Positions 1 through 64,000 of a DNA stretch of 64,000 bases are shown here, one piece after another (within the stretch, counting starts at the first letter, position 1; every line of letters begins with the position of its first letter). The translations under genes were made by a program, and so were the position numbers. The stretch is from assembly GCA_021613535.1 (NCBI GenBank), contig CP075497.1:8556001-8620000 (forward strand), in the 5' to 3' direction. The DNA comes from Adineta vaga. Taxonomy: Eukaryota; Animalia; Rotifera. The notes beneath the pieces are model-generated. The model was not told the DNA's origin and searched no databases. It saw nothing but the letters and a program-made list of their open reading frames with translations.

Positions 1-17
1 TTGATGAATATGAATAG

Positions 18-2492
18 ATCTGTGGTGATAAACAAACTATCGAAGGATCATTGAATGGTATACATAGTCGATTAAAATCTTATACTAATGATTTAATAAC
101 AATTCTTGACGATATTATGTAAGTCTTTTCATTTTGCTAGAAGATATTCATCACTCGATTGATAAATCTAGGTCAACCATTGAAGCATTTTACAAAACAG
201 AAAAACATACACATGAGGTAATCTTATTTTTCTTATCGTCTGTATATATGAATGCATTGAAATCTGTCCTACATTTTGAAATCACTATTCTTATTTTAGA
301 AAATGCAAGGAAGTTTGCAAAAATCTCTTGAACATGCACAAAGTCTTTCCTATCTTGGATCGAGGTATTCTGAGTGATAGAATCAAACTATTTGTTGCTA
401 GATTTCTTCCTCTTTTTTTTCTACTTGAAATTATTAGTTTGAAATTTAGTTGATTGCTTTCTTTTGCACATCTCTTTTGGACAGATATTTATCGAGTTTA
501 TTTACCATTTTTTAGTATTATTGGTTCCAGTTGGACAACAGCACTCAAAGAATTAACCGAACATTATTCTCAACGTGAAGCAGTTTATCCTGTTCTCAAA
601 CAAGTTATCTGTGAGAATCTAAAAAGAATTAAAGCAGAAAAACTCGATGAACATGGCAAAGTAAAAGCTCTATTATTTTGTACATCTTTTATTTCATATT
701 CACATCTAGGTTTTACTCTATGATGAAGAAATTATTAAAGAAATGGTTGATATCGAACGTCGAACATTGAAAAGTAAACGTGCATATGATGAAGCATGTG
801 AACGTCTACGACAACACTTGAATCCAGTTAAAGAAAAAGAAAGTGGAATCAAACGATTTCATTCCAAATTATTACCTAAAGTACAGAAAAAAGAATCGAA
901 TTTTTATCAATGAAACTATGAGAAAGAAACTTTTAGACAGAATTAGAACCATTAGAAAATGCAGTTATAGATACACGTAATATATATATATTATATGTTC
1001 ATGATATGAATTATGCATTGAAATTCTATGTCGAACAATTTATTGTTGATCTTGATAAAGTATTGATTAATTGAAAATTTTCTTTACTAATTTTCATTTT
1101 TGTTTAGTTACTTGTCTGTGATCTTTTTCCACAAATTGAAAAAACTCTACAAGATCTTGTTTATAGTGAATATGAACGTCTTCGTGATACACTTAAACGT
1201 GCTATTCATGCTGCTGTTGAAGTAAGATATTGAAATAGAAAGATATAACTATTCATTTTCACAATGTATATAGGATGGTGATGAACAAAAACGACGTATA
1301 TTACCTAAAACATTCCAAAATTATCCTTTGCTTCTTCTACCTGATCATGTAAAGAATAAAAATTATTTTGTTCATTGATCTTGAGCGATAGTTTTTACTT
1401 TGCTTCAGAGTGATCAGATTAATACAGATGACAAATATCTACCACAACTTACGGCAAGTTATGCGTCAGCTACTAATGATGTACGTGATGCTGATCAACA
1501 GATACAATTAGCTTTAGAAAATTCAGTTTTGAATGCTTCGCTAAATAAAGTAAGTGAATAGAGAATATTCCATATATATATATATATCTTCTGTTTCTAT
1601 TTAGGATTCCAGAATAGACTCAAGTAAAATACGACTGAAACGAATGGAGGTAACAACAATAATAATAGAAAGATCTGTATACTTGTTCTAGCTAGGAATA
1701 TTATTTTTTGATTTAGATGCGTAAATCAATGGCAATGTTCATTATTGAAACATTGGGTAATAATTGATCGATTATAAATTCTCTAAGAAATCGAATATAT
1801 TTAGAAACATTGGTACCAAATATAAAAACAACACCTGTAGCCACTCGCACTTCAACAAAATTGATCAATGGTTTAAAACCATTCATAACCAGTAACAGAA
1901 AAGTTAGTATTAGAAATAGAACTTGCACGTTTGAATCTATCTTGAAATTTAACTTCACTATTGCATTCTAACAAACGTTTAAAATAACTTTTATTTTATC
2001 TAGGAAACTAATATTACTAATCCATCGATTGATCCAATACCTTCATCACCACTTTCTGTAGATGTAAATATGTTCCTATGAATAACTATTTTATTTTATT
2101 TTTTTCAAGTCACTTCAGCTTGATAATACACGTGCACGAACAGGTTCAACATCACTATTTCCATGTCAGGCAGTTGTTCTATACGATTTCGAAGGAACTA
2201 ATGAAGATGAAATGAGTGTACGAAAAGATGATAAAATTTTTATTGAATCGAAACCAGATTATGAAGGTTGGCTCGTTGCTAAAGGACGTGAACGATCTGG
2301 ACTTGTACCTGAAGCATATGTTCAACTTATATCACCAATGGGTATTCCTACAGAACCAGGTTTATCTCTAAGACTATACTTTTACATTCTTATTTTCTTT
2401 TTTTAGTATCAGTCAAACATTCGAATTTTGAACAGAAGAAAACATCACCTCCAATTCGTGATGACGAAGCAGACTATTTTTCTGACGATTAA
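18..2492 (+). CDS. F-BAR/coiled-coil + C-terminal SH3 domain protein, multi-exon, 5' end outside window
   Basis: Many short exons splice into a helical region (e.g. EMVDIERRTLKSKRAYDEACERL, LENAVIDTRNIYILYVHDMNYALKFY). A clear SH3 follows at ~2161-2340 (AVVLYDFEGTNEDEMSVRKDDKIFIESKPDYEGWLVAKGRERSGLVPEAYV). Stop TAA 2490-2492; AATAAA ~2586. Confidence 0.75.
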
Positions 2493-2708
2493 ACATTATC
2501 TTCTATTTTTTTTCTCTTGTTTCGTTTTTTTTTTCTTTCATTTTATCCCGTCCGTCAGGCACATTGAGAATGTATGAAGAAATTTAATAAAAATGATTTT
2601 TTTTCTCTTCTTGATCATCGTCACGTATTGATATTCATGTTAGTATATAAATGAAGACAAGATAAATGAATATCAAACAGAGATTGCAAAGCATGCCTGG
2701 ACATTGCG

Positions 2709-3423
2709 ATGAAATGCCAACCAAAAGGTATACCTTTTGAAGATTATAGACCACCGAATTGGGATGAATTTTTTATGCTTAAAGTTTATTTAACAGGTAA
2801 AATGAGAATAAGAGTAGAATCTTATTGCTTATATATGAATTTATTCTAGCACAAAAATCAAAAGATCCACGAACGAAAATAGGTGCTGTTCTTGTCCGAG
2901 ATCGACGTGATTTAATCTCAGGATACAATGGAATACCTGAGGGTAAAATCTAACTTCAATTTATTTCGTTGTACCTTATTATTTTTTAAATTAAGGTGTA
3001 AAAGATTTACACGATCGATTCGAACGACCTGTCAAATATATGTTCTTCGAACATGCAGAACGGAATGCTATTTTTACTGCTGCTCGACATGGTATTCGAA
3101 CAGAAGGTGCAACATTATATGTACAAGCATTACCCTGTGTTGATTGTGCACGGTAACCAGATTCGATATTTTGTTTCATATGAATATACGTTTTCCTTCA
3201 AATCTATTTCAGTGCTATTATTCAAAGTGGAATTAGGAGAATATATGTTCATGAACAATTTTATAAATTAAGTACCAAGATAAATCGTGAAAAATGGATT
3301 GGTCATGATGATATAACCATGCAAATGTTTGATGAAGCGGAGGTTGAATTAGTGATGTTGAATCTACCCAATTTAAAAGTTGATGCTTATCTTGATGGAC
3401 TTGTTTATCATTTGGGTTGTTAA
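2709..3423 (+). CDS. dCMP (deoxycytidylate) deaminase, ComEB/phage-like type, 4 exons
   Basis: Spliced protein: RPPNWDEFFM..KSKDPRTKIGAVLV..SGYNGIP..HAERNAI..ARHGIRTEGATLYV..PCVDCARAIIQSGI. The HxE and PCxxC Zn motifs are present. First intron 2797-2849. Start codon uncertain (2709 or 2666). Confidence 0.9.
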
Positions 3424-3701
3424 TAGTAAATTTGTTTCTTTTTCTTTCTTTCATTAATAAATTCATTCTATTAAAACAGACTTGATTTGTCTACCAAGGA
3501 AGGATTTTTGAACAGCACTGTTTTTAAAAAGTCATCATGATGTGAGATGATTTATAAGTACAAGAGTTTTACTTTATTAATTCCATTACATGTATATAGA
3601 AAAGTATTATGATAGATAGATTGATTATTAAGTGCTGAGTTCATTGTTTTCGTTGCTTGAGCGTTTATGGTGCAACCGAAATTTTTACTTATATTCATAG
3701 T

Positions 3702-6700
3702 TTAGGTCATTGTGCCATTAGCAGCTGCTTCATCTTCTCTCAAAGCACGTTGATGCATCTTGACTAAAATAGGATTATTTAATGTTGCATTGAATGTACC
3801 ACGAAGAACAGTATCTTGTAATAATGGAGATAACTAAATGAAGATGAAAGAGAATGAAATGTATTTTTTCGTTCTAGATAGATAGGTTGCGTTTAGAATG
3901 ACTTACTTCGTAATCTGCGGGACCAGGCATTTTAGGGATTTCTTCTCGAAAACGTGATGCACGTACGGGTGCATATCCATGTGAACGCATTGTAATAAGA
4001 TTATCGTATGTACCAGGTCCAGGTGTATCAATCATTGTATCGCTAATGTATGTTCGTTTTGCAGCACTTAAGAATTGACTTTGTCGATGACGAGCTGCTT
4101 TGGTACGTGGTGATTTTCTCGGTTGATTTATCAGTGATTGATAAGCATGTGGAACATCGTAGGCAGCTGGACCAGGAATATCCTGTAGACAAGTCATCAA
4201 ACTTGATCAAATTCAGTCAAAATAATTGTTCATAACAAACCTCAATAACAATATCTCGAGCTGTATTGGAAGCAAAATTTGCTGACGGCTGTTCGGCTGC
4301 TGGTTTCGATGGTTCAGTTTTTACATCATAACTCGTTGGACCTTTCATTATATATATATATAAAAGTAGTAAAAATATTTTTGTCGATAGATAATAATGG
4401 ATTTTTACCAGGTTTATTTGTTTCATCTTTAGATACCATGTTCAATCGACGCATTGATGAAACATTAAATGGTGGTTTCTTTCCATTTTCTCTTCCTGTT
4501 TGTCTTAGATTTTCATCAGCAAATCCAGCAATCCGATATTGAGCTGGACCAGGTAGACTTCTCGATTTATAATTAGGAGAAACAAATCTTGCAGTTGTTT
4601 GATTGAATGGTACTCGTTTGATGCTTGTCGGTTTTATTTGACTACTATTAAATATTGATAGAAATTTATCATTATAAGCTCCTGGACCAGGTACAGCTGT
4701 GGAAGAATCACCAAAACGCTATAAAAAAGATGTAAATTTCAAGTGAGACACATAATAGTTATACTTGAGTTTGAGAACCGAATGGCGGTCGATCGATCTC
4801 GAGACCTGTTATTTCCGATTTCGATGGTTCTGGGTCAAGTTCACGTTTTAAAGAGTACTGACCAGGTCCAGGTATACCCTCAATTTGAAAATACAGTTAA
4901 AATAAGAAATGAACGATTCGATTTCTATTTACATCTTTAGCAGCTGTTTTCATCATACTTTCTGGATATCGTGGCAGTTGTAATTCAGAACGTTTATGGG
5001 ATATCTTTGTATTTATATTATGCATTTCTAATCTCACCGGATCAGATATATCATAATCACCTGGTCCTGGTCCTGGTTTAGCCGCAAAATCTGTACGTTT
5101 ACTAGAGTATTTACCAAAATGAACACCTTGATAGTGTTTTGATGGGTCATTTTCTACCTAAATACATCATTCATATGCAATTTATACACGAATAAATAAA
5201 AAATAATAAGTATACATTATCTTTTATAGTTGGAAGATCTTGAACTTCTCTATTATCTGCCATATTTTTATCATGTGGAATAAGATTTCCTTCTTCATCT
5301 TCTTCAAAACCATAGGAATATTTTGGATCAGGAATTGATGGTGGTAAAGATTTACGAGTTATTCTTAATACATTATGACGTGGAAACTATTCAAAAGAAA
5401 GATGGCGAAGAAGAGAAAATTGGTTTTCTTAAATTCTATTTTGAAAATGAAAACTTGCTTTGGTGAGATCGTGAAGTGTTGTGCGAGGTGATTCATTCGA
5501 ATATAGCTCATATGAACCAGGTCCTAGGAAATACTTTTATGAAACTAATTCTCTATTTTTCGAAGTCTACCTGGTGTCTCAATGGATGATTTTTGTTGAA
5601 AACGGGTTGTTCTACTTGATAATGAACATCCTCCCTAAAATAAAAACTTAGTTTTTTTTTTCAAATAAACTTTTTATTATTTAATATACAATTAGTCATA
5701 GAATGCAATTTTATTTATTGAATAATCTTTTGCATAATATGTAAATTAGCTTTAAGATGTCAGCGAAAAGAGATTAGTCAAGTTCAAGAATTTGACATTA
5801 CTTCTGTGAGTACAAGCCTATTTGAGGGTAGATTTGCTTTTTTCACCTCAGTCATTAAGTAACCAAAGGAAAGTATATAAAAGAATCTGACTAACATAAG
5901 GCGGTGTATTTTCAAAACAATATAATGATGATGATGAATACAATGGCGATGTTAGTTTTCTTTTACTTTGATATTTTCGTCATTAATATTCTTGATATTG
6001 ATGAACCATTTTATTAAGTAGAACTAATGATATATTTATATAAACAATTACGTGAAACGAATGAACAATGTTATGAGAAAATAATGATTAAGTTTTATGA
6101 TGATAAATATCTCTAATAAAACATCGATTAGATCTGTTGTGCTTAATCAACACTTCGATGTGACAAGAATTACGAAGCTTTTCTTCTCTTGTCTGAAGAA
6201 AGAACAAAAAAATTTTTCCGTAAATCAAATCATACAGAAAAATATTGCCTAAATCTGACAATATAAGAACTAAGAAACCTTTGAACCTCCGAAACTTATT
6301 TTAAGAAAATAAAAGACGAAAACTCTGATTGCGGATATGCTTTAGAATAGCTATCAATATGATGTCCTATATTATTTTTGTAATTAATTACAAATCATTC
6401 TTCTCTTCATCCAATAGACAAGCAGAAATAAACATATCGTTTTCTCTCTCTCTCTCTTCCCTCTCTTTCGCTCTCTCTCTTTCTCCCTCTCTCTTTTATC
6501 CTTTCTCTTTTTTTTACTTTCTTCTATAAGACGGAAGTTTAAAAGAAGAACTTGCGTTCATTTTTTCTTACCAGTTCTGTGAACACGCAAAAACAACTAT
6601 TCAATAAATACTTCTCATCTAAAACAATGCTGAAAACAATGATCTCTATAGAAATCTTATTCATCATGTGCGTAACATTAACTTATGGTAAACCAAGTAT

Positions 6701-7802
6701 TCTCGATGATCAATCAATTTCTTCAAATGCTATATTTTTAAAACCAAAAGCAAACATAATGCGTCGTCTCAATCCATTAAAACTTTTCTTTACGGTAGCT
6801 TATGTTCCCGAACGAAATCCACAATATTCAGTTGAATGGAATTTCCCACTTTTGCAAACAATGCTATTGGAAAGTTCATTTGTTACAGATGAAGATAAAG
6901 CTTCATTTCTTACGGAATTCAGTGAACAACTGTCGGATTATGCAAACTGGTCTGATGAGAAACATAATCAATTGGAACGTTTTACTGAAAAATATTTTAA
7001 TCTCTACAAAACTCCCGATACATTCTTGCCATTTGTCGATTGTACTGCTTTAACTTATGCTCTTACAGATGAAATGATCAATGATATTCATCCAACAATT
7101 GATCAACAAAAACGAGCTGAGGTTCGCAACCGAGCAGTTGCACGTTTATGCGATGCTGCATAAAATATTTTATATCTGAACTCAAAAAAAAAATATCTTG
7201 CGATTTTCACTTGGTATGTGAAATAAATATTTTGAAAAGATGAAGTAGAATTCATTTGACTTAAAATGATTATCTTTTCATCGAAAAAAAAACTAAGATT
7301 TTTCTATTGCAAAATAAAAATAAAAAATTAATCAGAGCAAACTTATTTCCGTTTGAAAAAAAAAGGAAATCAAGACACGGAATGCATCAGCACGAATTCA
7401 TTTTACCAGGAAAACGTTTGGATTTCAGTGAGCTGTTCTCATGCATGTATGATCAGTGAAGCCAAAAAAAGCGTTTATTTAATAATATTTGAACTAATTT
7501 TCAAACAAAACTAAACGTCTGCTCACTTACTTTAATTTTTGGAGATGGTAAATCATAATAACCTGGCCCTGGACAGTCATCGTTGGAGAAAATACCACTA
7601 CGATTGGAAAGCGAGAGAAATGGTGCATAACCCTCTATATAAAAACATTTTCAATCAATCATCAAAAATCTATTTTATCAATGAAAAGAAACAAACCATC
7701 ATGAAGTTGTTTTCGTCGTTGATGATGATAACTACCTGGTCCAACATGATCTGGTGTACAACCTACAGTTTGTCCCAATGTACGTACTGCACGATCATAC
7801 AT
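3702..7802 (-). CDS. STPG2: Sperm-tail PG-rich repeat protein 2-like (SHIPPO/ODF3 repeat ciliary protein), multi-exon
   Basis: Exon 1 MYDRAVRTLGQTVGCTPDHVGPGSY and exon 2 YAPFLSLSNR..CPGPGYYD resemble the STPG2 N-terminus. Many PGPGxY repeats follow (PGPGSYE, PGPGDYD, PGPAAYD, PGPGTYD, PGPADYE). Intron 2 spans 5635-7530. Confidence 0.8.
6443..6532 (+). promoter_or_regulatory. (CT)n tract and TATA-like box upstream of nested gene
   Basis: CT-rich microsatellite followed by CTATAAG ~100 nt before ATG 6627. Confidence 0.4.
6627..7163 (+). CDS. Intronless secreted hypothetical protein (~178 aa) nested antisense in STPG2 intron 2
   Basis: Long stop-free ORF in AT-rich DNA. It has a signal peptide (MISIEILFIMCVTLTYG-KP), two Cys in the mature C-terminal half, an upstream TATA and a downstream AATAAA ~7222. 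Confidence 0.75.
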   Translation: MLKTMISIEILFIMCVTLTYGKPSILDDQSISSNAIFLKPKANIMRRLNPLKLFFTVAYVPERNPQYSVEWNFPLLQTMLLESSFVTDEDKASFLTEFSEQLSDYANWSDEKHNQLERFTEKYFNLYKTPDTFLPFVDCTALTYALTDEMINDIHPTIDQQKRAEVRNRAVARLCDAA

Positions 7803-9769
7803 TTTCGAAGAAATTTATTTATCTAGAAGTCTTTACAGATATGAAATCTAATTAGATAAACTGGACAGATTATAATTGTTTATAGTGTTTTGAAACATTT
7901 TTAATGTAAAGTCATGAATTAATCTAATGGATGCACGTCACTTTTTAGTTCTTGAATTTCTATTAAGTATTAATACGTTTACATAAAGACGTCATTTGTT
8001 AGACTACTATTCGAGAAATGACATAACATCATATTAACTTATTTTTTCAAGAATACTATTTAACCAGAGAATAAAAAGTATTTTTGAAAGAAACTATCAG
8101 AATTGTGTTAGTTTTATTATTAAAAATTATTTGTTTATCACTTATAGAATTTAATGTAGCATTAATACTCAATTTGACATAATTGAATAGAAAACGTCGT
8201 CTTCGATTTTGCTTGATCAATTTCTTGTGATATTTAGCCAATGAAATTCGATTTCTCGACTTCATTATTCTATATTCTGTTAAAAAAAAGACAAAATCAC
8301 AAATCACTTTTGCTTAGAAACATATTCTGTATCTTTATCAGAACGAGAAAATGGTCTATAAATAAAAAAGATGTAATCTTTCATTCTGTGCATATTATCA
8401 GCTTAATGTTGACGTTCATAAAGCTACCCCAACATCAGATAATACTTGTGATTTTAACAAAAATTTTTTTCTAATTTCTTATCCTACGATGACAGTTTAA
8501 TAATATCACATAGCAACATACCATTAGCTTTGATCTTAAACTGTTTAAACATCAGAATTATATACATACGTCAGTTGTGGACAAGAGAGAAAAAGTAGAA
8601 CGAGAATTGAAATTCGTATGAAAATGTGACTTGTTTATTGCAGATGCTCTTGGCACATTAATGCAAAAGTATTTTATTATTTTTATACTTCATACACGAA
8701 AGAATCGAAAAATAACATTAACTAATGCAATGCTAAGCCGACATCCATGATGTAAACAAACTGTTGAAGAGTCTATTTTTTGCACTTCAACTTTTTCTTT
8801 TGCTTATTAGTAAATATGTTCATATTATTCATACTTTGGTGTTTCGAATATTGATTTTTAAATTGAAAAAGACGAATGAATATATTAATCTCCTTTGTTG
8901 TTACTGGGTACTATTGAACTACATTTTTGAAATCACATGAAATTGCGCAGTTATCTTACAGAGTAGGAAATACGTTTGATTGTCAAATGATTATTAGCGT
9001 TCTGAATAGTCTGATTTAATCAATCGAAATCGATCTTTTTCTGCTCTATCAATTTGATCCATTGAAAGCATGCAATTCAGAGGCCAAAAGTACGCTTCAT
9101 CTCTATGTCACTACAACAACCAAGGCGAAGATTTGAAAAGAATTTGCAAGAAATATCTATTATGCGTATCAAAACAACACTTTCACTAATTGACATGCAA
9201 CTATTAGCATATATTGTTGCATTATGATATTATATATACGTTTCTTGTCAATATGGGTCAATGATGATGATGAGATTGCACAATTTCGAAACTTGTATTT
9301 CATATGTTTTAGTCAAGTATGAATGATTTCTATAATTAAAATAAGAACCTTCGATCATATTAGAACTTTGTTATCTTGAAATATCTTATCTGAAATATGT
9401 TGCCATAACGATTTACCAAATGCATAAACAACTAAACAAACAAACTTGACGTATACATTTTCATTGGTTCGCTTTAGTTCCAATGAGAACCTCTCCTACT
9501 ATCTTTCTTTTTCGATTCGTTAAATCTTCTACTCTGTACTTTATACACTCTATTCTATTCACTTCTCTCTCTCTTTTTATTTTTGCATTGATATCTTTCA
9601 TAAGTATTCAGGTGATTTAACATATTCTATTTTCTATCTTGATCATTATTCAAAAGATGCTTTATCAATTCTAGATAGACAAAATTGACTATGCACTGAA
9701 AAAGAACGCGTACTATTGATTTGACAGTGAATTGTTTTCTATCTTTTTTTTCTTTCCTTCAATAAAATC

Positions 9770-12257
<2,488 letters not shown>

Positions 12258-15200
12258 GTGTTCGAGGTAAAAACATAACGACACTTTACAAAACAAATCA
12301 TATGTTTCTCTATTATGTTTTTTTTTAGTTGATATGACACATCGAAATCCCATTTAGTTTTTTTTACTCTACTTTACTTATTTTTTCCGAGGACTAGAAA
12401 AATTTGTTATCACTATTGTTGTTCTTTTGTTTTTTTTCTTCATCTTCTTTTATTTTACCTCTTGTTATCAATGGCATGGTATATATCTATCTCCACTCGT
12501 TTTTATTAACTTTTTCTTCCAAATGATATTGTTTCTTGTTTGCTACTATGATCACAATGAAGAAAAAGTTCTAGGCACTTGAATTATTCTCTTCTTGAAA
12601 TATATTCACAGAACATAAATATATACGCATCTCTAATTACTATTGTATGCGTGCTCAATCGTTTTTTGTTTTGTTTATATTTTCTTGTTTATTGATGACA
12701 AGAATATCATGATGATTATATTCTAAATCTATTTATTTTACCGGTAAAATATCTGACATAAACAATGTATTCATAGATAAAGTATTGAACAAATAGTAAA
12801 GATGGACAGATAGATGTTTGATGAACCAAGCTAGAATTACATAAAAAGACAATGATTAATAGACTTTAAATTAGATGTATTGTGATGCACGATTGCAGGT
12901 TATCTTGAGTCATTCATACTCATGACAAACGTCTTATCTCTTGTCGAAATGAAAAATTATGGATAAAAAACGAGTTACACATCCGTTCGAAATATAATGT
13001 CGACGTTCACCACGTAGTGTCCTTAAAGATTCTATGATATTCATTACCTTCTTGTTGTTAACACGCATAAAATTCTAAAGCATTTACTAAAAATACAATT
13101 GAAATTTAAATCGTAAGAAGATAATAATGAATCAATTTACCTGTGTTATAACAGATGAACGTGAAGAAAAGAAACCATAGAATAGACATTTTTATTCCAA
13201 AAGAAAATCAAGCTAGTAAAATGATTTGCTGACTATACCGTTGAAATAAATAAGATCAGAGATGTGTTGTTTGACAATGTATTGCACTTTTCGATAGGTA
13301 CGAACTATTGACAAACAATGGTCAAAAGAACATGTAGGAAGAAATAGATTAGGCGACATCTGTATTATTTGTAATTCTATAGATAATATTATGACCAGGT
13401 CCACTGCTGTGATCTAAATCTTCTGCACTAATCAGTTACTTTAATTGTTATCGAAACATATTCTGTTCATAAGCTGTCATACGATTTTATTGCCGAAAAA
13501 AGATATTAATGTATGGCACAGTTCAAGTTATATCTATTACTCCATTGTTTTCAAAATAGTATATTTTCCAAGTCTTATGGTATACACCATATGCTATATG
13601 AACTTACAAAAGGAAATAAGCAAGCTGTTGCATTCTAAAAATCATATCTAAATTTCATTTATTTGATTGCAAATTAAAACAATAAATTATTTTATTCAAA
13701 ATTATACATCGAGAATTATGGTACATATCTATAAACTAATGTTTCTTATCATGAATTGTCAAGAGAATCAAAAAGAAATACATAATATCTCGACATTTGG
13801 ATTAATCATCAGTAATGAGATTACTATTTATATATTTATCAATGAAAAGTGTTGACGTCGTTTCTATACTGAGTAAATGCTCTACTGTTATCTATTGTCG
13901 ATATAGAAAGATTTTCCTTTCTTGAAACCATCATGATATTTGTTAATATGAAATTCAACGACTGAAAAGATGTTTTCTTCATTGATAATAATTATTGTTG
14001 TTCATCAAAACACTCAAATATCTGACATTGAACATCACAATCAAGAGAATAACATTCTCGAAAGTCATTTAATTCAACACGATTTCCTGTCGATGTGAAT
14101 GAGAATATATAAATAGATAATAGTCATATTTAAATAATTATTTATTCAACTATCATCACGATTGATTGTTGAAAGAAAACTAAAATAGAGAATTATTGTG
14201 TTCATATTTCGTAATATCTTATACGAAAATAAAAATAATTAAAAAGCATAGTCACATTCGGTTTGCTGTATATAGACTGTGGGGAATATATTTCAATCAT
14301 TGCTTGCGTAAATTAGCTGACAAAACGATCTCATACATCATTGAAGCAATCCAAATTACATTTTATGTTCGACGTTTGCTGCAATCATTTTGTCAAATCT
14401 GTATATATATATAACTGTAAGTGTTGATCGAGTGATTCATCATGTGAAAATAGTATCAATTGGATTGAATCAATAATTTCATTTGATTAAGTGGCAATGC
14501 GTTAAATGAGCAATTTGTTCAATCTCATAAATATAATCATGTAGGAAAAAAAAGAAGAGATTTAGAGCCAATTTTATGTCTTCTTATATGTATTCTATCA
14601 GCAAGAAAACATCGTCGATAATTAGATGGAATTTGAAGGACAATATGCTATTCGAAAGTGACATTTGTTAGCTCACTTGATATGAGATAGTTAATATTCC
14701 AATTAAGATGATATAACAGAATCTTCAGTAACAAAATGTAGTTGATTTTTTGCGCCAAAAAAAAAGACTTATATGATAGTCATTCTGGTGATCTAACATT
14801 AAGTACATGTCATTAAAATGACTAACAGATCCATCGGGTACAATGTAAATATAAGATGTCAATTTATTCATCTTTCTTTGCGTTTTAAAGCAAATAAAAT
14901 ATGTTTGCATTTGAATAGAAAATCATTCAGTCTATCAAGGATACGAAATAACTGTCATCGAACAAACCGAAAATGATATTGCATATAAATAGAAACCACA
15001 AAATTCGCTGCTTCCACTATCTACATATATATTGCTAATGTTTTATGTTAGATCTGAAAAATCTGTCTATGGATAACTGACAGACGTCATCACCGTTCTA
15101 TAGAACAGAATATATATGTTCTGCAGACAATTGCGCATAGTATGGAACTTCTGCCTACTGAAAAGATACAAAGAGTAAGCTATGGATAGCTCAAGGTTCG

Positions 15201-15423
15201 TTTCGACAAGTTCTATACATAGAAAGAAAAAGTATACGTAATGATCTTTTCCTTATCTATCTTTTCCAGGTTTTTTTTCTCCTGTTGAGTATAAATATAC
15301 GTAACAATCTCCCTTAGGAACAAAAAAAAGAAATATTAGTTCTTCTACCACAGAGATATCCAGTCAGTACATAATTCATCCATATCATATCAAGTACACA
15401 TACGCGTTCTTTAAAATACGAAC

Positions 15424-16207
15424 ATGCATTCATCGTCATTAATTCTTTTTGCTGTGGTTTTAATCATTGCATTACAGAGTTTACCGATATCCGGTAAAGC
15501 TGTAAAATCAACAGCAACAACAACCACAACCACACTTGCACCTGCAACAACAAAACTTGTAGCAGTAGTTAAAGTTCCTGAAAAAGCAATAGTGAAACCA
15601 GCTGGTAAAGTTTCCAAAAAGAAACCAAAGAAACCAAAGAAGAAAAGGTATTGATCTTACACTTTGAAATACACTAGAACATTTTATTTAGTTTAAAAAT
15701 AAAAGCGATGTATATTTTATTATAGTGTGCTAGTTTTAATAGGAAAACTTCTCCTTTCTTTTGCCTTTAGTAAAAAACCAAAACAAAGTCCATGGAAAGT
15801 GCCGGATGCTGATCAAAAGAAGCTGTTCAATGATGTGAATATGTCATTTTCCTATTATTTAATAGAAAATTTATTCTTTTGTTTAGTATAAAACGATTTT
15901 ACGTGCAAAACTCAATGCTCGTCACCAAAATATTTCGGCAACATATCAATTAGAACCAGTGAAATATGGTTCACAAACGGTTGAGAAATCAATTTTACAT
16001 CACTTTTTGGTATGCAATGAATCGAAGAGTATAAAAATGTGGTTTTGATATTTAAAATAATATTTTTAGATAAAATTACCCGATTCCAAATATGCTCATG
16101 CAATTATTGGTACAGAAAAGGATGCAAAGAAACCGGCTGTAGCAAGTGAACATAGTGCTTCAATTCGTCGTACAATTTATGATAATCTTCAAGCTGCTGA
16201 AGCCTAA
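15424..16207 (+). CDS. Secreted Thr/Lys-rich protein with C-terminal stefin (type-1 cystatin)-like domain, 4 exons
   Basis: Exons 15424-15647, 15771-15834, 15887-16009 and 16070-16207 splice in frame. They give a signal peptide, TTTTTT, KKKPKKPKKKSKKPK, then ...LEPVKYGSQTVEKSILHHFLIKLPDSKYAHAII, which aligns by eye with the stefin KAVSFKSQVVAGTNYFIKV..FVHLRV. TATA at ~15290. Confidence 0.65.
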
Positions 16208-17027
16208 AGAACTTCATATATTTGCTAAAATAAAAAACAGTGACATCGTTCTATTCTTCCCTGTTTGCGCTTTTTTTCCTTATTTCCACATCTACACATT
16301 ATATTTTCTCTTTTCTTGCGTTTGACACACTCGAATTAGAATCGTCGTTGGTTCTTTTTTTTGCGCTCTGGTTTATGTGTTCGGAGAAGAAAAAGAAGAA
16401 GAAAAATATAGAAAATGAGCACTGTGCTTATGTAAGTATGGAGAAAAAGAACTTTTTTTTTCTATGGAGCAGTGCCGTAAGAAAAGAATCCTGATGTTGT
16501 TATATGAGAAGAAAAAAAACGTTGCTAGCACAAAGACGAGAAGAATTGTTGGGTGATCAAGGGAAAAGTGTAAGTCATTGTTAAATGAAAATCAAATGAT
16601 ATTTATAGAAAATATCTACAGGTAAGATGTATGTATATAGATAGATAGATATTTCCCAAAAAAGAGATGGTTTTTTTTTGTTCGTTGAATCTCTTAGCTT
16701 GACAGATCAACAAATAATGACTATCAGAGACAAATGGCAACGGAAATCACTAAGCAGGAAATGGATGGGAGGGCATCTGTAGATCGAGAAAAACAAAAGA
16801 GAATGCACCGTTGATGATGAAGATACAAGAGCTGGAAGGCAAAGAAAAATGCTTAAAAAGATGATTTAATAATTTTTCCACTTATCAACATAGTTATTTA
16901 GTTTTTCATGACAATCAGCAATATTAAATAAAAGAAAAAGTCCGAATACTTTATTGCCTAGATTTATTTTGTTTTGATCATGAATCATTTAGGTTGAAGA
17001 AGTTATTTCGGATCTAGATCAACTTCT

Positions 17028-17051
17028 TATATATATATATATATATATATA
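17028..17051. repeat. (TA)n microsatellite
   Basis: Direct read. Confidence 0.9.
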
Positions 17052-20000
17052 AATTTGTAGGCTAAGAAATAAGAATCGATTTATTAGTTTTTTGATTATG
17101 TGAAAGAAAATTTGCAGAAAAAAGAACGAGGTGTTAATTGTTTGTGCACAAATCATATTGGTGCACACTTGGGTATAAACGACGATCTCGTTTATTTTTG
17201 TTAAGCTTATGATCATCATTTTGAAGTAAATCTTCAATGTTGTTAAACTATTTGTCGTCGATCTGATCGCTTCATATAATTCAGCAATAGCACATAATCG
17301 GAACTACTTAAAACAAATTAACATTTTTTTTCTCTTTTTTTCCTACTCTAGTATTCGTCGTTTTCTTTTCTGTTCTCTATCGCGCTTTCTGGCCAAGTCG
17401 AATTTGATTAGGATCTGAACGTTGACTACATAGGCCCGTTTTTTTTTAATTTCAGCACGAACAGGCCATCCATCCTCGGAGAATAGCTCGCCGTCGCCCG
17501 TTGTCATCATTGTTGTTTCTCTTATGCTTGTCTCTTTCTTACATTCGCGGGCGCGCGCGCGACTGCGTTGCTTTCTTCTTTACTGACTGCAATAAAAAAA
17601 AGTGAAGCAATAGAATGCTATTGTTTTGTTTTATTCTTATGTTCTACTTCTAACTAGCTGACTGAATGGAATACATGCATATGACAATTCTATTCAGACT
17701 TCGTTCGACGTAGTAGTATTACTGCTTTCTACTTCTACATCATTCATTAATTTTTTATTGATCATCTTCTCCTGGTCTTCAGTTTATATTCTACTCCATT
17801 TTATTCTTCTACTTCTTGTTTCTCTCTCTCTCTCTCTCTCTCTCTTTTCGTTCAGCATTGTTATTCTTTCACTTTCCCTCTTTTTCATCAATAAGAGTAG
17901 AGTAGTTGGGTATGCATTGCTCTTCGCATGCACGTCCTGTCTGTGTATGTGTAGCCATTAGAATCTAATAATTGTATTCCGCTTTGAATTATAGATCTAC
18001 AGGAGTACAACGAACAGAAAAAATACAAATGTAAATTCTATAAAAGAAACCAAACACAATCGTCTCTTCAGTTCTTTTTACATTGATATATAGATTTCCA
18101 GTTTATTTTGTTTCTTTTACTACATATGATGATCAAATATCCATGTATGTATGTTCTGACATTCTTGTGCTGTTATTACAGAAAGATACCACTTGAAAGT
18201 CAATTTGTGAAAAAGAAAAGAGAAGATTGCGTGTCTATGATCATGAAGTGAAGGGAAGAAGAGAAAGTAGAGGGAGGATGGGAGGGAGACCGACAGATCG
18301 GTTTTTCTTCTTCGTCGTCCTCTGCTGCTTCCCTTCTATCATCTATTCGATTCTGAGAATGCGACAAAATGCAAATCAAGTCACGTTCTCAGAACGTTCA
18401 TCGCCAAATGTAGGAACAATTGAACTAATTGTTTTTACTAAAACTTTCGTTGAAATCAATATTAAGTATGATTTTAACTATATTTTTTTATTTACTTAAA
18501 CGAGAAACCTGACCCTGAAACATTTTGATGATAGATAGTATTGATCGTCGAGTATACAATTTCTGTCAATAGAAAATCACCATGACGTTTTCTTACATTT
18601 ATTTTATATATATATATATGTCTATCGAATAGTCTATAAGAACATGACAGATTAATCTTTTCTTTTCTTCCTTTTTTTCTTGGCTTTTTTTTAAAGACAA
18701 TTTTATCTAATTCATCTTGAAATATTAATAAAAAATTCGTTGTGATTAAAGTATATCGATCGATGGATTATAATTGAAGATTGTCTATATAAACTTCCGT
18801 CTCCTTGTCTATTAGTAATTCATTTATATTGACAGTAAGCTTTTTTTGTTAAAAAAAGAAAAGTATTCGTTATTTCTCACTCAACGAGATAGAAACTTGT
18901 TATTAGCTTATTCAAATGTTAGGCAAATATTTTGATCTTTAGTTACAAAACTATCACGATCGAAGCATGACTCGATGATGATAATCAAACATTAAACTTT
19001 CCATATTAAACACCATGTTGGTGAAAACTTTATAAGATAAACCTGACATCATAGGCAAGATAAAGTTTTATAAATCATTTTCTTGAGTTAATCTAAGAAG
19101 ATTCAGCGGACTTATATTTGTGAAAAGAAAAAAGAGAACCGAATGACATCTGATAAAAAATCTTAAATATAGACTTTTTCTCATTGATTAACCGGTTGCT
19201 ATTGTTCTGTATAAGGAAAATGTTGAATAACAAAGAGAAACTTTTTCTTTAGATGTCTTGAGAATTATCCATCAAGGACTTATAGTCCTGATTGGTAGCG
19301 CCATCTAAAGGAATTTATTACAAATCCCAGGGCGAAGATGTTTTTTTCTGTTAATAAATTGTTGAATCTAAAAGAACGTTTGTTTTTCGAATCTTTTCTT
19401 TTTCTTGTCTATATTTAATAAAACTTATCTATCTCTTTATATATAGATACATAATATTTCTTCAAATCAATTGCCTGATCTTTGCTTGTGTCTTCTGTTT
19501 TTGTTTTGATAGTAAATGAGAAGAAAAGCTTTCCGTATCCTTCAATGTTCTATTTACAGATTCACTAGTTATTTTCGTGTCTCTATGTCCTTTAATCAAT
19601 GAAAATAAATTAGTCACAAGTGTATTTCTCATTGTGTAAAATTTTCTTTTTGAACAATAATCGGAAATGGAACGGATTATGTGCACGCATTCTCAATTCC
19701 CCTGTTCATACACTTCGTTATTAAGGTTTCTTCTTTTTCTATTTCTTCTTTTTTTCTTCTTCTCTGTATTATCAACATTGTCCTTGTCGAACAGAATTGT
19801 GAGAAGAAAGATAGATTCATTCATTGCGAGAATCGACGATCTGTGACATACATCAACACACATTAATCGAATCGCGAAGGATGTCGAACGAATGGAGAGC
19901 TTTTCATCGTGTCATTGTCAATTGAGAGAATAATCGATTTGCAAGATAACAACTACAAGTAAAAGAGAAAAAATGCTGTTGTTGCTTGTTTATTGTGTTT

Positions 20001-20103
20001 CTTTCTTTTTTTCCCATTAATATCTAAATATTGTTGATGGGTAGGAGGAGAAGAGCGATCGTTCGCGCTCACTCAGTACCTTGTTGATGATGTGAAAAGG
20101 AAA

Positions 20104-20133
20104 AAAGAAAGAAAGAAAGAAAGAAAGAAAGAA
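20104..20133. repeat. (AAAG)n microsatellite
   Basis: Direct read. Confidence 0.9.
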
Positions 20134-20893
20134 TAGATGGATAAATGTAAGAGAGCAAAACTTTTGCTGTTATAACAAGCTGCCATACACATTCATACAT
20201 GCTCCTGTAACAACAACACCATCAGAATCGACGACGAAGCAAAAACAAATGCAAAGAGAAGAAAAAGAATATTTCCTGCTTTCCTTCGGTTTTTTTCTTT
20301 TCTCTCTGTCTCTCTCTTAGGCCCTTCGCATTTTTCTTTCTTCATCTGACAGTAGAAAAAAAAACGCTTGATGATAAATGAATTTCTTCGAGTCTATTCC
20401 GTCGACGTGCTGCACACACACACACATCATACCATACTATCCAAAAAAAAGAAAAGAAGAAGGAAAAGAACATCGTTTCGCGTTTGTGCAAAGAAGAGAA
20501 AGGAAGAAAGAAAGAAAGAAAGCAGGAAATCTATTTTCATGCCCCAATGGACGATATGCGGTCCTGTCTAACTCCCTTCTCTCACTTTCTAAACGCGTGT
20601 ATGCAGGTGTCTTTATCGACAGCCTTGTTAAGACGAAGAAGGACAAACAGTAATACAATCCGACGTGTATAATCGATGACTATGATTTGTTTCTTTCGTT
20701 GATTCATGTTTTGTCGATTTTTCTTTCTCAATTATTATTATTATTTTTCTAGATCTATTTTTTATCCAGTAGATATTTTTTCGTCTTGTCATGCTACTAT
20801 ATCATCGGTCAATTATATTTGAAATAGAACAAAGAATATTAATGTTATTAAAACCTATGACATCATCTTTCTTCTTATCTTGATGGATAGGCC

Positions 20894-23625
<2,732 letters not shown>

Positions 23626-24402
23626 AGAGAAATTATTTTTCACAGTCTTCTTTTCTATTGAACATTCAAAAATAATTTAAGCGTGAATTGTTTGCATTCA
23701 CTGATATAAATACGTTTAATTAGAAACATGATCTTTTGATCATTTTTCAGTTTCTTTTCTCTCTTTTTTTTTTGTATAAAGTCAACTGACTATGTTTTTT
23801 TGTCTATTTCTATCTCTTTCTTTCTCTCTCTCTCTCTTTCTCTTTCTCTTATTTCTTTGTTCGCATGCGCGTGTCTAACTCTTTTCGTGATAAAACCAAA
23901 AAAACAAAATATATATTTTATTGTCGTCTAAAGGAAAAAAAATGGATACCGTTTGTCAAAACAAGATTTCTCTTCAATATTGTCCTGCGTATTTGCTTGC
24001 GTCCGCGTTTCTCTCTTCTGTTTCCTATTCACTTACATTTGCTCCGACGCTTATCATCACACCTATGAAGCTCGATGCGTTTTTTTCCTATGTTTGTTTG
24101 TTGTGAGCTATAAAATTCCCTCTTCACTTTTAATTCAAAAGAAAATATTATGACGACAATAACATGCATGACGAGAACGTCTCGGGTTTTTCTTCTTTAC
24201 TTACAATTAAAAAAACAATAACTATTTATTTGGTTTCCTCGAAAAAAAAATAAAAAAGCTTCTCTGAAAGAAAAAGTTCTGATTTTCTTTTTTACCACAG
24301 CAGTTGGCCACATTCACTGAGGTGTTCACAGAAATAGTGAGGAGAAGAAGGAACAAATCTACCTCTACATATATACTGCTTTTCATCTTTTTGTATATTC
24401 AT

Positions 24403-26008
24403 ATGACTGATCGAAATAATAATCCATCGTGTTGTAAATGTTCCACGACATCAATTGCAATTTGTGCTACTTGTAATCATCGTTTTTGTTGGCAACATTT
24501 TGGACAACATTGTGAAACATACATAAGATATTTGGATGATACAAATCAACCATTATCCGTATGTCTTGATGAATTTGAATTGATTGAAAATAAATTGCGT
24601 GCTGATATCGATGCATGGGTTAGGGAAACAATTGAGGAAGTACATAAATCAGCCAATCAAGCTCGACATTCATTGGATGCTCATATAAATAGTTATCGAG
24701 CACATTTCAATGATGAATCAATGCATCTTCGTGATATCGCATTATTAACAAATCGTGATGCTTTGATTAGTCGTTTAGAAAAATTACAACTTGAATATGA
24801 ACGTTCATTAAAAGAGTTACGTTTAGTAAAAATTTACGATCGAGGACAAATGCTAGATATTGAAACAATCAATCCAACAAGAGAACAATTAACTATCAGA
24901 GGTTCATCCCAAACATATCCACAACAAGCGGATGTTTATATTGCTCAAACAACGCTTGGAGAACGTCTAATACGAGAACCATTAACTAAAATAACTGTTG
25001 GAAGTTTTTGGGCTATGGGTGGTTCTGATCAACATTTACTTTTACAAGAATATGAAAATAAACAATTAACTTAATTTGATTGTCATGGAACACGAGGTGT
25101 ATCAATGACATGGCATTATGATTTAGCTGTAAGTTCTAACATTCGATTTCTCATTTTCTTAATTGATTCATAATTCAATCGAGATCTCTTTGTTCTCAAT
25201 GACTTTGACATAGATTTTTGTTTTGTTCGTCTTTTCTCTTGGGCATTTTCGATATGAAAATGAATGTGAATATTGACATCTATGTCATTTTATGGATTGC
25301 AATATAATGGATTGAAATTAACTAGGTTACTCTTTCGATATTATCTTATTTTTGTCCTCTTTTTTTTAATAGATTCGAGATATCGTTTGGTATGAAGAAT
25401 CTCAACGTTTCTTTCTTCTTTTGGATAAAAAATTAATTCTTTTTGATCCAATTTCAAAACATTTTGAAGATATCATACAAGTTAGACCTTATCAATCGAA
25501 TTCATTTCGTCGATGTACTTGTTATCACAATCGATTATTTATTAGTTATTGGGGACAAGAAAGTTCAGTTGAATTAATTCGAATAAGTACATGGGAAACC
25601 GAACAACGTTGGCTAAGTCCCGTAACATGTCATGTCAATGAATTGATTACTTCTATTCGATTAAACTCGAATGATCAACTTGGTTTATGTATTCAAGATG
25701 AAAATAATCCATTGAATCGACAATTTCGCTTTGAAATTCGTGACATTGCATTGAATATTTTGCATATACTACCACTTCTAGTTGATTCAGGTATTTTCTC
25801 ACGAATGATTCCATTACCTGATTTACATTGGGCTTTATTAAATGTCGATGAGAATTTCGTCTTCGTTGTTGATCAACTTGGTAATTTAATTGATAGAATT
25901 GATTGGCCACGTGGACCGATGTCGAACATTGCTTTGGTTGGTTCTAATACTATTGTTATTCGTACAGGAGACAAAGTTTATTTTTATGATGTAAACTTTC
26001 AGATATAA
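24403..26008 (+). pseudogene. B-box + coiled-coil + beta-propeller(NHL)-like protein with one in-frame TAA (pseudogene allele or sequence error)
   Basis: CCKC..CATC..CWQHFGQH B-box, then a coiled coil. TAA at 25072-25074 is followed by an open frame to a GTAAGT donor at 25129. Intron 25129-25372 joins in phase to the 25373-26008 beta-rich exon. Confidence 0.65.
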
Positions 26009-26233
26009 TAATATTTTTTCTTTTTCTAAAGAGAATATTTTACATGAAATGTATTTTTTTTCTTTTGAGAAGAAAATGCCTTGAAGTATCTCATTTCCGG
26101 ACTCGAAGAAGAATCAACTTCACAAACATTTACATACTTCTTTTTCATAAAAAAAATTGAGAAAATCAACAATTTGCAACAAAAGCTTTTTTATTGAAAT
26201 TCTTATTGATCATCGATTTCCATATTGTAAACT

Positions 26234-26506
26234 ATGGATACGAATTTTACATATATTTTAGTCTCATCAACTGGAATATTTTTGGTACTTTTCTTCGTAA
26301 TTTTAACTATTTGGAAAAGATTCGTTCGTCATCGTCGACCTATTGTCCCATATTACAATACACCTCAAATGGCCTTTGTCACTCAAACATATCATCAGCA
26401 ACGACCTTATCAACCAACATGGCCCCCATCATCATCAATCGAACAACCACCACCTTATTACACGGTAATGAATAGTACAACTATGTCACCGTACATCAAA
26501 CAATGA
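26234..26506 (+). CDS. Small single-pass membrane protein with PPxY motif (WW-domain adaptor-like)
   Basis: TM segment GIFLVLFFVILTIW, basic stop-transfer KRFVRHRR, Pro/Tyr/Gln-rich tail with QPPPYY; AATAAA ~26555. Confidence 0.7.
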   Translation: MDTNFTYILVSSTGIFLVLFFVILTIWKRFVRHRRPIVPYYNTPQMAFVTQTYHQQRPYQPTWPPSSSIEQPPPYYTVMNSTTMSPYIKQ

Positions 26507-26618
26507 TTTTCTTTTTCCTCGAACAAATGAGAAGATGTTTTATTTACTATTGAGAATAAAAAAAAGAACCAGCTAAACAAATAATAAAATCATGCGAACA
26601 ATAAATGCAACTTGTTTG

Positions 26619-27911
26619 TTAAACAGTTTCTGTCAAAGTTAATTTTCGTTGAATAGTTAACGAATCATTTCGCTTTTTGAATTCAATTTCTTTGATTCTC
26701 ATTTCATTATTTGATTTGTCTTGTTCACGTGTTATGATTGACGCAATCGATAATGGTAAAAGACGTACGGAAACATTGGCATTGTGACAACTAATTAAAA
26801 ATTGCCATGGAAAAGGACAGGTACGTTTATCGATAGGAAGTTTATTTTTATATGTTTGCCGTGAATGCCAAAAGTAAAGTGTTTCCCGATCACAATCAAT
26901 CGTTAATTCAACAAAATCATTTACTTGCATATTACTAAGATATCCATTGAGAACTGGTATAGGTTTTCCACCCATATAAACACTATTATATCCAGTCCAA
27001 CCATGTGAAGATGAATCTGTGTAAGATTTTTCATTAAGCGATGCATTTTTAGAGATAATACCAAAAAAAATCCATTCATTCGCAGGTAAATTTTCGATAC
27101 GAAAGAAAAGTTTATGTTCACCATTAGAATATTCTTTTAATCCACCAATGGATGCATCTTCGTTGCTTGAATCATGAATAATCAAGTGACCCTGATCATG
27201 AATTTTCACATGATTAGATTTAAAATGAAATCGATCATCTTTGTCTAATAAAGAATCGGAATTCTGATTGATGAGTGTTTGTGATTGTCTCTTTTGAAAA
27301 AAAGTTTCAAATGGATTTGTTGAAGTTGATTTAATAGAAACTAAACCAATTGGATTCTGTGATTGTTTAGGTGTTGTAAGATGTGTTCGATCAGGTTGTA
27401 TTTTAATAATTGGCATGACAACAGGTTTATTTCCATGAATACGAACAGTAAACGTGGGTGTTGTAAGAAAATCATGTTTTATATCGCGTAATTCCGTTAC
27501 CCATTGTTTAATATTTCTTTCATCAAATGTTACTTCAGAATTTTCGCATATTTCGTTTAATTTGTTAGTTAATAGTTTTAATTTTTCTTTTAATTCATCG
27601 AGATGAAGTTTAAAGGTATCGTTAAGTGAATGTCGAGCTTCGTTCGCTGTTTGTCGAATTTGTTTTATGGATTCTTCTTCCCATTTATCAATAATTTTTC
27701 TTGATGGATGGTTTCTTTGCATGATCGTCGAAGTTCGATACAATTTTTGAACTAGATCATCATGATCAACTGTTATCCAATCTAACTGTTCGTAAAGTGA
27801 TTGATGATGTTCATCAGCATGTGATTGACAAAAGATTCGATTACATCCATTACAATAAAATCCAGCAAGGTCTTTACACGTACTACATTGCTGTATTATT
27901 GCTCCGTCCAT
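26619..27911 (-). CDS. Intronless B-box + coiled-coil + SPRY/B30.2-like protein (RING-less TRIM-like)
   Basis: CSTC..CNGC..CQSHADEH B-box; coiled coil (IDKWEEESIKQIRQTANEAR); SPRY-like C-terminus (GEHKLFFRIE..WIFFGIIS..HGW..DFVELTIDCDRETL..PWQF). Confidence 0.85.
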   Translation of the reverse strand: MDGAIIQQCSTCKDLAGFYCNGCNRIFCQSHADEHHQSLYEQLDWITVDHDDLVQKLYRTSTIMQRNHPSRKIIDKWEEESIKQIRQTANEARHSLNDTFKLHLDELKEKLKLLTNKLNEICENSEVTFDERNIKQWVTELRDIKHDFLTTPTFTVRIHGNKPVVMPIIKIQPDRTHLTTPKQSQNPIGLVSIKSTSTNPFETFFQKRQSQTLINQNSDSLLDKDDRFHFKSNHVKIHDQGHLIIHDSSNEDASIGGLKEYSNGEHKLFFRIENLPANEWIFFGIISKNASLNEKSYTDSSSHGWTGYNSVYMGGKPIPVLNGYLSNMQVNDFVELTIDCDRETLYFWHSRQTYKNKLPIDKRTCPFPWQFLISCHNANVSVRLLPLSIASIITREQDKSNNEMRIKEIEFKKRNDSLTIQRKLTLTETV

Positions 27912-29466
27912 AATTGATGATGATCAGAACGGTAATGTAATTTTCGTGCAAACTGAAAGTAACAAAGTTGTTTTGAAAAGGCTGTCAAGCTGTTCTGTCT
28001 GTTCTTTTCTTTCTCTACAAATCGATCTCTATTGAATGGGCGAAATGACGAGAGAGAGAGAGAGAGAAAGAGATTGCTCGACAAGAATGAATAAAAAAAA
28101 TAGAATACGTTACCACAGACAAAAAATGGTACGGTAAAAACAATTAAATTAAATATTCAACAAACGTAAAAAAACGAAAAAGTACAATCGACGAAAGAAA
28201 TGTCAACTGGTAGAAGCATGATTTACTATTCAGATGATGAATGAAGAAGGAAATTTACTTCCATAAGTATTATAAAGGGTTGAGAATCTACGTGAGAAGA
28301 CTAACGGACATATTGATTTATTATTTTAGAAATCGATTTGTAAAAACGTATAGTGTTAACATTTTATTATTATAAAAATATTTGTCAACATGCTTTTTTA
28401 CATATCGAAGGTAGATTCTTTTTCTAAACGATGCAAATACTCTCGATAATTGTGTCTTCTTATGCATATCGAATAACAACGCATACATATATAAATAGAA
28501 AGAAACAAGCCTAATAGGAAATTATTTAAAAAGCTATCTAAGGACAAAATTTATCGAACCTAATAAATAATTTGATCTAGGAATAGTTTCTTCTTATTTT
28601 TCTGTTGTCACTTATTTTCAAAATAAAAATCTGACGAAATATCGATGAAACTACAATTAGGAAAAAAAACACACATTGATTATTCGATACAAACTAGTTA
28701 TTGAATTATTCCATATGACAAGACTGTATTCTTTCTTCGTAGATTTCATTTCTCATTAAAATTACTGACAAACAAAAATGAATTTTTTTTGTACAAATAT
28801 GTTTTGGTCAATTTATACAATCGATCATTTAAATTTCAACTATTTACTTAACTACCATACCTTATTCTTAGTGTTGTACTTTATCATTATCCCATTCATT
28901 CAGTAAAAAACATGTTTTTTTTATCACTGACGGCTAAATATCATGCTTCATCATTCTCTGAAAAACTAAACTTAAAAAAATAAATATTAAACTATGACTA
29001 ATCCCATGACGTGTAAATGTAAATATTGCTCAAAAATATAGAACTAAAAAGACTATTATTATTATCATGTACGTCAATAAATTCATATTTAAAAGGGACA
29101 ACAACGACTTTTCTAAGCTATAACCATAGGTATAGTAATGGAGAGTACGAAGAACAATACAACAGAATCGACATCATCCACAGAACAGGTATAAAGAGCA
29201 AATGCAAATATTTTTTCGCGTATTACATCTTGTTTTTCTCCTCTATGTAGAAATAAGCTTGCATTACAAGAACATACCTTCAATTGTATTTAAATATTTA
29301 ATTCTTAATCAAATTAACATAAAACTTCATTAAAAATATTAGTCAGTGCGTGTTTTCAGGTGGCACTATTAACATAAAAAAACATATATTCGATTTTTTT
29401 CGATCATTACATGCATAAGTACATGATTCACTAATATTTATCCTCTTTAAATGATACAGCACTTCA

Positions 29467-29970
29467 ATGGCACATAAAAATACAAAATCTGGACAAAAAG
29501 ATACACAAATTATGTCGTTGTAAGTCTATTAAAACTTTTTTTTACAAATTCTACAATTCATTCCGTATCTTTCAGTGAAAAGGAATCGAAATCACGTGAT
29601 CATTTAAGATTATCCGTCACTCCGAGTGATAAGCTTCCTGAAAGTCCAGCTGAACGTTATATTCTCTCTCGTTCACAAATGTTGAACAATTCACAAGATA
29701 TTTCTCCCGAAACGCCTTCACCAATTGCTAGTACAACTCTCAAGTCACTTCGATCTCCAATGAACCATAGTGAATGGATGCAAAATTGGCATCAACAACA
29801 AACTAATAACTTATATAAAAAACGAAAACATGGATATGTTTATGGACCACCACCAGCATCCTCATCATTCATCATCGGTCATGCTCTTATCTTCGCCAAT
29901 GTATTCGACATCATCGAATAGATCTATGGCATCTCAATCCCCATTCACAATGAATAAATCAAGAAAATAA
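29467..29970 (+). CDS. Hypothetical low-complexity Ser/Pro-rich protein, 2 coding exons; C-terminus ambiguous (stop 29921 or 29970)
   Basis: MAHKNTKSGQKDTQIMS splices via a GTAAGT..TTTCAG intron into an open frame (EKESKSRDHLRLSVTPSDKLPESPAERY...). Confidence 0.5.
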
Positions 29971-30409
29971 TTATTTGAAGATTGTGGGCAATCTGATAAG
30001 AAACATGTTTTTGCGATTGATTGATATTTATTAATCCTGTTGACGTGTTTAAGTCACTTGAAGATTGTTTTTTTAATGCAAGCTTTCATTCTTTTCTGTT
30101 TTTATCCTTTATTCTCATAGACATCTGTTCTTTCTTCTCATCCAGAAGATTAATCATCAATCTATGTAATTGATTTAAAAAAAAACCTTTCCTATTGATT
30201 GTATCTATTCGATTGAAAATATACTTTAAAAAGTCGAGATAATAAACTTTTATTTGACATTGGAAAATATACTAGAAGATTTTAGATGTTACTCTTCGGA
30301 GAAATAAATGCGAAAACCATGATTTGCAAACGTGAGATGTATTTGTCCTAAGACAAATAAATTTTACAAAAAAATAGATAAAATAAAATACAATTGATGA
30401 AGATAAAAG

Positions 30410-31085
30410 CTAATAGCACTCTGTGATAGTGGATACTGTATTGCCTTCTCTTCTTGTTACTGTTCGACAATTTTCTTGTGAAGAGTCAGACGTATGTATA
30501 TGTATATTTTCACTTCCACCAAATAGATGTCCATCAAAACCACCAAATAGATCGGCAAAATCATAATGATTTCCATCAGAATAATAACCTACTTCTTCTT
30601 CATCATCATCGAACATTGAATCGAAATGGAAACCAAATGATTCATGATCATTATGATGAGAATGAGATGATTCAGTATCAAAATGTTGAAAGAAATCATT
30701 CATATTAAAACGAAAACCAGAAAAACCGCTCTGATCTGATGAAGATGTAAAGAATTGATGACCTTGTGTATCATATTGACGACGTTTTGTCGGATCACTT
30801 AACACATCATATGCTTCAGCCATTGCACGAAATGTTTCTTCAGCTTTAGGATCTTTATTTTTATCTGGATGGTATTGTAAAGCTATGTACAGAGAAGTTT
30901 ATCATAGAAACATAATGTTTTATAGACAAAAAAGTTTTGTTCATACCTAACTGACGAAATCGACGTTTAATTTCTTTATCAGTAGCATCTCGTTTAACAC
31001 CTAAGATTTCATAATAATCTTTTCCTGCAACTGCCATCAAACAAACAAGTAATGGAAGAAGATATATCCATATGCCAATATCCAT
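30410..31085 (-). CDS. DNAJB9: DnaJ homolog subfamily B member 9 (ERdj4), 2 exons
   Basis: Signal peptide; J-domain [25 protein letters not shown]; G/F-rich region; C-terminal [18 protein letters not shown], typical of DNAJB9. Confidence 0.9.
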
Positions 31086-31607
31086 GATTAGAAATGATTG
31101 TCGGTTAATTCTACTGAAAAAACATGATGTTATATATGACGATGGATGTTTTCGTATTTCGTTATCATCTGTTATGCTATACGTCAAACAGACGAGCTGA
31201 TGTTGCTCTTAACGATTGGTTATTATATAATGCGTGCACTACAATTTATTAAATATTTGATAATACTATTGAATAAATATTATGAAAATTGATCAATATC
31301 AGTAGAGAATATTTGAAAAAACAAATTCATTAAATAATGTTATAATTGCAAATGAGAGATGTCGCTTTAATTATAAATTCGTTTGGAATATAACTAAATT
31401 TATTTGAAAGAAATAAAAATTTACATAATAAAAATATAATTATTATCAATTGAATTTTATACAAGTTTCTCAATCGCCATTTTGTTTCTTGATCCTCTAT
31501 TATGATGTCGATTCTTTCAGACAAGTAGACTCATTTACTCAATGCGCGTTTGTTGCTATGTTCTATTTCATCGTTGAAATTCATTAATAAATCTACTACA
31601 ATTGAAA

Positions 31608-32033
31608 ATGCCACAACAAAACGATTGTTTATCATTTTCTTCCAATGTTTGTGTGTCTCATATGGATTATTCTGAAGCACAAACTATTCTGGATTTAACA
31701 ACAACAAAACAAAAACAACTTCGTCGACAACGTTCACAAATTCTATACAAACAAGTTTTACTCAATCGAACCTATACACTCGTATGTGATTTATTAGATT
31801 CTGATTGTTCTTACTCTTCTAATCCAATGTCCAAATGTCAATCTTCACCACTATTAACCATTGATATCAACAAACGGAAATTACCAACTAGTGATGATGA
31901 TAACGATGCAATAAAACCAATTGTAAAGAAATCGAAAAGTCTGATGGATAAATGTTATGATATTACAAATGATAATGATGTTTTACAATTTCTTCGTGAA
32001 TTAAATTCCGTGAAACTCACCACCAGGTATTGA
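31608..32033 (+). CDS. Intronless IER/SERTA-domain-like small nuclear protein
   Basis: SEAQTILDLTTTKQKQLRRQRSQILYKQVLLNRT resembles the IER/SERTA N-terminal motif. It also has a bipartite NLS-like KRK..KKSK and a C-terminal amphipathic helix VLQFLREL. Confidence 0.6.
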   Translation: MPQQNDCLSFSSNVCVSHMDYSEAQTILDLTTTKQKQLRRQRSQILYKQVLLNRTYTLVCDLLDSDCSYSSNPMSKCQSSPLLTIDINKRKLPTSDDDNDAIKPIVKKSKSLMDKCYDITNDNDVLQFLRELNSVKLTTRY

Positions 32034-33270
32034 AAAAAAGAGAGAAAGACATTTTTTGCTTTTTTTTGTTTGGACACTTCAGTTCTATACACATGAACTT
32101 TAGTTATGTGGATGATCATGATATGGCAATCGTTATCTTCGTTATGTAAGTCAATTGAAACAAAACAAAACATTTGTATCATTCGGTGAATGAACTTTCT
32201 TGTTTTTCCTTTTTTCTTTTCGTAACTTTATCAGATATGTTGTAGTGTTTAATAAATCAGTCCGAATATATAGAAAAGTCGGCAATGTGCCTAAAGAAAA
32301 CTGATGTTTATGATTATTGTCGATTTCCTGGTGATAAGATATGGCTGGGTAAAATATATATCTGATCAATTCAATACTTTTATTTGTTTTCTTTTTTTAA
32401 TCTTCTTCTTCTTCTTCTTCGGAGAAAAAAAAAGACAGTCAAACACAGGAGACGTCAAGTGGTGAACACAAAGATGACAAGGAAAAAGAAATCAAACCAT
32501 AAGTTTATTTTTCTTCTTATATACTTTTGTTTTTTTCCAATAGAATTGTTTTCTCACAATCTCTCTTTCTGTGTATACATATTTGACGACGAGAGATCGC
32601 TATGAGAAGGTAACGAATTCGTATTTTAGGTGTTGATCATCCAGAAGAAATGAAACACATGTGAATATAAAGAAAAATTTCTTTTTTCTTTTTTTAATGA
32701 AATAGATATTTCAAAATCAAATCAAGAATTAATATCGTATGAAATTCTTCTAATTTTATATCATTCTTCATCTCATACTTTAGGAATATGAAATCGAATT
32801 GATTGTAAAGACTCAGATTGTTTTCTTCAAAGTAAAAAAAGCAAACGGGTGAATACAAAACAAACTATTTCAGGATTTAAAAGTAATACTTTCGCTTTTG
32901 CTAGAAGATACTAAATCATTAACAGCTTGAGAAAAGGAAAAACAATATATTTGTCATTTATACAAATATAGATAAACGATTCAGTTCTATGAAATTTCAA
33001 GGTCTATGTATTATCAGCTTGAAAACAAGAGATAAACAATGATTTACATATTCTCATAGAAGTATTCGAAACAGAATTATTATTCCAACTGGAATTCTAT
33101 GAAAATATTCTTTGTAATTTTTCATGTCTTTTCTTTTATCTAATAAATAATCAATAAATGAATGGTAATAATCGCTTTTTTTGTCAATCTAATCATCTCC
33201 TACTGATCCATTTTTGTGTAAAATAAAGATTTTCAAAATAAATCTTTGTCATACTGTGAAACAGACGAAC

Positions 33271-33294
33271 AGTTAGTTAGTTAGTTAGTTAGTT
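33271..33294. repeat. (AGTT)6 microsatellite in TMEM26 5' region
   Basis: Direct read. Confidence 0.9.
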
Positions 33295-33311
33295 GATCAG
33301 ATTTCATCAAT

Positions 33312-35259
33312 ATGAATGCACCATTAAGACGTGTTCGTCATAGTATTGATACACTAGTAAGTTAGAAAGATCATTTGAAACTTCAATAAAGATCAATGGA
33401 ATTTCTTCGTAGCAAAAGAATATTTATGAGTATCATCATGCTTCCAATCTCTCCCTATCAACGAATGAAATAAAACCATTACAACGATGTCAAAAAATCA
33501 TTGATTTAATCGAAGAATCATGTACAATAATTCAAGCCTTATTTGTTCGTTTTATATTTATTCTTTCGACTATAATTGCTGTTTGGCGACTTGTAGAAGA
33601 AACACATCAAACTAACTATTGGTATTTACTTTTATTACTTATTTTTCTTCTTATTGAAACATATGCAACTGTTTATACACGAAAAGGATATGAATACAAA
33701 TGGTAAGTGAGATCATTTCTCCAATTATTTTCTTTTGTATATACTGAAAAACATCCGAAAAGGTTCTGCCCGTCAGCACTTGCATATTTACTTGCTATTG
33801 TACCATGTATATGGTTGTTAGAATTAAACCAAAGTTATAATTCATTATTAGTATCAAATCAAACACAAATATCACTAATATTTCCAGATCAACCCGAATT
33901 TTTAACGACAACAACAGTAACATCATATATTCCTTATGTTGATGAAGATGCGAGTAATTCAAATGAAACAAGTTTTTTCGATATATTTGAATTTATGAGA
34001 CGAAGAAAACGTTCTCTTTCAACAACATTAGCAATAACATCAACAACAACAATAACAACAACAACCACCAAAAAACAAGATCTACTAATTGAAGATGTTT
34101 TAAGAACTACACAAGATATTCTTACAAAAGTAAAATCTACTGATGAGTTAAAATCAACTATGATGCACTCGTTTCAAAGAAAAAGAAAAGGCAGATTTGA
34201 TTTATCTGTATGTGATTTCCTCTTGACAGAAATCATCAAAACATCATCGTTTTCTTTTTTCTTCAAAAAAAAACTCGATTTCCGTCTATTTATCATTCAT
34301 AGTAAATTGCATAAAGAATTAGAACTGCGGATGACACGTATGATTTGTTTGAGTTCGATGTTAAATGTCAAAATGGAACGTATAAATATAAAAAGATTGA
34401 AAATATCGAGAAAGTATGGCTGTGCGTGGAAATATAGTTTAATTGTCTCAACTGTACTGACATTCGCATGCTGAAATTTACTCCTACTTCATTCGTTTTC
34501 GAAAGATTTTTTGTTTTAGTTAAATAAGCATTTAACGATCAGAGAATGGCATATGATTATCGAACAAATGACCTTGCTTGTACTTATTTTAAGTCGTTGG
34601 TTATTACCAAAAGGTGAAATGACTCGTGAAGAACTATCTCAATTACTATTGGTAAAAATAAAGAAATGATTATTTAATATGAATCGATTTTTTTTTGTTA
34701 TTAGGTTTATATCGGTATTGCTGCGGATATAATTGAATTTTTCGAAGTTTTCAAAGAGCATGAAGTAGAATTAAGAAAAAAGAAAAGAAGTTCTTTGTCA
34801 AATCGATTTTCTTCTTTTTTTAAGGTTCGAACTAATATTAAACTAAGTGTATTAGTACTTCTTCTATGGACATTAAGTTTATTACAATTTTGTCTAGCAT
34901 TTACAATCTCGCGTGGTCGGAAAAGTCGTTTTGTGATCAAAGAAGAACAAGAAAGACGATTCTTTTGTAGTCCATCAGATTTCTGGGGCATGTTAATGTC
35001 ATTATTTCTTCAGGATATTCCATTTTTTTGTTTTCGTGCTGTACTTATCTTCCAACATCATATTCTCTCGTATTCAACCGTATTTTTTACATCAAAAAAT
35101 GGTTTAATTATTATTCTTCAATGGTATCGTATCACTGTTATCTTAGCAACAACAATATCTCAAGAACGACAACATCATGGAGAATTGATTCAAGTTATCC
35201 GAATGAATACGAATGGAAAACGATCTCATTCGAATGAGAATAACCGTTTTAGTGTATAA
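33312..35259 (+). CDS. TMEM26: Transmembrane protein 26-like, multi-exon
   Basis: [98 protein letters not shown]. Confidence 0.88.
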
Positions 35260-38204
35260 AAATTGATTAGAAATAAAAATGACATTGATAAAGAAGATAG
35301 TTAGCATTTGTTTATTCCTGTGTGTCGATTAAATCAACAAGAGAAAAAGAAAATTAGATGATTTATCTATTAATAAAGTTTACACTCGAAAATGAAAAAA
35401 AAAACTATGAATTTAATAAGATCATATCGAAACTATCGAACAAGTTGTAGTATATAAATTGATTTGTTTTTTTCTTTTTCCTCTAGTGTTATCTGTCTAG
35501 ATCTATCTGAGTGTTTTTTAACGAAATGATTGATGAGTCAATCAAAAACATCTGTCAGAGTTTTATATAACGATTATGAATAGAACTGTCTGGAGTTAAT
35601 CATCTAGAAATTGTTTTGAAGTTCATCGAATGGAGAGCATTTCGAGAGAGAGAGAAAAACAATCTTTCCGCTAGGTAACATCGATTAAATTAATGGTAAA
35701 TTGAAATTTTCAATCGAGACTATAAAGTCATTTCCGGACTTTTGTTGATAATTAAAAATAAGCCTGTTATTATCATCATTAATAGTGAAAATCCATCATC
35801 AGGTAATCTTTTCATCAAATATGTGAAATGATAAGAAGCATAGTTAATCATGCTTTTATTCTTGTCGTCGTCGGATAATTGATTTCTTGTCGAATAAGAC
35901 ACAGAGACAAATATAAGTAGAAATCAAAAAGAAAAAAAAGAAAGAAAGAAAAAGGAAAAAGAAAAATTTTCATGAACCAACTTGATCTTCAATTGAAAAT
36001 ATTGAATAAGTTTTTTTTCTGTTTGACATCGATACAAAAATAATCTACTTTTGCTTGTTTTCATCAATCAAATCTCGATTGGAACCGTTAATTGAATTCT
36101 CCTTCTGTATGAATATCTGTATAAGATATTAATATAATTAATGATTAATCCGAGATCAATTTGAAGTTATATGTCAACATCTAAGCAATTGTTACTATGA
36201 GTCGAGAGTTTGCGTTTTTTTTATACATAGTTCTTTGACATTGACAATGGACATATAGAGGCTACTGTTACATTACAGCTGTCGACGATAATGAAATGTC
36301 TCTTGAATATCTTTATAGACCTTGAAACCCTTGAGAATACAAATTTGACATCAATCCGAATAAATGATTAAAAAAAAATTAATTAGTTATCGGTGTTTTC
36401 TTCTTAACAAGAGACAGGTTGTTGGTATCTAGTTTAAGATCGATAGGAGAGAGAGATGTATCAGGATGTTTTCATCAGGTGAACATTTACATTAATTCTT
36501 ATACTTTTGAGATATTCAATTAATCAAATAACAACTATATCTTTGATCTTTCAAGTAAGATTGATAATTTCAAGTGTTCGAGAAGTATTGATATTTGTTT
36601 ATTAATTGAATTTTTTTCTCGAATGACATTTCCTTGAAATGAGAAACCAACGATGACTTATCAGAAATCAATTACTTTAACAGATTGCAACAATCAATGT
36701 GATTGCTTCTGATTTCATTTCTTTTGTTACACCATTCATCTTATTTCTGTAGATTTATTTATTGATTATCAAATGTCGATTTCTTCTTCTCAATGCTTAT
36801 CTCAAAGAATTAGTCGAGCATTGCAATCAATCGAACGAAAGCAATAGCACTGAAGGAGGTCTCCTTCCAATGTTGTTGCTTATTACTTTGACTAGTAAAA
36901 GAGAAGAGCAGAAAAAAATGGAAAGAGCAGAAGAATACCAGGATGAAGCGAAAGAAAAAGTGCGAGAAAAGAATGACAATAATACTACCAAAGGCAGACA
37001 AACAACGTTCGTGCAAACGGCTAATACATACAAACACACAAGTGTAAAACAGAAGCATCGAAGCAGTGGGTTTGATTTCTATGTATCAGAATAGACGGTA
37101 AATATTGAATGAGATATGGGAAGAGAAATTTTCGAGAAATTTTCATTTCTGAATCTAATAAGAGCGTGTCTTCTTTATAAATTATGAATGCATCATTGAC
37201 AAATCTGAACTATTCATTTGCTTTCGATAAGATGTCTTCAGTACTCTTGAAAACTCTTCTGATTAATGTGTATGCATGTGTATCTTTCTTTTTCCTTTTC
37301 TCTCTCTCTCTCTCTCTTTCTCTTTCGTTCCCATCATCATTTATCATTGCTAACACCAAATTTGATGTCAAAATATAAGAAAGATCGAATTGATTTGCGA
37401 TAAATGACAATTGTTTGACTACGGATACGTTAATTGATCTCTATCTTGTCATTTTCCTCTTTTTTCGTCCTCCACACGTCCAAGTCAAGTTGCAATCTAT
37501 TCATTCATTGTTGAAAGACATACATGTCCCTTATATCTCATACTTTTACAAGCATATATTGAAGGAAATTGTTCCATCATTCGTACGATGACGACCACAA
37601 TCTATTGTTATCTGAGCAAGAGAGAATGCAAGAACTTCGTGCATTGCATTATTTTAAAAATCATCATCTTCACCACCAGTAGTAGCAAAAGACACACAGC
37701 ATGCGCGCACAACCAGCAAATATTGATTGAAGGCGACAATTCTTTTTCGCTTCGGTCTCATTCTCTCCTTCTCTTTCTCTCTCTCTCTCTCCTCGTTTTG
37801 CCTTTCTAAAACCAAACTATCGTCTTCATTTCTTTCTCCCTTCAGCCTTTTCATCTTCTTCTCGTTTTGCTTGTCGATATCTACGGATAAGATCGTCTCT
37901 TATACTATGGCAATGCAATTCGCTCGATGTCATTGATGGTAGACTGGCATATAGATCATGCTCGTTATATGGCATGGCAATAAGATGTTAGTTTGTAATC
38001 CACTATCAGACAGAAGTAGAAACAGCAGGAAAAATTGTTCCCTTGTCGATTGATATTATTCCGACATTTAGAAAAAAATGCGACTATATTCCACCTCTGC
38101 TTTGCCTCTGGTCTCTGACTCAAAAATATCTTGAAGATAGGAGAGATAGAGCGTTCCTCTCTCTCTCTACATCTCTCCCTCTCCTCTTCATATCTTGTGC
38201 CTGT

Positions 38205-38244
38205 TATCATCATCATCATCATCATCATTATTATTATTATCATC
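38205..38244. repeat. (CAT)n/(TAT)n trinucleotide repeat, probably in an NCX 5'UTR exon
   Basis: Direct read; a GTAAGC donor follows at ~38402. Confidence 0.8.
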
Positions 38245-39126
38245 AACAATGTTGTTTTGTCTTGTTGTTGTTGTTTTTGTTGTTATCAGCATCTTACAAT
38301 TTAGTATTGCTAACCAATCTGGAAGATAACTGTTGTTAATACTACTACAAGCACATCACATTTCTTGTTTTTGTTGTTCTCGATGACATTAGACAGAATA
38401 CGTAAGCTGTATGAGATTAGTCTTGTATTTTTTTATTGATAAGTATATATGATTGTTCGAAGACTTCATTATTACTATATTAGATTTTGATAGCAAAAGT
38501 TATTTGTCATATTTTCTTGTCTGTTGTAATGTAGATACATTGTTGATAATGAATGGATTTTTAGATGGATAAAAATAGTAAGAAAAGGAAGTATAGGCAT
38601 TAAGATAATCCTCCAATGAACAGCAAATGAGTAAATAAATGAAGGATTGAATGAATGAATGACACATAGACTTTATACAGGAAAAAAGAAAAAGAGGTAA
38701 GTGCTATGCGTGTTTTTAGTTTCACTCATATCTATGAGTGTATGAGTGCGTTTCTTGCTAAATCAATTGAGTGGCAGTAGAGTGGCACTGTTGATAATGT
38801 TTGCTGATTGAATTCTCGATTTGTTGCTCTCACTACCGCAACTATTGCCTGATTTTCTTTTCTTTATGTTTTGTCGTTTCTTCTTTTTTTTCTCTCGCTC
38901 TCTCGCGTTTTTTTTACCGTCGACAATCTAGTTGTCATTGTTCCGGATGAAAATATATTTCCTCTTGTTGATATTATAAAATTCGAGAAGTCCAACAAAA
39001 TGACTTTTACTATTGAATTTTGTATTCCATTATTTCTAATTCATCATTGCATTAAAATAAAACTTCTCTCTCTCTCTCTTTTTTTAAGGATGTGAGCCGA
39101 ACATTTTTTACTTCACATCATTCATA

Positions 39127-42100
39127 ATGCATTCGTATTGTCATATAGTATTATTAGTGACTATATTTGTATTATTCAATCTCATTTACGGAACATCGAC
39201 TCTTCCTCAGTATAATGTTTCATCGTCATCCGCACAAACATGCTCAAAAATTCGTACAAATTGTGTACAGGACGGTTTAATAATTCCTCTATGGCGTCCT
39301 CAAGTTGAAATATCTATTGGTGATAGAATCTCTCGTGCTATTGTATATCTTCTAGCACTTATTTATTTATTTATTGGTGTTGCTATTATATCAGATCGTT
39401 TTATGGCTTCTATTGAAGTTATTACATCACAAAAACGTGAAATTCGAAAGAAAAATCCCGATGGAACAGTATCCGTAACGACAGTAGCAATTTGGAATGA
39501 AACTGTATCAAATTTAACTTTGATGGCATTAGGTTCGTCTGCACCTGAAATTCTTCTCTCCATCATTGAAGTTGTTGGTAAAAACTTTCACAGTGGAGAA
39601 CTTGGTCCCGGTACAATTGTTGGTTCAGCAGCATTTAACTTATTCGTTATTATTGCTATATGTATTTTATGTATACCTACCGGTGAAGTTCGTCGTATAC
39701 GTCATCAACGTGTTTTTTTTGTAACGACTGCTTGGTCAATTTTTGCCTATATATGGTTATGGGCAATAGTAACGAAAATTTCTCCAGGTTATATCGAAGT
39801 GTGGGAAGGCACACTAACTTTCTTATTTTTTCCATTGACTGTTTTCTCAGCATATATTGTTGATACAAAAGTCGGTCAATTCATCCGTATACGTATTACA
39901 TCACAGAAACAAGTTCTACAATTAGAAAATCATTCGTCAGCACCTCTACCTCTTACATTAGATACTTTAAATAATATGGATGATAATGAACAAAAACTAA
40001 TGATCGATAGTGATGTAAAAACATTACCATCAGCAAATTTGAATGAAATCCGTGGAAGAAAATCAACTTCAACAAAAAAATCTATCTCAGGTGGTGTATT
40101 AGATCAATTAGGCAGTACAACAACTGGAATTGATGATAGTGCTATTGCTGATCATATTGAAACACAAAGAAGGCACGAATTTATTGATATATGGCGAGAA
40201 TTACGTAAACAATATCCTAATCATGATATGCATACATTGAATGATATGGCTGCAGTTGAAATGATGAATCGTGTACCAAAATCACGAGGTAATTTTCATG
40301 GTAGATTTCACAAGAATTTTAAAAATAAATCTTTTCTTTTCTTAGCATATTATCGTATACAAGCAACAAAACGTTTAGGTGGCGGTGGAAATCTCAAAAA
40401 GAAATTCTTAGAGAAATTAAATGAACCTGATGAATTAGCTCTGTCAGAAAAAGAACAATTGATTCATAATGCTACGTCACATATTAGTAAAATACGATTT
40501 GAACCGAATCATTATACAGTTTTAGAAAATGCTGGTTATGTCACCTTACATGTCTTACGCAGTGATGGAAATTTACGAAATACTGTTTATGTTGATTATT
40601 CAACCGAAGATGGAACAGCAACAAATGGAGCGGATTATGAACCTGCTGAAGGCACTTTAATCTTTCATCCCTTAGAAACACACAAACAAATTCAAATAAA
40701 AATTATTGATGACGATATTTTTGAAGAAGGTTAGCAATGAAAATTTCTTTCTTTCGTTTTTCTTCATCATTGTTTTCTTTCTCTTTTTTAGATGAACATT
40801 TCTCCGTCAAATTAAGTAATTTAAAAATTAAAGATAATCAAGGACGTTTAACTCCTGGAATCTTTGATAAAAGCGTACAACTAGTTGAACCATCTACAGC
40901 AGTAGTTATGATTATTGATGATGATCATTCTGGCATGTTTTTACTCGAAAATGATGAAAGAACAGTCATTGAATCTGATCGTTCTATTGAGATCAAAGTT
41001 CTACGAACATCTGGTGCCCGTGGTCGTGTACGTGTACCCTTCAAAACAGAAGATGAAACAGCTGTACATGAACGAGATTATATTGCAAGTGCGGGTGAAG
41101 TGATATTTGAAAATAATGAAAATGAGTATGTATAAATAGAAATATTCCGGTTAGATATGCTTTTAAGAATCCGAGTTACATGTCTGACAAATATTATGTC
41201 AACAAAATTGGTGTTGCACAAACGAGAATCGACTAATTGCACGATTGCCAGAGGATAAATTGAGCTTTGCTTTTTCTTTTTTGTCGTTTAGAAAAATAAG
41301 GTTTTCTTCTCTTCGAATCGGAAAAGATAAATGCATAAATATCCTTTCTTTTGTTATTTATAGAAAAACGATTACAATTGAAATTATTGATCGAGATCAA
41401 TATCAACGAAATGAAACATTTCTTGTACGATTGGAAGAACCAGAATTAATCATCGAGGAAACTGAAAATGAAAAACCAGGCAACTACTTATTTTATTAGA
41501 ATTGACATTCTTAACGAGATCTTTTCCTTTTAATAGAGATGACGGAAGAAGAACGTTTGATTGCTGAATTGGGTAAACCTAAATTAGGTGATAAACAAGT
41601 AATTCGTGTTCGAATTCGTGAAAGCAAAGAATTTAAAGTAGAAAAAAAAATGATATTTTTATATTCGAATTCATCTTTTTTTTCTCTCCCTCTCTCTCTC
41701 TAAAAGAACGCTGTTGATAAAGCATTATACAAAGCAAATACAGCTATTCTTGTTGGTACATCAACTTGGTTAGAACAATTTAAACAAGCTTTTAATCCTA
41801 AAGGTATTTAAAATTAGAAGAAAATCCGTTAGATTGATTTTGTTTATTTTAGATGGTGACGATGACGATGATGACGAAGCAGGTGATTCCAAAGGTGATA
41901 CAGATGCACCTGCAACATGTAAAGATTATCTCTTACACTTCATAACCTTCTTTTGGAAATTTCTATTTGCGTTTGTTCCACCAACGAGTAAGCAACTTGT
42001 TTTCTTTGTCGGACAGAAGGACACATAAGAAATCATTTGGCAAATAGGTATTGCTGGTGGATGGGTTTGTTTTTGTGTATCAATTTTAATTATTGGAGCG

Positions 42101-42693
42101 TTAACTGCGGTTATCGGTGATTTAGCAACACATGTAAAAAGATATAATTATAATTGATGTTTTGTTTTTCTATCATTAGTTTTTGTTTCTAGTTCGGTTG
42201 TACGGTTGGTCTCACAGATACAATGACAGCTATTGCTTTTGTTGCATTAGGAACCTCATTACCAGGTAGAGGATAGAAAAATTATTATTGAAGTTATTGA
42301 ATATTTCTATTTTTAGATACATTTGCATCGAAAGTAGCTGCTGAAAACGATAAATATGCTGATAGTTCGATAGGAAATGTTAATGGATCGAATGCTGTCA
42401 ACGTTTTCTTAGGTATTGGTTTACCATGGGCTATATCAGCATGGTACCATTATTTTAAAGAAACTAGATTTGAAGTGGAAAAAGGTTCACTAGCCTTTAG
42501 TGTTACTTTATTTTGTTCGTTTGCAGCAGTTGCTGTCATTATTTTAATGATCAGACGTTTGAAAGTTTTTGGTGGAGGTGAATTAGGTGGTCCAACGAAA
42601 TTTCGTCTCATCTCCAGTTTTCTATTCTTGTCACTTTGGATTGCTTATTTGGTATTGAGTGGTCTTGAAAACTATTGTCATATTAATGTTTAA
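39127..42693 (+). CDS. SLC8A: Na+/Ca2+ exchanger (NCX/CalX, SLC8 family), multi-exon
   Basis: Signal peptide; alpha-1 repeat NLTLMALGSSAPEILL; two Calx-beta domains (IIDDDIFEEDEHF, IIDDDHSG, RTSGARG); alpha-2 repeat VALGTSLPDTFASK; C-terminal GGELGGP. Confidence 0.97.
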
Positions 42694-42887
42694 AAACATT
42701 CATGTCTTTCCGTCAAATGCACGCGAGTGTATGTGGGAGTTTCTCTTCTCTCTTTCTTTCTTTCTTTCTTTTTTTCATATGTCGGTATATAATTTATTTT
42801 TTTCTCTCTGTTTGTTTATTGTCTCATTTTTACACATAAAAATAATAATAATAGAACAGAACGGTGCATACTAGATAGTTGAAGTTA

Positions 42888-44445
42888 TTAGATTTTAAGT
42901 GGTTCGATTTCACCAGATGTACTAGGAGCTTCTTTTGCTTCAGATATTTCTTCGCTTAATTCACGAGTTGTTTTACTCAAGGTATCAACAGATCCATGAT
43001 GAACTGCTTTTTTTGATTTCGAACATTTTCGATAGATAAATTTACAAAGAAGAATAACATGAAATGGCTGAGCTGATAGATACGCAACAATGAGAGGAAT
43101 AACAGAAGCTTGACTATTTTCGGGTGCTGGAAATGAATAAAGTAATACCATAAATGCAACACCAACATTTTGAATACCTTAAAACGAAAGGTTTTTCTTT
43201 TTATCAAATTCAAAATTTGCAATAATATTACCTGTCTCTATTCCAATCGTTTTAATTCGTGACCAATCTTGTCCACAAATCCAAGCAAATACACCACCTA
43301 ATAGAAAGCCTGCCAAGGTAAAAGAGGTGCTGACAATGCTGTTCGTAAATCAAGATATCGAAAGAGATAATAATTAACGAAAGCACCAAAAACAAAGAAA
43401 TAAATCATCAAGATTAATAACATTGGTTTGAAAATACGTGTTACAATTGGTTTTAATTTTGGAATACAATAAACAAGAAGCATACCAAGTGCAAGAGGAC
43501 CGATAACTGTCAATAATGTTTGTGCTAAATTTAGAAATGGTATATGAATTTTTAATTCATTTAAATAAGCACGTTCTCCAAGTGTATATAACCAAAATGG
43601 CAGCATAAAAAATGATGCAACAGTCGATGCAAATGACATAAATGCTGATAGATTTAGATCACCATCGAATAATACTGTCCATTGATTGGATGCCCATCCA
43701 CCGGGACAACATCCAACAACGAATAAACCTAGACCATAGAGTGGTTCATAATGAAAAATCTTTGTTATACCAAAAGCTATAAGTGGCATAAGACCATATT
43801 GACAAACAAAACCTATACAAACTTGTATTGGTCGACGAATTAATTCTTTCAATACTTCTATGTCTAATAAAACTCCCATTTGTATTGAAATAAACATAAT
43901 AATAAATGGAATGAGACCTTTGAATATTTTATCAATTAAACGACGTGGTTGGTTGACTATTACAACAATCGAACACTTAATACGATAAATACGATTTTTT
44001 GTATTGATCATTTGAATTGAATAATTAATCGTTGTTCGATTAATATAATTAGCATGTATTTGTAAATTATAAATAAGTATTGATTCATTTTTAGATACTA
44101 CTAATAGAATTTATAAATATAAAAGAAAAACAGGTTAATTATTAATATTTATTTACTTTTTGTATTATTTGATATATGTAAAACATCATCAATTCGATGG
44201 TGATCATTGTAGAATGAAGCTACTTTTCGATCATTGATCCACGACGATATATGAACTGTATGAATATTCAATCGTTGAAGATGAGTTCGATTCAATTGTA
44301 TATGTATAATGCGTGTTGAAAATAATGGTATTACGTAAGTATCATTAACACATCGAGATGTTTTATTAGAAGTAATCGACTGATTTCGACATTCAAGTAG
44401 AGAAATAGATGTTATAAATATGAATAAAACGATGGATGGGATCAT
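42888..44445 (-). CDS. SLC10 (bile acid:Na+ symporter family, P3/SLC10A3-like) transporter; apparent 1-nt frameshift near 43313
   Basis: Signal peptide and long ectodomain; IGFVCQYGLMPL, GCCPGGWASN..DGDLNLSAFMS, TIGIETG|IQN. The frame breaks at PW-(x)-GFLLGG. Confidence 0.88.
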
Positions 44446-45205
44446 TTTATTGTTTATCTATGTTTTTTCATGATTATCTAAATGATTGACTATTTATCAG
44501 CAGACTTTGGTACGTTCTCCATGAATGCTTTTGATCTATTGATCGTTGTTATCCCCGCTTCTTTTGTATAATATATCAAATACTCACCTTGATTTAACTG
44601 ACGGATCATAATCAGATAGATATATAAAAAATTGACAGTACATACAACAAACTATGATGTATTTTTTTCTAAATCAGATGATGCGGATAAAATACGATAC
44701 TCTATTGTTCATTATGGTTTTTAAAACGAACGTACCTAAAGAAAAATCGCCCATTTTTCTTTTTCAAAATAACCTTGAAAAATACAAATAGACACCATTA
44801 GATTTTACGCGAAATAATAAATCTAATGTATCTCTACTGTTTTTCATTCGAAGTAATAAAAGGTAAATAACATTGTTTGTTCAGAATTATAAAATTTCAA
44901 CTTGTACATTTATTATAATGAAACAATGAGCTTCACTTGTAAATGAAATCATACTATGAATTGAAAGAAATGAATAACTAAATAACTAATCAAAATCTAT
45001 TGAATCAACGTCAAATCTGATTACACATCAAGTGAGTTTAATGAGATAGTCAACATGAAATAATCTTTTTCTCAATGGATGTGAATTATGAATACTTAAT
45101 TACAATATCTAGAATGTACAACAGTTATTTTAACATCGAAATATATCAAGATTTCAAGTAATTTGACAAATTCCACGACTCTAAATCGAATCGTAGATAG
45201 ATTGT

Positions 45206-45550
45206 TTATCTTGATGTTGATGAATATTGTACTAATACTTGACAATGATCATATTCTCGTCTTGTACAAAGATCTTTACACTCTAGAACAATTGTTCTTG
45301 CTTTTCCAACACGTTTTCGAAGATTTTCCATACTTGTTCTACTTCCAGCATAAGAACGGCGAATGTCATAACGCATATCTCGAATAATTTGTAATAAATA
45401 TAAATATTTTTCTGCGAGAATAGCTGATTGTGGTTTGATGATGAATGGTGATTGAGGAGAAAGGGACGATGATGTTGATGAATTGAGATGATTTTTTGAT
45501 ATTAATGAATAACGTAATCGTTTTGTTGTTGTTGAATTCATTACTTTCAT
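45206..45550 (-). CDS. CDK2AP1: CDK2-associated protein (CDK2AP1/2, DOC-1)-like
   Basis: EKYLYLLQIIRDMRYDIRRSYAGSRTSMENLRKRVGKARTIVLEC matches the CDK2AP pattern KY..LL.II......IR..YAGS....E.L......AR..V.EC. Confidence 0.8.
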   Translation of the reverse strand: MKVMNSTTTKRLRYSLISKNHLNSSTSSSLSPQSPFIIKPQSAILAEKYLYLLQIIRDMRYDIRRSYAGSRTSMENLRKRVGKARTIVLECKDLCTRREYDHCQVLVQYSSTSR

Positions 45551-45572
45551 ATGATATTTAAATAGCGCGAAT

Positions 45573-45935
45573 TTAAAGTAATGAACATTGTTGTTTATCA
45601 CGAAATGGATTATCTCTTGGTGATGGAAAACCAACGACAAGTACATCACTTGATTGATGATCGGTAACATAACGAACAAGATCTTTACAAACAATTGAAA
45701 CTTTCGTACGTTCACGTCCTGCTTCTTCGCGTAAATGTTCACATAAACGACGTTGAGTTGCATAAACCGTTTGAACTTGATCTAAAATTTAGAGAGAAAG
45801 AAAATCTAATCAAATTTTATTTTCAATTCACTTACATTCAGGTGCATAAGATCGAGATGAAGAAAAATTGTCAGTAACACGATGAGAAGTAGCAACTTGA
45901 TTATTGGCAGCAGTATTCGTTTGTTGGGTAGACAT
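45573..45935 (-). CDS. GNG: Heterotrimeric G-protein gamma subunit (102 aa), 2 exons; absent from the ORF track
   Basis: Exons 45836-45935 and 45573-45781 (intron 45782-45835). Translation ..QRRLCEHLREEAGRERTKVSIVCKDLVRYVTDHQSSDVLVVGFPSPRDNPFRDKQQCSLL has a GGL domain, NPF motif and CAAX box CSLL. Confidence 0.93.
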
Positions 45936-46665
45936 AGGAAATGATTTTAATTAAAGAATATCTCGTTGAAATGTATTTTTTATCTTAAAAATCTTTTGCA
46001 TAAATTTACACTAATAAAAGAATTTGATTTTTCTTGTTACTTGATGTAAGTATTCATAATCGAATAGATGAATACTTTTATCGTCTATTAAATCTCGACG
46101 ATGAAGACGTGTTGATTGAAGTTCTAGTAATACAAACTAACAATTCTTCGCACAAATATTAGCAAAAAGTTTGAATAGAATCTAAATAGTCAGAAAAGGA
46201 AATAGAAAAAGAAAATATTTAGAGCCTTCTTTTCTTTTTTCTTTCTCGTGTCATCTTCAAATAGGACTATTTCTTTTGATAGATGTTCAAGCGAACTTTT
46301 CCTAGTGCATCCTTTTTCTTTTCTCGCTCTTTGCGCATATTCCCAACAACTAATAAGAAAATGACGTTTCTTTTCAAGGAAGTACGTCCAACGCACACCA
46401 CAGTTTCTTGTTTTTTTTTTTTTGATGCGTTTCAACATAATTATATCTAATAGGCAGGCTGTAGTATAGCAGGAAAAGAAAAGCGAGAAGATAGCATGCA
46501 AAAGAATCACTTGAAACTACTTTCTAGAATGAATTATGAAAAGAAAACTAATTATTTCATATGAAATTTAATCTTGCCTGATGTAATATGTACTTTTATA
46601 TTTTTAATTCAAGATTATAAAAAGAATTCGTATTTATTATTAATTACAAGAGAAAAAAAAGATAT

Positions 46666-48330
46666 TCAATTTTGTGGAATAAAACTCATGGATAAATGTT
46701 CAATATCTTCTTTTATTAATACACTCATGCCCATAAATAGATGTGAACCAATATGACAATGTAATAACCATAAACCAGGATTGTCAGCAATAAAACGAAG
46801 TTTAATCCAACCACATGGTTTTAAATAATTCGATACTGATCGATTTGGTGTTAAATGATCATAAGAAGTTGCGTAGAGTGTTAAAGAATCACGAAAAACA
46901 GGATTATCTATATCTGGAGTTGAGTCAATAGCTGAATTATACATTCCACTACCCATTGAATGTATCCAAAATTTATGTCCATGTAAATGAAATGGATGTG
47001 TTTCACAAACACCATTTGTAGCGACAGTATTTTGAAGAACAATATCAATTAATTGATTTTGCTTGATTGAATATGTTGCATCGTGTGGAAAATTATGTTC
47101 AATACCATTGAAAGCATCATAGATCAATGGTTGTGTTAACGTGATCAAACGTAGTTTATCTAATGTTGCATTATTGGTGAACCATCGCATACCTAAACCA
47201 TCTGCTGTACGAGATTGATAATTATAGAGAAATATTTCACGATCAGCTGCTCGTTTTGGCATATGATCGATACTTAATAATGACTCGAAAGGATTTTCAA
47301 ATGAAAATGAACGTAATTCTTCTTGAGTCGATAAAGATGGTAATGGAATAGATGACAAATCAACTAAATCATTTGCATGCGTACTATAACGTAAGATTCC
47401 TGTACAGCTAAAGAATAGAAAAGAAAGCATTTCACATCAATTCAAATTTGAAATCTAAGATTCGAATTATTCAAATAAGATTTACCTAGAACCACTAACT
47501 AATGTTCTCCATCGAATTGCTAATTGCATAAGAAATATTCCTCTTGTTGGATGATTTGTTTCAATAATAACTGCATATCTTTGTCCAGATGAGAGTTCAA
47601 TTGATTTGATATTTTCTTTGGGTTTAATCAATGTTCCATCGACTTCGACGATTGTCATTGGATGTTCATCGATACCAAAAACAACTGTTGATAATGTTGT
47701 AGAACCAATTAATCGTAAAAGATATTTTCGACCAGGATCAAGCGTTAAAGTGAAATTTGTTTTACCATTGATTAATAAGTATGTTGGTTCACCCTGCCAA
47801 ACAAATGGTGATGCAAGTAAATTGTATTCTTGAGTTAAACGATCAGGTTTTTCCCATGTATCCGAGAAAAGTAAGGGACCTGAAGAAACTTCAGAAACAT
47901 TCCATGGTTTTCTTCTATCGTGTACTATAATACCACCAAATGCAGTAACGGATTGTAAACCAGCATGTGAATGATAAAAATATGTTCCCGACGGATAAGC
48001 ACGAAAAACATACGTAAAAGAATATTGACTTTCAATTGGCATTTGAGTTATATAAGGAACTCCATCCATCTGTGGAGTTTGTCGAACAAGCATTCCATGA
48101 AAATGTATTGCTAGACGTTCACTTGCTGGTAAATTATTCTGTACATGAATAATAATAATATCATTAAGTTCAGCTTCGATTAATGGACCAGGAATTTGAT
48201 TATTAATAAGAACAATAGAAGCAGAATTTACAGCATAAGATACATTGAAGTGATAAACAATACGATGATTAACAATAGCAACAGATTTTGTTAAAGATAA
48301 TATGGATAGAAAAATATAAATACAAATCAT
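46666..48330 (-). CDS. Secreted multicopper oxidase, L-ascorbate oxidase/laccase-like, 2 exons
   Basis: Signal peptide; IHFHG, GTYFYHSH, HPFHLHGH, NPGLWLLHCHIGSHLFMGM; intron 47408-47485. Confidence 0.93.
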
Positions 48331-49343
48331 CGTATTCAAAATAAATAAAACAAAAGATATAAATTATATAAAAGTTCACCAAGATGATTTATAAAATGGT
48401 ATTGATCGATAGTTGTTTCTTTTCAATAGAAGATAGGGCCGACTTAATCGACTAAAACGATATGTTGTTCGTGCCTATTCAAGGATGACTTCTTTCTTCT
48501 GTCGTATAGAAATGAAATAGTAAACATAATTTATTCGTTCTTTGATATCATGTAAACAGAACAGGTTAACTTTCTACATTCTGTATATTTTTCATCATAT
48601 CGATCTATTAAACTAAATGACTTGACAGTACAATAATTTAGTCACACATTACTTTCATACAATTATATTTTAGGTGTATATATTCATTCACTTCGTTAAT
48701 GCGTTCATATTCAAATGAAGAAGAGAAGAAAATGATGATTGTATTTCGATGTGTTTCAGGTCGTTGATTAATGTTCTGATAGGAGTAGAGAATTGTTTTT
48801 TTTTCAGGTGCAATTTTAATTCGTATTCATGAGAAAGTCTTTGAATTATATCAAAAGTTTCGTACTGAAATCAGATTCCTAGATTGTTTTTTATTGTCAT
48901 ATAATTCCTGAAAGATAGTTATATCAATATACTTCATATAGTTAAATATAAACTTTGTATGGTTATTAATGATATATGTTGCTTTATTTGAATTTTTTAT
49001 TGCAAATATTTTAATAAAAGCCGAACTAAATGCAACATCCCACGCAGTTACTGACGTTTTCTTCATTCGTCAATTTATACGTGACAGAAAGAATAATAAT
49101 AAAAAAAAAGAAGAAGAAGAAGAAAGAAAAACCTTCTCAGACTCAACACTATGCTGGGATACCGATGCGACATGAAAGAGAAGAAAAACTTTTTTCTCTC
49201 ATTCTCATTTTTTAACGGCACAGTATTTTTTTTACTCTCTGTCAACAATTCATTTATTCGCGATTTTTCTCTGCCCTTATAAATATAACTGACTGTGATT
49301 AATTCCATACGTTTTTCTACTCTCTATATTCATACAAGCAACT

Positions 49344-50443
49344 ATGGCAACACCTGGTATAACAACGATTGAACAATTGAGCATTGAAAATCCATCATAT
49401 GTCGCTGATCCAAATGATCCAACTGAACATATTGTGGATGATGATATTCTTCCTCCAATGCAATTCGATCGTAAAACACGACCTCAATCAGCTCGAACAA
49501 CTCGATCAACAACTAGTCGATCTTCAGTGAATAATCTCGATGGTCGTATATCATGTTTTGATTATCATGCATCAAGATATTTCTCCTATCGAGTATGTGA
49601 AATAATTGAAAATTATGTGAAAATTTTGTTTTTTAATCAAATATAGGATCAAGGATTTGAAAAAGCACTTTTAAATATTCATCAAGGATTCTTTCCTCAA
49701 ACTGAATTTACAGCTGAATATCGTGATAATCTAATGAAACGATCATGGCTATTGATTGAGTGAATAAATTATTTTGTTTAAACAATATCTTGATTTTAAT
49801 TCAAATATATCTCTTTATAGTATTGATCATTGGGATTTACATCGTGAAGTGATTGTTATCATTAATGATAATCATATTTTAATTGTTCGATATAATTTTA
49901 TCAAAGAAACGATTATCTATTCTCAAACAATTCGTTTTGATGATGTCCGTTCAGTTACATATGGTACATGTAGTTATCCGGATAAATCGCTCATGGGGTA
50001 ATGATTTGTTACTATTATTTTTTCTTTTGAACGATTTCTCTTTATGTTAATATATTAGTGAATTTATATATGGTGGAGTTAAGATTATTCATGGAGATGA
50101 ACCATCATTTTTTACACGATGGAATCCAGCTGCTCAAACAAATGTACATATCTTTGTATCACATCATTTAGCTTATAATGATCATGAACGCGAAACAACT
50201 TATTATAATTGTGATGAATTTATTCAATCATTTGATATAGGTAAGAAGCAGAAGAAGAAAAAATAATAATATTTGGATTTTTCTTTTATGATTTAGCTTT
50301 AACTGCTTATCGTCGAGCAAAGAATGAACCAAAAATAGAATTTGTTGAAGACAAAGTTACTATTCCAAGTTATGCCAGTGTTTGGTCTGTATATTCAATC
50401 AGAATTAGGTTTCAATCGTGATCGAAATGGAGCTAATTGGTAA
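49344..50443 (+). CDS. TPRG1L: TPRG1/TPRG1L-like (hSac2 domain) protein, 5 exons; apparent frameshift near 50390
   Basis: SWLLIEIDHWDLHRE.., RYNFI, YP.KSL, FTRWNP, SH, I.SYAS. The conserved-looking ending ELGFNRDRNGANW lies in a shifted frame. Confidence 0.8.
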
Positions 50444-50519
50444 TGATTGTTCTTTTTTTTTTGTCGAATGAAAACAAAGATTTTTCTTTTGATCCAAAAC
50501 AATAAACATGATCTTTGTG

Positions 50520-50990
50520 TTAATGAGTGACTTTATTTGATGTTTCATCGGCTATTGAGCTAAGCCATACAATATTTCGATGTAGTTGTTTCATATAATC
50601 AAATAAATGACCATCATTTCCTTCGTTTTGTAATTCTTTAATTGTTCGAATTAATGCCGCATTTTCTCGAAGTAACTAAAACAAAATTATTAGAAGTCTG
50701 AATTCTCAATGAAGAAAAAAAACCAACATAATATTTAACGATATATCTGTCACAAAATGAGTTAGATCGACTAAATAAATACTATGAAGTATATGATTAG
50801 TCACAAGTAGAACTAATTTTATTAAATATATCGCTATCGAACTTCAGAACGATTGATTTTCTTTAAAAACGAGATGGGTGTGATGAATCTCAATGTCAAT
50901 CGGAAAAATTCATCTTACATTAGTTACTGTTTGTTCATCACCTGGATAAGTTTTGCCTGTTTGTGGATCAGTTAAAAAGATTTTCGACAT
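50520..50990 (-). CDS. SS18L2: SS18-like protein 2 (SNH/SSXT domain only, 75 aa), 2 exons
   Basis: Exons 50919-50990 and 50520-50675: MSKIFLTDPQTGKTYPGDEQTVTN|LLRENAALIRTIKELQNEG..YMKQLHRNIVWLSSIAD. Confidence 0.85.
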
Positions 50991-51123
50991 ATGAAAATCT
51001 AAAAACAAATCAATACGATATTTAATCTTACTGTTCGAGATATATATACAATGAAGAAAGAACATTGAATGGGAATTATTACAAAAACAAAACAACACAT
51101 ATAGTGAGATAGAAACATGATGA

Positions 51124-52086
51124 TTAAGGTGGCAGTTGCTGTTGATAACCGGATGGATACTGTTGACTAGATATGCGAGATGTATTTTGCCATTGTTGTT
51201 GCATGAGATAGTTTTGTTGTGGATGATAGAATTGTTGTCGTTCATCATAATTATTAGGCAAAACTTGTTGAGAATTAGATTGAGAGGAAAGATCTAAAAT
51301 GATCGGATTTATTTTTACATGAAAAATAAACAATGGAAATATCAAACTACTTTGCTGATGATACATAGGATACTGTCCATAACTGTATTGTTGTTGTTGT
51401 TGTTGAGATAATGAGGATTTATTGGGTAAATGAGATGATGATGTCTGTAAATTCATGTTAGTATCAACAGATGTCGCAGTAATAGTTTGCGTTCGATAAA
51501 CTAAAATGAAATACAAAATTGAGAATTTCTCACAACTGTGAATGAGTATTCTTGTATATTGAACAATATTCAACGAAAATAAAGTTATTTCTCACTTGAA
51601 TCAGATTGATTTTGTTGTATTGCATTTCCATTCTATAAAACAGATGCGAATCGAAGTTTTAGTATTTCAAGATATTCCTACCATCACTGATGATTGTATT
51701 TGATTGAAAGCATCTGGTGGCTAAATAGAATATCCATTTAGATACAAAATTGAACATATATATACTAACTGGTAGATTATTTGAATAGTAAGATGCATTT
51801 GGATCAAATTGAGTTAGATAATTCAAATTTTGATATAATGTTCGTTGATATCTAAACATAATTAATGAATGTACGTATGTAAAAAAAAGTATGGAAATTC
51901 ACTCCAAGCACTTCGCTTGTTTTCCTGTCGTTTGCAAATCCAGGATTAAGATAATTAATTGTGAATTATCATCTAATAACTACAAAACGCCGCTATTTTC
52001 ATTTCAATTCCGAATCAATTTACTTTTTGTATTGTTGATTTTTGTTGTACTACAGTTGATGAATGGTACTGTTGTTGCATATTCAT
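51124..52086 (-). CDS. SS18: SS18/CREST-like BAF subunit: N-terminal SNH domain + Q/P/Y-rich tail, ~7 exons
   Basis: STIQK|LLDDNSQLIILILDLQTTGKQAKCLE|YQRTLYQNLNYLTQF, then a QPGY-like tail ending QQYPSGYQQQLPP. Confidence 0.8.
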
Positions 52087-52272
52087 GGTTCTATAATTAA
52101 CTTTCTCTAAAACATGAGACAAGACAAGGATGAAATAAAAATAAAAATACTTCAAACTAAGTCAAAAAAATGAACCAATAAATAGAAATATAGATGACGC
52201 CTTGATATATCTTGGTTATGTCATTCATTGCGATATATGTAAAGTGCAGAAAAAAAAGTTATTATTTTAACC
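52087..52272. promoter_or_regulatory. Putative bidirectional promoter SS18 / LIAS
   Basis: Head-to-head start codons 186 nt apart; CCAAT at ~52174. Confidence 0.5.
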
Positions 52273-53415
52273 ATGATGAAAAATATTCTTCAACGAACTT
52301 CAATTAATTCTTTGTATTTTAATCGTTATATACATGAAAAATCTCGTTTAGAGAATGGACCTGATTTTGAATATTTTCTTCAACAGAAAAAATCTGACGA
52401 TTATCAAGGTAATTTAGTATTACGTAAAGGTGAACAACGTTTACGAATACCACCATGGTTAAAAACAGATATTCCTATGGGAGAGAATTATACAAAATTA
52501 ACCAAAACTTTATCAAAATTAAATCTAAATACTGTTTGTGTCGAAGCCAAATGTCCAAATATAGGTAATTCATTCGTTTTGACTATATGAATTACATTCA
52601 TTTTCTTATAATCAATTCTAGGTGAATGTTGGAATGGCGGTGAAGATCGTATTGCCACAGCAACAATTATGCTACTAGGTGATGAATGTACTCGTGGTTG
52701 TCGTTTTTGTTCTGTTAAAACTTCACGTAAACCGGCACAGCCTGATCCAAATGAACCAGAAAATACAGCAAATGCAATCTGTTCATGGGATATTGATTAT
52801 ATTGTATTAACATCTGTTGATCGAGATGATCTATCTGATCAAGGTTCATCACATATAGCAGAAACAATTCGTTTAATAAAACAGAAGAAACCAAGTTTGC
52901 TTGTCGAATGTTTAACACCTGATTTTCGTGGTGATAAAAAATGTATCGAAACAATTGTAAAATCGAATTTAGATGTTTATGCACATAATGTGGAAACTGT
53001 TCAAGAATTACAATCACATGTACGTGATTATCGAGCGAATTTCGAGCAATCATTAAATGTTCTCATCCATGCAAAAGAAGTCAATCCCAATCTTATTACA
53101 AAAACATCAATAATGTTAGGTTTAGGTGAAACCAACGAGCAGATTCGTAAAACAATGCAACAAATACGTTCGCGTGCTAATGTAGATTGTTTGACATTAG
53201 GACAATATATGCAACCAACGCGACGGCATTTGAAAGTCAAAGAATATATTCGACCTGAAATATTTCAAGAATTGAAAGAATATGGTGAATCAATTGGATT
53301 TCTTTATGTTGCAAGTGGACCACTTGTTCGTTCGTCTTATCGTGCTGGAGAGTATTTTATTAAAAATATTCTTAAAGATAAACATCGAAAGAAAGAAGCA
53401 ACAGCTGTTGCTTAA
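52273..53415 (+). CDS. LIAS: Mitochondrial lipoyl synthase, 2 exons
   Basis: [12 protein letters not shown] (CX4CX5C), CTRGCRFC radical-SAM motif, [15 protein letters not shown]; intron 52565-52621. Confidence 0.97.
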
Positions 53416-53991
53416 ATGTAAATCATATCTGATTTTTTTAATTAGTCATGCGAATACATGTAAATTTTTTACTCAGGAAATGTTCTATATATTATTCTCA
53501 AATTGATTATTGATTGAAAAAGAAAAGGTTCTTCTCTTTTTTAGATATATGTATATATTTCATAATACGATTCGGTTACAGTCATGATATAATAGCGAAC
53601 TATTTTATTCTATGTACTTGTCAGTCATCTTAGTCGATTATATTGTGTTGTCATGGTGATATGTGTTAGAGAATATTAAAGAAATGTCAAAATTGTCCTG
53701 TTTTACTTCTATAGGATCTTTCGCAGAGTTCAATTTTTAATAATTCGAAGCTGGTTGTAAATAAAAGATTTGTTCAGTTTCATTAATGACAATAATAACA
53801 ACAAGAAGTAGTTTCATGTTTCTATGGATTATATCCGCCGCTGTATATTTGTTTTTCGCTTTCCTTTCGTTTTTTGATTCGTTAAAATCGATTCGTTATG
53901 ATGAAGAACGATAACATTGACAAGCATACATCCGAATTAGTTTTGTTTATTTGAAAAAAATACAAATTTTCTTTTTTTCGCGTCATTTTAG

Positions 53992-56704
53992 ATGTCATTT
54001 CCCGTTTCTCGATATCTTTATTGGTTTATTTATCGTCGTCGAAATAGATTTGCCATTGTTCTCGTTCTTATTTTTACAATTCTTTTTTTCATTTATATAA
54101 GTCACAGTAAATCCCCATCTGCTCCTATTACCGAGGATAAGAAGGAAAAAAGAAGTGCAAGAGGCGAAACAATTCGGATTAATCGAGAAACTTATACAAT
54201 ACCTGAACCATGTCGTAGTTGCCCTGGTGAAAATGGAGCTGGTGTATCATTAACAGTAACTAGAATCAAAATTTCAGCAGATAAAGTTGTCTATGTGTTT
54301 AATTTCGTTCTAGGCTGACGAATCAAAAGGTTTAGAAGAAATCGTGAAAAAAGAATTTTTCAATTTACGAGCAAGCGATAAAGTGTCATTATGGAGATCT
54401 ATCCCTGATACTCGAGATGGAATGTATGTGATTAGCTAAATATGCTTTCTTATTTGTTATGTATTCTGTTTTGAAAAAAAAACAGGTGTCATTCAGTTCA
54501 ATATCCAACAGATCTACCCAGTGCATCAGTTGTCATTGTTTTTAAGAATGAACGTTGGTCACCAGTACTTCGAACAGTTTATTCAGTTCTCAATCGGTCA
54601 CCAAAACATTTATTGAAAGAAGTGATTTTAGTTGATGATCTATCAGATATTGGTAAGAAAGAGTGACTTATAATAGAACAAAAACGAATGATCGGAATAT
54701 TTCTTCAGAGGAAATGGGTCAAAAATTGGATGAATATTGTGAAAAGCATTTTGGAGATTTGGTCCGAATTCTACGAGCACCAAATCGACTTGGTTTGATT
54801 AAAGCAAAAAATTATGGAGCAAAGAATGGTGAGTTTCTTTTTTTCAAAAATAATATGCAATTCAAAGTTTTGTTTCGATAGCTACTGGTGATGTCGTTGT
54901 TTTTCTTGATGCTCATTGTGAAGCAAATGTTGGATGGTAAGTAAAAAAAACACGAATTTTTTGAATAAGTATGATAAAACGAAAATTTTTGTGTGTTATA
55001 GGTTAGAACCTCTTCTTGCTCGAATTAAAGAAAAACGTTCGGCAATTCTATGTCCCAGTATTGATATGATTAGTGAACATAATATGCAATATAGTGTAAT
55101 GAAGATTTATTATCTTGTTAACGATTTATTTGTTTCGGTTTTTAGGGTACTGGTTTTGGAAGTGTAGGTGGTTTTTGGTGGTCATTACACTTTAATTGGA
55201 AACCAATTCCACAAAGAACACTTAATGCACAAAAATCAAGAATTGATCCTTATCCGTGCGTGTCTTAGGTAGTTTTTCTTTAGCACGAAAAGCAGAGAGA
55301 GATATATATCTTAGGATTAAGTTCTTCTTTTGCAGTCTAGTTTAGGCTCAACAAGAAAATGATATGGATTTAACAGAGAGAGAGAGGTGAATCATCATTT
55401 AAACATTCTGAACACTGAATATAATATCGAAACTACTAGATTACATGAACAATAATTTATATATTATAACTATACAAATTGTGATCACGTAGAAAAAATA
55501 GCTTTGCTGAGCTTGTATTTTGTACTTTTCACATTTAGATCACCAACAATGGCTGGCGGTCTTCTGGCTGCAGATAGAAAGTATTTCTTTGAAATCGGTG
55601 GTTACGGTAAGATATTGATTTGTAATTAATTAACTTATTTCATTTATCTTCAAATGTTTTATTAGATGAAGATATGGAAGTATGATTTTATGGATGAAAT
55701 TGAATGTTAAATTCTTTATATAAATATCTAGGTTTGGGGAGGTGAAAATTTAGAATTATCATTCCGTGTTTGGATGTGTCATGGTAGTCTAGAATTCGTA
55801 CCATGTTCTCGTGTTGGACATATTTTTCGACCAGGACATCCATACAATATGACGGGTTTAAAAGGTAATTTTCTATTTTTAATTAGTATTTGAAAGAAAA
55901 TAAAAGAGACATTTTTTTTAAATTGTCTAGGTAAAGGTGACGTTCACGGTCGAAATTCGATGCGTTTAGCAGAAGTATGGATGGATGATTACAAACGATT
56001 ATATTATATGCATCGTCGAGAACTTATAGTAGGATATTTGAATTGAATTTTCAGTGAAATAAATCAGCTATTACGTTTTAGGGTAAAGATTTTGGTGATG
56101 TTGAAGAACGGCGAGCGATTCGTACTCGTTTGCAATGTCATTCATTTAAATGGTTTCTTGATAATGTCTTTCCGGAAAAATTCATTTTAGATGAAAATGT
56201 TCTTGCATATGGAGAAGTAAGAGAAAGTTCTTGCTCAAAAAATAGTTTAATCATACATTGCATTTATTCCTATGCTAGGTTAGAAATCCATATACTAGAT
56301 TATGTTTAGATACATTAGGTAAAGATGAAAAAGGAACGATTTCATTAGCAGTTTATTCGTGTCAAAATGGTGCATCAGCTAATCAATATCTTTCTTTAAC
56401 AAAAACGGATCAATTACGTCGAGAAGATACATGTTCGATTACGTTGGATTCATCATCAATTGTTTTAACAAACTGTGATTTTAGTAATCAGAAACAATCA
56501 TGGAAACATGAAAAAGTAACATAAGTTTTCTCGATTTCATTTCAATTATTTTCATTTGTTTTTAAGAATGGAACTCTTATTCATTATCCAAGTAAACTTT
56601 GTCTTGATGTCGAAGGTCTTTCCAATGATGATCAAGTGAAATTAAAACCATGTGAAGCTAACAAACTATCTCAAATATGGTTATTTGAACATTATTTAAC
56701 TTAA
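53992..56704 (+). CDS. GALNT: Polypeptide N-acetylgalactosaminyltransferase with ricin-B lectin domain, multi-exon
   Basis: Type II TM; [26 protein letters not shown] (DxH), [34 protein letters not shown]; lectin CLD..QxW repeats. Confidence 0.95.
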
Positions 56705-57084
56705 GTATTTATTTCTTAAACATTCCTTCATATTTTCTCTTATAAACAATTCCTTAAATATTCCATGAAAATCGTGTTTGTTTTCTCTCTTTTTATTGTT
56801 ATTATTGCTTTCCTCTTATTTCTGTGATATTAATTAGAAAATACTTCGAAATAATACAATATACTTATGAAATCTTTTTATACCATATTTATGGTATATG
56901 TCTATTTGTAAGAAATTTTCATTTAATGCTTGATACTAACAACAATGTATATGAGAGAAAAGATACACATTTTTTAAAGAATAGCTGAGAATTAAGAGTA
57001 TAAAATCAAAGAAATCTTGTTGAATAACTTTTCTTCAACTTCCACATCTAAATATAAAGCATTGAAACATTGAAGAATCTATAA

Positions 57085-57092
57085 TGACGTCA
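57085..57092. promoter_or_regulatory. Perfect CRE palindrome TGACGTCA upstream of UNG
   Basis: Direct read, ~170 nt before the UNG ATG. Confidence 0.4.
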
Positions 57093-57110
57093 TCGATCAA
57101 AGCATTCTGT

Positions 57111-57151
57111 ATGTAATGTCACAATCATGGGATATTTTTGTGACATTACAT
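57111..57151. repeat. Perfect 14-bp inverted repeat with 13-nt spacer
   Basis: ATGTAATGTCACAA (57111-57124) / TTGTGACATTACAT (57138-57151). Confidence 0.9.
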
Positions 57152-57260
57152 GTTATAAATAAACATCAAATAACATTATATATGAATCCTCTATCATAAA
57201 TGATACACGAAGAATTGCAAAGATCTGTTCACTTTTTCTTCTAATAATTATTCTAGATAA

Positions 57261-58348
57261 ATGGTGGGCACTAGGAAGCGAAAATTACCTTTGAAAGAAG
57301 AACCTGATCTTCAACAAAACATTAAGAAAAAACGAACAATAAAAGCAACTACTGAAAAAGCTCAACTCATCAAGAAACTGAATCGTCCAATGAAGTGACA
57401 TCGACGATAAATACAACTGAAACTGAACAATCATTGAGCGGTTTAATTCATGAACCATCATGGGCTATTAATCTTGGAGATTTATTTAACGATAGTAACT
57501 TTCAAAATATTGAGAAATTCTTAAATAATCAATGGTCAAGTGGTAAAGTAACATTTCCACCGAAAAATCTCATTTTTGAAGCATTTAATAAAACACCATT
57601 TAATCAAGTTAAAGTCGTTCTTCTTGGTCAAGACCCTTACCATGATGATGGACAAGTAAGATCAAACTGTTTTTTATTGGAATGCAGAAAAAGAAAGACT
57701 TTCTTTTGGTTTTTGTTAGGCTCATGGTTTAGCTTTTTCGGTACCAAAAACAATTACAACATTACCACCATCATTAAAGAATATTTATAAAGAATTAGCA
57801 AATGATATTTCAACTTTCAAAACCCCAAATCATGGTTGTTTAGGTACCTTTTAGACATAACTGTTGAATCGGTTCTTATTTATCGCGTTTTGTTTTACAT
57901 AGAAAAATGGACAAAATCTGGTGTTCTTTTACTCAACGCGACATTAACTGTCGAGTAAATTCAATGAAATATTTTCTAAGTATAATCTAATTTGAGTTTT
58001 TCTCTTCTCAGACCACACTTACCAAATTCACATTCTCGCATTGGTTGGATGAAATTTACTGACGGTGTTATTAAACTTTTATCCGATAAGCATCAAGGTT
58101 AACCAAATAAATGATTCATTTTCTTCAATATTTTTTCTTTTTGCATTTATATAGGCCTTGTTTTTCTTCTTTGGGGTGGTTTCGCTCATGCAAAAGAAAA
58201 ATTAATCGATAAAACTAAACATACAGTAATCAAAACTGCACATCCATCTCCGTTATCTTTCAATAAATTTTCCAATTGTAAATGTTTTTCTCTCGTCAAT
58301 GCAGCACTTCAAAAACATGGCCAACAACCGATTGATTGGTCACTTTAA
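57261..58348 (+). CDS. UNG: Uracil-DNA glycosylase family 1, 5 exons; apparent 1-nt deletion in the A-run 57355-57359
   Basis: [53 protein letters not shown]. The basic N-terminus MVGTRKRK joins the catalytic frame only if one base is restored. Confidence 0.93.
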
Positions 58349-58607
58349 AGAAACTTTTTCATCTTTTTCTTGTCTCGTTCAATAATATATATTTATGTTT
58401 ACAGAAAACGTTAATGAGTGACGAAAATTAAACAATTATGAACAAAGAATGCTTTCTTCATGAATAAGTTAAATAGTCACGAAAAAAAGAATAAGAAGAA
58501 GAAGCTAAAGAATTATTGAGCATCATCACTGGCTGAGAGAGAAGAATAAATAGAGTCACCGGATTGAGTCCGACAGAGAAGAAAGAGAGTAATTTCAATT
58601 GAGAAAA

Positions 58608-61600
58608 TCAAGACATATTTGTACCATATGATGAAGTCTGATTTGGAGAGGATTGCGGTGGACGATTGAAAGTGCTGTCCTCTTCGTCGCTTGATTCATC
58701 TTTTGATTCTTCCGCATCTTCGTTAGTACTATAAGCAAATCGATTTTCTTCATCAATTGTTGATGTACGAGATGATGGTGGTCTAAATATCATAGAAGAA
58801 AAAACATTATTTAAAATAGAATATCACAAAAATATGTAAATAAGCAAACAAAATCACATAAAACAACATGTTATACCATATCTCTCGTATTGTTCTCATT
58901 ATATATACATATGGTGACCTATTGAGTAGTAATAATGATGATAATAATACAAGGTTTACATATGAATTTCAAACTTCACATACTTGTTAGTAGTATTAGG
59001 ATGTTCAGGTGAAGAGTTAGAACGACTACGTGATTCAACACCCAAAGCGGCTGTATTCAATAGATTATGTTGAATTGGACTAGACAGGTTAGGATTAGTG
59101 TTAAATAAAAGCATGCTAAATAGAGAAAAGTCTATTTACTTGTCGGAAGGAAAAGAATTTGTTGGAGTAACAGATGGAGATGGTGGTTGTATAGAGATAG
59201 TCTGAAGTGGTATAGAATTATTTGTACGCGTAGGTGCGACTGGAGCTTTACTAGATTTCTATACAAAAAAAAAGAACTTTCATTATAAACTGATTTGAAA
59301 TAGACTCACTGTAGAAGATGATCGTTTTACAGGTTCTCTATTAGTACAAGTACTCGTTCGACCTGATGTGATCGACGCATCCGATACTGATGCTGATGAC
59401 GATTGTTGAGGATTCGATACAGATGTATCATTAGTATTCGTAGTACTATTTGAAACTGTCGATGAAACTGAACCTGATCGACTTGAGAATACACCAAATA
59501 TTTTCTTTGAAAAACCTCTCTTTTTTGAAGATACAGGTGATGTTCTACCAGATGTTGCATTTGTATTTTCATTTGATCCAGTTGATGTAGTACCAGCAAA
59601 ACTTTCACTACGTATATTTGGTCGTGCATCTAAGAAATGTTGATTATGATCAAAATCATTATTTAAATCTGGAATAGGACCAAGACTAAACGTATGCAAT
59701 AATTTTTTCAATTCTTCGAGTTTTAACCGCTGTCGTTGTTCGTAAGTACGCGTACGAAGACTAGGCGATTCAATAGCTGCATTGAGTGCATTAAGTAATA
59801 ATGTCAAAAAAAAAGACGTAAATGATTGATCAAATCTATAAACTCCACTAGGTGGATCAATTTTAGATACAATATCCTTTCGACGCCAAATTTCAATCTA
59901 AAAAGAAGAAGAAGAATAAGTAGAGAAAATAGATATTTTTTTCTTCTTAGATTCCATTTTTACTTTATAATAAAGTTGCTCTTCATAAGTTATTGGTTGA
60001 ACAACAATATAAATTCGTGCGACTCTTCCTGCAATGAAATCTGGTGAAAAAAATGCACCTTGTTCTTGAAAAACAATACAAACAAATGCATTGCCAGTTA
60101 AACTTTTTCTTTCAATACATTGTCCATTTGCTTTGCTTGACGGAATCATCGGTGCAACATTAAACATGATTTCATGATTTTCATAGACAGTATAATAAGA
60201 ATATTCTCCATGTAAATCATTTGTCGTATCCAAATCACCACGAAATTTTGGAAAACCTTTTAAAGATACTTGTTTGGATATACTGTCAAGAAAAAACTTG
60301 AGTTCAGAGGAAATTAAATCATTACTAAAGATTTCAAATTCATCGATTTGATTTGAACTTTGATAAATAACTCCAACTTTACAGTTATATCTATCGTCAT
60401 TAGTTTTATCGAATGAATAGAGTTTTTCATTTGCCTATGAAGAAGAAATTCAAAAACAAATTATTGGATTTTCAATTCTCATGTCACCTCACCTACTCAC
60501 TTTAGGGTCACCAACAGCTCCATAATGGTAAATTTGTGAAAAATTAATTTTATTAAATAACACTTGAAGTATATTATGTTCATTGGTATTATTCACGGTT
60601 TCCAATATATCATAATTACGACTTGATGTACTAAAAAATAACCGTATTCGAAATATACTATCGAATTTTTTTCAATTCTCCATACCGAATAATTGCTCGC
60701 GCAACACACTCATTGGTTAAAGGTGTTTTTTGAGTTATAAATCGAAGAGATACTAAAAATGGTCCTTCAGATTCAAATTCGCCATAAAAATTCACATGAA
60801 ACTAATAAAATAAGAAATAGAAAAAGCTTTTTCTTATTGATATGCGTTGATTTTCTTACATGATCGTGGAAATAATTTCGATAAGTATCCGAGACACGAA
60901 GTGGTGCATGTGACTCAAAAATTGATGATTCAGTCGATCGTAATTCGGACGTATATTCATCGCAAACAAATGCATATTGACCCGATATACTTTCAGTTTG
61001 TGGTGATGCTAAACGATCATTACTTTGCGATGTAACTAAACGAAGACCATTTGAAATGGTTGGTGGCATTTTCTATCAGAAAAAATACATAAACATATTT
61101 GAACGAATTATTTTATAAAATAATCTTCTTTTATCAAACTACCTGCTGTTCTTTTACATCGAGTCTATTTATCATGGTTAAACTTAATTCTGAATGAGAG
61201 TATAAAACAACACAATAGATATAAATAAATATATATATGTAATAGAAAGCTAACTCTCAGTGTTTTTTTTCTATTAAATCTACCCGTTTTTTTTATATTA
61301 ACAATGTGCTTATATCGGATGAAGAACGACACACGAAGAGCTGCAATAAACAGGAAAAAAAATTAGATGGTAAAGGAGACGTGTAAAAGAAAAAAAGAAG
61401 ATGCATCCCTAATAGGTTGTCGTCTTTATTCAAGCGTAACAAAAATAGATATAAAGACGATTATTTCATTACTACTAAATAATCATTTTTCTGTTCAAAA
61501 AAGAAGAAAAATATAGTTCTTCTTTCATATTCTCTGTCTATCAATCTTGCTGTCTAAAAGACAAGAAAAGAGAACAAGAACATTGACACTCTCTAGGAAG

Positions 61601-62504
61601 TAATCTAGCTAATCTTGATCTTGTTTAAATTACAAATCATTGAAACGATTACTGATGATCTTCAAACGAGATGATAGAAATGTCCTTAAGCATACTAGTT
61701 AACATTTCTTCTCAAAGTGTGTTTAACATATCATGTTTATATCCTTCATCCACTTCACATTCTCCCTTTGGTGTCTAATCATTTTATCACACATTCTCGT
61801 TCTTTCGAATGTCATCTAGTGCATAAAAGACAAGTTCTTTTTCAAACATGACAACATGCCTACATCGTCGACTTGACTTACCGATGACATGGATGATGTA
61901 TCTGTTTTAATCGTCGCCGTGTCACTATTATGCGTTGAAGGAGCAGTATTGGAGGTGTGCATATTGTTACTAGTCATTTGATTCGCATTTCCTTCTTCTC
62001 TGAAAAACAAAACATAAAAACAAAATAAGATATAATGTTGATGATGAGCAATAGGTAAGATATATATGGTAGATTCGAATACATAATTATTCATGGTAAC
62101 TAACTCATATTCACTGATAAGGAGAGAAAAACAACACAATTGTCAGTTTCTTTTTATTTTTATCAATAGTTAGTTTTTTTTACTGTCGTCAACCAGGACG
62201 GTATCGTTATCGTAATCATCATCTGTTTCTACACCCATCACTTACTTAGTATTAGTTTTATGATGATGTTTTGCATTTCGAAATCCATGTGAAAATAATG
62301 CATTCAAATAAACTTGTGGAGTAGAATTACGTCGATCTACAGCAGTATTATCATGATGTTCAACTGGAGTTTTTAAATCACTACTACGTCTATACGTTTA
62401 TTACTATGTTTATTTGCATATGATGGCATTGTTGTTAATTCAGCTACTGTATCAGCAGATGTTTCTTCCGAAGCAGACATTGTTCGTGTTCGTGAACTAC
62501 TCTG

Positions 62505-62540
<36 letters not shown>

Positions 62541-62723
62541 TGGTTGTTGATGTTGAGAAGAATCTCTCGATGCTATATTTATAGAATGTCTTGCAGGATG
62601 ATAATGATCATTTTGAGATGATTTTGGTTGCAATGATTTTGTAGGTTGAAGATATACTTCGAGACTATTTTTAAAAGTTGATACTTGTGGTGATGATGAC
62701 GATGATGTCGAATCGACAGACAT
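58608..62723 (-). CDS. Rap1GAP-family protein with long disordered termini; apparent frameshift at ~62373-62397
   Basis: KVGVIYQ..EIFSN..FFLDSI..LKGFPKFRGDLDT..GEYSYY..EIMFNVAPMIP..ERKSLTGNAFVCIVFQE..FSPDFIA..YIVVQP, followed by a Ser-rich tail. Confidence 0.85.
62502..62540 (-). repeat. (CAG)n/(CAA)n poly-Gln tract in RapGAP exon 1
   Basis: Direct read; 13 consecutive Q in the ORF translation. Confidence 0.9.
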
Positions 62724-64000
62724 GATTATAAAAAATTAATAGAAGATTTTTGTTCTGAAAATACGGATATAAGTTTTTTTTAGAAAAAAATAGAGATATT
62801 GTTAATGAATTCATTAATTTTTCCGTTTGATCATAACAGGAAAAGGCTATATATATACATTTAGATACTTCATACTGATTTAACACAGTATGAATCTTAT
62901 AGATTAGAAAAAGCTGATAAAATGTTCTTTTATAAGGTATTTTTGTACTTACCTTCTCAAATGAAATCAATGTCGTCAATATATTATAGTAATCGACTCA
63001 CTCTATTCTTTTACGTCGTTTACTATTTTTTTCGTATAAAATTTTTTATTGGAAAAAAAAGAAGATGTCAAAAATCTATTGTCTATCTTCTTTTTCCAAT
63101 ATAACTGAAAGAAAACACGTTTTAGATGTCGAGATAGAAAAGTAATCAATGAGTAAAACAATGAAAATAAATCTTTCGATCGGTTAACCGACCTTTCGTG
63201 GCATACATAGTCATGTGCATACCCATTGCGTTCTGCTTGAGTAATCTTATTTCGTTTTTTTTCTTCTTTCTTGCCCACTCAGTATAAACATGAGTATGTT
63301 GATTAGAAAGAATTTTATTGCATAGTTTGAGTCACATGTGTTCGACCAAGCGTGTTTCGATGAAAATAAACAAAATTATAAAAAGGTAAAAGCAAATAGA
63401 TAAATACTTATTCGACCTTAGAATAAGCTAAATTTTTACATATTCATGGTAATATATTTCTATGAACTGATTCGTGTTTATTTTAAATCAATAAATATTG
63501 ACATATGCCAGACATTACTACGATTTGATTACTTATAATTAGTCACAGAAAGCTTTTAAATTTAAATGTAGAAAGATAACACCTATTAACAAGATATACT
63601 TATATGTTAATGAATATTCACATGTTTTTCTTCTTTCTACAGGACTAACCTATATGTAATTTCTGTAAGTTCATACGAACATTGTTCAATGTCACGGGCA
63701 GTTTTTACAATGATATGTACCTGTCATTCAACTTTATGATCAACTTAACAGGAATATCTTGCTAAGTCTCTAGGAAATACTCACTCTGTAATGTTTAAAA
63801 AGTGATCCATGTATGAAAAAAAAACGAGGACAAAAAAAGGTATGATGCGCAATAAAACTAATTCAAGTAAGAGTTTGAGATGAAGCCGAGAAAAGAGAAA
63901 GATTTGGCCTTTCTTTATAACAGTCATACTATGTTATTACTTTTTCTTCCCCACTTATTTCTCTTTTCATCTCATTACTCATCTACAGTATCGTAGAAGA

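Follow-up and report, generated by a model that had tools for sequence, protein, structure and literature searches.

The locus described here raises the question of how a protein gene is expressed when it begins 22 nt behind the stop codon of an unrelated gene on the same strand. It lies in a 64,000-nt stretch of the bdelloid rotifer Adineta vaga (contig CP075497.1, positions 8,556,001 to 8,620,000; called the window below, with all coordinates counted from its first letter), within an assembly of 100.8 Mb, 6 contigs and ~30% GC. The whole unit occupies the minus strand of the window, where a two-exon gene for a G-protein gamma subunit (G-gamma) is followed by a CDK2AP-like ORF. A re-reading of the sequence bore out all the coordinates that a preliminary description had assigned to the two ORFs, and the unit is composed as follows.

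45936 to 46086, minus strand: 5′UTR of G-gamma, with 5′ limits taken from RNA contigs
45836 to 45935, minus strand: G-gamma exon 1, ATG at 45935-45933, 33 codons plus 1 base, holding the +1-frame ATG 45847
45782 to 45835, minus strand: G-gamma intron of 54 nt, GT..AG, spliced out in RNA contigs X1, X2 and X12
45573 to 45781, minus strand: G-gamma exon 2, with the GGL domain, the CAAX box CSLL and the stop TAA at 45575-45573
45542 to 45572, minus strand: inter-ORF spacer, with ATG 45550 after 22 nt and the conserved ATG 45541 after 31 nt
45547 to 45588, minus strand: small +2-frame ORF of 13 codons, from ATG 45588 to TGA 45549-45547
45206 to 45550, minus strand: CDK2AP-like ORF, 114 aa from ATG 45550, stop at 45208-45206
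44880 to 45205, minus strand: shared 3′UTR, with ATTAAA at 45042-45037 and AATAAA at 44914-44909

The G-gamma 5′UTR holds a short upstream ORF (ATG 46057) and an optional 48-nt intron (45993-46040), which is removed in RNA run X1 (joint 45992/46041) and retained in X2. The G-gamma product is identical to the 102-aa hypothetical protein I4U23_029976 of A. vaga at NCBI. When the spliced model was searched exon by exon, exon 2 matched Pfam PF00631 at 60.4 bits (cut-off 27.1; E = 1.7e-16; profile positions 2-68 of 69), and PDB structures of G-gamma-2 matched it at about 4e-7 in a sequence search. Orthologous DNA was obtained from A. steineri, A. ricciae, R. magnacalcarata and R. sordida, together with eight lineages from metagenomes or contaminated assemblies (numbered L033sp and so on), the metagenome scan contributing four loci. 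Exon 2 ends in NPFRDKQQCSLL, then TAA; the CAAX prenylation box at the C-terminus, directly before the stop, is invariant among the linked orthologs, as are the nucleotides TGTTCATTACT ahead of the stop, the GC-rich L037sp included.

The downstream ORF matches Pfam PF09806 at 37.6 bits (cut-off 26.2; E = 3.6e-9), the match being limited to the C-terminal part of the profile (positions 150-205 of 209). Its PDB matches, by sequence only, are CDK2AP2 (2m1l, 1.4e-6) and CDK2AP1 (2kw6, 4.2e-6), and the similarity is to the solved C-terminal helical dimer domain of CDK2AP1/2. Because two further CDK2AP genes of A. vaga, on C2 and C5, are 37-39% identical to this ORF and lie nearer to the human proteins, it is a divergent third family member beside a canonical pair on C2 and C5. 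Relatives of its product number 39, with 61-88% identity, and all the named ones are bdelloid (Adineta, Rotaria); two word-based searches for a named non-bdelloid ortholog, a monogonont outgroup being sought, found none. Among species, the start is conserved at the second ATG, 45541 (MNS...), from which the product has 111 aa, and a purine occupies position -3 of the CDK2AP-like ATG in every lineage, mostly as ACAAATGAA.

An intronless ORF within the 3′UTR of another gene, with the canonical paralogs elsewhere on C2 and C5, could be an untranslated, decaying retrocopy, a case that the preliminary description had itself named as refuting. That reading now has next to no probability. All lineages examined have the ORF intact, its start context is conserved, and the spread of its 39 relatives speaks against decay. 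Its dN/dS is 0.12-0.26, with synonymous sites near saturation, and the ORF is therefore not a decaying retrocopy. Both ORFs are shown to be under purifying selection.

RNA-derived contigs from runs of three studies were placed on 44000-47200. For each run, a single contig covers both the G-gamma and the CDK2AP-like ORF and lacks the intron between the G-gamma exons.

X1, 44880-46086, minus strand: both introns removed (45782-45835 and, in the 5′UTR, 45993-46040)
X2, 45032-46070, minus strand: intron 45782-45835 removed, 5′UTR intron kept
X12, 45010-45981, minus strand: intron 45782-45835 removed

The intergenic DNA on either side of the unit is uncovered by RNA contigs. On this strand, the only poly(A) signals 3′ of the G-gamma stop are the ATTAAA and AATAAA of the shared 3′UTR, both beyond the CDK2AP stop; a signal scan found neither hexamer between the G-gamma stop (45575) and the CDK2AP stop (45206). 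The contigs end 5-32 nt past these signals, at 45032 (X2), 45010 (X12) and 44880 (X1). Because the spliced contigs span both ORFs and end after the shared signals, the G-gamma mRNA appears, at contig level, to run through the whole CDK2AP-like ORF. The proposal that one mRNA carries both ORFs, and the proposed check of whether G-gamma RNA extends past 45206, are thus answered positively in three studies at the level of assembled contigs. Such contigs are assemblies and not single molecules, and assembly would merge or drop an internal start or any rare product of trans-splicing. The ortholog contigs fetched from other species all retain the intron and are for this reason taken as genomic DNA.

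The arrangement is not peculiar to A. vaga. The pair, its neighbours and a short spacer (22-60 nt) are retained in at least 10 other bdelloid lineages. In every lineage with flanks, multicopper oxidase (Cu-oxidase) is followed by G-gamma, CDK2AP-like and SBF transporter in that order, as seen in A. steineri, A. ricciae, Rotaria magnacalcarata, R. sordida and the metagenome lineages. The spacer lengths below count from the G-gamma stop up to the conserved ATG of MN(S/T).

31 nt: A. vaga, A. steineri, both Rotaria species, L038sp, L041sp and L042sp
22 nt: L040sp
37 nt (31 to an extra ATG): A. ricciae
40 nt: L037sp
60 nt: L033sp
38 nt: L051sp

Conservation of a 22-nt spacing, which had been suggested as a check, is found in part: a short spacer is kept, but 22 nt to the conserved ATG occurs only in L040sp, and 31 nt is the length in most. 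The A. ricciae database record merges the G-gamma and CDK2AP-like genes into one protein model, an annotation hazard that this locus brings to light. Unlinked G-gamma copies also exist. The A. vaga ohnolog on C3 is frameshifted, has lost the CAAX cysteine (YLPL) and has no CDK2AP behind it. The unlinked ohnolog of A. steineri is intact, with AATAAA immediately after its stop and no CDK2AP, and shows the G-gamma gene in its unpaired state.

We consider the best explanation, at a probability of roughly 0.6, to be a conserved bdelloid tandem unit, in which a structurally dicistronic G-gamma mRNA carries a selectively maintained CDK2AP-like ORF with its own conserved AUG. RNA is co-linear and spliced across both ORFs (at contig level), processing signals are absent between them, and the layout is conserved. 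According to this explanation, the mRNA of the prenylated G-gamma subunit would not end after its stop codon and would continue through the 22/31-nt spacer and the complete CDK2AP-like ORF to the shared poly(A) site. The CDK2AP-like protein would begin at its own conserved AUG 45541 (45550 being available as well in A. vaga), and not in an overlapping frame.

Several routes might lead to the second protein; their weights are estimates that we infer, and the routes are not mutually exclusive. Two are about equally likely, and each is tentative: a shorter transcript with its 5′ end at or close to a conserved GC-rich element of the spacer, and reinitiation on the dicistronic mRNA, following either the G-gamma stop or the small ORF with the ATGA overlap. 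Somewhat more doubtful is leaky scanning into +1 AUGs, which would give N-terminally extended isoforms in the main clade. Spliced-leader trans-splicing within the G-gamma coding region is improbable, and other routes (IRES, recoding) share the remainder.

Spliced-leader trans-splicing occurs in bdelloids (PMC7986045), and it would permit an operon in which the pair is co-transcribed and a leader is added upstream of the CDK2AP ORF, yielding a separate capped mRNA. Like the operons of nematodes and tunicates, the locus combines tightly spaced, co-transcribed genes on the same strand with a host that has a spliced leader. Unlike them, it has no conserved acceptor, no 3′-end signal for the upstream message and no leader on its RNA contigs. 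The 22-nt gap (45572-45551) lacks AG, AATAAA and ATTAAA, as had been reported from the first inspection. The AG at 45545-45544 in A. vaga, between ATGs 45550 and 45541, is not conserved; apart from it and a likewise non-conserved AG in L033sp, the spacer AG is absent in most lineages, and an acceptor would need to be within the coding part of G-gamma. The contigs continue across the junction, which has neither a poly(A) signal nor a 3′ end of the upstream message. No loose ends with foreign leader letters were found on X1, X2 and X12 from the three runs, contigs being prone to drop rare or short variants. Because most lineages lack a spacer AG and the upstream message has neither an end nor a signal there, a spliced-leader operon is disfavoured, and we regard it as improbable.

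One lead to the expression of the second ORF is in the spacer itself. Its GC-rich core TTCGCGC (45571-45565), followed by TATTTAAATA, stands in AT-rich surroundings. The core is kept in all lineages, as TTCGCGC in most and as TTTCGCGCC in L033sp, CGCGCG in A. ricciae, ACGCGTTGCGCC in L037sp and CCCGCCAAAA in L051sp. It was rejected as a widespread promoter element: the spacer 15-mer occurs once in the A. vaga genome, and the frequency of TTCGCGC in the window is that expected by chance. Compared with the E2F consensus TTTSGCGS, the core matches at 8/8 positions in two divergent lineages and at 7/8 in most others, against a background in the window of 0.02 (8/8) and 0.88 (7/8) matches per kb, the motif having been chosen after the sequences had been seen. 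This post hoc choice counts against a promoter of the CDK2AP-like gene's own, as does the failure of the positive controls: no E2F-like motif was found within 300 nt upstream of A. vaga PCNA and DHFR. Thymidine kinase, sought as a further E2F control gene in A. vaga, was not found. The E2F-site reading was thus not upheld and is kept as a lead to an internal start site. Also counting against such a promoter, any 5′UTR would be shorter than ~40 nt.

Reinitiation after a 102-codon ORF is generally inefficient. The locus offers a second, shorter ORF from which it might proceed. Gln-Cys codons at the CAAX box together form the ATG of the small +2-frame ORF, whose TGA overlaps ATG 45550 as ATGA. 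Such an overlap with a small upstream ORF is present in 10/11 sequences that have CDK2AP in the +1 frame; besides A. vaga, these are 9 sequences with a comparable small ORF (13-19 codons) whose stop falls on the ATGA at the conserved CDK2AP start. Counting against reinitiation is an out-of-frame ATG within the spacer of A. ricciae and L037sp. Termination-reinitiation of the TURBS type is known from caliciviruses and influenza B. The bdelloid junction resembles those systems in its stop-start overlap ATGA (by way of the small upstream ORF) and in the conserved sequence upstream of the junction, and differs from them in that the G-gamma stop itself lies 22-60 nt from the AUG and no stem is conserved. 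RNAalifold on 11 lineages detected no conserved RNA structure at the junction (-19.5 kcal/mol, covariation term unfavourable), and the locus has no match to an Rfam element. TURBS-like pairing with 18S rRNA was rejected: the best complementarity is a run of 11 nt (45609-45599 against 18S 1417-1427), which 15/200 shuffles reached and which is broken in L037sp and L038sp.

A third route passes through the G-gamma coding sequence. The CDK2AP frame is +1 relative to G-gamma and is open across exon 2 and exon 1. It runs without a stop from 45781 to 45206, and the in-frame ATG 45763, noticed at the outset, opens a 185-aa ORF; further +1-frame ATGs of exon 2 are 45670 and 45646. The exon 1 ATG 45847 was likewise correctly placed: it precedes the donor by 12 nt (4 codons) and, exon 2 being in phase 0, stays in frame after splicing. 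Ribosomes that skipped a weak G-gamma AUG could therefore start at 45847, 45763, 45670 or 45646 and read through exon 2 and the spacer into N-terminally extended CDK2AP isoforms, with selection keeping the +1 frame free of stops. Such a dual-coding exon is unlikely, although several observations agree with it.

The first of these is the openness of the frame. Resampling the synonymous codons of exon 2 with the codon usage of the window's long open frames gave a mean of 2.7 +1 stops for A. vaga, where none is seen (P(no stop) = 0.029); the +2 frame of the same exon has 7. The open alternative frame had been called unusual, which it is, yet at this P value it is not extreme for one species. Among the 11 sequences with CDK2AP in +1, nine have no +1 stop in exon 2 and two (A. 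ricciae, L038sp) have one, compared with 2.3-4.3 expected, counts that are not independent since the open-frame lineages probably form one clade (shared ancestry). The corresponding number is 2 in L033sp, whose CDK2AP is in frame 0, 3 in L051sp, whose CDK2AP is in frame +2, and 1-3 in unlinked G-gamma copies. The association of a nearly stop-free +1 frame with a CDK2AP in +1 is the strongest point in favour of selection for openness in the main clade. Among the linked copies, sites at which TTA, CTA, GTA or ATA would introduce a stop carry CTT/CTC or GTT/GTC/GTG; against this, the CTT codons recur in the unlinked ohnolog, as does much of the conservation at nucleotide level in the middle of exon 2. 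Comparison with A. steineri and Rotaria shows a lowered synonymous difference (pS) in exon 2, and spacer lengths within the clade differ by multiples of 3 (22, 31, 37, 40). The G-gamma AUG has a pyrimidine at -3. This weak context was rejected as a mark of linked copies, the unlinked ohnolog having the same one.

Stops in the alternative frame of orthologs had been named beforehand as grounds for refutation, and they divide the lineages: 8/10 other sequences with CDK2AP in +1 are stop-free, but A. ricciae and L038sp each carry one, and L038sp has no usable +1 ATG after it. The alternative-frame starts are not conserved either: R. sordida lacks ATG 45847, while A. steineri, R. magnacalcarata and A. 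ricciae lack ATG 45763. The extension has no Pfam match. Because no alternative-frame ATG is conserved and L038sp lacks a usable one, the N-terminal extension is not required for the CDK2AP-like protein; in A. vaga it may exist all the same, at a low probability. Together with the different frames of L033sp and L051sp, these observations leave translation of the overlapping frame, one of the two routes that had been proposed, unsupported as a general mechanism. A dual-coding isoform limited to one clade may nevertheless exist, since the depletion of +1 stops coincides exactly with a CDK2AP in that frame. That exon 2 is truly dual-coding in the main bdelloid clade, with ~77 overlapping codons kept stop-free across the Adineta and Rotaria radiation, is nonetheless a minority possibility.

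Plain leaky scanning to the conserved AUG itself was discarded. The ATG triplets between the G-gamma and CDK2AP starts are not depleted (6 seen, 5.3 expected), so scanning past all of them is unlikely, and leaky scanning, if it occurs, would be of the +1-frame variant. Leaky scanning of the plain kind reportedly relies, in the green algal model, on few AUGs in the upstream ORF, and the G-gamma locus departs from that model in its undepleted ATGs. Polycistronic nuclear transcripts translated by leaky scanning have been described in green algae (PMC7896298, PMC11291117). The bdelloid unit resembles these in its short inter-ORF spacer, the weak start context of ORF 1 and the conservation of both ORFs.

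Recoding would join the two ORFs into a G-gamma-CDK2AP protein, through a +1 frameshift at the G-gamma stop or through read-through where the frame is common. The spacer is free of CDK2AP-frame stops in 12/13 sequences, TGTTCATTACT before the stop is invariant even in the GC-rich lineage, and in L033sp the ORFs share a frame across an open 20-codon spacer. The openness of the spacer is not special, however, since several spacers are stop-free in all three frames, and in L051sp, with CDK2AP in frame +2, an in-frame TGA stands two codons upstream of the CDK2AP ATG. A slippery site is not conserved (CTT TAA, CTC TAG and CTT TGA all occur), nor is any downstream structure, and no Rfam frameshift element was found. 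A fusion by recoding is accordingly very unlikely.

The preferred reading, a dicistronic unit whose second ORF has its own AUG, places the locus beside known cases. Mammalian dicistronic genes include SNURF-SNRPN and GDF1/CERS1. Those of Drosophila have been curated by FlyBase (PMC4528330). Like both groups, the bdelloid unit has two unrelated conserved ORFs on one mature mRNA (here at contig level), with a short gap and no processing between them. It differs from them in the pair itself, G-gamma with CDK2AP-like, in its rotifer host, and in the translation of the second ORF, which here we infer. The preliminary description knew of no G-gamma/CDK2AP pairing, and our literature search found no paper on one. 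According to a 2021 paper (PMC7986045), neither operons nor polycistronic mRNAs had by then been described for rotifers. No report of polycistronic mRNAs in Rotifera was found in the literature searched. Outside Drosophila, to our knowledge, animal mRNAs seldom carry two conserved protein genes that are unrelated to each other.

Tight gene pairs in spliced-leader animals are usually explained as operons that are cut apart. In this case the usual cutting signals are missing, yet the pair is kept together across bdelloid genera. The locus is therefore a clean natural test case for the expression of a second ORF in rotifers, whether by its own start site, by reinitiation or by leaky scanning. If exon 2 were dual-coding, one mRNA would give a membrane-signalling subunit and a chromatin/cell-cycle factor from overlapping frames. 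The tie between a bdelloid-specific CDK2AP paralog and a G-protein subunit gene hints at co-regulation of signalling with the cell cycle or chromatin.

The G-gamma/CDK2AP-like pair of Adineta vaga lies between two other genes:

46666-48339, minus strand: multicopper oxidase, upstream neighbour of the pair
43298-44445, minus strand: SBF-type sodium/bile-acid transporter, downstream neighbour of the pair

The order of these neighbours around the pair is conserved in other bdelloids. The ohnologous region of A. steineri has neither a CDK2AP-like gene nor an SBF gene.

In the public gene model of A. ricciae (NCBI protein P0024; 2501-3235 of locus L032), the first 70 residues of G-gamma run directly into the last 75 residues of the CDK2AP-like protein. 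The fusion is made through a predicted intron with plausible splice sites (CG/GTATGT ... TTTTCTTGTCAG/G), whose donor is absent from A. vaga. This fusion reflects either an error of annotation or an alternative splice peculiar to the species. Further bdelloid G-gamma/CDK2AP loci were found in two highly fragmented assemblies, GCA_016307145.1 (L033 and L043) and GCA_024510685.1 (L039). The accession series suggest that both assemblies are large non-rotifer genome projects, within which these loci are probably rotifer contamination.

RNA contigs bear on the 5′UTR of G-gamma and on the junction between the two ORFs. The 5′UTR contains an intron:

45993-46040: G-gamma 5′UTR intron, 48 nt, spliced out in RNA run X1 and kept in run X2

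Whether or not this intron is removed, a short ORF begins at an upstream ATG (46057). Run X8, which is labelled as organism B rather than A. vaga, yielded a low-depth contig of 244 nt (45456-45699) that crosses the G-gamma/CDK2AP junction and differs from A. vaga at only 3 positions; it could come from a close relative or from cross-contamination.

A. vaga also encodes an unlinked G-gamma ohnolog:

1490-2060 of the fetched region L005 (assembly contig C3, region of 7813651-7813812), minus strand: annotated as protein I4U23_013206, 91 aa

In this copy a 1-nt insertion follows the QR codons. The cysteine of the CAAX box has been replaced, the C-terminus reading …KQKYLPL. I4U23_013206 looks like a pseudogene.
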